Assembly: GCA_963662465.1 (NCBI GenBank)
Contig: OY759599.1
Coordinates: 704,001 to 768,000, forward strand
Source of the DNA: Desulfatiglandales bacterium
Lineage (GTDB): Bacteria; Desulfobacterota; DSM-4660; Desulfatiglandales; Desulfatiglandaceae
Reading direction: 5' to 3'
Length of the DNA stretch: 64,000 nt
Under the pieces are notes generated by a model. The model saw only the letters and a list, made by a program, of their open reading frames with translations. It made no database searches and was not told where the DNA came from. Positions 1 through 64,000 of the stretch are shown in pieces; position 1 is the stretch's first letter, and every line of letters starts with the position of its first letter. Position numbers and translations under genes: made by a program.

Positions 1-846
1 GCCTATGTGGTTTCGGAAGAGGGAGGGTTATTGGGTGTACTTCGCCTGAGGGATCTGCTGCTGGCCCCCAAGAACAAACCGGTCACGGATATTATGATCA
101 AGGACCCTCAAAACGTTCGCGTCGATAACCCTTTGCGGGATTTGAAAGAATTTTTCAAACAGTACAACTATTTAGGCGTACCGGTGGTTGACTCTCGAAA
201 CAGACTTGTGGGTGTGGTCAATGCCGCCGCCGTAAGAGACGCGGTGAATAAGCGGAGCAACCAGATTTTCCTTCAATTTTCGGGCATCGTCGGCGGTGAG
301 GAATTCAGGACCATGCCGTTGTTTAAACGCTCTTCAAGGCGCTTGTCATGGTTGAGCATCAATATCCTGTTGAACATTGTCGCGGCCAGCGTCATTGCCC
401 TGTACCAGGACACTCTTGAGCAAGTCATTGTGCTGGCGGTTTTTCTACCGATCATATCGGATATGAGCGGCTGTTCCGGTAATCAATCGGTGGCTGTGAG
501 CATCCGTGAATTGTCTCTGGGACTCGTGAGACCCAAGGAGTTGTTGCGGGTTTTCCTCAAAGAATCGTCCATCGGCGTCATCAACGGCGTGGTACTGGGG
601 CTATTGTTGGGAGGGGTCGCTTTTCTCTGGAAAGGAAACCCATATCTCGGGTTGGTGGTGGGGGTGTCCCTGGCCGCCAACACCCTGGTGGCGGTCAGTT
701 TCGGAGGGCTGATTCCCCTGGTCCTGCGGCGGGCGGGCGCCGATCCGGCCCTGGCATCCGGACCTTTATTGACCACCATTACCGACATGTGTGGCTTCTT
801 TTTCGTATTGAGTTTTGCCTCGGCACTTCTTTCAAAGCTTTCGTAA
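1..846 (+). CDS. mgtE: Magnesium transporter MgtE (5' end outside the window)
   Basis: Frame open from base 1; CBS pair followed by the MgtE membrane domain (RRLSWL, PIISDMSGCSGNQS, DPALASGPLLTTITD). Confidence 0.92.
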   Translation, partial: AYVVSEEGGLLGVLRLRDLLLAPKNKPVTDIMIKDPQNVRVDNPLRDLKEFFKQYNYLGVPVVDSRNRLVGVVNAAAVRDAVNKRSNQIFLQFSGIVGGEEFRTMPLFKRSSRRLSWLSINILLNIVAASVIALYQDTLEQVIVLAVFLPIISDMSGCSGNQSVAVSIRELSLGLVRPKELLRVFLKESSIGVINGVVLGLLLGGVAFLWKGNPYLGLVVGVSLAANTLVAVSFGGLIPLVLRRAGADPALASGPLLTTITDMCGFFFVLSFASALLSKLS

Positions 847-915
847 TCGGAAGCGCCGAATTCCCGAATTGAGAAGAATAATATCTTAACCCACACTAGA
901 CCATTAGGAGTCAAC

Positions 916-2625
916 ATGACAATGAATTTGGATTTCTGGAAACTGCTGGCCGGTCTCGGCATTTTCCTGTTCGGAATGCTTTTGATCGAGGAATCGGTAA
1001 AAGCCCTGTCAGGAAGAGCTTTCAGGCGTATCATCCGTGTGTATACCAATGGCAGACTGCGGTCCATCGGCAGCGGCGCCCTGGTGACGGCCCTGCTGCA
1101 AAGCAGTTCAGCGGTTTCTCTCATGGTGCTGGCGTTTGTGGGCGCCGGTGTGATGAATATGGAAAATGCCATCGGCGTCATCATGGGGTCCAACATCGGC
1201 ACAACCTTGACGGCATGGATCATCGCCACCATCGGATTTAAAGTCAAAATTGAAGCCCTTGCCTTGCCTTTTATCGGCATGGGCGCGCTCGGTCTTATTT
1301 TTTTTAAACCCGCCTCCAAACCCTTTCTGGTCATAAAACTACTCATGGGTTTCGGTTTTCTGTTTCTCGGCCTCGATTTCATGAAAGTAAGCGTTGAAAA
1401 CTTTACCCAGACATTTAGCTTGGAACGATTCCCCGATTACGGGCTATGGTTTTACCTGATGATCGGCACCCTTATCACGGCACTGATGCAGGCCAGCGCC
1501 GCGACCATTGCCATTGTGCTGACAGCAATGAGTACCGGGCTGATCACGTTCAACATCGGAGCGGCCATGGTCATCGGCGCCAATATCGGTACGACCATCA
1601 CCGTTTTACTGGGGGCCATCGGGGGCGTACAGGCCAAAAAGAGAGTCAGTCTAAGCCACTTGATTTTCAATGTTGTCACCGGCGGAGTGGCTTTTGCCGC
1701 GCTTCCCGCACTGGTATGGGTCGTTACGATTTTCGTGGATATACGGTCCGACAGCTTAATGGGGCTGGCTCTTTTTCATACGGTTTTCAATATCCTGGGG
1801 GTCGTACTTTTTTTTCCTTTCCTGGGGCCTTTTTCGCGATTGCTCACAAGGATCTATCCGGACTACAAAACCATTCTTACGGTTTATCTCGATCAGACAC
1901 CGCCGGAAATTACGGATGCCGCTACCGCCGCTTTAAGAAAAGAAACCGGCCATTTGCTTCAGGAGTGTCAGCTCTACAATTTGAGACTGCTGCGAATCGA
2001 CGAAAAACTGGTATTTGATACGGATCTGCCCTTTGAAAACAACCGAAAGAAGAAATATACCCTCGAGGATCTCTACGAAAATATAAAACTGCTCCACGCT
2101 GAAATTTTCACCTTCTATTCCCAAATCCAGATGCATAAACTTGATGAGACAGAGGTCAAGGATCTGGAGCGGCTCATCTATGCGTCGCGTAACATGATGA
2201 ACTCCATAAAGAACTTCAAAGGCGTCCGGCATAATATGGATGAGTTCGACGGTTCGGACAATGCTTACTTAAACACCCAATATAAGTTGTTTCGAAAGCG
2301 TCTGATAGAGCTTTACCACAACATGGGCCGTATTCTCAACATGGAAGATAAACAAGCCCAGTACCAAAGCCTGCTGACGACTTTTGCACAGATCGAAGAG
2401 GGCGACAACAAATTTATCAAGAACACCCTGAATGCGGTGGCCGACAAAAAAGTTCAGGAAATGGAAATCGCGTCCCTCTTGTTGGTGAACCGGTTGTTTA
2501 CCCAGTCATGCCGGATGCAGATATACAGCATGAAGGACTTGCTGCTCAGCCAGGAACAGGTCAATAATTTTGACCGTGCCATGGATGCAAAAGAAATCAT
2601 GGGTGTGGAAAAGAAGGAAATGTAA
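916..2625 (+). CDS. Na+/Pi cotransporter family protein (NptA/YjbB-like) with PhoU-like C-terminus
   Basis: Two repeats of QSSS/QASA...GxNIGTT; helical soluble C-terminal region. Confidence 0.9.
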   Translation: MTMNLDFWKLLAGLGIFLFGMLLIEESVKALSGRAFRRIIRVYTNGRLRSIGSGALVTALLQSSSAVSLMVLAFVGAGVMNMENAIGVIMGSNIGTTLTAWIIATIGFKVKIEALALPFIGMGALGLIFFKPASKPFLVIKLLMGFGFLFLGLDFMKVSVENFTQTFSLERFPDYGLWFYLMIGTLITALMQASAATIAIVLTAMSTGLITFNIGAAMVIGANIGTTITVLLGAIGGVQAKKRVSLSHLIFNVVTGGVAFAALPALVWVVTIFVDIRSDSLMGLALFHTVFNILGVVLFFPFLGPFSRLLTRIYPDYKTILTVYLDQTPPEITDAATAALRKETGHLLQECQLYNLRLLRIDEKLVFDTDLPFENNRKKKYTLEDLYENIKLLHAEIFTFYSQIQMHKLDETEVKDLERLIYASRNMMNSIKNFKGVRHNMDEFDGSDNAYLNTQYKLFRKRLIELYHNMGRILNMEDKQAQYQSLLTTFAQIEEGDNKFIKNTLNAVADKKVQEMEIASLLLVNRLFTQSCRMQIYSMKDLLLSQEQVNNFDRAMDAKEIMGVEKKEM

Positions 2626-2725
2626 GGATGGATGCGGAACGGCAGGAAAGGCAACGGAAAGCGCTGCAATATCAGTTGCCGGAACATGTAAGCTCGCAGA
2701 TGGTCTATCTTTCGGAGGGTAATCC

Positions 2726-3916
2726 ATGAACATCATCGCCATCATTGCCAACTTCAATTTTCAGGATCTTCTCGATATCCTGTTCCTCACTGTAGTGGCC
2801 TACCATCTCTTCATCTGGTTCCAGGGGACCAAGGCGTTCAAGGCCCTTATCGGGCTTCTGGTTTTAGGGGCCGTTTTTACAATCGCAAAGGCGGGGGGGT
2901 TGTTTCTGACCACTTGGGTGTTTCAATTTTTGTGGCAGATTCTGGTCATCCTGTTAGTGGTTCTTTTTCAATCGGAAATCCGGCAGGTGCTGGAAAAGGT
3001 GAACCCGCTTCAAAAACTGGGGTTTCGCAAACAGAAACAATCTGATGAATGGATTGCTGAATTCGTAAAGGGGGTTTTTCTCCTGGCAGGGGAAAAAACA
3101 GGCGCCCTCATCATTATTGAACGGGTTGAAAGGGTCCGGGAGTACATGACGGAAGGACAAAAGCTTGAAGCGGCGCCAAGCTCGGAGATTTTGAAAAGTA
3201 TTTTTCAGAAGGAATCCCCCCTTCATGATGGGGCCATTCTCATCAGTCAGGGTGAGATTATGGAAGTGGCCTGTTATCTCCCCCTCACACCCGCCGAAGG
3301 ACTGCCGAAAGAGTGGGGCACCCGCCACCGCGCCGCCATAGGCCTCTCCGAACGCTGTGACGCCTGGGTTGTGGTGGTTTCCGAGGAACGCGGGAAGGTC
3401 TCACTGGCAAGGAAAGGCCAAATGATTCATGTGGAGAACCCCCAGGCGCTTTACCAAATGATCCGGGAAGCCCTGGCCGCCTCAGCTCCCTTGAACAAGA
3501 CCTGGAAGGAAAGGATCCGTTATCTTCTGCTCAGCCGTTGGCGCACCAAATTAGCGACACTTTGCATCGTCAGCTTTTCCTGGTTAATTCTGGCCGGCCA
3601 GCAGGATTTTGAAGTGAAATTCCAGATTCCCGTCAAGACCAAAGGATTGCCTTCTCAAATGGAAATCCTGGAACCCTTAAACGCCAATATTCAGGTTACC
3701 CTCCGGGGGCTTCGCAGGGATGCCAGCATCCTGGATAAGGAAAAAGTGGTTGCTGAAGTTGATCTCTCCAGGGCCCGGCCGGGGAAGATGGACTTTGCCA
3801 TTACCCGGAATGAAATACGGCTGTCCGATGACCGGGTGAAACTGGTTAATGTTGATCCGTCAAGGCTTGTATTCGTATTCAAGAAACTTGAGAAACCTCA
3901 AAAACCTGAGCCATAA
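2726..3916 (+). CDS. cdaA: Diadenylate cyclase (CdaA-type, DisA_N) fused to a C-terminal YbbR/CdaR-like domain
   Basis: Three N-terminal TM helices; catalytic motifs SPLHDGA and GTRHRAA; a further TM segment, then a beta-rich YbbR-like domain; GGAGG RBS. Confidence 0.88.
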   Translation: MNIIAIIANFNFQDLLDILFLTVVAYHLFIWFQGTKAFKALIGLLVLGAVFTIAKAGGLFLTTWVFQFLWQILVILLVVLFQSEIRQVLEKVNPLQKLGFRKQKQSDEWIAEFVKGVFLLAGEKTGALIIIERVERVREYMTEGQKLEAAPSSEILKSIFQKESPLHDGAILISQGEIMEVACYLPLTPAEGLPKEWGTRHRAAIGLSERCDAWVVVVSEERGKVSLARKGQMIHVENPQALYQMIREALAASAPLNKTWKERIRYLLLSRWRTKLATLCIVSFSWLILAGQQDFEVKFQIPVKTKGLPSQMEILEPLNANIQVTLRGLRRDASILDKEKVVAEVDLSRARPGKMDFAITRNEIRLSDDRVKLVNVDPSRLVFVFKKLEKPQKPEP

Positions 3917-3968
3917 AATGTTCGTTTCAAAACACATCTGCTGAAAGTCTTGTGCGAAACCGGGATTT

Positions 3969-4192
3969 CGGACATATAAACGGACATAAACAGCTCTCCA
4001 GCCCATTCTAGTTATGCTTTTATTGTATTATGTCAGTCTGTTATATAATAAACAAGAAACGGACATATATTCCTTGATTTTATCCGATTACCGCTTAAGT
4101 TAAAACGGACATAAAACTTGATCTTTTATGGTATATTCTCTGTTAACTTATCGAACTACAAATACTTTTAAACGGACATAAATCCGGACAAA
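3969..4192 (+). repeat. Six direct copies of CGGACA(T/A)A upstream of the Fic gene
   Basis: Copies start at 3969, 3981, 4060, 4106, 4173 and 4185 in an AT-rich intergenic region. Confidence 0.9.
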
Positions 4193-4201
4193 TGGATCCG
4201 T

Positions 4202-5554
4202 ATGAAAAAATTTTTCAGAGTTCTCCCCCTTGACCGTATCGGCCCATTAAAAGATATGGCAATGGAGGTTATTAGGGCCGGTTCACGCCTTGAAGGAAGC
4301 CTTGCCCCGGAAACTGCAAAAGGAATCAGCCGAGAACTTCGGCTCCTGAACAGTTACCATTCCAATTTGATAGAAGGCCACAAAACGTATATCTCCGACA
4401 TAAAACGGGCTCTTCGTAAAGAATGGTCGGGTAATGACCAAAAACGATATGCACAGGAGTTGTGTTCGGCCCATGCGGTTGTGGAAGAAGAAATGATGTC
4501 CAAAGTCGATCAAACAGGGGGGAACATTTTCAATCCGGAGTTTCTTAGGTGGATTCATCAGTGTTTCTATATGCAGCTTCCGGCGGCCCATCGGTTCACC
4601 CATCATGGACATGATTTTACAGATATCCCGGTCCATCCGGGAAACTGGCGTGAGCTGGAGGTTTCGGTTCGGAGCGGCGATCAACTCGGACCGAAAGGGC
4701 GTGATGTGCCGCACTTTGTGAAAATTTTTACGGAACGGTACAATCCGGACAATTTTCACGGTGACGAACGCTTACTTGTGATTGCCAGCGGTCATCATCG
4801 ATTGGCCTGGTTGCACCCTTTCAGGGACGGAAATGGGCGGGTTATTCGTCTTTTTACATCTGCGTGTCTGGCGTCAATCGGTATAAACGCCTACGGTCTT
4901 TGGTCGCTTTCAAGGGGGTTATCCCGAAACAACAACGGATATATGATTCATCTGGAGGCAGCGGATACGTTCAAAGATGAGGACCATGCGGATTTTATGG
5001 AATTCTTTTTGGAAACATGCCTGGATCAGATCGGCTTTATGGAGAAATTGCTCGATGTTGAAAGGATGGGTCTGAGGATTCAAGGAAGAGTCGGACAACT
5101 TTCCATGCTCGGGGAAAAAGAGATCCGACCGGAAGCCGCCATTGTCCTTCGGGAGGCGTTTCGTTCCGGAACCGTACCCCGGGGGAAACTACCGGAAATG
5201 CTTCGTCTCTCGGATCGCCAGGCGCGTCGCATTGTATCCCCCCTGCTAAAGCGTGGACTGTTGATTTCTGATTCTCAAAAACAACCGTTGCGTTTCGGTT
5301 TTCCGGAAGACGCCATGCCGGACTATTTCCCGAATCTTTTTGCCCCGGAGATGATGAGTGAGTTGACGGATAAGACCTTGATTACTGAAGATGGAAGTTG
5401 TGTGGGAATGCTTTTCAGAAATGGTGAAAAAATGGCTGTTGCCGTAAACGGAGAGTTGAAAAATATTGGGCAATGGAAAGCCGAATACGAAAAATATGCT
5501 GGGAAACCAGCCCATGTCAACGTACACAACGGACAAATTGAAATCTTACCGTAA
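4202..5554 (+). CDS. Fic family protein (class II AMPylase) with C-terminal HTH-like region
   Basis: Canonical HPFRDGNGRVIR motif; N-terminal inhibitory motif SNLIEG; HTH-like segment RGKLPEMLRLSDRQARRIVSPLLKRGLL. Confidence 0.9.
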   Translation: MKKFFRVLPLDRIGPLKDMAMEVIRAGSRLEGSLAPETAKGISRELRLLNSYHSNLIEGHKTYISDIKRALRKEWSGNDQKRYAQELCSAHAVVEEEMMSKVDQTGGNIFNPEFLRWIHQCFYMQLPAAHRFTHHGHDFTDIPVHPGNWRELEVSVRSGDQLGPKGRDVPHFVKIFTERYNPDNFHGDERLLVIASGHHRLAWLHPFRDGNGRVIRLFTSACLASIGINAYGLWSLSRGLSRNNNGYMIHLEAADTFKDEDHADFMEFFLETCLDQIGFMEKLLDVERMGLRIQGRVGQLSMLGEKEIRPEAAIVLREAFRSGTVPRGKLPEMLRLSDRQARRIVSPLLKRGLLISDSQKQPLRFGFPEDAMPDYFPNLFAPEMMSELTDKTLITEDGSCVGMLFRNGEKMAVAVNGELKNIGQWKAEYEKYAGKPAHVNVHNGQIEILP

Positions 5555-5587
5555 GTCCAATCAATTGAAGCGGAGTGGAAGTGCGAG

Positions 5588-6403
5588 CTCTTCCCCGACC
5601 GTGAGACCCAGCTTACCCAGGTAATGATCTCTTTGCCCCTCAGTGTGTCGGACAAGAGTTCCCTTAAGGAACTTGAAGACTTTTTCGAAAAACATCACCT
5701 GTTTGGTGTTCCGGTTGTGGATGATGGACAACGGCTGGTCGGCGTGGTGCTGCCCAATGCCGTTGAGGAGGCAATCAATAAGCAGAAAACAAAAGCTTTT
5801 TTGCGGCTGAGCGGTATTATCGGCGGTGAGGAGTTCCGGACCATGCCCCTGTTATCCCGCTCCGGACGTCGTCTGTCCTGGCTGAGCTTAAATATTGTGC
5901 TCAATCTTATCGCAGCAAGCGTCATTGCCCTTTATCAGGACACCCTTGCCGCGGCGATTATCCTGGCGGTTTTTTTGCCCATGGTCAGCGACATGAGCGG
6001 CTGTTCAGGCAACCAGGCCGCGGCGGTTTCCATGCGTGAACTTGCCCTGGGACTGGTCCGACCCGGTGAACTGCTCTGGGTGCTGGCAAAGGAGGTCAAA
6101 ATCGGCATCATCAACGGCCTGGTGCTTGGGTTGCTGCTTGGAGGGGTCGCCTTTTTCTGGAAGGGAAATCCATGGCTCGGCATGGTGGTTGGCGGTGCGT
6201 TGGCTGCCAATACGCTGGTTTCCGTCACCCTCGGCGGCATGCTGCCCCTACTGCTCAAGCGGCTGAAGCTGGATCCGGCCCTGGTTTCCAGCCCACTGCT
6301 GACAACGGTCACGGACATGTGCGGCTTCTTTTTTGTTTTAAGTTTTGCGGCAGGCGGTTCTGCCAAAGCTCGGAGGCATGTAGCAAAGGACGCTGTCCGA
6401 AGG
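5588..6403 (+). pseudogene. mgtE: Second mgtE paralog, 5'-truncated with a 3' frameshift
   Basis: Homologous to 1-846 but starts inside the CBS pair right after fic; removing one G near 6353 restores ...SFAAAVLPKLGGM* ending at TAG 6403. Confidence 0.75.
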
Positions 6404-6456
6404 GAGAGGAATCTGATAAAAACCCATCTTACTCAATTTTCCCATCAAGCGTGAAC

Positions 6457-6657
6457 TCAGCCATTCGGCAGCGGTTTCCCGCCGGCCGTCACCCATTTTG
6501 GAATCATGACAATTGGGATATCCGTTTTTTCCATCGCCCCCGCGTTCAGCCATTCAGCGACGATTTCTCCATGGCTGACACCAAAAATAATTAGATTCAC
6601 GGACTCTTTTTCAGCGATGTCAATGATGACGGAAGCCATATCTCCTCGCCGTAAAAT
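6457..6657 (-). pseudogene. C-terminal remnant of a universal stress protein
   Basis: ILRRGDMASVIIDIAEKESVNLIIFG...DIPIVMIP matches the C-terminal half of the USP fold; N-terminal half absent. Confidence 0.65.
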
Positions 6658-6674
6658 AGGGCGTTACATACCAG

Positions 6675-6693
6675 CCCAGGGCAACGCCCTGGG
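6675..6693. repeat. REP-like palindrome CCCAGGGC-AAC-GCCCTGGG
   Basis: Perfect 8-bp stem with a 3-nt loop at the parE/USP junction. Confidence 0.7.
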
Positions 6694-6716
6694 TGGTGGG
6701 TGATTAACAAAATGAG

Positions 6717-6914
6717 CCCCTCAATCAGTTCACGTATATCTTCACGGGAAAATTCGGGGACCTCACGACCTGCAAGGGGTGCATTGAGAGCATTTCGCGC
6801 ACGTTTTCTTAAACGCTCGACCCACCTATTGGCCGCTGTTGGGTTGTCGGTGGCAATATAGTGCCGGATAGCTTTCAGATCCTGCTTGGCGGTTTCGGTC
6901 CAAAAGAGTTTCAT
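6717..6914 (-). pseudogene. RelE/ParE family toxin, 3'-truncated
   Basis: MKLFWTETAKQDL...GREVPEFSREDIRELIEG; the expected YRIxY strand is replaced by unrelated sequence that reads through to 6597. Confidence 0.75.
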
Positions 6915-7171
6915 AACTCTTTGTCCAAATCTTCATCTGGCAGAATTCGGCCTTTTTGAACATCTGTTAAACCCCTTTTTACGGCATCAACAAAACGGAC
7001 CTGTTCCGTAAGAAAATCAAAATCGACGGGAGCAATAAGGACAGCCGCGGCTTTTCCATTTTGAGTGATTACAAGGGGGCAATGTGTGTTCTGGATTTCA
7101 TGAAGCATTTTGGACGCTTTGTTTTTAAAAGCCGATAGGGAAATGATGTTTTGAGAATGTATCGGTTTCAT
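6911..7171 (-). CDS. Phd/YefM family antitoxin
   Basis: ISLSAFKNKASKML...PLVITQNGKAAAVLI; 4-bp overlap with parE. Confidence 0.88.
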   Translation of the reverse strand: MKPIHSQNIISLSAFKNKASKMLHEIQNTHCPLVITQNGKAAAVLIAPVDFDFLTEQVRFVDAVKRGLTDVQKGRILPDEDLDKEL

Positions 7172-7334
7172 CTTTAATGCCTTCTTATTAATTTGAGTTC
7201 ATTTCGCCATCAAATATAGGCTGGAATTCGGATTTAATCAAGAACAGAATCTCTATCTTTCCAGTTTCTCATCCAGTCGCTCCATGGCTGCTACAAATGC
7301 CTGTCGGTTCTTTCGGGCTGATGCATGTCCCTGC

Positions 7335-7413
7335 GTAGGGGCAACCCCCCGTGGTTGCCCTGTTTGGGTGTTTACACCGCATCATCAGGGCAGGCACAGG
7401 GGCCTGTCCCTAC
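7335..7413. repeat. GTAG-family REP doublet (REPIN-like)
   Basis: GTAGGGGCAACCCCCCGTGGTTGCCC ... GGGCAGGCACAGGGGCCTGTCCCTAC: two internally palindromic units in inverted orientation. Confidence 0.75.
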
Positions 7414-7560
7414 TCGTGAACGGTTACAATCTTTTTTACCAGTATTCAAATCGCTTTATGGTTGACTGAAAACAGATTTGAGGAGAGAATGAACGATTAA
7501 AAACATATCACGAACAAAACATCGCTATATCAGGAGTACACGCCATGATCCATAGCCCGA

Positions 7561-7576
7561 TGGCACACGCCTTGCT
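7561..7576 (+). promoter_or_regulatory. Sigma-54 (-24/-12) promoter
   Basis: TGGCACACGCCTTGCT matches TGGCAC-N5-TTGC with exact GG-N10-GC spacing, about 200 bp upstream of cheBR. Confidence 0.7.
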
Positions 7577-7639
7577 TCTCTCTCTCTCTCTCTTATCTTT
7601 CAGTTTTAGAAAAAAATTATTCAAAAACATCTGAAAATA

Positions 7640-7672
7640 CCCGGGTGCCCGTGAAGGCGCCGGGGCTTTTTT
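7640..7672 (+). terminator. Intrinsic terminator/attenuator in the cheBR leader
   Basis: GC-rich hairpin CCCGGGTGCC-CGTGAA-GGCGCCGGGG followed by CTTTTTT. Confidence 0.65.
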
Positions 7673-7778
7673 GTTCCGGTACGCTTTTTACCGGCGAGGC
7701 TGATGGAAGCAACCATAACCCCGGGAGCCCTGATCCCTTCTGTTTTTTCTCAACTCTTTAAATCGAAAGGCAGAGACC

Positions 7779-10712
7779 ATGCCGACCAAAAAGAAAAAAG
7801 CGCCGCCCGCGGGTGGAACCCCTTTGGAAAAGGTCAAACAAGAGAAAAAACCCGGAGATGCCGGCAGCTTCCCCATCGTGGGCATCGGCGCCTCAGCCGG
7901 TGGCCTGGAAACCCTCAATCTCTTCTTTTCCGCCATGCCCCCTGACGGCAACATGGCCTTCGTGGTCATCCAGCATCTGAGCCCCCAGCATAAAAGCATC
8001 ATGGTGTCGCTTTTGGAGAAGCACACCCGGATGAGGGTGATGGAGATTGAGGACGGCACAAAGCTCAAACCCAACCATGTCTATCTGAATCCCCCGGGCA
8101 AAAACGTGACCCTTTTTAACGGGTGTCTTCATCTGCTGGAACCGGTAAAAACCGGCACGATTAACCTGCCCATAGATTCCTTTTTTAAATCCCTTTCCGA
8201 AGACCAGGGTGAAAAGGCCATCGGCATCATTTTGTCGGGGACGGCATCGGATGGCACCATGGGGATTCGAGCCATCAAGGGCGGCGGCGGTATGGCCATG
8301 GTCCAGGAACCGGAAACCGCAAAATACGACGGCATGCCCAGAAGCGCCATTGGGACCGGCCTTGTGGATTTTATTGCGCCGGTGGAAGAGATGCCGGAAA
8401 TATTAATCCGTTATGTGAAGCACCCGTTCCTTGAGTCACTGGACAAAATCAAACGGAGAGAGCCCCCCGTCAAGAACCAGATGCAGAAAATTTTCGCACT
8501 GATCCGCGGCGCTACCGGTAACGATTTCTCCCATTACAAACAGAGCACCATTGCCCGTCGCATTGAACGCCGGCTGGTGGTGAATCAGATAGAGGGGTTG
8601 CCCGATTACGTCCGCTATCTCCAGAAAAATCCCGGCGAGATCGACGTGCTGTTCAAGAATCTCACCATCGGGGTGACGAGTTTTTTCAGGGACCCGGAAG
8701 CCTATGACCTGCTTGCGGGGCAGGTGCTGCCGGCGTTGTTGCAAAGGAAAGAGCCGAATACGACGATCCGGTTCTGGATTTCGGGTTGCTCCACCGGGGA
8801 AGAAGCCTACTCTATGGGCATGATTCTTTTGGAAGTAATGGATACCATCAAGAGGCAATTCGACGTTAAAATCTTTGCCACGGACATTGACGCGGCCGCA
8901 CTGGATGTTGCCCGCAAGGGGCTCTACCCGGAAAATATCGGGGCGGATGTCACCGGGGACCGGCTGAAACGGTTTTTCATCAAGGAACAGGGATTGTTAA
9001 AGGTCAACAAACAGCTTCGGGACATGATCGTTTTTTCCCTTCAAAACGTCATCAAAGATCCGCCCTTTTCCCGGGTGGACCTGGTGAGCTGTAGAAATCT
9101 GATGATCTATTTGGACAATGTCCTGCAGAAAAAGATCATCTCCCTGTTTCATTATACGCTGAACCCGGGCGGCATTCTCGTCCTGGGCACATCGGAAAGC
9201 ATCGGGGAACATCCCGATCTTTTTCAGCCCATCAACCGCAAATGGAAGATCTTTGAACGAAAGAAGGGCTTTGTGGAAACCATTCCCGCCTATCCCGCTG
9301 AAGCTGATTACCTCTCCTGCCAGAGAGTCCAGTCCCATGACAAAGACCATCTGCCGGAAGTCGTTACCATCCAGGCAATGGCTGAAAGGGCCATCCTCGA
9401 TGAATATGCCCCTGCCGGTGTTCTGGTCAATGATCAATATGAGATTCTGCATTTTGTGGGTAAAACGGAGAGATTCCTGATGCCGCCAACGGGCAAACCG
9501 GTATTTAACATCCTGAATATGGCACGGGAGGATCTCAAGCCACCGCTGGCCGCAACGCTTCGAAAATCAGTCCGGGAAAAAGCAAATGCGCTTACAAAGG
9601 GTGTCAGGGTCCGGTACAATGGCACGTCCTGTATCGTCGACCTGTCCGTTAAACTCATGAGCCCCGGCTTTATGCTCGTCATATTTGAGGATAAAACGCC
9701 GGCAGACGATAAAAAAGAGCCCGGCAAATTAGAGACAAAACAACAGGATACGGATCTGCAAAGTCTTGAACTGGAACTGCAATCCACCCGGGAATATCTT
9801 CAGGCGACCATCGAGGAAATGGAAACCACCAATGAGGAGCTCAAAAGCACCAATGAAGAGCTGCAATCGGTCAACGAGGAACTTCAAAGCACCAACGAGG
9901 AACTGGAGACCTCCAAGGAGGAGCTGCAATCCACCAATGAGGAGCTGGCCACGGTGAATGAGGAGCTTCAAAACAAGGTAGATGAATCTTCCAAGGCCAA
10001 TGACGATATGCACAATCTTCTGGCCGCAACGGAAATCGCCTCCCTGTTTTTGGATACGGACCTCCACATTAAACGCTTCACCCCCGCCGCGGCAAACATC
10101 ATCCGGTTGATTCATACGGACGTGGGCAGGTCCCTAAATGACCTTAAAACCTGCTTTCCGAATGTGGATCTGGTTGGCCTGGGAGAAAAGGTGCTGAAAG
10201 ACCTCAATACGGTGGAGATGGAAATCCTGTCAACGGATTTGACCTGGTATGCCTTGAAGATCCTGCCGTACCGGACCACCGGAAATGTCATCGACGGCGT
10301 GGTGATGACCTTTCTGGATATACACACCGTCAAGCAGGCGGATAAGGTCAGGCGCTTGGCCACTGTCCTGGAAGATGCCAATGACGCCATCACCGTGCTG
10401 GATAAGAAGGGCCGGATTCTGGCCTGGAACAAGGGGGCTCAAGAGCTGTATGGATGGACCGAGCCGGAGGCCCTGCAAATGAATTATGCCGATCTTTTTC
10501 CAAAGGATCGTGAAAATGATTTTCAAGACATTATCCATGAATTGACCAAAAACAAAACCATCAAATCCTTCAAGACCCGGCGCATGACAAAAGATGGCAG
10601 CATCCTGAACATCTGGATGACCGCCAGCGCCTTGACCGATGAAAACGGTCAGATGGTGGAGATAGCGATCACGGAACGGGATTTGGCGTGGCTGGTGGGA
10701 ATGGAGGATTGA
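7779..10712 (+). CDS. CheB-CheR fusion protein with PAS and coiled-coil domains
   Basis: CheB motifs GASAGG, IQH, GTASDG; CheR motifs IGVTSFFRD, GCSTGEEAYS, SCRNLMIY; NEELQST heptad coiled coil; C-terminal PAS. Confidence 0.93.
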   Translation: MPTKKKKAPPAGGTPLEKVKQEKKPGDAGSFPIVGIGASAGGLETLNLFFSAMPPDGNMAFVVIQHLSPQHKSIMVSLLEKHTRMRVMEIEDGTKLKPNHVYLNPPGKNVTLFNGCLHLLEPVKTGTINLPIDSFFKSLSEDQGEKAIGIILSGTASDGTMGIRAIKGGGGMAMVQEPETAKYDGMPRSAIGTGLVDFIAPVEEMPEILIRYVKHPFLESLDKIKRREPPVKNQMQKIFALIRGATGNDFSHYKQSTIARRIERRLVVNQIEGLPDYVRYLQKNPGEIDVLFKNLTIGVTSFFRDPEAYDLLAGQVLPALLQRKEPNTTIRFWISGCSTGEEAYSMGMILLEVMDTIKRQFDVKIFATDIDAAALDVARKGLYPENIGADVTGDRLKRFFIKEQGLLKVNKQLRDMIVFSLQNVIKDPPFSRVDLVSCRNLMIYLDNVLQKKIISLFHYTLNPGGILVLGTSESIGEHPDLFQPINRKWKIFERKKGFVETIPAYPAEADYLSCQRVQSHDKDHLPEVVTIQAMAERAILDEYAPAGVLVNDQYEILHFVGKTERFLMPPTGKPVFNILNMAREDLKPPLAATLRKSVREKANALTKGVRVRYNGTSCIVDLSVKLMSPGFMLVIFEDKTPADDKKEPGKLETKQQDTDLQSLELELQSTREYLQATIEEMETTNEELKSTNEELQSVNEELQSTNEELETSKEELQSTNEELATVNEELQNKVDESSKANDDMHNLLAATEIASLFLDTDLHIKRFTPAAANIIRLIHTDVGRSLNDLKTCFPNVDLVGLGEKVLKDLNTVEMEILSTDLTWYALKILPYRTTGNVIDGVVMTFLDIHTVKQADKVRRLATVLEDANDAITVLDKKGRILAWNKGAQELYGWTEPEALQMNYADLFPKDRENDFQDIIHELTKNKTIKSFKTRRMTKDGSILNIWMTASALTDENGQMVEIAITERDLAWLVGMED

Positions 10713-10732
10713 GAGTGGAGAAAGAGAAAAAC

Positions 10733-12445
10733 ATGACGGACACCGAGGAACTCAGGCGACTTGCCGAAGCGACTTTGGAATTATCAGCCGATGAAGATGT
10801 GGATCTTTCTACGTTTTCCCCTGAAGAGATAAAAAGCCTGGTCCATGAGCTTCGCGTGCATCAGGTGGAACTGAACATGCAAAACGAAGAGCTAAGGCGG
10901 GTTCAGGGGGAACTGGAAGCCGCACGGGATCGGTATTCCCACCTCTATAACTTTGCACCCGTTGGCTATTTTACCCTCAGCGAAAAGGGGGTCGTTACGG
11001 AAGCGAACCTCACCGCCGCCACCCTGCTGGGAGTGGAACGGTCTTTTCTGATCGGCACGCCCTTTGGCAGTTTTATCCTGACTGAGGATGAAGACATTTT
11101 CTATCTGCACCGAAACCAACTCATGGATTCGAAAAAGCCTCAGTCCTGCCGGCTGCGGATGGTGAAAAAAGACAAGAGTGTTTTTTACGTCAATCTGGAA
11201 TGTATTGTGATTGAAGAAGGGGACGGCGCCCCCAGGCATATCCGGGTGGTGGTCATCGATATCACCGAACAGAAAGAGCTGGAAAATCAGCTTCGGCAAG
11301 CGCAGAAGATGGAGGCCATCGGCACCCTTGCGGGGGGCATCGCGCACGATTTCAATAATATCCTGGCGGCCGTGATCGGTTTTACCGAGCTTGCCATGGA
11401 TGAAGCGGAAAAAGGAACCCCCCTGGCGGAGGATCTGGAAGAAGTCCTGATCGGGGGCCAAAGGGCCAAACTCCTGGTCCAGCAGATCCTGTCTTTCAGC
11501 CGAAAGACTCCCGGGAAGGTGGCGCCATTATATGTGGGTGCTTTGGTTAAGGGGGTGCTCAAGCTATTGAGGTCAACCATCCCGGCGGATATTGAGATCA
11601 GCATAGAGATGCACTTGGAGGAGGACCCCTGTGTAATGGGGGATGAAGTGCAGATTCACCAGATTATCCTGAACCTGTGTACCAATGCCGCCCATGCCAT
11701 GGAAGCGAACGGGGGAAAGCTGACCCTCGGCGTAGACACCGTTACCCTCGGCGACGGCAAAACCGTGACCCTCGCAAATCTTCCCCCCGGAAAATACGTC
11801 AAACTCAGTGTCACCGACACCGGGTCCGGCATTTCCCCTGAAAATGTCGAACGGATCTTTGAACCCTATTTTTCCACCAAGGAATCGGGCCGGGGAACCG
11901 GCATGGGGCTTGCGGTTGTGACAGGGATTGTAAAGGCGCACAAAGGGCATATCCTGGTCATGTCCAAGCCCCAAAAGGGGACGACCTTTACGGTATTTCT
12001 GCCCCTCCATGAAAAATCGGTGGTCGCGCCCAACAGTACATCGGGGCAGGTGCTTCCCAGGGGGACGGAGCATATCTTTTTCATAGACGATGAATTGCCC
12101 ATTGTAAAACTGGGCAAAAAGACCCTTGAGAAACTGGGCTACCGGGTGACCACGAGTACCGGCAGCGCTCAGGCCCTGGAAACTTTTCGCATGGCGCCTG
12201 GGACTTTTGACCTGGTGGTTACCGACATGACCATGCCCATCATGACCGGCGACAGACTGGCCGCCGAGTTGATAAAGATCAGGCCCGACATCCCCGTGAT
12301 TATTTGTACGGGTTACAGCAAGAAAATGTCGAAAGAACTGGCGGCGAAAATGGGGATCAAAGCATTTGCTTACAAACCCCTTGATAAGGTGGAACTGGCC
12401 ATGATGGTTCGGAAGGTGCTGGATGGTGTTCGGAGTGGTGCGTAA
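10733..12445 (+). CDS. PAS-domain hybrid histidine kinase/response regulator
   Basis: HELRVHQVEL coiled coil, PAS, H-box [11 protein letters not shown], HATPase, REC (DDE...TDMTMP...KP); start codon uncertain. Confidence 0.92.
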   Translation: MTDTEELRRLAEATLELSADEDVDLSTFSPEEIKSLVHELRVHQVELNMQNEELRRVQGELEAARDRYSHLYNFAPVGYFTLSEKGVVTEANLTAATLLGVERSFLIGTPFGSFILTEDEDIFYLHRNQLMDSKKPQSCRLRMVKKDKSVFYVNLECIVIEEGDGAPRHIRVVVIDITEQKELENQLRQAQKMEAIGTLAGGIAHDFNNILAAVIGFTELAMDEAEKGTPLAEDLEEVLIGGQRAKLLVQQILSFSRKTPGKVAPLYVGALVKGVLKLLRSTIPADIEISIEMHLEEDPCVMGDEVQIHQIILNLCTNAAHAMEANGGKLTLGVDTVTLGDGKTVTLANLPPGKYVKLSVTDTGSGISPENVERIFEPYFSTKESGRGTGMGLAVVTGIVKAHKGHILVMSKPQKGTTFTVFLPLHEKSVVAPNSTSGQVLPRGTEHIFFIDDELPIVKLGKKTLEKLGYRVTTSTGSAQALETFRMAPGTFDLVVTDMTMPIMTGDRLAAELIKIRPDIPVIICTGYSKKMSKELAAKMGIKAFAYKPLDKVELAMMVRKVLDGVRSGA

Positions 12446-12457
12446 AAGGGGAAACCA

Positions 12458-13135
12458 TTTGACCCTTATTTTTCCACAAAGGAAAAAGGGACCCAAAAGG
12501 GCATGGGCCTGGGTCTCACCACCGCCTATGCGGTGGTTCAAAAACATGGCGGCCATATGATGGTCAATTCCAAAACCGGGGTGGGAACCACCGTAACCAT
12601 TTACCTGCCCGCCGAATACGCGGAGAGCAAAGCGCCAGGTGCAAAGGGTGATGATGTTGGAGCCCAATCAACAATCGCCAATCAGCAATCAGCAATCCGA
12701 AGAATCCTGGTTATGGACGATGAGGAGAGCCTCAGGACCCTGGCCCAAAAGATGTTGAAGCGGTTGGAGTATGAAACGGAGACCGTCAAGGACGGCACGG
12801 AAGCCCTTGAAAAATACCAAAAGCACATGGATTCGGGAGAACTCTTTGACGCGGTCCTTCTGGATTTGACCATCAAGGGCGGAATGGGTGGCGAGCAGGC
12901 CATTAAGGAACTGATCAAGATTGATCCCCATGCCCGGGCCATCGAATGCAGCGGCTATTTTAATGCCCCGGTCATGGCCCGTTATGGGGAATATGGTTTT
13001 CGGGGGGCCATGGCGAAACCTTATCAGAAGGCCGATCTTGAGGGGGTTTTAAAAAAGGTCCCGGGCGCCCGTGCAGCCAATAACGGCGAGGTTAATAAAA
13101 GAAGGGGTTCGCCGGTGTGGGGACTGAATGGATAA
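12458..13135 (+). pseudogene. 5'-truncated hybrid histidine kinase (HATPase tail plus REC)
   Basis: Starts abruptly at the F-box FDPYFSTKE...GMGLGL, 13 bp after the previous stop; REC follows. Confidence 0.75.
12665..12699 (+). repeat. Five tandem CAATCNN heptamers in the interdomain linker
   Basis: caatcaa caatcgc caatcag caatcag caatccg, encoding QSTIANQQSAI. Confidence 0.85.
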
Positions 13136-13225
13136 AAATTCCAAATACGATTGTATTTTTCTTGATATTTTTCATTTTTACAGTTACGTATGGAAATATT
13201 TTAAAATATATGCTTAGGTTCGGTT

Positions 13226-14527
13226 ATGATTGAAATCCTAAGGAAGTACAATTTTTGGAACGCGCCGCCGGTCAACATCGGTTTTCCACGGGATTCGTAT
13301 GTGAACGTCCTTTCAGGATATCTGGATAACGCGCTCGTTAAAGTCATCCTTGGACAGCGGCGGGTGGGTAAGAGTTATCTGATCCGAATGTTTATTGAGC
13401 ACCTGATCACCGAAAGAAAAGTGCCGCCCGAAAACATCCTCTACATCAATAAAGATATTTATGCTTTTGATTTCATTAATGACAGCCAAACGCTTCAGGC
13501 GGCCATAGACGAATATCGAAAACAGCTTAAACCAAAAGGGACGATTTACATTTTTCTGGATGAAATTCAGGAAATTGACAATTGGGAAAAGGTGGTCAAT
13601 TCCCTTTCCCAGGATTATACCACCTCCTGTGAGGTTTTCATCACCGGGTCAAACGCGAAACTTCTTTCCGGTGAAATGGCAACTTATTTGAGCGGCAGGT
13701 ATTTGACCATTTTGGTTTTCCCGTTCAGTTTTCCCGAGTTCCTCGGCATCAACAGGATCGGAAACACAAAAGCATCTTTTATTTCTTATCTTGAATCAGG
13801 TGGTATTCCGGAGAGCTACCGGCTTTCGGACCGGGAAATGAAGACGAACTATTACAGAAGCCTGATGGATTCCATTGTATTAAGAGATATTGTTTACCGC
13901 CACAAGGTGAGGGATGTGGCCTTGCTGGAAAGGCTGATCCATTTCCTGATCGATTCGGTGGGCAGCTTTTTCTCCATCAAGTCCGTTGTGGGCGCTTTAA
14001 AGCATGCCGGTTGCCGCACCAATGGGGAAACCGTGGGATCCTATTTGAAGTTCCTGCAGGATGCTTATTTCATTCATGAATCCATGAGGTATGATATCAA
14101 GGGCAAAAAGATATTGACCGGTGAGCGAAAGTACTACCTGAATGACCTTGGCTTCAAATATTTTTTATCCAGCTCCTTTGATTTCGGTATTGGTAAATAT
14201 CTTGAAAATGCGGTTTTCATGCAATTAAAAAGAGAAGGGTATTCTGTTTATACAGGGCGGATCAAAGGCCGTGAAATTGATTTTATTGCAGAAAAAAACA
14301 ACATCAAAAAGTACGTTCAGGTGGCTTATCTCCTGCCTGATGATGCGGTGTTGGAGCGGGAATTCGGGAACCTTAAATTGATTGATGATAATTTTGAGAA
14401 GATGGTTGTTTCAATGGATGACGTGAGTTTTGGAAACAGAGGCGGTATTCTTCACGTGAAGGCATGGGATTTTATGATGGCGCCCAATAGCGGGTTGCGG
14501 GAATCATATACTCATAATTATGAATAA
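13226..14527 (+). CDS. ATP-binding protein (AAA_14 plus DUF4143-type C-terminus)
   Basis: Walker A GQRRVGKS, Walker B FLDEIQ, ITGSNA, LSGR, KYYLNDLG, LENAVF, REIDFIA...YVQV. Confidence 0.88.
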   Translation: MIEILRKYNFWNAPPVNIGFPRDSYVNVLSGYLDNALVKVILGQRRVGKSYLIRMFIEHLITERKVPPENILYINKDIYAFDFINDSQTLQAAIDEYRKQLKPKGTIYIFLDEIQEIDNWEKVVNSLSQDYTTSCEVFITGSNAKLLSGEMATYLSGRYLTILVFPFSFPEFLGINRIGNTKASFISYLESGGIPESYRLSDREMKTNYYRSLMDSIVLRDIVYRHKVRDVALLERLIHFLIDSVGSFFSIKSVVGALKHAGCRTNGETVGSYLKFLQDAYFIHESMRYDIKGKKILTGERKYYLNDLGFKYFLSSSFDFGIGKYLENAVFMQLKREGYSVYTGRIKGREIDFIAEKNNIKKYVQVAYLLPDDAVLEREFGNLKLIDDNFEKMVVSMDDVSFGNRGGILHVKAWDFMMAPNSGLRESYTHNYE

Positions 14528-14711
14528 ATATACCTGAACTCTTTTCAGCCGAGTTCGAAATAAGAAAAAATGCTCTTGAAAACAAGAATAGCGTGAATCA
14601 GACATGGCCGCTTAGACACCTGCACGCCACCGATAACGATCTTTGAATTCATCTGTTTGTTCATAAGATCTTCGTTTTGCCAATTGCATCGCTTTCGTGA
14701 GAAGGCTCCAC

Positions 14712-15000
14712 TTCGATGAACAGAGTCAATCCTCTGGTTTTCGATATTGGAATTGAAAAGCAGTGCCGGTTTATTTGTAAAACGATCAAACACCATTGTA
14801 TCCAGAGACTTTTCAGTAACGATCTGACGCATATTCCACAAGGTTTTTGCACACATATACTTAGAGGCATCTGATTCATCAGTAATATTAAGAGCATAGT
14901 GCCACTGAATATTAAAAGCCGGCTGGTTTACGGTTTCATCGTCGGTGACGTCATGCGCTTGCTGGAGGAGTAGAACTCCAAGTACAGGGAGGTTATGGGG
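14712..15000 (-). mobile_element. Transposase fragment (IS1182/IS5-like, DUF772-type N-terminal region)
   Basis: VLGVLLLQQAHDVTDDETV...FNIQWHYALNI...KTLWNMR...QRIDSVH; truncated at both ends. Confidence 0.65.
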
Positions 15001-15134
15001 GGTAATAGCCTTTTTCGCATATGAGCTCAAAAATCCGATTTAATTTAAAAGCATAGGAATCCATTTTTGTGGCATATCAAATAGTTGTTGCAGTGAGTGG
15101 CATTAAATGTGTCAAAAAAAGCACATTATGCATA

Positions 15135-16574
15135 TGCCATCAAACCAAAAAATTGATGACTTTCCGGACGATTTTTATTGATCATTGGGAATCATTCAAA
15201 GAGCATCATCCAGGGTATGATAATTCGCAATATGATCCGGTTCAGAAAATGCTTGGTTGCGGCAAGGAAAGCGCCGGATATAGCGAGCACCGGTGTGTTT
15301 ATTGCGGTGGTGATGTTCGCCGGATAGGTTTTAGTTGCAAGAGCTGTTTTTGTTTATCCTGCGCCAAGAAATATGTTGACGATTTTGTCAGTCAAGTGAG
15401 TAGGGTGCTTCATGGGGGCATGAATTACCGTCACATTGTTTTGACAATTCCCGAGCAACTGAGAATCGTTTTTTATAAGGCTCGAAATGATGGACGTTTG
15501 TTATCGGCTTTTATGAGATGCGGGTACGAATGTTTGGAGGATGTTGTCGGAACGGTTCTTCGGCGGAAACTGAAAATAGGAACGATCGTCGTTGTTCAAA
15601 CGCATGGTCGATCCGGTCATTATAATCCGCATTTGCATATCATCATGACAAGCGGTGGGATAAATGAAGATCTGTGCGGTTGGTTTGATTTAAGGTTCTT
15701 CAAGTATGAGATTATACATAAGAAATGGCAGTATCATCTATTCAGAATGCTCAAGTCCCATTTTAACAGCAGTGCGGTCGATAAACTTATTGATGAGCTG
15801 TGGAAAAAATACCCTAATGCTTAAAGGTTTGGTAGCCAATGTGAGCAAGGGTAATGTTCCTGAGACATGTGGGGGTCTGGCGCGATATTTGGCGAAATAT
15901 GTTGCATCTCCTCCGATAGCTCTGAGACGGATAATCAGTTATGATGGCAATATGTTACCTATTGGTACAATGATCACATGACAAAATCCAGGAAGGTTGA
16001 AACCGTGGAAGTGGATGTTTTTATCGGTCGAATGGTTCAACACATAATGCCCAAAGGGTTCCAGCGGGTTCGTTATTATGGGCTACAGGCTACGAAAACT
16101 TTTAAGAAATGGTCGGAAGTAATACGGAAAGGGATGAAGGCTTTGGGGCGTGGGATTAAAGGAACGTATCAAGTCGTAAAAGCGAAAAGATATCGAGAAC
16201 GTTATAAGGAGATCAGCTCTCAAGATCCTTTTTTGTGTCGTTATTGTGGCCATGAAATGGTGCTATGGAAGATATGGCATCCAAAATATGGAGTTTTATA
16301 TGACGAATATGAAAACATCAAAACGACAGGTACGGCACGGTTACAGGACTTGACCCCTGGAAGGCGAGGACTTCCCGTTCGGCCATCCTCCGGAGGAAAT
16401 CCTTACCGTTGTTCCCATTGCCGGCATGAAATGAAGGTTCCGCCGATAATAGATCGGATTGCAAAAGCAGAATATGAAGGAAGGAATGTGGAAGGCTTTA
16501 TGCCCATTCTCGGTTGCCCTCAGTGCAATCGAGAAACAATGAAATATGCGCAAGGTAGAAAGCCCGCGCGTTAG
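15135..16574 (+). mobile_element. IS91-family (Y2 HUH) transposase pseudogene with two frameshifts
   Basis: Zn-binding CKSCFCLSC, YRHIVLTIP, HUH motif NPHLHII, YLAKY, QHIMPKGFQRVRYYG split over three ORFs (breaks near 15820 and 15950); low GC. Confidence 0.85.
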
Positions 16575-16725
16575 CGCGCTAAGTTCAGAATGTGAAAAGG
16601 GAGTGGCAGGATAAGATTATGGCAGTCATTTTTCGGAAAGGGTCATGAGGCGAAGTGGGGATAAACAGGCATCGGATCAGAGGATACTTACTTGATGCTT
16701 TCGCTTGTCTGAGGATGAACCGGAC

Positions 16726-17354
16726 TAAGACGACTTGGACTTGCCCCCTTCCGCGTACATCTTGAAAAACCGTTTTTCCGCCTCATCGGTGCCGATGATA
16801 ATTAATTCATTGTTCTCAAAAAGGCAGACCGAGGGGTCTGGATTTATGATCATCTTCCCATCCTGTCAAGGGTCGCCCGGCTGATGATCTGGATATCGGG
16901 CCGCAATCTTCGACAGTAGATGGTTAAATAGATATTGGTGATCGTGGTTGGTCAGAATGACATGCCCTTTCATCTCCTCGGACACTTTTCGAGGCGCGCC
17001 GGCTTTGGTCTGAGCCTCCAGCCATGGTGCGTAAAAAAACTGGATGAAAGTGAAGGGGAGCATGATGAGAAGCAATATGATGCCGGACAGAAGCACAACC
17101 ATGGAGAACAGCTTTCCCAGGTCCGAATGAAAGGTGATATCCCCGAAACCAAGGGTGGACATGACCGTAAGGGTCCAGTAAAAACCTGTAATCCAACTGA
17201 ATTTCTTGTCTTCCAGGACCATCAGAAAATGAAACAGAACACTGTAGACGCTGATCATGGTGACCAGGAGAAGAAGAAACTTCAATAACATCCTGATGTT
17301 TCGCTCACTGGTTCCGGTGAGCATATAAACGAACTGTCCAAATAGGAATTTCAT
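16726..17354 (-). pseudogene. Two-TM potassium channel with RCK/TrkA domains, internally deleted
   Basis: Pore motif TMSTLGFGDI-like (VMSTLGFGDITF); out-of-frame remnants TNIYLTIYCRRLRPDIQIISRAT and QDGKMIINPDP...ELIIIGTDEAEKRF follow. Confidence 0.8.
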
Positions 17355-17520
17355 GATCCTATCTCTCCGTCCCTGTTTTCAGTGAGGGCCAGAATGAATA
17401 ATATAATCAGTCGCCCATCATGGCTTCGCCGATGGGAAAGAGCCCGATTTCAAGTTTTTCGGCCATATGCCCTCGACACCTGTTTGAAGATGATGGTCCC
17501 GGTATTGTATCAAAGGTTTA

Positions 17521-17536
17521 AGCAAAAAGCACGCCA
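17521..17536 (-). promoter_or_regulatory. Probable sigma-54 promoter for the K+ channel gene
   Basis: Minus strand TGGCGTGCTTTTTGCT with GG-N10-GC spacing, about 170 bp upstream of the start. Confidence 0.55.
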
Positions 17537-17812
17537 CAAACTAAGATCCCATGCAGATTTGAAGGATGTGAAAAAAGTTTCACGCGGAATCGAAACCACT
17601 GGTTCTAATTCCGATCCGTTTCGATTGACTGTCATGACTTTGGCTATGCCGTAGGACTCCGCATGATCAAAATACCTAAAAAGAGCCCTTTACACCGACT
17701 CTTAATTATTGTAGGCGAGATGAAAGCCGTGTTGAATCTGACAATCTTCCAAAGTCAAAGTGTTTGAGAGACATTTTGGCTTTTCACCGAAAAGGATTTA
17801 CCAAATACCCCT

Positions 17813-18832
17813 ATGCGCTTTCGTGGACCAAAACTTATCGGCCTTGCGGCAGTCACCCTATGGGCACTTTTGACCCTTTCCCTTACAGGGGCATTCGGCC
17901 AGGTCGTCAGTCTTCAATTTGAGAATGACTTCTTTGGAGGTGATTCGGATAAACATTTTAGCCACGGCACGCGCATGGAATGGTTGAGCAGTCCCATAGG
18001 GTGGCTAACTGATGAGGTCGACCGGATCCAGTGGCTTGGTTTTCAAAAGAAAACCCCCGATTCCGCCGACGCCCTTGAAACCCGTGTGAGTCTGTCCATG
18101 GGCCAGAACATTTACACCCCGGAGGATACGACGGCGGTGCAATGGGTTCCCCATGACAGGCCCTATGCGGGTTGGCTCTATTTGGGTTTTGGGCTGGAGG
18201 CCAACCAGGGAAGTAAACGGTGTGACAAATTTGGCTTGGAAATCGGCATGGTGGGTCCCGATTCATTCGCTGAGGATACGCAGCGTTTCTGGCATTCCCT
18301 TCTTGGTCTGGATATTCCCAAAGGTTGGGACAACCAATTAAATAACGAACCGGGCCTTGTTCTTTTCTATGAACAGATTCGGCGCTATGAGGTTCAAGAT
18401 CTGTTCTGGGGCCTGAATTTTGATCTGCTGCCAAACGCAGGGGGTGCCTTCGGCAATGTGTTCACCTACGCGGAGGCAGGGCTGGCCCTTCGTCTTGGCT
18501 CAGACCTGAGCCATGATTTCGGTTCTCCCCGTATTCGCCCCGGCCTTCCCGGAAGCAGCTATTTCCGCCCGAAAAAAGGGTTTCTCTGGTATGTGTTTGC
18601 GGGGTTCCAGGGGCGCGCCGTACTCCGAAACATCTTTCTCGATGGAAATACCTTCACAGACAGTCATTCCGTGGAAAAAAAGCCCTTTGTGGGAGATATC
18701 CAGGCCGGGATTGTGGCTCAGTGGGATTCTTTTCGTATCACCTATACACAGGTATTGCGCAGCAAGGAGTTCGACGATCAAGACGTTTCCGATATCTTCG
18801 GTTCCCTCAGCCTCTCCTACCATTTTGAGTAA
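17813..18832 (+). CDS. lpxR: Lipid A 3'-O-deacylase LpxR family outer-membrane protein
   Basis: Signal peptide, FENDFF, GQNIYTP, DRPYAGWLY, GWDNQL, NIFLDGNTF, aromatic residue near the C-terminus. Confidence 0.8.
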   Translation: MRFRGPKLIGLAAVTLWALLTLSLTGAFGQVVSLQFENDFFGGDSDKHFSHGTRMEWLSSPIGWLTDEVDRIQWLGFQKKTPDSADALETRVSLSMGQNIYTPEDTTAVQWVPHDRPYAGWLYLGFGLEANQGSKRCDKFGLEIGMVGPDSFAEDTQRFWHSLLGLDIPKGWDNQLNNEPGLVLFYEQIRRYEVQDLFWGLNFDLLPNAGGAFGNVFTYAEAGLALRLGSDLSHDFGSPRIRPGLPGSSYFRPKKGFLWYVFAGFQGRAVLRNIFLDGNTFTDSHSVEKKPFVGDIQAGIVAQWDSFRITYTQVLRSKEFDDQDVSDIFGSLSLSYHFE

Positions 18833-18865
18833 GCAAAGATTTGGGTTCCTGGTATTGCTTTCGCC

Positions 18866-19180
18866 TGTTTGCTTGGCAATCTCCCAGTGGGGATCATCGG
18901 TAATGAAAACCTGCACGTCGGCCTCGATTCGCGCTGTTTCAAGGATTTCACGCAGTTCCATGTCCATATTCTTGGAGTCGCCTTTCAGCGGCAGGGTGCA
19001 TAGAATGCGTATCCGGCGGCGGCGCCATTCATGGCTCTGTACCAAGAGGTGGGCCATCAGAAGGGCGAGGGCCCCGTGCTTCGGCCCGCGCCACCAGATA
19101 TCCACCGTCCCCGCGGGCGCCGTCCAGCGATCTTTTTCCTCGTCGCATTTCACAATGAGAATGCTCCGTCTCATCGGTGC
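18866..19180 (-). pseudogene. C-terminal fragment of an amino-acid permease/cation-chloride cotransporter (SLC12-like)
   Basis: GTVDIWWRGPKHGALALLMAHLL...WRRRRIRI...ARIEA resembles the SLC12 cytoplasmic domain; no membrane domain present. Confidence 0.6.
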
Positions 19181-19197
19181 TGATTATCATTGAACCG

Positions 19198-20658
19198 TCA
19201 CCTTTGAATCGACCTGTAAATGTCGATATATTCTTTCGCCGACCGATCCCAGGAAAAGTCCATTGTCATGGCGTTATGCATCAATTGATCCCGGTGTGTG
19301 CGGTCCCGGTAAAGGTCCACCGCCTGCAAGATGGCGCTCAGAAAAGCTTTGGAATCATAGGGGTAAAACTTGAAACCATTTCCTTTCCCGGTCGCTTTAT
19401 CAAAAGGGGAAACGGTGTCTTCCAGCCCCCCCGTGCCCCTTACCACGGGAATGGTTCCATATTTCATTGCATACAATTGGGTCAGACCACAGGGTTCGTA
19501 GCGGGAGGGCATCAGAAGGATATCGGCGCCCGCGATGATGCGATGGGCCAGGTTTCCGTCAAATCCGTACCGCAGGGCGATGCGACCGGGAAATCGGACG
19601 CGGGCCGCCTCAAGGGCTTTTTCGACCCACTCATTCCCCGAACCCAGGATCACCAGGCCGGCGCCCGTTTCCATGATGTCGTCCACGATGGACACCAGGA
19701 GATCAAATCCCTTTTGACCGTCCATGCGGCTAATCATGCACAACAGCGGCCTTTCCGTCCCATTTGAATCCAGTTGCAGCTCTTCCATCAGTACTGTCTT
19801 GCACCGTTGTTTGCCGCCAGGGTCCTTCACACTGTAGTGGGCGGCAATATGCGGGTCCGTTTCCGGGCGCCAGATGGTATAATCCACGCCGTTCAGGATA
19901 CCGCGAACATCTCCCCCCCGGTGTCTGAGAATGCCCGCCATGCTCATCCCCTGGTGGTCGGTCTGGATTTCTTTCGCATAGGTGGGGCTCACCGTTGTAA
20001 CGGCATGGGCGTAAACGATTCCTGATTTGAGCAGACTGAAATTGCCCCAGATTTCCAGTCCGTCGGTGTGAAAGAATTGGGAATGGGACAGGCCGGTCAC
20101 CGGCAATCGATCTCCTCCGAAGGACCCCTGATAGGCCAGATTGTGAATGGTGAATACGGTGGGCATTCCCGAAAGGTTGGGCCAGTCGGCGTAGGGTCCC
20201 TTCAGCAGGGCGGGGATGAGCCCCGTCTGCCAGTCGTGGAGGTGCATGACATCAGGCCTTACGGAGAGTTGATTGGCCAGTCGCAGGGCGCCGTGACAGA
20301 AAAAGGAGAACCTCTCCAGGTTGTCGTAGTAATCCCCATGACGATTCCCATAAAGGTTGGGCCGATTAAAAAGGTCTTCCCGATCGATGAGATAGACCCG
20401 GATCCCTTCGGGGGTCAGGGTTTCCAGCACATTGGCTTTAAGGGTTGCATATCCTAAGGGGACATCCATATCGGTTATCATGGGACGCCAGGAATAGCCG
20501 CTTTCGAGAATCGTTCGGTATGCCGGCAGTACCAGCGTCGTCTCCACTCCCCGGTGGGCCAGTGCCGGGGGTAAGGCCCCCGCCACATCGGCCAGTCCGC
20601 CGGTTTTGGCAAAGGGGACGGCCTCGGGGGAGATCATGAGAATTTTAAGTTCAGCCAA
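19198..20658 (-). CDS. glgA: Glycogen synthase
   Basis: KTGGLADV, HLHDWQT, FTIHNLAYQG, GILNGVD, MPSRYEPCGLTQL; probable TTG start at 20658 after GGAGG. Confidence 0.95.
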   Translation of the reverse strand: MAELKILMISPEAVPFAKTGGLADVAGALPPALAHRGVETTLVLPAYRTILESGYSWRPMITDMDVPLGYATLKANVLETLTPEGIRVYLIDREDLFNRPNLYGNRHGDYYDNLERFSFFCHGALRLANQLSVRPDVMHLHDWQTGLIPALLKGPYADWPNLSGMPTVFTIHNLAYQGSFGGDRLPVTGLSHSQFFHTDGLEIWGNFSLLKSGIVYAHAVTTVSPTYAKEIQTDHQGMSMAGILRHRGGDVRGILNGVDYTIWRPETDPHIAAHYSVKDPGGKQRCKTVLMEELQLDSNGTERPLLCMISRMDGQKGFDLLVSIVDDIMETGAGLVILGSGNEWVEKALEAARVRFPGRIALRYGFDGNLAHRIIAGADILLMPSRYEPCGLTQLYAMKYGTIPVVRGTGGLEDTVSPFDKATGKGNGFKFYPYDSKAFLSAILQAVDLYRDRTHRDQLMHNAMTMDFSWDRSAKEYIDIYRSIQR

Positions 20659-20674
20659 ACGTTTTCCTCCTGAA

Positions 20675-21937
20675 TTATGCCTTGGGTTTCGCCTTTTGGG
20701 CGGATTTTTCGTCCCAGACCTTGAGCAGGTAGCCCTTGTTGGCTTCAAACTTGACGGCCTGGTCCTCCACCAGTTTTTCAGCCTCCCGGGAACTCATGTC
20801 CCAGCTTTCCCGAACAAAGGAAGCCACCCGGGCATAGTAGAGGGGCGTCATCACATCCAGAAGCTTCATGCGGTTGATGTCCCATAGATGAAAGGTGGCG
20901 GCCAGTTCATAGAGCATTTCCACCCATGCTTCCGTGCGCAGGTGAAAATCGGTGGCATCCATTTTAGCGGTCTTTTCGATTTCAGCCAAACAGTCTTTTG
21001 AGAAGATGCTCTTCCAGAAAGGGGAGAACTGGTTGTGTCCCGCCTTGAACAGTTCGATGAGACCCTCCAGGTTCACCTTGACGGGCTCTGGCTCCAGGCT
21101 TCCCTCAAAGCCGAAGGTCTCCACGGGCTCGCTGCCTTCGATGCGTTTCCAGTAGGATTCGTATCGCTCCATCTGGGAAAAGAGGGCGGAGAGGACCTGG
21201 CGGAACATGGGACCCAGGTGCTGGCCCGGGTCCTTGGCATCGTGGATTTTAACCCCCAGGTTGGACTGGCAGATGCGAAACCCCTGGGTGATGGCGCTGG
21301 TGGTCATCCAGATGTCGATGCCGAAGCGGGCCACGTCCGTGTCCCACACATTCTGTTCAATGTAGAATTTGGCCAGGTCGCCGGAAATGGCAAAATCCCC
21401 GCCGATGGGCTGGCGGATGCGTTTACCGTAGAGGGCGCGGGTCAGGTTGTAGACGATATTGTTGGTAATGGTGCCGTCGTACTTGTGCCGGACGTACACG
21501 GGCGCCACGAACTGGTAATCTTTTTCCAGTACCGGGTTCAGCAGGTATTTCACCCAGTCCGGGGTGATGCTGCGGAGATCCGAATCCACCATGGCGCAGA
21601 CCCGGACACCGAGCCGGTCTGCGGCCTCGAAAAGGGATCGCAGGGCGGTTCCCTTGCCCCCCGGTCCCCGGTAAATGGAAACCAGTTTTTCCTGCCAGGG
21701 TTTCAATTCAAATTCCTTGGCCGCCTCCCGCGTGTCGTCGGTGGAGCCGCCGTCGGCTACGAAAATCACGCTGCGCATTCCCTTGTAATGGGTGGCCAGA
21801 CCATGGCTTACCATCTGGATTACGTGGGCGATGGTGGTTTCGTTGTTAAAGCAGGGGATGCCCACCAGAACGTCGGCGGACTCAATTTCCTCGATTCGCT
21901 TGGATGTGTAGGCCCGCAGGGCCGTGTCGTATTGCAT
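20675..21937 (-). CDS. GT-A glycosyltransferase, glucosylglycerate/mannosylglycerate synthase-like
   Basis: VGIPCFNN, DGGSTD, GKGTA, DSD, RHKYDGTIT, RQPIGGDF, FGIDIWMT, KIHDAKDP. Confidence 0.75.
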   Translation of the reverse strand: MQYDTALRAYTSKRIEEIESADVLVGIPCFNNETTIAHVIQMVSHGLATHYKGMRSVIFVADGGSTDDTREAAKEFELKPWQEKLVSIYRGPGGKGTALRSLFEAADRLGVRVCAMVDSDLRSITPDWVKYLLNPVLEKDYQFVAPVYVRHKYDGTITNNIVYNLTRALYGKRIRQPIGGDFAISGDLAKFYIEQNVWDTDVARFGIDIWMTTSAITQGFRICQSNLGVKIHDAKDPGQHLGPMFRQVLSALFSQMERYESYWKRIEGSEPVETFGFEGSLEPEPVKVNLEGLIELFKAGHNQFSPFWKSIFSKDCLAEIEKTAKMDATDFHLRTEAWVEMLYELAATFHLWDINRMKLLDVMTPLYYARVASFVRESWDMSSREAEKLVEDQAVKFEANKGYLLKVWDEKSAQKAKPKA

Positions 21938-22112
21938 GGTTTCACCTCCGTGCGCATGTTTTTGTGAAAACTCAATGTCGGAATGATTTTAAAGTGTTTT
22001 TCACCCTAAAAGCACCGATATCCCTTAATACCCTTAACAGTATCCTGGGATGATTGCAACAGGCTTTATAATGATCGGCCATGTAATCGAGCCCGCATGT
22101 CAACCCGCGGGG

Positions 22113-22583
22113 TTATTTCGGTAAGTTAACAGCTTTATAATGCTTGAGAAGATCAACGATGGTGAGGTCCGCTACAACCCTTTCCTCATCGTCCAGTATG
22201 GGAATCTCCTTGATGTTGTGGTCGATCATGCGTTGGAGTACGTCTTCAACGTCCTCGGAATATACGGCAAACATGGGTTCCCGCTGCATGAAGTCGCCGG
22301 CGGTTTCCGAGACAACCATGCTTACGAGACTTCGAGAATCAATGGACGGATCGTGGTAATGGAAAAAAACGTACCGGATCATATTTCCCAGGGAGAGGAT
22401 GCCTCTGAATTTCAATTCGTCATCCACGACGTACAGAATTCGCGAGTGATCCGACGCGGCAAAAGCATCTATGATTTCATTAACCGTCGCTCGCTTGTTG
22501 ACCACTGGGATTTTACGCTGTTTCAGTTGTTCCACCAAATCGGCAATTTTACCCAGACTCTTTTTGTCCTTTGCCGCTGCCAT
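22113..22583 (-). CDS. Stand-alone CBS-pair protein
   Basis: Two CBS motifs (LYVVDDE...GILSLGN; IPILDDE...DLTIVDLL). Confidence 0.85.
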   Translation of the reverse strand: MAAAKDKKSLGKIADLVEQLKQRKIPVVNKRATVNEIIDAFAASDHSRILYVVDDELKFRGILSLGNMIRYVFFHYHDPSIDSRSLVSMVVSETAGDFMQREPMFAVYSEDVEDVLQRMIDHNIKEIPILDDEERVVADLTIVDLLKHYKAVNLPK

Positions 22584-22607
22584 CTTGCGTCCTCCTGTTG
22601 CTTTTCA

Positions 22608-23864
22608 CTATGATGTTTCATCCGGTATTTCGCCTGCTTTTTTTAAAGCGAATTTCGTAAGAATCGGACCAACGATCTCAAAGAAAATACAGGTTGTGGT
22701 GATCGTGGTCAGTACGACGGCGCCGATTGTCGCGGCGTGTGGCAGGCTATACTGTAGGTTGAGCTGAGAGAACTCCTGTTTGACAATGAGCGATAGGCCG
22801 ATTGCCACACCTGCCTGGGAGAGAATCCCCATGCCCACGTATTTTTTTACGTTCTTTTCGACGCGACCGAATGAGCCCCCAAGACGGGCGCCCCCAATCA
22901 GTCCCGCTGATCGTCCCAGTATGTAAACGGCGCCGATACTTCCCAAAGCAGGAATGCTCGATAGTCTCATGTTTGCGCCGGCGAGACAGAAAAACAGGAT
23001 GAACACCAGTGGCATAATTTCAAGCAGTGGGGCCGTTACACGTTGCACCAGCGCTTCACGCCGGCTGTTGACCAGCACAAATCCAATCATCATATTGGCC
23101 AGAATCAAAGACAGGCGCCAGCGTATTGACAATCCCGTGGTCAATAGAACGACGCCAAAAAGGAGGATCAGGATGTCTCGGGATTTTTGCATTCGAAGCA
23201 CCAGTTTGTAGAACAAAAATCCGATGACGCCACCCATTGCGAGACTTAAACCGATTTCCACCATTGGCGTCACCAGGGTGGGGAGGACGCTTGTGGCGGC
23301 GCCGGAACTCTCTTTGACGAGAAGGCTCTTTGCAAAGCCGGCGGCAAACCCGAAGATGATGATGGCCAGGCCATCGTCAAATCCCACGACGGCATAGAGG
23401 GCTTTTGTCAGGTTCCCCTTGGCTTTATACTCCTGAATAACGGCAACAGTGCCCGCCGGGGCACTGGCGGGGGCCATTGCGCCGAAGATGATAGATAAAG
23501 GCAGATCGCGGGTTAAAAGATATACAGCGGCGACAACCAAAAAAAAGGCCCCAAAAGATTCCGCGAAAATAATGGAGATGATCCCTGATCCCATGCGCTT
23601 CAGAGAAGACAAACTGAGTTCCGAACCAATAGTGAAGGCAACAAATCCCAGGGCGATCTCGGTTAGAAACGACAGATCCTCAATCATGGGTTCGTCAATA
23701 AGGTTTAGTATGGATGGCCCGAGGATGACGCCAAGAATCATATAGCCGACAAGTGACGGAAGTCTGATGCGCTGGGCAACACGGCCCACATAGAACCCGA
23801 CAATTGTCGCCAGTCCAAGGAGTGTTAACGCGGAAATATGCAAAAAGGAAAGATCTGTTTTCAT
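22608..23864 (-). CDS. Cation:proton antiporter (CPA2/KefB-like)
   Basis: About 12 TM segments; RLPSLVGY, ASAPAGT, GFDD, QAGVAIGL. Confidence 0.88.
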   Translation of the reverse strand: MKTDLSFLHISALTLLGLATIVGFYVGRVAQRIRLPSLVGYMILGVILGPSILNLIDEPMIEDLSFLTEIALGFVAFTIGSELSLSSLKRMGSGIISIIFAESFGAFFLVVAAVYLLTRDLPLSIIFGAMAPASAPAGTVAVIQEYKAKGNLTKALYAVVGFDDGLAIIIFGFAAGFAKSLLVKESSGAATSVLPTLVTPMVEIGLSLAMGGVIGFLFYKLVLRMQKSRDILILLFGVVLLTTGLSIRWRLSLILANMMIGFVLVNSRREALVQRVTAPLLEIMPLVFILFFCLAGANMRLSSIPALGSIGAVYILGRSAGLIGGARLGGSFGRVEKNVKKYVGMGILSQAGVAIGLSLIVKQEFSQLNLQYSLPHAATIGAVVLTTITTTCIFFEIVGPILTKFALKKAGEIPDETS

Positions 23865-24079
23865 CAGGATAGGATCACTAAATTTTTAACCTTAAATGGC
23901 TACCGATTAATTCGATCAATGATTTCGGAACACTGTGCGCAATGGCCAAGTTATTCCATGTTGAAACATGCGCTGTAATTTCCTCAATGATATGATCAAT
24001 TTTCCGTTTTGTAAATATAGGACTTATTTGGGCATCTTCTGATAGCGCTTGACAATATTTTGCCCATATGAGATGAAGT

Positions 24080-26623
24080 TTGAAAAAATGCTTCGCCTCA
24101 TCATCTATTTCGCCAAGGTTCTCTATGACTTCAGTTGCGATGGCGCCAACGTATGGAAGCGCTCTTCTGAAACATTTACTTCTTTTTGCCGTATGTATAT
24201 TCTTTTCTCCCTTTAATTCCCACGCCCAGGTAACAATCGGAAATCCCCCCCTTCAGAAAAGCTCATTAAGTACCATTATCGTGGATGATTACTATCCCTA
24301 CGCCTTTGTAAATCAAAATGGAAATCCCGATGGTTTCAGTGTCGATTTGATCAGGGCCATTGCTCAAGAGATGAGATTTGATCTGAACATCCGTGTGGAC
24401 ACATGGGATCGGGCCCGTAACGCCCTAATAAGCGGGGAGATCCAGGTTCTTCCCATGATGGCCTATTCAAAGGATAGAGATCGGATTTTCGACTTCTCGG
24501 TCCCCCACACCATTGCCTATGACGCCTTTTTTACGAGAAAAAGCGACAGCAAAATAAGCACGCCTGATGACCTTCGCGGCAAAAAGGTTATTGTCATGAC
24601 GCATGACCAGGCCCATGATTATCTTCTGTCCTCCGGACTTGTGGAACCCCGGCAACTGATTCTGGTTGACAGTCTCCCCGAGGCCCTCAAGCAACTATCG
24701 TCAGGCAAAGCAGATGCCGCACTGATGCCCAAATTGGTGGGCTTGGTTTTGTCAAAAGAACTCAAGCTCAACAATCTCGCGTTATCACCCATTGTTGTTG
24801 AGGATTATAACAGACCCTTCAGCTTCGCGGTGGTGGATGGAAATAAAGCCGTTTTAGAAAAACTAAGCCAGGGATTGAGCATTTTAAAAACCTCCGGACA
24901 ATACGACAACCTCTATAAAAAGTGGTTTAGTGCCCTGGAACCGCCGGGTTTTTCCCTGAGTACCGTCCTGAAATACATTGGCGGAATAATCCTTGGCTTT
25001 ATGGCGATTGGATCTGTACTGATATTATGGTCCTTTTCCCTGAAGCGGCAGGTGACCTCACGAACAAGTGCCCTTGAGCAGGAAATGGTAGAACACCGTC
25101 AGGCGGAAGAAGCGCTACGGAAGAGTGAGGAGAAATATCGATCCATCCTTGAGAGCATAGAGGATGGGTATTATGAAGTTGACATGGATGGCAACTTCAC
25201 CTTTTTCAATGACTCGCTTTGCAGGATATACGGCTATCCCACCGAAGAATTAATGAAAATAAATATCCGGACAGCCACTGAGCAAAACGCTGAGAAACGG
25301 GGGTATCAGGTTTTCAAAAGGGTTTACCACACCGGACGCGCCGAAAAAGGGTTTGAATGGCCGGTGATCAGAAAAGACGGAACCAAAAGCGTTGTGGAAG
25401 CCTCCGTGACCCTGAGAAAAGATGCGGATGGGGAACCAATCGGATTCAGAGGCATTTTAAGGGATATTTCCGAAAAACGCAGACTTGAAGCCCAGCTTGT
25501 GAGAGCGCAAAAGATGGAGGCTCTGGGGACGCTATCTGGTGGCATCGCCCATGATTTCAATAACCTGCTGATGGCAATTCAGGGGCGCATCTCTATAATG
25601 CTGATGGACAAGGATGCTTTGCATCCGGATTTCGGACACCTGCAGTTGTTAGAGAAACACATTGAAAGCGCTGCAAATTTAACAAAACAACTCTTAGGCT
25701 TCGCCCGAGGTGGAAAATACGAGGTCAAGGCGACGGATTTAAACGGACTTATCAAAAATCAAAATCGCATGTTCGGCCGAACCAAGAAAGAAATCTCCAT
25801 TCATGGAACCTACGAAAAAAACCTTTGGACTGCGGAGGTTGACCGGGGACAGATGGAGCAGGTTCTGCTGAACCTCTATGTGAATGCCTGGCAGGCAATG
25901 CCATCCGGCGGTGATCTCTATATTCAGACACAAAACGTGACCCTTGATGAGCATTACATAAAGTCTTATCAGGTCAAACTGTGCAATTATATAAAAATAT
26001 CCGTCACCGATACAGGGGTCGGAATGGATAAAGCGACCCAGGAAAAGATCTTTGACCCATTTTTTACCACCAAAGAGATGAGCAGGGGCACCGGCCTGGG
26101 ATTGGCTTCGGCATACGGCATCATTAAGAATCACGGTGGATTAATTAATGTTTACAGTGAAAAAGGGCATGGCGCCACCTTTAACATCTATCTGCCCGCT
26201 TCTGAAAAGGACGTTATGGAAGAGGAGAAATCGGTGGGCGGCCCATTGGGAGGATCTGAGACGGTCCTTTTCGTGGACGATGAGGATATCATCATTGAAA
26301 TTGCAGTGGAACTGTTGGCGCACATCGGTTATCAAGTATTGAAAGCTGGCAGCGGAAAAGAAGCGATTGCCATATATGAAGCGAACAAGGAACAAATTGA
26401 CATCGTCATTTTGGACATGATCATGCCGAACATGAGTGGGAGCGATACCTTCGATGCCCTGAAACAGATAAACCCTCGGGTCAAAGTTATTCTTTCCAGT
26501 GGATACAGCATCAATGGGCACGCCACCGACATCATGGATCGAGGCTGTGACGGCTTTATTCAGAAACCTTTTAAAATGAAAGAACTGTCGGAAAAACTGA
26601 GGGGGGTTCTGGACCGTAAATAA
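24080..26623 (+). CDS. Hybrid histidine kinase with periplasmic SBP_bac_3 sensor, PAS and REC
   Basis: YYPYAF...GFSVDL substrate-binding fold, [16 protein letters not shown], HATPase, REC; start uncertain. Confidence 0.92.
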
Positions 26624-26650
26624 ACGACGACATAATTGCAACTCCCTCCG

Positions 26651-27850
26651 CTATGACACCGGAATTTCCGATTCCGGGCTCCCGGAACCCGCACGAATTT
26701 TGAAGTCCTCTTTTCGAAGATAATATTTTTTCATTAATTTGTGCAGCTGACGGGTCGTAATCCCGGCCACCTGGGCAGCGGGTTTCAGCTTTCCGGCTGA
26801 ATTTGACAGCAACTCCTTCAAATAGGCCTTTTCAGCCTCTTCAACAACCCTGCGCCGCATTTCAGACAACGTTTTGGAGGCATCCATGGGCAACATTGGA
26901 GGGGAATCCCCAAAGCCTGAAACCTCATCGGGAAAATCGTATTCGGTAAGGGCGGGCGGACTTCCCAGAATGTAGGCCCGCTCCATGAGGTTTTCAAGTT
27001 CCCGGATATTCCCCGGCCATGCGTAGGTTTTTAACCCTTCCATAACCTTTTCATCAATGGAAAGGATGCCTTTCTGGCCTTTGGTTTCCTGCCGTTTGAG
27101 AAAAAGCATGGCAAGCTGCGGAATATCTTCCACCCGTGCGCTGAGTGGCGGGATCTCGATGGGAAACACATTCAGTCGATAGTAAAGGTCCTTTCTGAAT
27201 TCGCCCATCCGGCACATTTCGTCCAATCCCGCATTGGTGGCCGAAATCACGCGAACATCCACATGGATGGTTTCTTCCCCGCCCACCCGTTGAAAGACGC
27301 CATCCTGAAGAACATGAAGCAGCTTGATTTGCGCTGCGGGGGTCAGGGTGCCTACTTCATCCAGAAATATGGTGCCGCCGTCGGCCATTTCGAATTTGCC
27401 CAGCTTTTTCCGAATGGCCCCGGTAAAAGCGCCTTTTTCATGGCCGAAGAGTTCGCTCTCCAACAGTGTGTCAGGAATGGCGCCGCAATGGACGCTGATA
27501 AACTGGTTATCTCCGCGGTTGCTGTGGGTATGGATAATCCTGGCCAGAAGACCCTTTCCGGTTCCCGTTTCCCCGGAAAGCAGAACCGTACTCCGGGTCG
27601 GGGCCACGGAACGAATCATCTCAAAAACTTTTCGCATGCGTGCATTCTGGGTCCGAATATCCTCCAGGGATTCGGTTTGCCAGAATCGGTCCCGAAGATA
27701 ATCCAGTTCGGACTCCATTTGTAGAAGTTCCTTGCTGCCCTTGACGCCCTCGACACGGTAACCCGGCCCGAGGGCCTCCTTGATCTTCCGTACAACCGCC
27801 GAATCGGCGCCGGCAACAGTAACCGCTTTCATCAGGTGCCTCATGTTCAA
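26651..27850 (-). CDS. Sigma-54-dependent (NtrC/Fis) activator with an apparently deleted receiver domain
   Basis: GETGTGK, ESELFGHEKGAFTGA, FLDEV, WPGNIRELEN and C-terminal HTH; only about 45 aa of REC-like N-terminus remain. Confidence 0.85.
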   Translation of the reverse strand: MNMRHLMKAVTVAGADSAVVRKIKEALGPGYRVEGVKGSKELLQMESELDYLRDRFWQTESLEDIRTQNARMRKVFEMIRSVAPTRSTVLLSGETGTGKGLLARIIHTHSNRGDNQFISVHCGAIPDTLLESELFGHEKGAFTGAIRKKLGKFEMADGGTIFLDEVGTLTPAAQIKLLHVLQDGVFQRVGGEETIHVDVRVISATNAGLDEMCRMGEFRKDLYYRLNVFPIEIPPLSARVEDIPQLAMLFLKRQETKGQKGILSIDEKVMEGLKTYAWPGNIRELENLMERAYILGSPPALTEYDFPDEVSGFGDSPPMLPMDASKTLSEMRRRVVEEAEKAYLKELLSNSAGKLKPAAQVAGITTRQLHKLMKKYYLRKEDFKIRAGSGSPESEIPVS

Positions 27851-28055
27851 TAAAGTTTAAAATATTTTTTCAAAAATAAGAATAACCATATTTTTAATCG
27901 ATTGAGCTATAGCAAAAGGTTTTACCGAAGTCAACGTTTCAGGAAAAGATCATCGAAAACCAATAGTATGCTACAATCTACTTCACAACAATACCGCATT
28001 GTGATAAAAATTTGATAATTTTTGTCATTTAAAAATATTTCCAGCAGAGGGACGT

Positions 28056-30740
28056 ATGAGCATTCACAATCTTGAAAGAATCTTCAAGCCAACATCCCTG
28101 ACGGTTATCGGAGCCGGCGAAAGGCCGGACAGCATCGGTGGTTCCGTCATGAAAAATATCCTGGACGGCGGCTACAAGGGGAGGATTTTTCCAGTAAATC
28201 CAAAACATAAGACCATTTGCGGGTTAAAAGCGTATGGTTCCGTCCGAGACATTGACCACGCCGTTGATCTGGCCATCATCGCCACCCCTATCGTGAAAGT
28301 CCCTGTCATCATTCGGGAATGCGTCAAGACAAAAATTGGCGGCGCCATCGTTCTGTCCGCAGGCGGCAAGGAGATCGGTGAAAAGGGGCGGGAGGTCGAA
28401 GCGGAAATCCAAAAGGAGGCGGCCCGGGGAGACATCCGCATCATCGGACCCAACTGCATGGGGATCATCTCCGCCAAGGCCCTGCTCAACGCCAGTTTCT
28501 CAAGTTTGATGCCGCTGGCCGGGAAAATGGCCTTCGTTTCCCAGAGCGGCGCCATCTGCGCCGCAATCCTCGATCTTTCCATTAAGGAGGGGATCGGCTT
28601 CAGCCATTTTGTGAGCATTGGTTCTATGCTGGACGTGGATTTCGGTGATCTCATCAACTACCTGGGAGATGATCCCGAGGTCAAAAGCATTGTCCTGTAC
28701 ATCGAAAGCCTGACTCACGCGAGAAAGTTCATGAGCGCGGCACGGGCTATCTCCAGGGTCAAACCCATCGTTTTGCTGAAATCAGGGCGGTCCCGAGCCG
28801 GGGCCGCGGCCGCATCAAGTCACACCGGGGCCCTTGCGGGGGAGGATGTGATCTATGACGCGGCCTTTAAACGGGCGGGCATCCAGCGGGTGGACACCAT
28901 CAGCGAACTGTTCGACTGTGCCGAATTGATGGCCAAGCAGCCCCTCCCCGCAGGTCCGGGTCTGGGCATTATCACCAACGGCGGGGGACCGGGCGTTATG
29001 GCGGCGGACGCCATGTCCACTCACGGCATCGAACCGGTCAATCTTTCCCCGGAAACCCTTCGGAACCTTAACGATATTCTGCCGCCCTTCTGGAGCCGAT
29101 CCAATCCCGTGGATATCCTGGGGGACGCCTCCCCCGAGCGGTGGAAGCAGGCCATAAATACGTGTCTTTCCGCCCGGGAAATCCATGCCCTGGTGATCAT
29201 CTTCGTACCCCAGGCCCTGAGCAGCGGAACCGCTGTGGCTAAGGCCGTTTCCGAATTGATCCGGTCAAGACCCTGCCCCCCCATATTCGCCGTATGGATG
29301 GGAGGAGAAAGCGTTGAAGAGGGTCGCGCGATTCTCAACCGGGAAGGCATTCCCACCTACGACACACCGGAAAGGGCCGTTGCTGCATTTGTTCACATGT
29401 ATGCGTACAAACGAAACCTGGAATTGCTTCAGGAGACCCCCCCCCGAATGCACCGGACCTTAACCTTTAATCGGGAAAAAGCACGGAAGATTGTGGACGA
29501 GGCCCTTAAAAGCGGCGGCGACCTTCTCACGGAAGTGGCATCCAAATCCCTGTTTGACGCCTACGGCATACCCGTGAACCCCACGGAAGTGGCCGAAAAT
29601 GAAGCTCAGGCCCTGGCCCTGGCCCAGCGCTTAGGCTATCCCGTGGTCATGAAAATCCATTCAAGGGATATTTCCCACAAATCCGATGCCGGCGGGGTTC
29701 AACTGAATCTTCGTTCTGAAAAGGGCGTTCAAACCGCCTGGCGGGAAATTCTTAAAAACGCTCAAGAATACAACCCGAAAGCGGAAATCCTGGGGGTCTC
29801 CATTCAACCCATGGCCACACAATACGACTATGAGGTGATCCTGGGCAGCAAGCAGGACCCCCTCTTCGGCCCGGTCATTCTTTTCGGCATGGGGGGCATC
29901 ATGACCGAAATTCTGAAGGATCAGGCCATTGCCCTGCCGCCCCTGAACCGGCTGCTGGCCCGGCGGCTCATGGAAAGCACCAAGGTTTACCAAATGCTGA
30001 AAGGGTATCGAAACCGGCCCTCCGCCAGGCTGGATCTTTTGGAAGAGACCCTGATCCGCCTGTCGCAACTGGTGTCTGACTTTCCGGAAATTGCGGAACT
30101 TGACATCAACCCCATGATCCTCGGCGGAGACCGCATCTGCGCCGTGGACGGGCGGGTCGTCATCAAGCCGTCGAAGGTCCCAAGCCCTCACCACCTGGTA
30201 ATCAGTCCCTATCCCAACCAGTACGAGATCACCACAACCACCCGGGGAGGCGTCGCACTGCTGGTCCGTCCCATCAAGCCGGAAGACGCCCCCCTCCTCC
30301 AGGACCTGTTTGAATCCCTGTCCCGGGAGAGCGTCTATTACCGATTTTTTTCACCGCTTAAATCCCTTTCCCGCAAGATGCTGGTGGTCTTTACCCAAAT
30401 CGATTACGACCAGGACATGGCCCTGGTTGCCATGGATACATCCGACACCGAAGAGAAAATACTGGGCGTGTCGCGGCTCATGCGAAAACCCGGCGGCATG
30501 GAAGCGGAATTCGCCGTGGTGGTGAGAGACGTCTGGCAGGGAAAGGGGATCGGCGCTACCCTCATGAAGCACCTGCTCTTCATTGCCGAAGAACAGTCTC
30601 TGGACGCTGTTTGGGGAACGATTCTACCCGAGAACCGGCAGATGGTGAACCTGTCAAAAAAAATGGGCTTCGAAATTCATCAAGACCCGAAAGAGCATGC
30701 CTATGACGTCAGAATCGACTTGAAGAAGCGCCGGCCTTAA
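28056..30740 (+). CDS. pat: NDP-forming acyl-CoA synthetase-like/GNAT fusion (Pat-type protein lysine acetyltransferase)
   Basis: IIGPNCMG, SQSGA, SHTGALAG, NPVDILGDA, ATP-grasp HKSDAGGV, C-terminal GNAT WQGKGIG. Confidence 0.88.
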   Translation: MSIHNLERIFKPTSLTVIGAGERPDSIGGSVMKNILDGGYKGRIFPVNPKHKTICGLKAYGSVRDIDHAVDLAIIATPIVKVPVIIRECVKTKIGGAIVLSAGGKEIGEKGREVEAEIQKEAARGDIRIIGPNCMGIISAKALLNASFSSLMPLAGKMAFVSQSGAICAAILDLSIKEGIGFSHFVSIGSMLDVDFGDLINYLGDDPEVKSIVLYIESLTHARKFMSAARAISRVKPIVLLKSGRSRAGAAAASSHTGALAGEDVIYDAAFKRAGIQRVDTISELFDCAELMAKQPLPAGPGLGIITNGGGPGVMAADAMSTHGIEPVNLSPETLRNLNDILPPFWSRSNPVDILGDASPERWKQAINTCLSAREIHALVIIFVPQALSSGTAVAKAVSELIRSRPCPPIFAVWMGGESVEEGRAILNREGIPTYDTPERAVAAFVHMYAYKRNLELLQETPPRMHRTLTFNREKARKIVDEALKSGGDLLTEVASKSLFDAYGIPVNPTEVAENEAQALALAQRLGYPVVMKIHSRDISHKSDAGGVQLNLRSEKGVQTAWREILKNAQEYNPKAEILGVSIQPMATQYDYEVILGSKQDPLFGPVILFGMGGIMTEILKDQAIALPPLNRLLARRLMESTKVYQMLKGYRNRPSARLDLLEETLIRLSQLVSDFPEIAELDINPMILGGDRICAVDGRVVIKPSKVPSPHHLVISPYPNQYEITTTTRGGVALLVRPIKPEDAPLLQDLFESLSRESVYYRFFSPLKSLSRKMLVVFTQIDYDQDMALVAMDTSDTEEKILGVSRLMRKPGGMEAEFAVVVRDVWQGKGIGATLMKHLLFIAEEQSLDAVWGTILPENRQMVNLSKKMGFEIHQDPKEHAYDVRIDLKKRRP

Positions 30741-30756
30741 GCCGGCCTTTGGTGAA

Positions 30757-31134
30757 TCAGGCTTCCATAATGGAGACTTTATATTGCTTTAAGTGGCTAT
30801 CATGTGTCACAAGGGTAAAGCCTTCTACTTTCGCTTGGGCCACGAGCATTCTGTCAAACGGGTCTCTGTGATGCATTGGAAGGTCTTTCACGGCATGTGC
30901 ATGTTCAACAGTGATATCCAGTGTTTGAAAGGGCTGACGTTCTAACACCCGCTTAAAATTTCGGGGGATTTCCAGTTTCCCCACCGCTTCTTTGATCCTT
31001 ATTTCCCAAATTACCACGGCACTGACAAAAACCGGATTTTTTCCGTCGGCAATTGCAGTCCGTGATTTTTTTGAAAGCGTAGGATGATCGTTGAGCCACC
31101 ATAAAAGGACATGGGTATCAAGCAAAAGATTCAT
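30757..31134 (-). CDS. vapC: VapC (PIN domain) toxin
   Basis: LLDTHVLLWW, SAVVIWE, HRDPFDRMLVAQA, LVTHD. Confidence 0.93.
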   Translation of the reverse strand: MNLLLDTHVLLWWLNDHPTLSKKSRTAIADGKNPVFVSAVVIWEIRIKEAVGKLEIPRNFKRVLERQPFQTLDITVEHAHAVKDLPMHHRDPFDRMLVAQAKVEGFTLVTHDSHLKQYKVSIMEA

Positions 31135-31370
31135 GGGTCCACCATGCCGAAGGCATCTGCAATGTCCGCGGGTAGTTCATCGAAATCATCGGCTATCTTG
31201 ATTTTTCCCCTTAATGCGCCGGGCTGACGCGGTTTTTCGCTTTGTTCATACCTCACTAGCTTTACAACCGGTTTTCCAGCCTTACCAATGATCACTTCCT
31301 GTCCAGCCATGACCTTCTCCACAAGTGCCGACAACTGGGCTTTTGCCTCTGAAATATTGGTTATTAGCAT
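31131..31370 (-). CDS. Phd/YefM-family antitoxin of the VapC toxin
   Basis: NISEAKAQLSALV...GQEVIIGKAGKPVVKLV...PGALRGKI; overlaps the vapC start. Confidence 0.9.
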   Translation of the reverse strand: MLITNISEAKAQLSALVEKVMAGQEVIIGKAGKPVVKLVRYEQSEKPRQPGALRGKIKIADDFDELPADIADAFGMVDP

Positions 31371-31475
31371 CACAACCACCTCCTGAGATGTAGTTTGACC
31401 AGGTTTGGCCGGAAAGTCAATTTCTTTCCCCCTCCTACGCGCCGCATACCAACCTATGAGGATGTTCTACGTTCA

Positions 31476-34400
31476 TCAAGGGGCGGACACCTTTTCCAGG
31501 TCCTTAATCTTCTGGTGGATATTTCGTATGCGTGCGCTCAAGACCCTGGCAATGTGAAGGGCGATCTGAGGATATTCCTGAACAATCCGTGTGAAGTCCC
31601 GTTTCCGCAGAACCAGAAAACGAGCGGGACCCACAGTTTGAATGGTGGCGGATCGAGGGGCATCTTCCAGAAGGGCCATCTCGCCAAAATATTCGCCGCT
31701 GCCGATGCGGGCAATCTCAACACCCAGGTTCCTTTCACCACTTTTCGACTTGGAGACGGATACTTCCCCCTCAACCACCAGGTACAGGGCATCCCCCGGT
31801 TCCCCTTCCCTGAAGACCGCCACTCCCGCTAAACAGGCAACCTCCTTGACTATGGCGCCAATGGCCGCCAGCGCACTTACATGAAGCCCCTCAAAAACCG
31901 CGATCTTTCTCAACTGAAAGATCTGCTCTGTAAGATCCGTTCCCGGACCTTCTTCCACCCCTGTTTCGCCCCCTGTTTCGACCCCTTCCCGGAACCACGC
32001 CCGTTGCACCGCTGATGCCATCCGCCGGATGTGGGGATTTTCCGACTCGGTAAAGGGTGTTAAAAAATGGGGCGTCAGATCGCCGGGACTCTCCGTGGTC
32101 ATGAGAGAAAGGGTGAGCAGGGACGTCACCCAGTCCCCTTTGGTCAGAAGATGTGAAAACAGCGCCCCATGGCTCGCACCCGGATCAGGAAGGGAAAAAT
32201 GCCGGTTCCCGATTTTAAGACGATCTTCGATCGGCATCTCATCCAGAAGCGGCAGCAGAATTCGGGCAAGAGCGGGGTCCACCACATTGCCCAGCGCCTC
32301 GATGCTGTTGGCGCGCCGGCGGGGGTCCAGGGAGGAAAGGCCTCTCCACAGAATGCGCATCCGTCCCGATAGGTCTTGAATGGAAAGGACACGGAGGATG
32401 TTTTCAACGTTGATATTATTCTCCTGACCCAGATGATCCATGAGGATATCCCGCCGGGGGTTTTGAGGCCACAATCCAAGCGCCTGGGAAACGGCAAGAC
32501 ATTCATAACTTTTTTCAACCCGGGCTCTTGCATAGCGGTAAACATCCAGATCCTTGACATTCAACGTTGCCAGAACCTGAAAAAGGCCCTCACGCACTCT
32601 CCGTCCGGGGAGACTGAGAGATTCCACCAAAACCAGGGGATCCTGGTAATCGCTGTTTTGAACCATTTCCATGGCCTTTGCGCTGATTTCCGGCGCAGGA
32701 TCTCCCATGAGGGCAATGGCCCTTACGAGACACTGATCATCCTGAATATGCAAGGCCGAAAGCGCCGCCAGGCGGACCCGGTCCGAAGGATGGGACAAAT
32801 AGGAAAATGCGGCGCCGTTATGTTGCGGATCTTTAAGCTGCCCCAGGGATCGAAGAAGAGCGCAGAGGATGTCCGAGTCTTTTTCAGCAGCGAGCATCTT
32901 CCGAAGCATCTCAACAAATGCAGTATTTCCGGACTCCCCTGAGGCGATCACCCCGGCCCATCTGTCCGCGGGCGTTTTCGACTGGAGTAAGGACAAAATC
33001 ACTTGCAGATACTTCTCCGGTTCGCCGCCATAAAGCCCGGCCAGGGCATATCCCTTTATTTCCGGGGACAAAACGGACTGGAAACGTTCCAGATTCCAGG
33101 TCCGGCTGATTTCCGGTGAGAACCGATTGGCGGCCTTCGTCATGGCCAGTAGAAACTGGGGATCAGCGGCATTCGCCAGTTCAATGAAAACCGGGATGGC
33201 CTCTTTTCCCGACCGAGGGGTCAGAAAATTGAGCAGGCCGATGCGCGTTTCCGAATCCTCCTTTCTCAGTACCTTTAAAACCGCATCGTCAAAACCGGGA
33301 ACATCCTGGTCCCGCAGAAGCGCCCCATACCACAGGCAATCCTTTCCCCTGGCGGAAAGGAAGCGGTCCAGAAGCTGTATCTGCACCTTTTTGTCCTTGA
33401 AAATACGCACCGCGTCCCCCGATTCCAGGGATTTCAGGTCCAGCATATTCCGGCTGATGAGATCCAAAAGGATCCGGGAATAGTGCCTTTTGAGGATAAA
33501 ATCAAAGGAGAGCCACACCCCCATGCAGACCAGGGCGATAATGGAAAGGTAGCGCGGATGGAACAGATCCCCCAGAAACAGAATGAGCCCCGATCCCACC
33601 AGGGTGCCGATCCTCACAACGGTCCCCCTGAGAAAAGGCCTGACAACGGCCCGCTGGGAGGAATGGAACAACCCCATGAGAACGGCCATGGCCGGGGTGT
33701 TGATGGTGGTCCGAAGCACATTGGTGGATATCCTGGCATACATGGCCGAGTAAATATCAAATCGGAACAGGAGTGCCAGAAAAGCGATGGCGTAGTTAAA
33801 GGGATGAATCATGAGGGCCACGGGGATCCCCCATTTTCCATAGAGTTTTCCCACGAAAAGGAGGACCACCAGGCTGATGGTGTTCAAGAATCCCCGGAAA
33901 ACCGCAAAGAATTTGATCATGCCCCCTTCCGTGGCGTAGCTCTGGTTCACCGCGAAATTGAACTGGTAATTGATGATGGTAATGACGATATTGGCCATCA
34001 GGGAGAAAACAATGAGCACCTGGACCAGAGTGGATTCTTTCATGAGCGGGAGAATCTTTCTGAATTCCTGAACCATATTCGTTCGGGATTTCCCCTTCTT
34101 CCGGTCGGTCTGATCCTGTATCAGGAGCGTGGGGTAGAGATGCCCCATTCGGTGAACCACGGCAGCCGCCATCAGGGAGAGGACAAAATAGGCCAGAAGG
34201 AGGTTGTCCACACGAATCAGTTTCGCCAGGGGAGAGGTGGCAAAACTCCCCAGGATGGCGCCGATCACACCACCCGCGGTCATCAGGGGGAAAATCCGCT
34301 TGGATTGACGTGTATTGAAAAGATCGTTGGCCATATTCCAGAAGACCAGGGCCAAAAGCACTTCCAGCTGGCTCTTCAACAAAAAGAGAACCGGATAGAT

Positions 34401-34724
34401 GAGATCATAACCGAGCGGTATGGCAAACCGCAGACTCCCCACCAGGGCGCCGCTTCCCACCAGCATATAGGACAGAAGCCGGCTGTCCGGCATCCTGGCC
34501 ATGATTCCCGTGAGCACCCCCATGATGAAAAAAGTGACAACGGCGTTGATCATGTACATGATGGGGAGATATTGCACCCCGTAGCGTTTCAGGAAAGCCG
34601 TCTCGGCGGTGTTGGTAAAGAGAATATTCCCCACATGTATTATGAAGAGCAGCAGGGCCGCCCAGAGAAAAAGGGCGGTTTCTTCCTCGTAAAGATTGAG
34701 CCATTTCCAAACCCGGCGAAGCAT
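31476..34724 (-). CDS. Npt1/TLC-like nucleotide transporter fused to HEAT repeats and a cNMP-binding domain
   Basis: N-terminal 12-TM domain (FWNMANDLFNTRQSKRIFP), helical HEAT-like middle, C-terminal FGEMALL...PRSATI; start uncertain. Confidence 0.8.
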   Translation of the reverse strand: MLRRVWKWLNLYEEETALFLWAALLLFIIHVGNILFTNTAETAFLKRYGVQYLPIMYMINAVVTFFIMGVLTGIMARMPDSRLLSYMLVGSGALVGSLRFAIPLGYDLIYPVLFLLKSQLEVLLALVFWNMANDLFNTRQSKRIFPLMTAGGVIGAILGSFATSPLAKLIRVDNLLLAYFVLSLMAAAVVHRMGHLYPTLLIQDQTDRKKGKSRTNMVQEFRKILPLMKESTLVQVLIVFSLMANIVITIINYQFNFAVNQSYATEGGMIKFFAVFRGFLNTISLVVLLFVGKLYGKWGIPVALMIHPFNYAIAFLALLFRFDIYSAMYARISTNVLRTTINTPAMAVLMGLFHSSQRAVVRPFLRGTVVRIGTLVGSGLILFLGDLFHPRYLSIIALVCMGVWLSFDFILKRHYSRILLDLISRNMLDLKSLESGDAVRIFKDKKVQIQLLDRFLSARGKDCLWYGALLRDQDVPGFDDAVLKVLRKEDSETRIGLLNFLTPRSGKEAIPVFIELANAADPQFLLAMTKAANRFSPEISRTWNLERFQSVLSPEIKGYALAGLYGGEPEKYLQVILSLLQSKTPADRWAGVIASGESGNTAFVEMLRKMLAAEKDSDILCALLRSLGQLKDPQHNGAAFSYLSHPSDRVRLAALSALHIQDDQCLVRAIALMGDPAPEISAKAMEMVQNSDYQDPLVLVESLSLPGRRVREGLFQVLATLNVKDLDVYRYARARVEKSYECLAVSQALGLWPQNPRRDILMDHLGQENNINVENILRVLSIQDLSGRMRILWRGLSSLDPRRRANSIEALGNVVDPALARILLPLLDEMPIEDRLKIGNRHFSLPDPGASHGALFSHLLTKGDWVTSLLTLSLMTTESPGDLTPHFLTPFTESENPHIRRMASAVQRAWFREGVETGGETGVEEGPGTDLTEQIFQLRKIAVFEGLHVSALAAIGAIVKEVACLAGVAVFREGEPGDALYLVVEGEVSVSKSKSGERNLGVEIARIGSGEYFGEMALLEDAPRSATIQTVGPARFLVLRKRDFTRIVQEYPQIALHIARVLSARIRNIHQKIKDLEKVSAP

Positions 34725-35117
34725 TCCATCACCCATTACTGCCTTTAGACGGAGGAACGATGAAAAGATAGTTTGACCTGAGAAAGTGGAGAACATTTTA
34801 ATCTCGATTTGACATAAGAAAATAGGTGATCGCTAACTAACTTATTTTCAATAACAAACTACCAGATCAAGCTTTGAATACATCATATATCGAAACACCA
34901 GACGTCGCAATTGAAAAAGATAAATGGGATCGCGCCAATACGGCGAAACTTGTTTGTGATTTCCTAAAATTCCGTCACATTCAATGTGAGAGATTATCTC
35001 TCAAAATATTGGAATTTAAAGGTCATCACGATTTAGCCGACAGCAGCCCGCAACAATAACCGTCTTTTCCCATAGATTTTTGCGAAGGTTGTCTACATAT
35101 ATATCGGAATATCCAGT

Positions 35118-35146
35118 TTGACAGATCGAAACCAATACCCTATGCT
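35118..35146 (+). promoter_or_regulatory. Sigma-70-type promoter
   Basis: TTGACA-N17-TATGCT. Confidence 0.5.
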
Positions 35147-35468
35147 GCGCCAATAATCCCTGCAAGGAGTCTTTCGCATGTATCGGTTTTTCGGCTTTAC
35201 CTGAGTGTATATCAATTTACTGCCCGTGTTTGGCAGGCGCAGGGTATGGCCGGAAAACTGACTCATCCTGTTTTATCTGCATTTTTACCCTTAGCGACTG
35301 CAAGGAGGTCCTCGGCTACGCGAGGACCGTCGGGGCGCCGATTTTAGAATATCCGGATGCCATTGGGTTCACCTGCCGAGAGGGGGACATCTGGATTCTG
35401 AAGATGAACAAGGATTAATAAAATGGTAGGGATTATTGCAGGTAAATCATTTTTTTGAAAGAGGAGGT

Positions 35469-35987
35469 ATGTTGGTCATGAACAGAAGGATATTTGTCTT
35501 AGTGGCGTTTTGTGCGGTGTTTTCGTTTCAGTTTGTTTCAGGCTCCATTGGTTTCTGCAAAGGCATTAATGAGGTTGAAACAGAAAAAATCGCTGTCGAT
35601 CTGGTTAGAGACGTTCAAAAAGGCGGTTATGGCATTGTCCGCACGGATGAACTGAAAAAGTGGATGGATCAGAAGAAGAATCTGCTTATCGTTTTCACCG
35701 GTCCTGAGGCCGGTTACAAAAAGGGACATTACCCCGGTGCGGTTCAATTTGAATTTCCCATACCCGAGCTGAAAGAAATGGGCGAAGCGGAAAAGGCCGC
35801 CTTTATCAAGCTGCTGGGACCTGACAAGGACCGCGTACTGGTCTTTTACTGCGGTTTTACCAAATGCACGCGCTCGCATAACGGCGCCGTGTGGGCTAAG
35901 AAAAACGGCTACAAAAACGTCTACCGCTGTCCGGGCGGAATCAAGGGATGGACGGAGGCCGGTTTCCCGGTTGAAAAGAGCAATTAG
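35469..35987 (+). CDS. Exported rhodanese-like domain protein
   Basis: Signal peptide, GHYPGAV, FYCGFTKCTRS, GGIKGWTEAGFPV; AGGAGG RBS. Confidence 0.88.
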   Translation: MLVMNRRIFVLVAFCAVFSFQFVSGSIGFCKGINEVETEKIAVDLVRDVQKGGYGIVRTDELKKWMDQKKNLLIVFTGPEAGYKKGHYPGAVQFEFPIPELKEMGEAEKAAFIKLLGPDKDRVLVFYCGFTKCTRSHNGAVWAKKNGYKNVYRCPGGIKGWTEAGFPVEKSN

Positions 35988-36133
35988 GGTTGAGAGGCGC
36001 CGTTTTGTCGAACTGCCATTCCGGGAAGCAACAATCGATTTCCCGGGGTGGCAGTTTCCTGAGTGACATGTTTGAGTGGTGAGACTGGCAGGAGATGTAC
36101 GACATAGACTTTCTCGCTTTGCGTTTACACCGC

Positions 36134-36856
36134 TCATGTGGAAACCGGTGGAACAATGCAGTCCCCCGTTCTTCCAAGCAAATGATTACCCGAAGCCGAT
36201 TGAAAACGGCATTGATCCAGAAGGTCGTTAATACCCTCATAAATCAGTTTAACATCTCCGCGCACATCGGGACCGGAACAGCGACGCATGGCGTCTCCCG
36301 TCTGGTGAGCGGATATAACCCCATGGATTTCTTCCAGGGGGCCCACTAGATTCCTTGAAACCGTTCGCTTAAACAGCATCCCGGCGAAGAAAACATTGAC
36401 GGCCATGAACACCACCCCCCAGGCGCCGGCATTCCCGAATTGCCGGGCGCGACGGTCCGCAGCGATCATGGCCTCTCGATTGATCTTTCCCAAACGGACA
36501 ATGGCCGCCACCGTCTTTTGCCGAGCGTCTCCGTTTCCCAGAAAAGCATCGGCATAGTGGGCTCGGATGGATTCCAGCGCCGCGGGCTCATCCTTTTCGG
36601 TGATGTTCTTTTGAGCGTGTTCCAGGGCATTTAAGAAAGTCACCCGCAACGGCGGGTTTCCGTGGACGTCATGGCTGAGCATGGCCAGCGACGCCAGCAT
36701 TTCCTCACATGCCTCCAGAGACCGCTCGTTACGTTCAATGATCATCTCGATGGCCGGCGCCATGCGCACAAAAATCCAGATGCATCCCAACGCCATGAGG
36801 AGATTGAGCCCGATCAGCAGCCATGCGCCCATGCGAACGGATTGTACAATTTTCAT
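36134..36856 (-). CDS. Membrane protein with TM-four-helix-bundle-TM-HAMP-like architecture, no output domain
   Basis: Two TM segments flank a helical region (IIERNERSLEACEEML), then LVGPLEEI...; starts 2 bp after the ktrA stop. Confidence 0.6.
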   Translation of the reverse strand: MKIVQSVRMGAWLLIGLNLLMALGCIWIFVRMAPAIEMIIERNERSLEACEEMLASLAMLSHDVHGNPPLRVTFLNALEHAQKNITEKDEPAALESIRAHYADAFLGNGDARQKTVAAIVRLGKINREAMIAADRRARQFGNAGAWGVVFMAVNVFFAGMLFKRTVSRNLVGPLEEIHGVISAHQTGDAMRRCSGPDVRGDVKLIYEGINDLLDQCRFQSASGNHLLGRTGDCIVPPVST

Positions 36857-36858
36857 GG

Positions 36859-37518
36859 TTACACGCCCTCCATCAGTCTGGGGATGGCTGCTTCAGTGGA
36901 AACAATCACCAGCTTATCTCCCGCCTGCAACGGTTGGTCGGGGATGGGTTGCACCAACCGACCCGGCGCGCCGCGACGGATGGCCGCCACCATAACGCCG
37001 AACCGTTTTGGGAGCGCAAGCATGATGAGATTTTGTCCCACCATTGACGGCTGAACAAGAATCTCGGTGAGGTGCAGGTCGTCTCCAATGGATGTTTCAG
37101 CAATGATATGGCGGTAAAGGAGGCGATTGGCGAAACGCTGTCCAAACTCCTGCTCCGGATTGATGATTTGATGTGCCCCCACCAGTTGCAGAATACGCTG
37201 ATGCATCTTATCATCGGCCCGTGAAACCACGAAAGGGGCGCCCATTTGACGCAGCAGGGCCGTACAGATAATGGATGATTCCTTGGAATCATCCCCGATG
37301 GCGCAGACCACGGCATCTCTTTTCTCAGGCCCCAGACGCGCCAGTTCGTTTTCATCAGCGGCATTGACCACCAGGGCTTCCGCCACAAAGGCGGAGGCTT
37401 CTTCCACCAGACTTTTCCGGGAATCCACCGCCAGCACCTCGGCGCCTTTCTCCGATAACGTTCGCGCCAGGGACATGCCGAACCGACCCAGCCCGATAAT
37501 CAATATTTGTTGGGCCAT
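36859..37518 (-). CDS. ktrA: Ktr/Trk potassium uptake regulatory subunit (RCK_N plus RCK_C)
   Basis: IIGLGRFG Rossmann motif, VGAHQIINPEQE, RCK_C region. Confidence 0.9.
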   Translation of the reverse strand: MAQQILIIGLGRFGMSLARTLSEKGAEVLAVDSRKSLVEEASAFVAEALVVNAADENELARLGPEKRDAVVCAIGDDSKESSIICTALLRQMGAPFVVSRADDKMHQRILQLVGAHQIINPEQEFGQRFANRLLYRHIIAETSIGDDLHLTEILVQPSMVGQNLIMLALPKRFGVMVAAIRRGAPGRLVQPIPDQPLQAGDKLVIVSTEAAIPRLMEGV

Positions 37519-37538
37519 ATGTCTTACTCTCCTTATGA

Positions 37539-39554
37539 TCAGCTTAAAGTAATTTTGGCATCCGGACACCGTGAAACCGGCGCTGAGACATCTTCGCTCA
37601 AGACCATGAAGAGGGTCATGGGACCGACACGTCCGGCAAACATGGCCATCATGATGATCACCTTTCCAATTTCATCAAGCCCGGCCGTAGCGCCCGTGGA
37701 CAACCCCACCGTGCCAATGGCCGAAGTGGCCTCGAAAATAATGTCCCGTCCTGATATCTGCTGCGTCACTTCAAGCATCAGCACCACCGCAAACCAGACC
37801 ACCGCAACAGAACCGACAATGGTGATGGCACGGAAAACAATCGCCGAAGGAAGCCTTCGATTCTGAAATATGACGCTGTTGCGATTGTTGATGTTGGCCC
37901 AGAAGGTCATGGCCAGGATTCCGATGGTGGTCGTCTTGACCCCGCCGGCGGTTCCCCCGGGACTCCCGCCGATGAACATGAACCAGATCATCACCATGAA
38001 TGTGGGGCTGATCACACCCGCCACATCCACGGAATTGAATCCCGCGGTGCGAAGGGTCGCCGATTGGAACCAGGCATTGTGAATTTTGTCGCCCACGGAC
38101 AATCCGGATAAAACACCGTTCCATTCAAAGGCCAGAAAGAAAAACGTCCCGGAAATCAGCATGACGGCCGTGGTGGTGAGTGCGATACGAGGCGCAATGG
38201 GAATGCGCCTGCCCATGAGCCATTTGGGGGAAATCAGACTGGTGGCGGGAGCCATTCCCCCAAAAATGATGAGGCCCGCCACCGTGTGCAAAACAAAGGG
38301 ATTGTTCTGATATGGGATCATGTTGTCGCTCTGCAGGGCAAACCCGGCGTTGCAAAAAGCGGATACGGCCGTAAATAATCCACGCCAGACAGCCTGCCCC
38401 ATGGCGTCCCCCGAGACATAAAACAACCCGGTCAACATCAGGGCGCCGATGCCTTCCGCAACAAAGGTGAACTTCAGGATGCGGACGAGGGCATCCACCA
38501 GGGTTTGGTGGTCGGTGTCCGTCATACTCGTCAGAAGACGTTCCTGGCGCAGGCTCAACCGACGTCCCATGGCATTGAGGGCAACGGCGGCGATACTCAT
38601 GATACCCACCCCCCCCAGTTGAATGAGCAAGAGAATAAACGCCTGGCCGAGAAATGTAAATGCCTCCGGGGTATCGAGCACCACCAGACCGGTGACGCAA
38701 ACCGCGCTCACGGAGGTAAAAGCCGCGTCCACAAGGGCAATTTCCCCCTGTTCAGCGGCGCCGGGAATGATTAGAAAGAGTGTGCCCAGAAAACACAATA
38801 ACAAAAAGGTGCTGAACAGCAGACGTGCCGGGTGATGGAGAAATATTTCCCACTCGTGCCCCCGTTCCTTCCAAAGGGGCGTTGAACGGGAAAGCAGCAA
38901 AATCGTTCCCAAAGAGAAAGCAATCGCCGCAACAGCCGTGTGTCCCTCATATAGCGACCCCATGAGCAAGCCCGAAAAACAAAAGCTCAGGGCGATATAG
39001 ACAGCCTTCAAACTTCCCGGCTTCCGCCGCCATGCCCAATCGATAAACAACAGTTGGGCCATCAAAGCGGATGCGGCGATGGCAACGCGAATGACGAAAG
39101 GAGGAATTTCGCCTGAAGTGATGATGGAGAACCCGACGGCGCCCACGACGGTCATCGCCGCCCATCGTGCCCGATGCAGGGAGCGGTCAGACCCGGTTCC
39201 CTTTCCCGTACCCAACCCGGGCCTAAAATCAATCAGCGCAAATGCCGCACTGATGAGCGCAACCAACCCCAGCAGGGCGGCAAAAGGATCATTCACAAGA
39301 TGGGGCCATGCGGCCAGGAAGCTGCACAGCGCTGCAACGCCACCCAGAATTCCGGCTACACGGGGATGGCGAAGCAGCAGGGCGGCGCAGACAACCCAGG
39401 AAACACCGGCAGCCGAAGCCGCGGCCAGACGCCACATGGGGGGCATGGGGCCTGTGACATCCAGATATGCCAGCATAACCGGCGCCGGCGCCCCGGCCAG
39501 CAATGCCCCCTGAACGCCGGCCCGTTTAACGGATGATGATAGTGAAGGCGTCAT
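37539..39554 (-). CDS. ktrB: Ktr/TrkH potassium uptake membrane subunit with long N-terminal TM extension
   Basis: SAVCVTGL, SAFCNAGF, RTAGFNS, FIGGSPGGTAGGVK, SAIGTVGLSTG, GRVGPMT. Confidence 0.9.
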   Translation of the reverse strand: MTPSLSSSVKRAGVQGALLAGAPAPVMLAYLDVTGPMPPMWRLAAASAAGVSWVVCAALLLRHPRVAGILGGVAALCSFLAAWPHLVNDPFAALLGLVALISAAFALIDFRPGLGTGKGTGSDRSLHRARWAAMTVVGAVGFSIITSGEIPPFVIRVAIAASALMAQLLFIDWAWRRKPGSLKAVYIALSFCFSGLLMGSLYEGHTAVAAIAFSLGTILLLSRSTPLWKERGHEWEIFLHHPARLLFSTFLLLCFLGTLFLIIPGAAEQGEIALVDAAFTSVSAVCVTGLVVLDTPEAFTFLGQAFILLLIQLGGVGIMSIAAVALNAMGRRLSLRQERLLTSMTDTDHQTLVDALVRILKFTFVAEGIGALMLTGLFYVSGDAMGQAVWRGLFTAVSAFCNAGFALQSDNMIPYQNNPFVLHTVAGLIIFGGMAPATSLISPKWLMGRRIPIAPRIALTTTAVMLISGTFFFLAFEWNGVLSGLSVGDKIHNAWFQSATLRTAGFNSVDVAGVISPTFMVMIWFMFIGGSPGGTAGGVKTTTIGILAMTFWANINNRNSVIFQNRRLPSAIVFRAITIVGSVAVVWFAVVLMLEVTQQISGRDIIFEATSAIGTVGLSTGATAGLDEIGKVIIMMAMFAGRVGPMTLFMVLSEDVSAPVSRCPDAKITLS

Positions 39555-39644
39555 GGAAATCCGAATAGCGCAATAATGGTTGCAGCCCCGACCTTTGAGG
39601 CTTTAAAACTTATCTCCGGATCTCTCGCCATCTCAGGGTTCGCT

Positions 39645-40037
39645 TTACAATCTTGAGGATGTCAGCTTCTTGCGGACAAAACTCAAAACCTGTCGCATCG
39701 CCTGGTCCGATTTTTCTGAAAGGTCGCTTTTGAGAACATGACCTTCCACGCCATCGTGGAAGTGATTTGGAAAGCTCTCAAGAAACCGCCATCGTTTATG
39801 AGGTGCATTGTCAAATCTGTAAATGTCCGCAGCCGGCGTCATTCGACGTTCCCAATGATAGGAATACCGACCGCTTAATGAAATATAGACATCCAGAAGT
39901 GAACCGTCCACGATATCAAGCCGGAGTTTCGTGGGGTCGCCACTCGACAAAAGCAGGATTTCAGCGTTAATCACCACGTCCCTGAATTCACTGAGTGCGA
40001 TGGCCTTCAAGACCCTGTAAGTCGTCAAGACAAGCAT
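39645..40037 (-). CDS. DUF6516/TumE-like putative toxin
   Basis: YSYHW...YRFDNAPH...FPNHFHDG motif. Confidence 0.7.
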   Translation of the reverse strand: MLVLTTYRVLKAIALSEFRDVVINAEILLLSSGDPTKLRLDIVDGSLLDVYISLSGRYSYHWERRMTPAADIYRFDNAPHKRWRFLESFPNHFHDGVEGHVLKSDLSEKSDQAMRQVLSFVRKKLTSSRL

Positions 40038-40320
40038 CAATCTCCTCGATGTGGGAAGAGATGTTTTCAACAACAATCAAATCTTCCCATGCGGGATGTT
40101 CAGGGATAGCTCCCACGGCAATCCCTTTTTCCAGCTCAGAGAGTGTTGAAACCCCGTAACGCGATAAAATCTCCAAACGTTCTTGCAGCGAAACACGTTG
40201 TTTGTCTTTCAAAATACTTTCCAACGCATTTCGAATAAGTTCATCTTTTCTCAACCCCAGAACCGTTGCAACCTTTTCGGCGGCACTATCATCGAATTTT
40301 GCGGTGCTGCTTATCTCCAT
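39988..40320 (-). CDS. Putative antitoxin of the DUF6516 toxin
   Basis: Small acidic helical protein (RYGVSTLSELE...EHPAWEDLI) overlapping the toxin start. Confidence 0.6.
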   Translation of the reverse strand: MEISSTAKFDDSAAEKVATVLGLRKDELIRNALESILKDKQRVSLQERLEILSRYGVSTLSELEKGIAVGAIPEHPAWEDLIVVENISSHIEEIDACLDDLQGLEGHRTQ

Positions 40321-40403
40321 CGCTTCTTTTCCTCCCATGCATCAGGGAAAACCGGAACATCGTATAGCCGAAGCCCTTTTTTTCAGTCAAACGCATTGCG
40401 ACC

Positions 40404-41258
40404 TCAAACCAGCCAGAGGGACGCCCCTTCCAGCTCCTGAAACAGGGTTCGACTGACGGAACCCACAAACACCTTCTTTAAAAAACCCATCACCTTGCCG
40501 GTCCGACCTACCGCCACGGCGGCAAAGTGTTCCGAACCGGCTTCCTTGATGATCGCCTTGCCCGCGTTGGCCTCGGGAATCACCTTGTAGGAAACCCGTT
40601 CCGCTGAAATGCCATCGGCCACCAGCATCTCCTTGCTCTTGACAAGGATGTCCTCCACCGCTTTATCCCCCACATTTCCTTTCCTGGAAACAGCCAGAAG
40701 GGTCACATTCTGGTTTTGAGCCTGCCCCAGGATGAACCCCACATGATCCAGCATGCGATGGGAGGCATCGGATCCATCTACGCAGGCCAGCACATGCTTT
40801 CGCTCGGAATCGGGCTTTCGGCAGATCCAGAGGGGAAACCCCCAATCCTTCTCGAACAAGTCGCTGGTAACGCTTTCATCAAAGGTTTGTTCCAGCCGGG
40901 TGAGCCCCCTGCGTCCCAGCACAACGGCATCATACCTGCCCTCACTCCCCTCCTGAATGATTTCATTCACCTTGGACGACATGCGGGGCCTGAGCTTGGT
41001 GAAAATCTGGCCCTCCGAAAAACCCAGTTTCCGCAAATCCTGTTTTGCCTCATTCAGCGCCTTTCGGCCGATGGCTTCTGATTTCTTATTCCGAAGTTCG
41101 GTTTCCATATCCGCCTCAAACCTTCCCGGCGGTTTGGGCGTCAGATACAGGAGGGTAATTTTCATCTTTTCCTTCTGAGCAAAGAAATTTCCCACAAACC
41201 GCACCCCAAAAAGGTTGTCATGCTTTTCACTGATCGTTATGAGCAGGTGTCTTTCCAT
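40404..41258 (-). CDS. Universal stress protein (tandem USP domains)
   Basis: YDAVVLGRRG, LACVDGSDAS, AVAVGRTG...FVGSVS. Confidence 0.88.
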   Translation of the reverse strand: MERHLLITISEKHDNLFGVRFVGNFFAQKEKMKITLLYLTPKPPGRFEADMETELRNKKSEAIGRKALNEAKQDLRKLGFSEGQIFTKLRPRMSSKVNEIIQEGSEGRYDAVVLGRRGLTRLEQTFDESVTSDLFEKDWGFPLWICRKPDSERKHVLACVDGSDASHRMLDHVGFILGQAQNQNVTLLAVSRKGNVGDKAVEDILVKSKEMLVADGISAERVSYKVIPEANAGKAIIKEAGSEHFAAVAVGRTGKVMGFLKKVFVGSVSRTLFQELEGASLWLV

Positions 41259-41300
41259 CTTTTTGCATCCTCCCGTCTTTATGATGAACCATCATTTTAC

Positions 41301-44009
41301 TTAACCTTCATCAAGCACTTCGCGCACCATCGAGGCAAGTTTTTCCAATGTCAAAGGCTTCTCGATAAAGGCGGTTGCACCCTTGCTTTTGGCCTTTTCC
41401 CTGGATATTTTATCCATAAAACCGCTGCACACAATTACCGGCATTCCGGGCCGGAGATTCCTTACTTCCCGGGCAAGTCGATCTCCCGTCATTTCAGGCA
41501 TGGTCAGATCGGTGATAATCAGGTCAAACTTGTCCGGATCCTCGGAAAACCGCTCAAGCGCTTCCATACTGCTTGTGAAGGCGGCGACCTCATAACCCAA
41601 CCGCTCCAGCACCTGTTTGCCGATATTCACCAGGATCTCCTCATCATCGACAAAGAGGATCCGTTCCGTGCCGACAGGGAATTCGACCGACGGCCCGGAT
41701 GCCGCGGTCTCTTTGTCAACGGCATCGATCCTGGGAAAATACACATGAAACGTTGTTCCTTTTCCCGGCGTGCTGTCAACCGATATTTTGCCGCCGCAAC
41801 CAACAACAATTCCCCGCACCACCGACAACCCCAGCCCCGTGCCCTCTCCTTTTTCCTTGGTGGTATAATAAGGCTCAAAGATACGCTCCACCACCTCGGG
41901 GGGCATGCCGTGACCAGTATCGCTCACCGTCAATTTCACATAAGCGCCGGGATCAATTCCCATATACCGTGCTGTAGTTGAGCCTACTGCCACATTGCCG
42001 AGATGCACGGTCAGGACGCCTCCCTCCTCAAGCATGGCGTGGTGGGCATTGGTGCAGAGATTCATCAATATCTGGTGAATTCGAGTGGGGTCCGCCAGGA
42101 TCATGCCGGTATCTTTCTCAATTTGCTGATCAAACTGAATAGAGGTGGGCACGGAAGCCCTTAAGAGCTTCATGGCCTCCTTTACAACGTATATGGGTGC
42201 GATGGCTTTTCGGCCCTCTTCGCTTTGACGACTTACCGTTAGAATCTGTCTGACCAGTTTCTTTGCCCGGTCACCGGCCTTGAGAACCCCATCCAGATAG
42301 GACATCATACGGCCCTCTTCGGACGCCTCCATTTTTGCAAGCTCCGCATATCCAATGACGGCCGATAAAATATTGTTAAAGTCATGGGCAATCCCGCCCG
42401 CAAGGGTGCCGATGGCCTCCATCTTCTGAGACTCCCGGAGTTGAGATCTCAGTTCTCTTTCAATGTTCATGTCCACGGCAAATCCGAGAACGGCGGGCGC
42501 ATTCTTATAATCGATAATCGTCCCCCAGAAGCCGGCCGCAAAGGCCTTCCCATCTTTTTTCAATCCTCTCACCTCGTAAGACAAGGGTACTTTCTTACCC
42601 TCCAAAAGTTCCTTCCCCCTCGTTGTCACCAGCGATCTGTCTTCGGGGACAAACAAGGAATCCAGCGGCCTGCCCACAATTTCATCCGGCGTCTCAAAGC
42701 CGAACGTCTTGACAAAGGCAGGATTGGCATATACGTACATGCCTCGTTGATGGATGCAAATGCCCACGGGAGATACTTCTATAAGGCGTTTTGTCCGTTT
42801 TTCCGAAGCCTTCAGACCAGCTTCGGCGTTCTTCCGCTCCTCTATTTCCACGCTCAACTGCGCAACGGCCAGGGTGAGTTCGGCCGTACGTTTTTCCACC
42901 CTTTTCTCTAAGTCCAGACTAAGCCCTTTGAGTGCCGCTTCGGCCTGTCTACGATCACGAATCTCATCCTTCAACCGACGGTTCTTCTCTTCGATCTCCT
43001 TACGGCTCCTTGACGCCTCATCCAGCCGGGCATTGAGAATAAGCTTCCGGGTGTTGATCCGATAGGCAATAACCGCCCCGCACAGCACCAGGACCGCCAG
43101 GATGCCCATCCCCAGGGGCAAATACCAGGCGGCCAGACCTTCTCCCACCTCCGAGAGCGATACAACGGCAATCACGTACAGAGGGGCGCCTTGGACCGGA
43201 ATCCGCGGAGCAACCATCGCTGCCTTAGACCCATCCTTCCCAAGCGTCTCAAATTGGTGGATTTCTCCGTTTTTCAGCCTCCCAAGGGCAGGGAGAAACA
43301 AAGCGGGGTCGTCGAGCAGGGTCCCGGGCCGCGCCAGCATATGATCTTTATCGCACGCAATAACCACAGGATACCTGGAGGACATCTCAGATCCCTCGAC
43401 AAGCTGGTAAATAGTCCCAGACGAGATCCAGGCAACAATCTGGCCCATGTATCGATTTTTGAAGAAATAAGGACGGGATGCCACAACCTCCAGCGGTCTT
43501 TTATGTTCAATAACGATGGCCCCGGTTAACCTGTCCGGTGTGAGAAATGATTTCCAATCCCGTTTGGGCGCCTTTTCTTTTCTCCCGGTCGGGACATCCA
43601 CCAATACGGCGCCCTCCCCGTCGATAAAAACGATGCGGTTGTAGATTTTCGCCCCTTCCAGTTCTCTTTCCCTCAAGAGCCGATCAAACGTCTCGGATAT
43701 GGCGACCAGGCTGGCTTTCAAGCCGTATTCCATAGACATGCCGAGGGCCTTATTTTCAAAAAAAACAAGGATCGATCTGCTCGACGCCAGGTTTTCAAGG
43801 TCGTTTCTCCGCTCGGAAAAATAGTAACTCAGCGCATCCGCCCTGGTTTCCGTATCATGCCGCAACTGCGCCATGGCAAACGCCCGCACCCGACGTTGCG
43901 CCTGATAATTTGCCGCTACCAGAAAACCGATGAATCCGATCAGGATGAGGGTCACCCCGGAAAGGACCAGCGTACTCTTTTTATCCAGTGAGGGGGAAAA
44001 AAGCCTCAT
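41301..44009 (-). CDS. Membrane-bound PAS hybrid histidine kinase
   Basis: TM-periplasmic-TM, coiled coil, [14 protein letters not shown], HATPase, REC. Confidence 0.92.
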   Translation of the reverse strand: MRLFSPSLDKKSTLVLSGVTLILIGFIGFLVAANYQAQRRVRAFAMAQLRHDTETRADALSYYFSERRNDLENLASSRSILVFFENKALGMSMEYGLKASLVAISETFDRLLRERELEGAKIYNRIVFIDGEGAVLVDVPTGRKEKAPKRDWKSFLTPDRLTGAIVIEHKRPLEVVASRPYFFKNRYMGQIVAWISSGTIYQLVEGSEMSSRYPVVIACDKDHMLARPGTLLDDPALFLPALGRLKNGEIHQFETLGKDGSKAAMVAPRIPVQGAPLYVIAVVSLSEVGEGLAAWYLPLGMGILAVLVLCGAVIAYRINTRKLILNARLDEASRSRKEIEEKNRRLKDEIRDRRQAEAALKGLSLDLEKRVEKRTAELTLAVAQLSVEIEERKNAEAGLKASEKRTKRLIEVSPVGICIHQRGMYVYANPAFVKTFGFETPDEIVGRPLDSLFVPEDRSLVTTRGKELLEGKKVPLSYEVRGLKKDGKAFAAGFWGTIIDYKNAPAVLGFAVDMNIERELRSQLRESQKMEAIGTLAGGIAHDFNNILSAVIGYAELAKMEASEEGRMMSYLDGVLKAGDRAKKLVRQILTVSRQSEEGRKAIAPIYVVKEAMKLLRASVPTSIQFDQQIEKDTGMILADPTRIHQILMNLCTNAHHAMLEEGGVLTVHLGNVAVGSTTARYMGIDPGAYVKLTVSDTGHGMPPEVVERIFEPYYTTKEKGEGTGLGLSVVRGIVVGCGGKISVDSTPGKGTTFHVYFPRIDAVDKETAASGPSVEFPVGTERILFVDDEEILVNIGKQVLERLGYEVAAFTSSMEALERFSEDPDKFDLIITDLTMPEMTGDRLAREVRNLRPGMPVIVCSGFMDKISREKAKSKGATAFIEKPLTLEKLASMVREVLDEG

Positions 44010-44069
44010 ATTCGGATATCCTCCATCTCACCACTCCTTTGTTTCAAGAAAATTTTCGTATTCAGACAT

Positions 44070-44972
44070 TTAATGGCCCTTCTCATTAAAGAAACCGGGG
44101 TAATATATAAATACGGTCGGGTAGTATTTTTTGACCAGCCGCACATAGGTTCCATCCGCTTTACAGGCCTCAAAAAACCGGTTAAAGGCGTCCCTGAGTT
44201 CCGGCGAGCTCTTTGGAAAAGCATAGGCCATATCCTGCATGGGGGAAACCGGTCCGATCACCTTGATCTTTCCGGGCCATTTTTCGACGGCTACCAGGGC
44301 ATCAGCCGCATCCTGGACAACGCACTCGGCATCCCCCTTGATGATGGCCGGCACCAGTTGATTCAGGCTGCCGCCGAACAACCTGATCTCGGCGCCGGCC
44401 TTTCCCAGCCCGTAAAGCGCCGGATCGAGACAGGTATTGGCAAGCCCCATAACATTATGACCTTTGAGAAGATTCTTTACCGCCGCAACGTCCTTGTTGG
44501 GGTCTCCGCTGGGTTTGATCGGTTTGATGCTCGAATCGGCACGGGCCACCAGCCAGATCTGTGTCGGAAAGGTGGGGATGGAATAGGACACGACCTTCCG
44601 ACGCCAGGGTAAAACGGTCAGGCCGCCGGCGATGAGATCCCCTTTTACCGGAACTTCACCCATGATCTCGACATCTTCGCCTCTGGATACCACCTTTTTC
44701 CCGGATAAGTCTCCGATGACGTTCGGCCAGTCGCTCTTGACATATTGGTACTTGACCCCGAGACGATGTGCAAACAGTTTGACCATTTCCACATCCAGAC
44801 CGTCCCCGCTGCCGGTGACAAAGCCGGCATAGGGGATTCCAATATGCCGCAGGACGCCGTTCTCCTTTATTTCCGCAAGATCCGCACTAAAGGCAGGGCC
44901 GGTCGCAAACCATAATAAACCGACCATCAAACACACCCGGGTCAGCATTAAAACACGCCTTCTCTTTTCCAT
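44070..44972 (-). CDS. Periplasmic substrate-binding protein (SBP_bac_3), probable partner of the downstream kinase
   Basis: Signal peptide, DLAEIKENGVLR, GLDVEMV, AYAFPKSSPELRDAFN. Confidence 0.85.
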   Translation of the reverse strand: MEKRRRVLMLTRVCLMVGLLWFATGPAFSADLAEIKENGVLRHIGIPYAGFVTGSGDGLDVEMVKLFAHRLGVKYQYVKSDWPNVIGDLSGKKVVSRGEDVEIMGEVPVKGDLIAGGLTVLPWRRKVVSYSIPTFPTQIWLVARADSSIKPIKPSGDPNKDVAAVKNLLKGHNVMGLANTCLDPALYGLGKAGAEIRLFGGSLNQLVPAIIKGDAECVVQDAADALVAVEKWPGKIKVIGPVSPMQDMAYAFPKSSPELRDAFNRFFEACKADGTYVRLVKKYYPTVFIYYPGFFNEKGH

Positions 44973-45204
44973 CCGTTACCCTCCCCTGCAAGCTTCCGGT
45001 TACATTTTCGCAATTATATATTCCGTACAACAAAATGTCACCCATTGAAAAAATCAAGGCGCAATTTCTGATAGGGTATTGTAGGATGTCGCGGTTTGCG
45101 GAAACATCATCCTTTTGAAATTCTCAAAATCTTTTGAGGATCGGGTACAATACAATGTATGAAGCCATGCGAAATGAGTCCCTTGACGATAGGGTGGGAA
45201 ACTG

Positions 45205-46356
45205 ATGCCATCAACCCATTCGCAAAATGCCCGGATAGAACAGCTTAAAAGTGCGGATGGCATCATAATGTTCAAAAGCTTCGGCGATTGGACCATCGAT
45301 GCGCTTCGGGATGCCGCCGAGATACTGGAGCAGTTTTCCGGAGCAAGCCGAAATGTATCCGTTCAGTGGGATGTTTCTGATGTTGGGCGTGCCGATTCAG
45401 CGGGCATCATGCTTTTTATTCACTGTTGCAATTTGCTGAAATCAAACAACTGCGCCATTGACGTCATTGGGGCGAAGCGTGAACACGAAAAATTGTATCG
45501 ACTGCTGCTCAAGTATGCACCCGGGGATTCCTGGGACGAGCCTGCTTTTTCCTCCCGTTTCCTGAAGCCTTTGAGCGGCATTGGTAAAAGCGTTGTAACA
45601 TTTATTCTGAACATGACGGCATTTTTCGCCTTTATCGGCGAAGATTTTGTAAATTTACTGTACGCGTTGCTGCACCCACGTTCCATCCGCTTTGGCGCAA
45701 TTGTGAAGAATATTGAAGAAGCCGGTGTGCGTGCAATACCCATTGTCGCCCTGACCAGTTTTTTAATCGGGGTGGTGATCGCCTACCAGGGAGCGGTGCA
45801 GCTTGAGAAGTTCGGCGCCAATATTTTCATTGTGGACATGATCGGCCTTTCCATCGCCAGAGAGCTTTCCCCGCTTATCACGGCCATCGTCGTGGCAGGT
45901 AGGACCGGTTCCTCTTATACCGCCCAACTTGGCGTGATGAAGATCACCGAAGAGATTGACGCCATGAGCACCATGGGATTTGATCCCCATCGTTTTCTGG
46001 TGCTGCCGCGCATCATCGCGCTGATGATTGCGCTGCCGCTGCTGATTTTTTTTGCCGACATCATCGGTATTCTTGCCGGTATGTTTATTTCTCATCTCTA
46101 CCTGCATCTCTCCTATGCCGAGTTTATCAACCGGTTACAGACCGTTCTTGGGGTGAAGCATGTATGGATCGGTATTTGTAAAGGGCCGTTTTTCGCATGG
46201 CTTATCGCCGCTGTCGGCTGTTTCCATGGCTTTCAGGTTTCGAAAAACACGGAGAGCATTGGACGTTATACCACCATCAGTGTTGTCAACGCTATTTTCC
46301 TGGTCATCGCATGCGACGCACTTTTTTCAGTCATACTTACGGAGCTTGGCATTTGA
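45205..46356 (+). CDS. mlaE: MlaE-family ABC permease with N-terminal STAS domain
   Basis: STAS motif DSAG; RELSPLITAIVVAGRTGS, EEIDAM, LVLPRIIA. Confidence 0.9.
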   Translation: MPSTHSQNARIEQLKSADGIIMFKSFGDWTIDALRDAAEILEQFSGASRNVSVQWDVSDVGRADSAGIMLFIHCCNLLKSNNCAIDVIGAKREHEKLYRLLLKYAPGDSWDEPAFSSRFLKPLSGIGKSVVTFILNMTAFFAFIGEDFVNLLYALLHPRSIRFGAIVKNIEEAGVRAIPIVALTSFLIGVVIAYQGAVQLEKFGANIFIVDMIGLSIARELSPLITAIVVAGRTGSSYTAQLGVMKITEEIDAMSTMGFDPHRFLVLPRIIALMIALPLLIFFADIIGILAGMFISHLYLHLSYAEFINRLQTVLGVKHVWIGICKGPFFAWLIAAVGCFHGFQVSKNTESIGRYTTISVVNAIFLVIACDALFSVILTELGI

Positions 46357-47126
46357 GCGAAACCGTTATCACAGTATCGGAAGTGATCACCCGGTTCGGC
46401 AAAAACGTGGTCCATGACGGCATCAGCCTGAGTGTGCGTCAAGGGGAAATCTACGCACTTCTCGGCGGCAGCGGTTCAGGGAAATCTACGTTGCTTAAAG
46501 AGCTGATCATGCTGCTGCGTCCGCAGTCCGGAGAGATCATGCTCCTCGGCCAAAACCTTATGACCATCAGCCATAATGATGCCGCTATGCTGCGGCGCCG
46601 ATGGGGCGTCCTTTTCCAGGGGGGCGCCCTCTATTCTTCACTCACCGTTGCGGAAAATATCGGGATAAAGCTCCGGGAGTATGCCGATCTTCCCTTGAAA
46701 CTGGTTCAGGATATGGTGCGGATGAAAATTAATATGGTGGGTCTTCCCGAACACGCGGCGGTTCTTTATCCGGCGGAATTAAGTGGCGGCATGGTAAAGC
46801 GGGCGGCGTTGGCGCGGGCCTTGGCCATGGATCCGGAGTTGTTGTTTCTCGATGAACCGACCTCGGGACTGGATCCCGTCGGCGCGGAAGCCTTTGATCA
46901 TTTGATTCTTGAATTGCGGGAAATTCTTGGGTTAACCGTTGTGATGGTGACCCATGATCTTGATTCCATCTGGACCACGGTTGACCGTCTTGCCGTACTG
47001 GGTGAAAAAAAAGTCGTCGCGGAGGGGACCCTTAACGAAGTCAGGGAAAACCCCCACCCCATTGTCAAACAATTCTTCGGGGGCACGCGGGGACGGATAC
47101 GGAGCCGGAATGGAAAGCAGAATTAA
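46353..47126 (+). CDS. mlaF: MlaF-family ABC ATPase
   Basis: GGSGSGKS, PAELSGGMVKR, FLDEPT, VTHD; probable TTG start overlapping the mlaE stop. Confidence 0.9.
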   Translation: MSETVITVSEVITRFGKNVVHDGISLSVRQGEIYALLGGSGSGKSTLLKELIMLLRPQSGEIMLLGQNLMTISHNDAAMLRRRWGVLFQGGALYSSLTVAENIGIKLREYADLPLKLVQDMVRMKINMVGLPEHAAVLYPAELSGGMVKRAALARALAMDPELLFLDEPTSGLDPVGAEAFDHLILELREILGLTVVMVTHDLDSIWTTVDRLAVLGEKKVVAEGTLNEVRENPHPIVKQFFGGTRGRIRSRNGKQN

Positions 47127-48006
47127 TTATGCGCTGGTCGGACTGTTTGTTGTCCTGCTGTTGGCGGGGCTGATCACTTTCGCTCTCTGGTTGGGAAAAT
47201 ATGGCGGCAAACAGGAATATGACTACTACCATGTTTATATGTCGGAATCGGTTTTCGGATTAAGCGCGGATGCTTCCGTTAAATACCGGGGGGTTAACGT
47301 TGGCACCGTGGAACATCTCGGCCTGAATCCGGAAAATTCGGAAGAAGTGGAACTTCTTTTAAAAATCAAGCATCAGATCCCCATCAAGGTGGACACCACG
47401 GCCACGCTCAAGTCTTTCGGAATAACGGGTCTCGCCTTTATAGAGCTCACGGGAAGCAAAAAAGACGCGCCACTGCTCATGAAAACAGGAGATCGTATTC
47501 CGGTTATTCCCGCAAGCCCTTCAACCTTTGCACGAATCGATGAACATCTGAAACTTCTCGCCGCAAAATCAGCCCTGGCCCTGGACAAGTTTGACCGGCT
47601 GCTCAGTGAGGATAATTTGCAAAACGTTCAAGAGATACTTTCTGAAACAAAGATGCTCGCCAGGGATATCAGAGGGGAATTACCGGGATTCCGGCGCCTC
47701 GTCGACAACGGTGTTTCCACGGAGAAACGCATTACCGCAGCCTTTGAAAAGGTTGAAGCCGCATCCGTCAGTGTCAAGAAAATGGCTGACAGTTTGGAGA
47801 AGAATTATGCTGAAGTGGGTCGCGACATAAGCCGGGACGTGCGGCAGAGTCTTGAATCTTTTAATCAACTGCTTTACGAATTAAATATCCTGGCGGCAGA
47901 TACGCAGAGAACCATCCGGGCCATTGAAACCAGTCCAAGCGATCTGCTGTTCAAACACACCCCGCCGAGACCCGGACCTGGAGAAGAGGGATACCATGAA
48001 GAATAG
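47110..48006 (+). CDS. mlaD: MlaD/MCE family protein
   Basis: MESRINYALVGLFV, SVFGLS...VKYRGVNVG, GITGLAFIEL, helical C-terminus. Confidence 0.9.
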   Translation: MESRINYALVGLFVVLLLAGLITFALWLGKYGGKQEYDYYHVYMSESVFGLSADASVKYRGVNVGTVEHLGLNPENSEEVELLLKIKHQIPIKVDTTATLKSFGITGLAFIELTGSKKDAPLLMKTGDRIPVIPASPSTFARIDEHLKLLAAKSALALDKFDRLLSEDNLQNVQEILSETKMLARDIRGELPGFRRLVDNGVSTEKRITAAFEKVEAASVSVKKMADSLEKNYAEVGRDISRDVRQSLESFNQLLYELNILAADTQRTIRAIETSPSDLLFKHTPPRPGPGEEGYHEE

Positions 48007-48607
48007 TTTCAATATGATCTTCGTATTGTGCTGCCTGTTCGCGGGCTGCGTGACCCAAAGCATTGCGCCTGCCCATATCTATACCCTATCGCCTGAATGG
48101 GGCGACGGCAATGCCCAGGCGGAAAGCGTGAGTAAAAGCCCGCTCATCATTAAACTAGCCCCGGTTCGCGCAACGCAAGCCCTTACCGGCACCGAAATCG
48201 TTTATACTGATTCACGATATGGCCTGAACAGCTATGCCCACAGCCGCTGGAGTGATGCGCCCGTCAGATTGCTGCAAACACTTTTTCAGGTTGCCCTGGA
48301 AGAAAACAGCCGCTTTAGGGCTGTTATTCCCCCCACCTCCGCCGCGGGAGCCGATTTGCTTTTGGAAAGCACGCTTTTTGATTTCAGTCACCATATCAAG
48401 GATGATGGGACTTCCGATGGTGTTATCAGAGTACGGTTTTATCTCATAAACAATACGACAAAAACGGTAATAGCGACGAAAGAGTTTTCGTCCCGAATGC
48501 CGGCGTCCGCGCAGAATGCCCGGAGCGCCGCGGCCGCACTCAACAAGGCCGCGACAGCTGTTGCCCGTGACCTTGTCGCCTGGCTTGCTGAACCCGACAG
48601 GTTTTAA
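47996..48607 (+). CDS. PqiC-like ABC auxiliary lipoprotein
   Basis: Lipobox FAGC, YAHSRWSDAP; last gene of the mla operon. Confidence 0.82.
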   Translation: MKNSFNMIFVLCCLFAGCVTQSIAPAHIYTLSPEWGDGNAQAESVSKSPLIIKLAPVRATQALTGTEIVYTDSRYGLNSYAHSRWSDAPVRLLQTLFQVALEENSRFRAVIPPTSAAGADLLLESTLFDFSHHIKDDGTSDGVIRVRFYLINNTTKTVIATKEFSSRMPASAQNARSAAAALNKAATAVARDLVAWLAEPDRF

Positions 48608-48785
48608 AAGAAAAGACAGCAGGGGGATTGATCCTCAAAAACTCAATCTTTCTTCTTGACTTGAAATCTTCAAAGGCGTAAGGAAGCTGAATAGTTACCT
48701 ATTTCAGCCTCATCGCTATTGCCATCAACCCTGTTCTTTTTCGTCTTCAGTCCAAGGAGGAAAGAATATGACCCACGGCATCTAA

Positions 48786-48819
48786 AAACCCCGCTACCCA
48801 AGGTAGAACGGGGTTTTTT
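48786..48819 (+). terminator. Intrinsic terminator
   Basis: AAACCCCG CTACC-CAA-GGTAG AACGGGGTTTTTT hairpin with T-tract. Confidence 0.75.
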
Positions 48820-48987
48820 GTTGGTCGGAAAGTGAGATTTGAAACAATTCAGTCCGGCCCGAACCGCAGGCGGATCAATTTATGAATTGTAAAACCTGGT
48901 TCATTTTTTGCCGGAAATTAAGTAAAAGTAGGACTTATCCGAAAATCGTATAATAACTTGTTCGCCCTTAGAAATGGAGAAATAATT

Positions 48988-49282
48988 ATGATAAGACTTG
49001 AGATAAAATCCGATTTTGAAGATGCTGAATCACTTATCAGGTCAGCAGTTTATTCCGAAATAAAAAGGTTTGAAATAGGACTAAACAGAACCGAAAGGGA
49101 AATCAGAAAATTTGAAGACAAATATCAGATATCTTCCGACATATTCGTCAGGAGAATATACGGCGGAGGATATGGATGGCGGAGATGATGAGTATGTTAG
49201 TTGGATGGGAGAAATCAAAATAAGGCGGAAGATTGCCGGAGAACTAAGCAAACTGAAAGAGACTGAATATGTTACTCAGTGA
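48988..49282 (+). pseudogene. Frameshifted antitoxin-like gene
   Basis: MIRLEIK...KFEDKYQISSDIF, then a shift near 49150 into EYTAEDMDGGDDEYVSWMGE...EYVTQ*. Confidence 0.65.
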
Positions 49283-49400
49283 ATATCTGCATGAAATCAC
49301 AGAGACAGTCGGCGAACTGGCAGAAACGGGTCTGATTCTGTCCTCCGAGCTAACCGCCGATTTCAGGACAAAAAAGATCGGTCTGATAAAAGGTGTGCTG
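49269..49400 (+). pseudogene. N-terminal fragment of a probable DUF6516-like toxin
   Basis: MLLSEYLHEITETV...DFRTKKIGLIKGVL overlaps the antitoxin stop and ends abruptly. Confidence 0.5.
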
Positions 49401-49401
49401 T

Positions 49402-49617
49402 ATTGTCGTTCTTGAAGGCGTGGCGGCAACGCTCGTACCTTGAAAATGGCGGTAGAGACAAGGCATGCCTTGTCTCTACAATCGCAATCGCAGCGGCAAT
49501 CGGAATCAATATCGCAATCACAACAACCGCCGTCACCATAACCACTACAAACCATCGGGCAAAAACGATTTCAAAATCAGGGGAAAAATACCCTGTCGTC
49601 CATTGTGGGGTCATACA
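49402..49617 (+). mobile_element. Fragment of a REP-associated tyrosine transposase (RAYT) with an embedded 28-bp REP palindrome
   Basis: Perfect palindrome GTAGAGACAAGGCATGCCTTGTCTCTAC (49452-49479) reads VETRHALSL, then a Q/S-rich linker with one stop, then TIGQKRFQNQGKNTLSSIVGSY. Confidence 0.7.
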
Positions 49618-49619
49618 GC

Positions 49620-49740
49620 CATAAAGATCTGAAGGCCGACTATGTGATCGCCAATCTGCCCTTTAACGACAGTGACCGGAGCAGCGAACTGCTCCAGAAA
49701 GACGGCAGGTGGAAGCACGGCATTCCGCCCTTGGGCAGTG
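49620..49740 (+). pseudogene. hsdM: Internal fragment of type I restriction-modification methyltransferase
   Basis: HKDLKADYVIANLPFNDSD...DGRWKHGIPP, a degenerate NPPF motif IV. Confidence 0.75.
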
Positions 49741-49755
49741 TCTTGAATTAAAAAG

Positions 49756-51216
49756 TCAAGAACGTCCCCGGCGGCGATCCACATAGAGAGCGGTTATCGC
49801 TAGAACGGAAGACATCGTGATGACCAGGGCTGCCGTTTTGTAGAGGCCCGAAAGACCTGCCACCAGGGCTTCGGGGGGTGCTTTGGCCACATCTTCCAAT
49901 CCCGGCACCGCGGCCTTCGCCAGAACCCACGCGGTAAAGGCAGCGCCGGCAAGCGGGATGCCCGAGGCATGCCCGAGGCTTCTGGACAGCGTCATGAGCC
50001 CGGAGGCAATCCCCAAACGCTTGTGCGAAACAGCACCCATAATGGCACTGTTGTTGGGTGATTGAAAAAAGCCCATTCCTACACCAATGGGAATCAGTCT
50101 AAGGGCCGTCCCCGCAAGGTCCACATCCACGTTGAGGCTGCTGATACAAAGACACCCAGCCACGCAAAACGCAAGTCCAATAAGCGAAATGCCCCTTGCG
50201 CCGAACCGATCCGCCAACCGCCCCGCAACAGGAGAAAATATCCCCATGCTCACCGGCACAACCATCATGAGAACCCCCACAACGGTGGGGGAATACCCCT
50301 TGACCAGTTCCAGATAAAACGGCATCACAAATCCGGCGGCAATTACCAGAAACACAAGCCAGCCCATGATAAGATTGATACTGAAAAGCGCATTTTTGAA
50401 AAGTCCCGGATCTACCATGGGCGCCGGGACGCGTTTTTCCACAACGATAAAAAAGATCAGAAACAGCACCGCTCCTGACAGCAGTCCCAGGGTTATGGGG
50501 TGAGAAAAACCCCCTTTCTGACCATAACTCATACCCAAGGCAAATGCTCCCATGAGAAAAAGCATCAGAATTGCCCCCGGAAAATCAAAGGATGTACCTG
50601 CTTCCTCCGGTTTCACACTGGGCACAAATTTGAGCGTTGCCCACACTGCGAGAATTCCCGTGGGGAGATTGACGAGGAAGACACTTCTCCACCCGAACGA
50701 TCCGATGAGCATCCCTCCGACAGCGGGTCCCATGGCAAGCCCTACGGAGACCGTACTGCCAATGATGCCCATGGCCTTTCCTCGTTCACTGCTGGGAAAT
50801 GCTTCGGTGGCAATGGCAGCCCCCAGGGCCTGAGTAACGGCCGCACCCAGTCCTTGAACCATTCTGAATAAAATCAGCCAGTATACGCCGGGAGCCAGTC
50901 CACACAGGAGAGATCCGGCTGTGAACAGCGAAATCCCGTAGGCATAAAGGCGCCGCTTTCCCTTCATATCCCCCAGGCGGGCAAAACTTAAAGTCAATGA
51001 GGTCACTACGAGCACATAGCCCAGAATGACCCATTGAATGGTCACAAAATCTGTTCCCAGATCGTGGACAAGTGTGGGTAGAGAGACGCTGACGATGTTC
51101 ACATCGAGGGTTGCCATGAATACGCTCAAACTCACTGCCATCATGGCGCCCCATTTGGAAGGAGCTGGGGGTGTTGAACCTTTTGAACTTTGTTTTAACG
51201 AACTGCCGATAATCAT
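49756..51216 (-). CDS. MFS drug:H+ antiporter (DHA2, EmrB/QacA-like)
   Basis: FMATLDVNIV, ARLGDMKGKRR, GPAVGG...GWRSVFLVNLP, FQSPNNSAIM; about 14 TM; start uncertain. Confidence 0.9.
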   Translation of the reverse strand: MIIGSSLKQSSKGSTPPAPSKWGAMMAVSLSVFMATLDVNIVSVSLPTLVHDLGTDFVTIQWVILGYVLVVTSLTLSFARLGDMKGKRRLYAYGISLFTAGSLLCGLAPGVYWLILFRMVQGLGAAVTQALGAAIATEAFPSSERGKAMGIIGSTVSVGLAMGPAVGGMLIGSFGWRSVFLVNLPTGILAVWATLKFVPSVKPEEAGTSFDFPGAILMLFLMGAFALGMSYGQKGGFSHPITLGLLSGAVLFLIFFIVVEKRVPAPMVDPGLFKNALFSINLIMGWLVFLVIAAGFVMPFYLELVKGYSPTVVGVLMMVVPVSMGIFSPVAGRLADRFGARGISLIGLAFCVAGCLCISSLNVDVDLAGTALRLIPIGVGMGFFQSPNNSAIMGAVSHKRLGIASGLMTLSRSLGHASGIPLAGAAFTAWVLAKAAVPGLEDVAKAPPEALVAGLSGLYKTAALVITMSSVLAITALYVDRRRGRS

Positions 51217-51409
51217 GATCAAGCACTGACCCAATTGATGGTATCCACGCGCAGATCCTTCTGGGAAGCCCCTCAGGTAAAATCCGTCCCATGTATGCAC
51301 AAATTGTAGACGTCAACGGATCATATTTCATTGTTTTCGCAAAAGCAATTTTGTTATAATGGATCGAACGTCTTCTCAACCCCAATTTCAATTATCTTTG
51401 GTCAAACCT

Positions 51410-51931
51410 ATGCTGTTAAAAGGATACAAAACAGAGATTTCACGCCCCGAATGCAATCCCGGATTTCAAACGGTAGACTGCATCGCACATCTGGAGAAGG
51501 ATATCAGCGAAGTGCTTCCCTATTTGAACGCTGAACTGGGAGGATATGAATACTTTAAGAATCCGCCGGCTGTGAGCTTTCGGCTTCAGGGAAAAATTAT
51601 CGTTTTTCACGGCGATAAAATTACCATCAACGCTCTTAAAGACGAGGAAGAGGCTGAAAAAATCCTTCAGTGGCTGATGCGGGAAGTCAATGATATCTGG
51701 GAGCGAAAACATGAAATCGTACCCTCATACAAAAGTGCACCCAAACCCAACATTTTGCAAATCCTCAAACTTCTTCCCGGATTAAGTGGATGCCGGCGAT
51801 GTGGGCAACCCACCTGTATGGTTTTTGCGACACTTCTGGCTCAGGGCGCAAAAGGGCCTGATAACTGCCCGGAGCTGTCAAATCAAAAGGCTGAAGCGCT
51901 GCGGCAATACCTGGACCAATTCTCCTTTTAG
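51410..51931 (+). CDS. Fe-S cluster domain protein
   Basis: C-terminal LLPGLSGCRRCGQPTCMVFA...CPEL (CxxCxxxxC...C). Confidence 0.8.
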   Translation: MLLKGYKTEISRPECNPGFQTVDCIAHLEKDISEVLPYLNAELGGYEYFKNPPAVSFRLQGKIIVFHGDKITINALKDEEEAEKILQWLMREVNDIWERKHEIVPSYKSAPKPNILQILKLLPGLSGCRRCGQPTCMVFATLLAQGAKGPDNCPELSNQKAEALRQYLDQFSF

Positions 51932-52060
51932 GATGAGGATAAGACCATCGGCGCCATTACGGCGTATCGTACAGCATTTGGTGTCAACTCAGGGGATGTT
52001 GTTCAGGAAGGAGTGAATCTACAGAAACGACATCAATATCGCATCGCGGATTGAGAAGCC

Positions 52061-52099
52061 GGGCCGAGGGAGACAACCTCCGCTCGGCCCTTTTCTTTT
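52061..52099 (+). terminator. Intrinsic terminator
   Basis: GGGCCGAG...CTCGGCCC stem followed by TTTTCTTTT. Confidence 0.65.
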
Positions 52100-52588
52100 G
52101 TCAGGGGATACGGTATTTGACACTTTCACCATATGGAAAGACCCGCCAGGTATCCTGTGCAATTACGCACCAGTACCATGGGAGCGAGGGGTCGACCATG
52201 TCGAATTTCACCTTCACTTGGATGTCCAATGTGGCCGCTTGTGGATCAAGCGGCAGGTTCAATTCCATACGGCTGCAAGATATGGTAAAAAGCTCCTTGT
52301 CCGGCCAGAATTTGATCCGGACAATCTCGCTCCCCCCGCTGCTGCTATTGTAGTATAGATAGTATCCAGCGCTCATATAGCCGGGCTTGGGGTCGGACCA
52401 GGCAAAACACCATAAATCAAGACAGTTAGTGCAAAAAATGGCCTAAAAACGGCCCTATAATCGCGTTTTTGGGCTTTCAGTCGTCGACGACCGAACAAAA
52501 GTTGCCGCCGCCATGAAAATGGGGTATCATAATTTGGTTCATCGCGGATTAACGTGAAATCGCGCTTTGAGATTGTTTCGGTTCGGGC

Positions 52589-52648
52589 TGTAGGTGCGAC
52601 TTCAGTCGCACAGGGTCGGCTTAATGTGCGACTGAAGTCGCACCTACA
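52589..52648. repeat. GTAG-family REP doublet with perfect 24-bp inverted arms
   Basis: TGTAGGTGCGACTTCAGTCGCACA - 12 nt - TGTGCGACTGAAGTCGCACCTACA. Confidence 0.88.
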
Positions 52649-52909
52649 ATCGGCTCAGAAGCCAAATCTCACGCGAATCCACGATGAGCCCATAATTTCA
52701 CATGAAATCCTTGAGTTGCCAGCTTTGAAGAGGCCTGTAGTTTATGATCGATACGGATTCACCCTGGAAAGAAATCCTGGAACATTATTTCGAACCTTTC
52801 ATGGCCCTGTTTTTTCCCGACGCTCATGCTGAGATTGACTGGGAGAGGGGCTATGAATTTTAGGTGTGATTGGCATGCCACGAGAAAAGGCAAGGGGGTC
52901 GTATAGCAG

Positions 52910-54055
52910 ATGCGAATGGTTGTTTTTCTAAGCGTTTTCATTACCCTCTACGGGTCTCTCCATTTTTATGCCTTCCGGAAGGCCAGGGGGGCATTTCGTT
53001 TTCACAAAGGCGTGGGCATCGTTTTAGGCCTTTTCATGGGGGGGATGATTTTTTGTCCCATCATGGTCCGGGTGCTCGAGCGGCAGGGGATGGATTCCAT
53101 TGCCTGGATGTTGGCTTATGTCGGATACACCTGGATGGGGTTCCTGTTTTTATTTGTTTCGACCGCATTTTGTTTGGATGTTTGCCGAGGTTTGGGCTTT
53201 TTGTTTTTCCGAGCCAAAGGTCGCCGGCCCATTAAAAGGTTGCTCTCGCCAAAGGCGGTTTTTTCCCTCGCCCTGGGGGTGGCGTTGGTTTTGGGCGTTT
53301 ATGCTCAGATCGAGGCCGTCAGCATTCGAACGGAGTATGTTGTCATCGAAACGCCCAAAATTCCGAAAGAAGTGGGTCGCCTCAGAATCGTTCAAATTTC
53401 GGATGTTCATCTGGGGCTGATTGTGGGAGAGTGGCGGCTATCGCGGATACTGGATGCGGTAGCTGCGGCAAATCCGGACATCCTGGTTTCCACCGGGGAT
53501 TTGCTGGACGGGCAGATCGATGGCATTGAAGTCCTGCCGGAAGCATTTCAAAAGATCAAACCGCCTCTCGGCAAATATGCGGTCAACGGGAACCACGAAT
53601 ATTATGTGGGGATCGAGCGGGGCCGGAATTTTTGTAAGGATGCTGGTTTTACCCTGCTTTCAGATGAAACCATTGATATTCCGGGCGCGGCGGTTATCGT
53701 CGGGGTGGATGACCCGGCTGCAAACCGATTCGGTCTACCTGAAAAGGCGACGGAAGAGCAATTGTTATCCGGTTTGCCAAAGGACCGGTTTATCCTGCTG
53801 TTAAAGCATCGGCCGACGTTGAATCCCCTGTCTAAAAATCTGTTTGATCTGCAATTGTCCGGTCATACCCACCGGGGGCAGATTTTTCCCTTCACCCTGA
53901 TCATCAAGATGTTTTATCCCATTGATTCGGGATTGCTGAAGCTCGAAAACGAATCTTTTCTGTATGTCAATCGGGGGGCCGGGACCTGGGGGCCGCCCAT
54001 GCGGTTTCTGGCGCCTCCCGAAGTGACGGTGATCGATCTGGTGCATGGGAAGTAG
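52910..54055 (+). CDS. Membrane-anchored metallophosphoesterase (YkuE/YaeI-like)
   Basis: About four TM segments, then SDVH, GDLLD, GNHE, LLKH, GHTHRGQ. Confidence 0.9.
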   Translation: MRMVVFLSVFITLYGSLHFYAFRKARGAFRFHKGVGIVLGLFMGGMIFCPIMVRVLERQGMDSIAWMLAYVGYTWMGFLFLFVSTAFCLDVCRGLGFLFFRAKGRRPIKRLLSPKAVFSLALGVALVLGVYAQIEAVSIRTEYVVIETPKIPKEVGRLRIVQISDVHLGLIVGEWRLSRILDAVAAANPDILVSTGDLLDGQIDGIEVLPEAFQKIKPPLGKYAVNGNHEYYVGIERGRNFCKDAGFTLLSDETIDIPGAAVIVGVDDPAANRFGLPEKATEEQLLSGLPKDRFILLLKHRPTLNPLSKNLFDLQLSGHTHRGQIFPFTLIIKMFYPIDSGLLKLENESFLYVNRGAGTWGPPMRFLAPPEVTVIDLVHGK

Positions 54056-54152
54056 GAAAAGCGGTTGACCTATCCATTGGCTCGGATTAGATGGCATAAA
54101 CATCAAAACAGTTGTCAGGGGGCAGGATACAGTTACTTAAGGAGATCCCAAT

Positions 54153-55736
54153 ATGGAAACTGTTAACGACACCATCGGCGGCAGCTTGGAAAAAATCGCA
54201 CGGCGCTATCCCGAGCGCGACGCCCTGATTCATAGCCAAAGGGGTATGCGGTACAACTATGAACTTTTGTCGTGGCAGGCGAGCCGGGTCGCCGGCGGTC
54301 TGGCGGCTCTGGAGATTCAAATGGGGGATCGGGTCGCCATATGGGCTGCCAACATCCCGGAATGGGTCATTTCCATGCTGGCCATTGCAAAGCTGGGCGC
54401 CGTTTTCGTTCCCGTTGATCCGGGGGCCGGCGAGGAGGATTTGAAATACATTCTGGCGCAGGCGGAATGTGTAGCGCTGATGGTGTCGGGAGACCTGGCG
54501 GATCGGGCGGTGTCAATTAATATTTTGTCCCTTAAAAACATCATTGTGACGTCCTCCGAACCTTACGAGGAGATCATCTCATGGTCGGAGCTGATGATCA
54601 TGGGGGACCAGGGGGATTCCGCAAGTCTCCTCGAAATGGAAAAAACTGTTCAGCCGGAAGATCCCGTGGCCATCATGTACACTTCCGGCACGACGGGTCG
54701 GCCCAAGGGGGTCGTATTGGATCACCTAGGATTGATCAACAAGTCCCTCTGTTCCACCGAACGTCAGAACATCACGGAGCAGGATCGCCTGTGCCTGTTT
54801 TTCCCTCTTTTTCACATGTTCGGCAACACCTGCATTGCACTGTCGGGTCTCATTCGAGGGGCGGCCCTGGTCATGCCCTCTGAAGCTTTTGACCCGGTCA
54901 ATATCCTTGAGAGTATCTTTAAAGAACGTTGTACTGCAATTTACGGATCTCCCGCCATGTTTATCGCGTTATTGGAACACCATGCCTTCAGGAAAGATCG
55001 ATGGGCATTGGTGCGAACGGGCATTGTGGGGGGCGCCCCCTGTCCCATGGAATTGATGAAGCGACTTGTGGAAGAGGTGGGGGTTTCGGAAATCACGGTC
55101 GCTTACGGCATTACGGAAACCGCCTCCTGGATCACCATGACCCATCCTGATGATCCGCTTGCGTTGCGGGTGGGGACCATCGGAACCCCGTTGCCCTGTA
55201 ATCAGGTGAAGATTGTGGACCCGGCAACCGGCGAGGACCGCCCGCCTGATACCCAGGGGGAACTCTGTACCAAAGGATTTTTGATGAAAGAATATCATGG
55301 CATGCCGGGGGCCACGGCCGCCGCCGTGGATCGGGACGGATGGTTCCATACGGGCGATCTGGGAGAAATGGATGTAAAAGGGTATTTCAGAATAACCGGT
55401 CGGCTGAAAGACGTGATTGTCAGGGATAAAATGGAAATTTTTCCCGTGGAAGTGGAGGAGTGTCTATACCGGCATCCGGATGTGTCGGAGGTGCAGGTCT
55501 TCGGCGTACCCCATGCTGAAAAGGGACAGGAGGTGGCGGCCTGGGTTAAGCGAAAGGCCGGTTCCACTTTGAACGAACATGATCTGGCGGCCTATGCTGA
55601 GGAGAATGTGGCGGAGAAAATGCGGCCCCGTTATTTCAAAATAGTGGATGGTTTTCCCATGACGCGCAGCGGGAAGGTTCAGAAGTTTAAGTTGACCGAG
55701 CTGGCTGCAAAAGAGATCGGGATTGCCCCATCGTGA
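54153..55736 (+). CDS. AMP-binding acyl-CoA synthetase
   Basis: YTSGTTGRPKG, AYGITE, WFHTGDLG, GRLKD, SGKVQK. Confidence 0.92.
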   Translation: METVNDTIGGSLEKIARRYPERDALIHSQRGMRYNYELLSWQASRVAGGLAALEIQMGDRVAIWAANIPEWVISMLAIAKLGAVFVPVDPGAGEEDLKYILAQAECVALMVSGDLADRAVSINILSLKNIIVTSSEPYEEIISWSELMIMGDQGDSASLLEMEKTVQPEDPVAIMYTSGTTGRPKGVVLDHLGLINKSLCSTERQNITEQDRLCLFFPLFHMFGNTCIALSGLIRGAALVMPSEAFDPVNILESIFKERCTAIYGSPAMFIALLEHHAFRKDRWALVRTGIVGGAPCPMELMKRLVEEVGVSEITVAYGITETASWITMTHPDDPLALRVGTIGTPLPCNQVKIVDPATGEDRPPDTQGELCTKGFLMKEYHGMPGATAAAVDRDGWFHTGDLGEMDVKGYFRITGRLKDVIVRDKMEIFPVEVEECLYRHPDVSEVQVFGVPHAEKGQEVAAWVKRKAGSTLNEHDLAAYAEENVAEKMRPRYFKIVDGFPMTRSGKVQKFKLTELAAKEIGIAPS

Positions 55737-56011
55737 GGTTGTTAGTAGCCTAACGCTGCCCTGATCTGCAATTCAGAGAGCCGGTGCAAGGAATTGAGCA
55801 GACGTGCAAAGTCCTCCTCCCGCGGCTTTTATTCGGCGGCAGATGGTTACTTCACATGGACTGCCAGATCTCCCTGCCATGTGCCGTCAAAGATCCCGTC
55901 GTCCTTGTCGTCGATGGCAAAATCCGATTGACATTGCTTTTTTGAACGGATTAGAAATAATGTCGTTATTAAAAATGTCAGGATCAGGGAAAGGGCTTCG
56001 CAAGGAAAAAT

Positions 56012-57652
56012 ATGAGGGACGCAACGTTTTTACATCGCCTGCCGGGACTTCTTGTCATGATTGGATGCTGCTTTATGGTTGCATCCTGCGCCTTTGTGGA
56101 GGAGCGGATCGATCAAACCGTGGGAGGCCCGAATCTGCCGGCCGATACCACTGTGACCATGGCATCAGACGCCGGGAAACAACCACCTGTCGAAATACCC
56201 ATAAGCACGATGACGCCGCCCGGTCCCCTGAAAATTACCGTCACCGAGGCGATTCTGCTTTCACTGGAGAACAACCGATCCCTGGTTGTGGAAAGGTTGA
56301 ACCCCGCCATTACAAAAACCTTTGAAGACGCACAAAGGGCTGTGTTTGATCCGAATGCCGCCGCGGAAATCTCCGGCGGTCGGACCGACGGCGAACGGCA
56401 GGCAAGGGCCGGTTCCGAAACCGAATCCTTCATCAAGGATGAAGGTATGGGCGTCATTTCTCTCAGTCAGTTCTTCCCCACGGGCACCACCGTCACACTG
56501 GAGGGTAAAACGGAAATGGACGACTCCTCCCTTTACCAGGACGCCTTTTACTGGACACGCTTGGGCCTGACGGTGAACCAGGCCATTCTGAGGGGATACG
56601 GAAGTGATGTGAATCTGGTGAGATTGCAGCAGGCCCGCCTGGATACGCGCATGTCGGAATATGAGTTGCGGGGCTTTACCCTGGCGCTGGTGGCGCAGGT
56701 GGAAGAGACCTATTGGGACTACGCGCTGGCCGGACGTCAGGTGAAAATTTTTGAGGAGTCGCTTAAGGTGGCCCGTCAGCAGGTAAATGAAACCCTGGCG
56801 TTGATCGACGTGGGCAGATTGGCCAAATCTGAATTGCCGGCGGTTCAGGCGGAACTGGCGGCACAGGAACAAGGGCTCATCAACGCACGGAGCGACAGGG
56901 AAACCACGCGTTTGCAGCTCCTGCGGCTGCTCAACCCTCCGGGTGCGGATCTCTGGGGGCGGGAAGTGGATTTGATCCATCAGCCGACACTTCCTGACGT
57001 AAAACTGGATGATGTTCGATCGTATGTGGCAATGGGCATGCGGATGCGACCCCTTTTGAACGAGGCACGGCTCAAACTGATGAGCCATGATCTGGAGTTG
57101 GTCAAAACCAAAAATGGGTTGCTGCCCTTATTGGATCTTTTTGTCACCCTCGGCAAAAGTGGCTATGCGAATTCCTTTGGCCAATCCGTTCGCAACATGA
57201 CGGGAGACGCTTACGACGCCTTTGTGGGCCTTCGGTTTGAATATCCCCTCTATAATCGAGAACCGAAATCCCGGCGCCGGAGAGCCATGCTGAGCCGTGA
57301 TCAGGCGGAGAAAGCCCTTAAAAACCTTTCGCAGCTGGTGGCGTTGGATGTTCAAACCGCCTATATCGAAGTGAACCGTGCCAAACAGCAGGTTAAGGCT
57401 TCCTCCACTACACGCATGTTTACTGAAGAAACCCTTCGGGTGGAAACGGAGAAACTGCGTGTGGGAAAATCAACCAGCCTTCTGGTGGCGCAGGCGCAGC
57501 GGGATCTTCTGATCAGCAGAATTTCGGAAGTGGATGCTCTGGTAAACTACATTAAGGCACTCATTACTCTCTATAGCCAGGATGGGTCATTGCTTGAGCG
57601 CCGGGGTATCGGGGCGCCCGGCGGGGAACCGGTCACTTTTTCAAAATCTTGA
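56012..57652 (+). CDS. TolC-family outer-membrane efflux protein
   Basis: Lipobox-like VASC, LSLENNRSL, VEETYWD, two OEP repeats, GKSTSLLVAQAQRDL. Confidence 0.88.
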   Translation: MRDATFLHRLPGLLVMIGCCFMVASCAFVEERIDQTVGGPNLPADTTVTMASDAGKQPPVEIPISTMTPPGPLKITVTEAILLSLENNRSLVVERLNPAITKTFEDAQRAVFDPNAAAEISGGRTDGERQARAGSETESFIKDEGMGVISLSQFFPTGTTVTLEGKTEMDDSSLYQDAFYWTRLGLTVNQAILRGYGSDVNLVRLQQARLDTRMSEYELRGFTLALVAQVEETYWDYALAGRQVKIFEESLKVARQQVNETLALIDVGRLAKSELPAVQAELAAQEQGLINARSDRETTRLQLLRLLNPPGADLWGREVDLIHQPTLPDVKLDDVRSYVAMGMRMRPLLNEARLKLMSHDLELVKTKNGLLPLLDLFVTLGKSGYANSFGQSVRNMTGDAYDAFVGLRFEYPLYNREPKSRRRRAMLSRDQAEKALKNLSQLVALDVQTAYIEVNRAKQQVKASSTTRMFTEETLRVETEKLRVGKSTSLLVAQAQRDLLISRISEVDALVNYIKALITLYSQDGSLLERRGIGAPGGEPVTFSKS

Positions 57653-57661
57653 ACTTTCAAT

Positions 57662-58381
57662 TCAGGTTTGAATTTCAATTCCCGTTTGGGCAAACTCCTT
57701 AATAATGCAATCTTCCCAGCCTTTATTGGCTTTGGGGTTGGCGGGGCTGGGATGGGTGATTCGGCTTACCGTTACATCAAGATCGCTTAATGCCGCTTTT
57801 GCCCGATCTGCGGCGAATGCGCCGATGCCCACGACATGGCGCGGCTGTAGATACAGGATCGTTTCCCGCAGGGCCTGATCGCATGGGGCCAGAAGGGGTT
57901 TTCGTTCGGATACGGGGATCTGGTTTGGCGTTCGGTTCCGACCGGTTTCTTCCAGAAACATGAGGGGACAGTAATTGGCCACAAAGAAACGGCTAAAAAA
58001 GCGTTCAGGCGTACCAAACATGTTTTTGGCCCACCCCCAAAGGCGTTTTCCACTGACTTCACTCCTTTTGCACTGAAATCCTTCCACAGGTCGTTTGGGG
58101 TGGATGTTGTCGGGTGTCCCCCGGTTTGGTTTTATTTTCAGCCAGTCGCGCACGGTAATGATTTCACCGAATGGGACACCGGTCTGGACCATTCCCCAGG
58201 GACCCGGGTTCATTCCCAACAGGAGAACTTCCTTCGGTTTGCCGCCGTAGGCCTCAAGGTAGGCGTCATAGGCGGATCGAGCATATTGCAGGGGGTTATA
58301 GATATGGGTCACCGGCCTGCTGAACTTCAGCGGTTCCAGTGCTTTTTGCAGGTCGTCCGTAATTTTAAACAGATTTTGCAT
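57662..58381 (-). CDS. SMUG1-type (family 3) uracil-DNA glycosylase
   Basis: YNPLQYA, GMNPGPWGMVQTGVPFG, SEVSG, NYCPL, HPSP. Confidence 0.92.
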   Translation of the reverse strand: MQNLFKITDDLQKALEPLKFSRPVTHIYNPLQYARSAYDAYLEAYGGKPKEVLLLGMNPGPWGMVQTGVPFGEIITVRDWLKIKPNRGTPDNIHPKRPVEGFQCKRSEVSGKRLWGWAKNMFGTPERFFSRFFVANYCPLMFLEETGRNRTPNQIPVSERKPLLAPCDQALRETILYLQPRHVVGIGAFAADRAKAALSDLDVTVSRITHPSPANPKANKGWEDCIIKEFAQTGIEIQT

Positions 58382-58545
58382 GTTCCCTCATTCAACTTCC
58401 GGGTGATTTGAATACTGTTTTTTTACCACAATCATTGACATCAACGGCGCAAACAGGTATTTGTTAAAACAAGTTTCAACGATAGTCAACCCACTTTGTT
58501 TTGCTGTCGTTTATTGTCGTTTCATTCAAAAAAAGGAGGAGAACC

Positions 58546-58737
58546 ATGAAAGCGATTATCTCTAAACAGTGCATGGGAGACCGAAATTGCAATGATCTTT
58601 GTCCGCAGGTGTTTGAATACGATGAGAATGAATTGAAATCAATTGTGAAATTTGAAGAAATTCCGGAACAGTATCAAGACGTTGTTCGACGGGCCGCCGA
58701 GGAATGCGGCGCTGACGCCATCGAGATCATTGAATAA
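58546..58737 (+). CDS. Monocluster ferredoxin
   Basis: CMGDRNCNDLCPQVF...ECGADAI; AGGAGG RBS. Confidence 0.88.
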   Translation: MKAIISKQCMGDRNCNDLCPQVFEYDENELKSIVKFEEIPEQYQDVVRRAAEECGADAIEIIE

Positions 58738-58872
58738 CCGCATCATCATTTTTTCGTAAGGCGATAAATGTTGCGATCGTTATGAAATAGGTTCCAAAAC
58801 CTTATTCCAAATGGTTCCGGCGTTTTTCGCCTTTTTTTAAACCGTTTTGTTCACATTCCCGAGGAGAAAATC

Positions 58873-59262
58873 ATGGCAGCCGATCGCGGAGGAGATTCGC
58901 GTTTTTTCAAGGGTTTTTTGTTTGGCGGCGTTATCGGTGCAGTGGCCGCGTTGCTTTTTGCGCCCAAATCCGGCAGGGAAATGCGCGAAGATCTTTGCAT
59001 CCGCTCCCTTGAACTGAAAGATGATGTGGAACAAAAACTTGAGCTTGCGGTAAAATCAGCAGAGGATATCCTCACTGAAAGCAGGCGAAAGCTGGAAACT
59101 TTCCGGAACGGGGCGAAATCCGGCTTAAAAAATCTGGAAACCGCGGCGACCGCCAAGTATATTGAGGGTAAAGATGCATTGAGAGATGAGAAAGGCCGTC
59201 TTAAGGAAGCCATCCATGCCGGCGTGGCCGCCTACAAGGATGAAAAAGAATCGAAAAGCTGA
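58873..59262 (+). CDS. YtxH-domain protein
   Basis: FLFGGVIGAVAALLFAPKSGREMR. Confidence 0.88.
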   Translation: MAADRGGDSRFFKGFLFGGVIGAVAALLFAPKSGREMREDLCIRSLELKDDVEQKLELAVKSAEDILTESRRKLETFRNGAKSGLKNLETAATAKYIEGKDALRDEKGRLKEAIHAGVAAYKDEKESKS

Positions 59263-59312
59263 ATGAAATTTTTACGGTTGTTCACCATTAAGTTATTACA
59301 GGTGCCGAAAAC

Positions 59313-59696
59313 ATGGATATTTCCATCAGCGTCGCATTGATTGCCGTGTTGCTTTTTCTGAACACCATTTTCCTGGTGGCTTTATTGATAAACGCTTTCA
59401 AGGCGTTTTCAGAAGCGCGGAAATTTTTTGAGATGGCCAAACTGCAACTGGCGCCCATCAGCCATGATGTTACCCAAATTACGACTGAAGTGAAGGGGAT
59501 ACTCGCCGTCGTTCAAAAAGATATGGATAAGGTTGGCGACAGTCTGGATCATGTGAGGGATACCACGCGAAATCTGAAGGAATTTGAGTTTATGGTCCAG
59601 GAACGCATCCAGGGGCCACTCCTGGAAATAACGACGCTCTTATCCGCTTTGGTGAAGGGGGGACGGGTTTTCTGGCATACCCTGGTTGGAAAATAG
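59313..59696 (+). CDS. DUF948/YtxG-like membrane coiled-coil protein
   Basis: N-terminal TM segment plus coiled coil; adjacent to ytxH-like gene. Confidence 0.65.
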   Translation: MDISISVALIAVLLFLNTIFLVALLINAFKAFSEARKFFEMAKLQLAPISHDVTQITTEVKGILAVVQKDMDKVGDSLDHVRDTTRNLKEFEFMVQERIQGPLLEITTLLSALVKGGRVFWHTLVGK

Positions 59697-59717
59697 GCAA
59701 CTGCTCCCTGTGAGTGG

Positions 59718-61523
59718 TTATTTGCCCTGCGCTTCCTCCGCATTCAAAAAGCAGATGCGCTCAAAGCCCAGGGCCGCCGCCACGAACCTTTTGAGCCGCA
59801 GGTCCCGGTACTTGTCTGCCAGCCGGTTTCCGTAGTCTAGGGCCTGTGCCCTGCCTTTCCCAAGCGCCCGCGCAACCTGGGGCAGCGCATACAGTTCGTT
59901 GGAAGACAGGCTTCGAATAGCCTCCCCGCTGAGACCCAGGTCTTTGAGACTCAGAAATTTGAACTCGATCAACACGTCAAAAATGCTCAGGTATCGCTTG
60001 TCCGGCCGGATGATCATGGTGAGGTCCGCGTAGCGGCGTTCCAGCTCCGGTTCCGAATCCATGATATAGAGAATGTCGTTATAGAGCAGCGCCAGAAAAG
60101 CGGTCTTGATGGTCAGCTCATTGGCCTGGGCATAATCCCGGTTTTTGAACACGGTAAAAAGATGGTCCTCCACAAAGGCGCATACCGGCTGGATGTCCCC
60201 TTCCTGATAGACCTTTTCAGCCGCCAGCCGACCCCTGTCCCGAATCACGGGGTCCGGCAGCATCATGCGTCGCACCCGTTCTACGTACAGGCTCTGCATT
60301 ACCAGGTTCGGGACCTTCAGGGCGAGTTCCCCCCGGGGCGTCTCGCCTACCAGGGTCAGCACGCCGAAATAGTAGAGAAACGAGGCGATGAAGGTCCTGT
60401 CCCTGGATTGATCGGAAAGCATCTCAGTGAGGCCGAAGCGTTTGCTGATCCTGGGAATGACCACGCTCGCATCCCTTTGGGTCAGTGTGAAGACCATCTC
60501 TCGACCTCCCGGAAGATCCGCCGTGTACATAAGCTTGGACTCGTCCACGGCCAGGTTGGCGTCCAGCATTTCAGTGGGGTAGGCACATCCGGATTGGAAT
60601 TCATCAAAGAAATAAAGGCACAGCGTGGGATTGTACACCGGAGTGGTCTGCTCGGGCGCAAACCGGTAGCCGTTATACCAGGTGCGCATCATCATAAGCG
60701 CTTCCCGGGCGTCTTCCTTTTCGAGTCCGCAATCCTCGGCAATGTCATATAGCGTCTTTTCCACCTCTTCTTCCCTGAACCCGCAAAGGTCGGCGAACCG
60801 GGGGGCAAAAAAAATATCCCTGGCGATGTTGTGTCCGCTGGTGATATCGCTCATGACCACCGGCGACACCCCGGTGATGAACACCCGGTCGAACCCGGTT
60901 CCGGAGGTGGAGGCCTTTACTACCTTGAACACGGTCTTCAGAAGCCCTTCATCATGGACCATCGCTTTATATCGGGTGCGGGAATCCAGGGTGGGCAACA
61001 TCATGATGGTGTTGGCGAAATTGTCGTATTCGTCGATGAGGAGAAATACCGGATGGCCGAATGTCTTCGTTGAAGAAATAAGGGATTGAATGGAAAACAG
61101 CGCATTTGCGCGGTCGATTTCCATATGCGGCAGATGAAACCCCTGCGCCCCATAAGTTTGTGCAAAATCCAAAATAGCGCCGTTGATGTGATCATACAAA
61201 GACCGCTTCACATCCTCGGGTGTGCCGGTAGGGTCCACGCAGGAAAAATCCAGGCGCAGAATGAAATAGCTGTTTCGCGGGGGGGTGGGGTTGCGGCCGA
61301 TGGCAAGATGCCCAAAGATCTCATTAAAAGCGTCTTTTCGGGCGATGTCGTAGTAGTTTTCCAGCATGGACAAGAGCAGACTCTTGCCGAACCGGCGGGG
61401 GCGGATAAAAAGCTGGCTCTTCCCCTGTTCCAGCAAAGGAATGGACCCGGTGCGATCACAATAAAAATATCCCTCGGTGATGATTTGTCTGAAATCCGCC
61501 ATTCCATAGGGGAATTTGATCAT
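59718..61523 (-). CDS. AAA-ATPase-like plus PD-(D/E)XK nuclease protein, copy A
   Basis: FPYGMADF, Walker A RPRRFGKS, Walker B LIDEYDN, FITGVSP, WYNGY, YNP; nuclease YADL...IEFK. Confidence 0.9.
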   Translation of the reverse strand: MIKFPYGMADFRQIITEGYFYCDRTGSIPLLEQGKSQLFIRPRRFGKSLLLSMLENYYDIARKDAFNEIFGHLAIGRNPTPPRNSYFILRLDFSCVDPTGTPEDVKRSLYDHINGAILDFAQTYGAQGFHLPHMEIDRANALFSIQSLISSTKTFGHPVFLLIDEYDNFANTIMMLPTLDSRTRYKAMVHDEGLLKTVFKVVKASTSGTGFDRVFITGVSPVVMSDITSGHNIARDIFFAPRFADLCGFREEEVEKTLYDIAEDCGLEKEDAREALMMMRTWYNGYRFAPEQTTPVYNPTLCLYFFDEFQSGCAYPTEMLDANLAVDESKLMYTADLPGGREMVFTLTQRDASVVIPRISKRFGLTEMLSDQSRDRTFIASFLYYFGVLTLVGETPRGELALKVPNLVMQSLYVERVRRMMLPDPVIRDRGRLAAEKVYQEGDIQPVCAFVEDHLFTVFKNRDYAQANELTIKTAFLALLYNDILYIMDSEPELERRYADLTMIIRPDKRYLSIFDVLIEFKFLSLKDLGLSGEAIRSLSSNELYALPQVARALGKGRAQALDYGNRLADKYRDLRLKRFVAAALGFERICFLNAEEAQGK

Positions 61524-61571
61524 TGCGTAAAACCCTCCGTGTTATTCGTGGTGAAAAGAAGGTTGCCGTGG

Positions 61572-63377
61572 TTATTCGCCCTGCGCTTGCTCCGCATTCA
61601 AAAAGCAGATGCGCTCAAAGCCCAGGGCCGCCGCCACGAACCTTTTGAGCCGCAGGTCCCGGTATTTGTCCGCCAGCCGGTTTCCGTAGTCCAGGGCCTG
61701 TGCCCTGCCTTTCTCAAGCGCCCGCGCAACCTGGGGCAGCGCATACAGTTCGTTGGAAGACAGGCTTCGAATAGCCTCCTCACTGAGACCCAGGTCCTTG
61801 AGACTCAGAAATTTGAATTCGATCAACACGTCAAAAATGCTCAGGTATCGCTTGTCCGGCCGGATGATCATGGTGAGGTCCGCGTAGCGGCGTTCCAGCT
61901 CCGGTTCCGAATCCATGATATAGAGGATGTCGTTATAGAGCAGCGCCAGAAAAGCGGTCTTGATGGTCAGCTCATTGGCCTGGGCATAATCCCGGTTTTT
62001 GAACACGGTGAAAAGATGGTCCTCCACAAAGGCGCATACCGGCTGGATGTCCCCTTCCTGATAGACCTTTTTAGCCGCCAGCCGACCCCTGTCCCGAATC
62101 ACGGGGTCCGGCAGCATCATGCGTCGCACCCGTTCTATGTACAGGCTTTGCATTACCAGGTTCGGGACCTTCAGGGCGAGTTCCCCCCGGGGCGTCTCGC
62201 CTACCAGGGTCAGCACGCCGAAATAGTAGAGAAACGAGGCGATGAAGGTCCTGTCCCTGGATTGATCGGAAAGCATCTCAGTGAGGCCGAAACGTTTGCT
62301 GATCCTGAGAATGACCACGCTCGCATCCCTTTGGGTCAGTGTGAAGACCATCTCTCGACCTCCCGGAAGATCCGCCGTGTACATAAGCTTGGACTCGTCC
62401 ACGGCCAGGTTGGCGTCCAGCATTTCAGTGGGGTAGGCACATCCGGATTGGAATTCATCAAAGAAATAAAGGCACAGCGTGGGATTGTACACCGGAGTGG
62501 TCTGCTCGGGCGCAAACCGGTAGCCGTTATACCAGGTGCGCATCATCATAAGCGCTTCCCGGGCGTCTTCCTTTTCGAGTCCGCAATCCTCGGCAATGTC
62601 ATATAGCGTCTTTTCCACCTCTTCTTCCCTGAACCCGCAAAGGTCGGCGAACCGGGGGGCAAAAAAAATATCCCTGGCGATGTTGTGTCCGCTGGTGATA
62701 TCGCTCATGACCACCGGCGACACCCCGGTGATGAACACCCGGTCGAACCCGGTTCCGGAGGTGGAGGCTTTTACTACCTTGAACACGGTCTTCAGAAGTC
62801 CTTCATCATGGACCATCGCTTTATATCGGGTGCGGGAATCCAGAGTGGGCAACATCATGATGGTGTTGGCGAAATTGTCGTATTCGTCGATGAGGAGAAA
62901 TACCGGATGGCCGGCACTCAGGGTCACGCCCAGTAAGGACTCGATTGTGGACAAGGCGTCCTCTGGATTGATCCTGGTTCCGGACAAATCAAAACCGTTG
63001 TCTCTGTAATAGCGAACAAAATTTTCGATATGGACGTTGATGTGGTTATATAAAGACCGCTTCACATCCTCGGGTGTGCCGGTGGGGTCCACGCAGGAAA
63101 AATCCAGGCGCAGAATGAAATAGCTGTTTCGCGGGGAAGTAGGGTTGCGGCCGATGGCAAGATGCCCAAAGATCTCATCAAAAGCATCTTTTCGAGCGAT
63201 GTCGTAGTAGTTTTCCAGCATGGACAAGAGCAGACTCTTGCCGAACCGGCGGGGGCGGATAAAGAGCTGGCTCTTTCCCCGTTCCAGCAAAGGAATGGAC
63301 CCGGTGCGATCACAGTAAAAATATCCCTCGGTGATGATTTGTCTGAAATCCGCCATTCCATAGGGAAATTTGATCAT
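61572..63377 (-). CDS. AAA-ATPase-like plus PD-(D/E)XK nuclease protein, copy B
   Basis: Same motifs and length (601 aa from the homologous ATG) as copy A. Confidence 0.9.
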   Translation of the reverse strand: MIKFPYGMADFRQIITEGYFYCDRTGSIPLLERGKSQLFIRPRRFGKSLLLSMLENYYDIARKDAFDEIFGHLAIGRNPTSPRNSYFILRLDFSCVDPTGTPEDVKRSLYNHINVHIENFVRYYRDNGFDLSGTRINPEDALSTIESLLGVTLSAGHPVFLLIDEYDNFANTIMMLPTLDSRTRYKAMVHDEGLLKTVFKVVKASTSGTGFDRVFITGVSPVVMSDITSGHNIARDIFFAPRFADLCGFREEEVEKTLYDIAEDCGLEKEDAREALMMMRTWYNGYRFAPEQTTPVYNPTLCLYFFDEFQSGCAYPTEMLDANLAVDESKLMYTADLPGGREMVFTLTQRDASVVILRISKRFGLTEMLSDQSRDRTFIASFLYYFGVLTLVGETPRGELALKVPNLVMQSLYIERVRRMMLPDPVIRDRGRLAAKKVYQEGDIQPVCAFVEDHLFTVFKNRDYAQANELTIKTAFLALLYNDILYIMDSEPELERRYADLTMIIRPDKRYLSIFDVLIEFKFLSLKDLGLSEEAIRSLSSNELYALPQVARALEKGRAQALDYGNRLADKYRDLRLKRFVAAALGFERICFLNAEQAQGE

Positions 63378-63417
63378 TGCGTAAAACCCTCCGTGTCCCA
63401 TGGTCCGCATTCTTTGC

Positions 63418-63486
63418 CATGAAAATGCAGCCGTTAGCTATTAGCTGTTAGCCGTTAGCTTAAAAGCGGTGGATGTTATTTTCATG
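63418..63486. repeat. Small element with CATGAAAAT/ATTTTCATG inverted ends enclosing four GCYRTTA heptamers
   Basis: Inverted ends at 63418-63426 and 63478-63486; gccgtta gctatta gctgtta gccgtta at 63430-63457. Confidence 0.7.
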
Positions 63487-63536
63487 CGCGGGGGCGGTAA
63501 AACCCCTTATCATAGCTGTTTACATTTACAAAGCTT

Positions 63537-64000
63537 TCAGCGTTTTCGCTCCTTAAAGATCAGCTCGGGTTTTTTTGCGAAAACCAGGGTGTCCGGGGGA
63601 ACCGACTCCGTGAGCCACACATTGCCGCCGATGACGGAACGGGCGCCGATGACCGTATCGCCGCCCAGAATGGTGGTCCCGGCATAGACGACCACATCGT
63701 TTTCAAGGGTAGGGTGCCGCTTTTTGTGCGTGAGCTGTTGCACTTCTTCTTTGGGGATGGACATGGCCCCCAGGGTGACGCCCTGGTAAAGGCGGACCCC
63801 GTCGCCGATCTCGGATGTCTCTCCCACCACCACGCCGGTGCCGTGATCGATGAAAAAACGCTCTCCGATATGGGCGCCGGGATGGATATCGATGCCTGTC
63901 CGGCTGTGGGAATATTCGGTCATGATGCGGGGGATCAGGGGAATGCCCATTTCAAAGAGCTGGTGGGCGATTCGGTAGACCGTAACGGCGTAAAGCCCCG
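63537..64000 (-). CDS. cysE: Serine O-acetyltransferase (5' end outside the window)
   Basis: [40 protein letters not shown]. Confidence 0.93.

Follow-up and report, generated by a model that had tools for sequence, protein, structure and literature searches.

The DUF1703 family, in which an ATPase domain (PF09820, AAA-ATPase_like) is combined with a PDDEXK_9 domain (PF08011), was defined in PMC1913061, and the accessible text of that paper sets out its motifs: RPRRFGKS, DEYD, the sensor-1 glycine, YNP and nuclease motifs I to IV. The family is matched by 5419 clusters (50% identity) at E values up to 1e-10, and it has been expanded repeatedly in symbionts and, among the named loci, also in sulfur bacteria, Chloroflexota and sulfate reducers. 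For Cardinium cCpun, the available part of PMC6387759 reports an expansion of DUF1703 paralogues with intragenic recombination, calls their function unknown and describes clear differences in the nuclease site between DUF1703 proteins and the CI toxins. Matches to PF09820 are listed for RADAR, PARIS and Old-tin in the available part of PMC10952713, although the architectures of these systems differ from the one described here. STAND conflict systems of multicellular bacteria are treated in PMC7159879 and PMC8195603, and the DUF1703 family is absent from the accessible portions of both. In a literature search covering few subscription journals, no report was found of an experimental function for DUF1703 or of a fixed cassette between Walker A and Walker B. 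The family and the recombination among its paralogues are already published.

The window (the whole stretch of 64,000 nucleotides that was analysed) carries two tandem genes of this type, inserted between convergent housekeeping genes. One neighbour encodes a serine O-acetyltransferase-like protein with hexapeptide repeats, which we take to be cysE. In another genome of the same genus (G010) the insertion site is empty. The features of the locus are as follows.

59712..63536, no strand: whole insertion, between a convergent DUF948 gene and the serine O-acetyltransferase-like gene
59714-61542 and 61568-63396: the two repeat units, 1829 bp each
59718..61523, minus strand: copy A, the downstream twin, an intact 601-aa frame for a DUF1703-type ATPase-nuclease
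61543..61567, no strand: unique 25-bp spacer between the repeat units, running into the family's ribosome-binding leader
61572..63377, minus strand: copy B, the upstream twin, an intact 601-aa frame
61059..61181, minus strand: cassette allele A, residues 115-155
62913..63035, minus strand: cassette allele B, residues 115-155

The start of copy B at 63377 is favoured over the position at which the ORF finder opens the frame (63410, 11 codons earlier), because a GGAGGG leader is common to A, B and their paralogues. The initial annotation had described two intact genes of 601 aa that repeat every 1854 bp, with 28 differences in the block and about 11 outside it; a recount reproduced these figures exactly, and the block sequences it quoted were correct. 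The two proteins differ at 39 residues, 28 of them in residues 115-155 and 11 in the remaining 560, so that the scaffold outside the block is 98% identical. At the DNA level, 68 of the 123 block bases differ, against 35 of 1683 elsewhere (103 in total).

As such a pair could also result from an assembly that placed two strain alleles of a single gene side by side, misassembly was tested with Logan contigs from four of the five listed public runs. Block B was found in a 198-base contig with no differences at a depth of 36.4, similar to single-copy flanks (33-44), and block A in a 585-base contig from another sample, also with no differences. The junction between B and A was bridged by a 422-base contig at a depth of 37.7, whereas the shared scaffold of the twins collapsed at a depth of about 60. 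Other genomes show the same arrangement. On the side of an artefact, no contig from the four runs crossed the entire pair, and the best-matching runs (X1/X2) may themselves be the source sample. From the block depths, the bridging contig and the collapsed scaffold, the simple reading is that the twins are two real gene copies and not strain alleles of one locus; we regard the artefact as highly improbable, and the collapsed or mis-joined variant that the initial annotation had allowed for does not agree with the public contigs.

PF09820 was matched over its full profile in both copies (residues 5-228; E 2.8e-44 and 7.6e-44), whereas the C-terminal match to PF08011 scored 19.1 and 19.7 bits, below the curated cut-off of 25.5. 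Many homologues with 61-63% identity carry PF08011, and the nearest Atlas clusters have both PF08011 and PF09820 in 100% of cases. In an alignment of 121 sequences, R41-S48 (RPRRFGKS), D164-D167 (DEYD), G218 of the sensor-1 turn, Y297 and N298 were invariant and P299 of the YNP motif nearly so. The nuclease residues E469, D500, E520 and K522 and the motif IV residue Q560 were likewise invariant; motifs I to III lie in copy A at

59958..60119, minus strand: PD-(D/E)XK motifs I-III (E469, D500, E520, K522)

By these sequence features the twins belong to the DUF1703 family, with a PF09820 ATPase and a predicted PD-(D/E)XK nuclease. They represent a subfamily of 590-600 aa that, unlike published DUF1703 proteins, scores below the PF08011 cut-off, the canonical type being 520 aa long. 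This subfamily is patchily distributed (7 of 401 genomes sampled across the phylum, 51 of 401 within one order), and the host genome (G000) contains seven close full-length members (61-100% identity), three at about 30%, and weaker matches or fragments. The twins resemble the published family and its Cardinium expansion in domain order, motifs, multi-copy expansions and recombination among paralogues. In contrast, the available part of PMC6387759 describes no homogenisation, and its section 14 and Table S4 contain no breakpoints, hot segment or fixed cassette with classes shared across lineages.

The structure model had a middling mean pLDDT of 68.8, rising to 82-92 over the block. It predicts a STAND/Orc1-like NBD-HD-WHD core, the fold by which STAND ATPases are recognised, followed by a PD-(D/E)XK domain. 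The relatives by fold with which it was compared were the archaeal STAND proteins PAB2304 (2qen) and SSO1545 (2fna), PH0952/MalT, and the cores of Apaf-1, CED-4 and plant NLRs; identity to the archaeal STAND ATPases and other STAND cores was 10-13%. Unlike these cores, the twins have no repeat sensor domain, carry the nuclease C-terminal to the core and have an atypical Walker A. STAND ATPases have an N-terminal hhGRExE motif and a C-terminal GxP motif, of which YFYCDR (residues 19-24) and YNP (297-299) in the twins may be non-canonical variants. The fold matches also included the Avs/NLR-like structures 8dgc, 8dgf and 9jap. In Avs proteins the effector is N-terminal and a TPR sensor C-terminal, and a ligand triggers oligomerisation. 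The anti-phage systems of this kind share with the twins a STAND-like ATPase fused to an effector, and ligand-triggered oligomerisation may serve as a working analogy. However, the twins have no Pfam repeats and end in the nuclease, and they show neither a PADLOC match nor a defence-island context.

In the model, the secondary structure around the block consists of a strand (86-92), a helix (102-126), a long loop, a second helix (141-153) and a further strand (159-164), and the block itself comprises the C-terminal part of the first helix, the loop and the second helix, between strand 2 and the Walker B strand. In STAND ATPases, the ISM helix sits between strand S2 and helix H2 (PMC6468293). 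From this topology, as distinct from a residue-level superposition, we infer that the block occupies the position of the ISM-loop-H2 hairpin. The suggestion in the initial annotation of a specificity or oligomerisation module is upheld in so far as the block is predicted to lie at the position of a known STAND oligomer or regulatory surface.

In the block, pS between A and B was 0.80 (saturated) and pN 0.41, with dN/dS below 1 and therefore no direct sign of positive selection in this comparison, whereas outside the block dS was 0.061 and dN 0.009. The two blocks are 38% identical over 45 columns. Block A is 76% identical to the blocks of the homologues P0002, P0003, P0004, P0008 and P0201, whose scaffolds are 76-78% identical to its own; block B likewise shares 76% with the block of P0006 (scaffold 78%). 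In a quick tree of the scaffold, A and B were joined with a support of 100, whereas in the block tree they fell on opposite sides of the midpoint split, the deepest one; monophyly of the A and B blocks was rejected by the AU test (p 0.013, on 45 columns only). Thirteen block classes were obtained at 70% linkage from the 93 sequences that share 66% identity or more with A. Within a class, conservation of the block across lineages matched that of the whole scaffold (0.76-0.82) and exceeded that of other surface regions (means 0.59-0.72). As judged from these comparisons, the block alleles are old discrete classes on a homogenised scaffold and not products of hypermutation. Either the classes are older than the lineage split or blocks have moved between lineages. 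The block is variable, as the initial annotation had stated, but its term 'hypervariable' was overstated for old alleles conserved within their class.

The same block is exchanged elsewhere in the family. Eleven homologues carry three discrete block alleles on scaffolds that are 87-100% alike, and P0070 and P0097 are fully identical outside the block (1.00) and 0.58 identical inside it. An array of 9+2 copies in another genome (G473; period 1881) has a mosaic structure throughout the gene, but diversity is highest at codons 121-160, where pi is 0.22 and 0.18; in the rest of the gene it does not exceed 0.11. The reverse case, an allele common to paralogues of one genome, was seen in G000 (6148429 and 1136031; scaffold 0.90, block 0.98), and a further pair, in G210, was identical. 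In many pairs of the canonical 520-aa type, divergence is greatest in the block.

For a systematic count, 304 distinct full-length homologues with at least 42% identity were pooled, and 31 shorter or more distant ones were set aside. Two of 25 clusters of near-identical proteins were dropped for having no pair within the identity range; the most different 41-residue window fell on the block in 11 of the other 23, when a simulation placing differences by the between-lineage profile expected 0.16 per cluster (P about 4e-4). Swaps were then counted as 45-residue windows falling to 70% identity or less within groups whose scaffolds were at least 93% identical. Windows over the block were swapped in 12-15 of 30-32 groups; at 113-157 the count was 14 of 30 with the query pair included, the block being unswapped in the other 16. 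Several groups derive from one 46-member cluster and are not fully independent, so that these counts overstate independence. Weaker signals appeared in windows 325-379 (5-6 of 30-31 groups) and 525-579 (4-5 of 29), and most windows away from these three regions were swapped in no group. Block swapping is, on this sequence evidence, real and general in the DUF1703 family. The proposal of a homogenised scaffold with an exchanged module is borne out, since numerous independent sets of paralogues vary in this one block and variability does not spread uniformly along the gene.

Across 73 distinct pairs with swapped blocks, the first difference lay at residues 96-115 and the last at 145-172, in conserved flanks. 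As the breakpoints scatter, ordinary homologous recombination suffices, with no dedicated recombinase; the breakpoints shared among paralogues for which the initial annotation had proposed a test did not appear, and the two weaker regions also depart from its single cassette. Site-specific shuffling of the shufflon or invertase type was rejected, the breakpoints not being fixed and the G473 gene being mosaic throughout. A diversity-generating retroelement was also rejected, as the substitutions show no bias towards adenine, which occupies 15 of the 68 differing sites in A and 17 in B. No template or donor for either block was found in G000, the best other match being 69%.

Where selection maintains two versions of a segment, theory predicts a sharp peak of divergence against a background of gene conversion. 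Divergence also blocks gene conversion, and loss of homology can by itself protect a block. The pattern could accordingly be neutral: a tolerant surface that diverged early, admits no internal crossovers and is copied only whole, with no selected specificity. The saturated pS with dN/dS below 1, the scattered breakpoints, the mosaic G473 gene and the two other divergent regions that act alike, though more weakly, are consistent with such an escape from conversion. However, region 250-294, which differs between lineages about as much as the block does, was swapped in 0 of 32 groups; the same block is exchanged in tandem copies of a subfamily that is only 30% identical (G693; scaffold 0.97, block 0.49); and the within-class block is as conserved as the scaffold and more so than other surface regions. 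We consider the neutral account less likely, and balancing selection on a specificity surface is the most likely reason for which block diversity is kept.

The partner recognised by such a surface might be the protein itself. In the Apaf-1 apoptosome, the alpha12(ISM)-loop-alpha13 motif forms the lining of the pore and touches its counterparts in neighbouring copies, according to the accessible part of PMC5050015. If the ISM-loop-H2 hairpins of the twins formed the inner ring of an oligomer in the same way, each allele might assemble only with its own kind, and paralogues would be insulated from one another, so that copies that are broken or inhibited could not poison them. Both faces of the interface would then lie inside the block, which would account for its exchange as a whole and its free combination with other segments; both helices changed jointly in 72 of the 73 distinct swap pairs, which are not independent of each other, but whole-block exchange also simply follows from the absence of homology inside the block. 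Covariation within the block runs in the register of the helix pair (111-140, 115-143, 116-146, 119-150), with R116 paired with E or D146 and C116 with Q, K or R146, although the signal is weak (Neff 129, with phylogenetic noise) and the covarying positions may be contacts within one subunit. Moreover, scaffolds that are 98% identical leave little function to insulate. A self-assembly code is thus a possibility to which we give limited credence.

A further alternative is that the block reads DNA, like the ISM collar of Orc1/Cdc6, with the alleles as target-recognition modules of an ATP-dependent restriction-like nuclease. This reading is set against the charge of the blocks (-1 for A and -3 for B, in the neutral to acidic range) and against the neighbourhood, where neither a cognate methyltransferase nor any other conserved partner was found among 97 neighbours, so that self-protection would be unexplained. 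We think this explanation improbable.

The same survey of the 97 nearest neighbours bears on the suggestion in the initial annotation of an undescribed defence system, which is so far unsupported: no conserved partner gene was present, no defence-island setting was seen for the family genes, and the family is a known one. No PADLOC 2.0.0 family (library from 2023) was matched by either of the two proteins at E 0.001, and the twins had no NCBIfam match. The genomic surroundings thus do not speak for classical anti-phage defence. A role in conflict is nevertheless plausible, in view of how patchily these genes occur, of their expansions and of the links to Medea and CifB, although the twins have no CifA-like antidote or conserved neighbour by which they could be likened to the Wolbachia CinB/CifB PD-(D/E)XK nucleases or the Medea-associated DUF1703 homologue of Tribolium.

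The explanation that we favour, at somewhat less than even confidence, is that the twins carry different old alleles of a 41-residue hairpin that likely forms a specificity surface for an outside protein partner. The protein would rest as an inactive monomer. As it lacks a dedicated sensor domain, an external protein is proposed to dock on the exposed face of the hairpin, either a trigger or an inhibitor, such as one encoded by a phage or some other mobile element. ATP-dependent oligomerisation would then unite the nuclease domains, and nucleic acid would be cut; all of the steps from ligand to nuclease are inferred. In parallel, homologous recombination would continually homogenise the scaffold, and balancing selection for several specificities per cell would prevent the block alleles from merging and so maintain a small repertoire of receptors.

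To what was published, the twin locus adds a near-perfect two-allele pair, allele classes that recur across lineages, the placement of the block at the ISM, and counts that set the block apart from regions of equal divergence. The variation of the family is thereby narrowed to one structurally placed hairpin with old common alleles, and natural pairs that differ almost only in the block (A and B; P0070 and P0097) make its function directly testable. In a broader and more tentative reading, DUF1703 proteins would be a widespread class of NLR-like immune nucleases that lack a sensor domain and whose site of recognition has shifted to the ATPase itself, at its ISM hairpin, with MHC-like allele repertoires shared across lineages and shuffled onto a common scaffold. 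The twins, which differ in little besides this site, would then be a natural experiment. If the block is a recognition surface, the family would represent an NLR-like receptor that diversifies inside its ATPase domain and not in a sensor domain.

In addition to the cassette swapped between near-identical homologues (residues 115-155 of the twins), a second two-state segment of the family was located at residues 318/358-361, corresponding to about 60440-60570 of the window in copy A. The two states of this segment differ by a charge swap, with E318 accompanied by R358/K361 in one and K318 by D360/361 in the other, and E318-R358 was the highest-ranked covarying pair among family homologues (z 7.6). 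When groups of near-identical homologues (scaffolds at least 93% identical, scored for 45-residue windows at no more than 70% identity) were examined, this segment was swapped in 6 of 31, and a third region, residues 525-579, in 5 of 29.

The source genome, G000, also encodes five additional close full-length paralogues plus several fragments, and three members of a second subfamily, 30% identical to the twins (G000:C1:2194667, 3125909 and 7437776). Members of this trio are 42-67% alike within the same block, compared with 85-87% outside it. Directly upstream of the paralogue at 1136031 lie two ORFs (G000:C1:1133289-1134293 and 1134795-1135844), which, judged by their N-termini, we take to be reverse transcriptase-like and Rpn/YhgA-like.

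The interval from DUF948 to its cysE-like neighbour (window 59697-63536) is a variable site, with the following content:
G000: the twins (copies A and B)
G004 and G006: an ORF, presumably cysteine-synthase-like
G007: a different membrane-protein ORF adjoining DUF948
G010, of the same genus: empty

Upstream of copy B, four tandem TTAGCNN heptamers were observed (window 63434-63461), which resemble heptamer repeats known from intergenic regions in Beggiatoaceae and cyanobacteria. G000 holds 91 arrays with at least 3 such heptamers each, and in contigs from public runs the bin containing them reached depths above 2000 in two runs.

In genome G473, 9 + 2 intact copies are arrayed with a perfect 1881-bp period, adjoined by a canonical 518-aa DUF1703-type gene:
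G473:C1:3076782-3093611 and 3104487-3108149: the array (homologue loci L113 and L114)
Large ORFs surround this array, and their N-terminal sequences suggest putative TPR-like, glycosyltransferase-like and flagellin-like products.

Many of the subfamily's named carriers among loci L034-L111 are filamentous, giant-celled or aggregate-forming taxa: Parabeggiatoa, Thiomargarita, Marithrix, Viridilinea, Anaerolineae and Lamprocystis.
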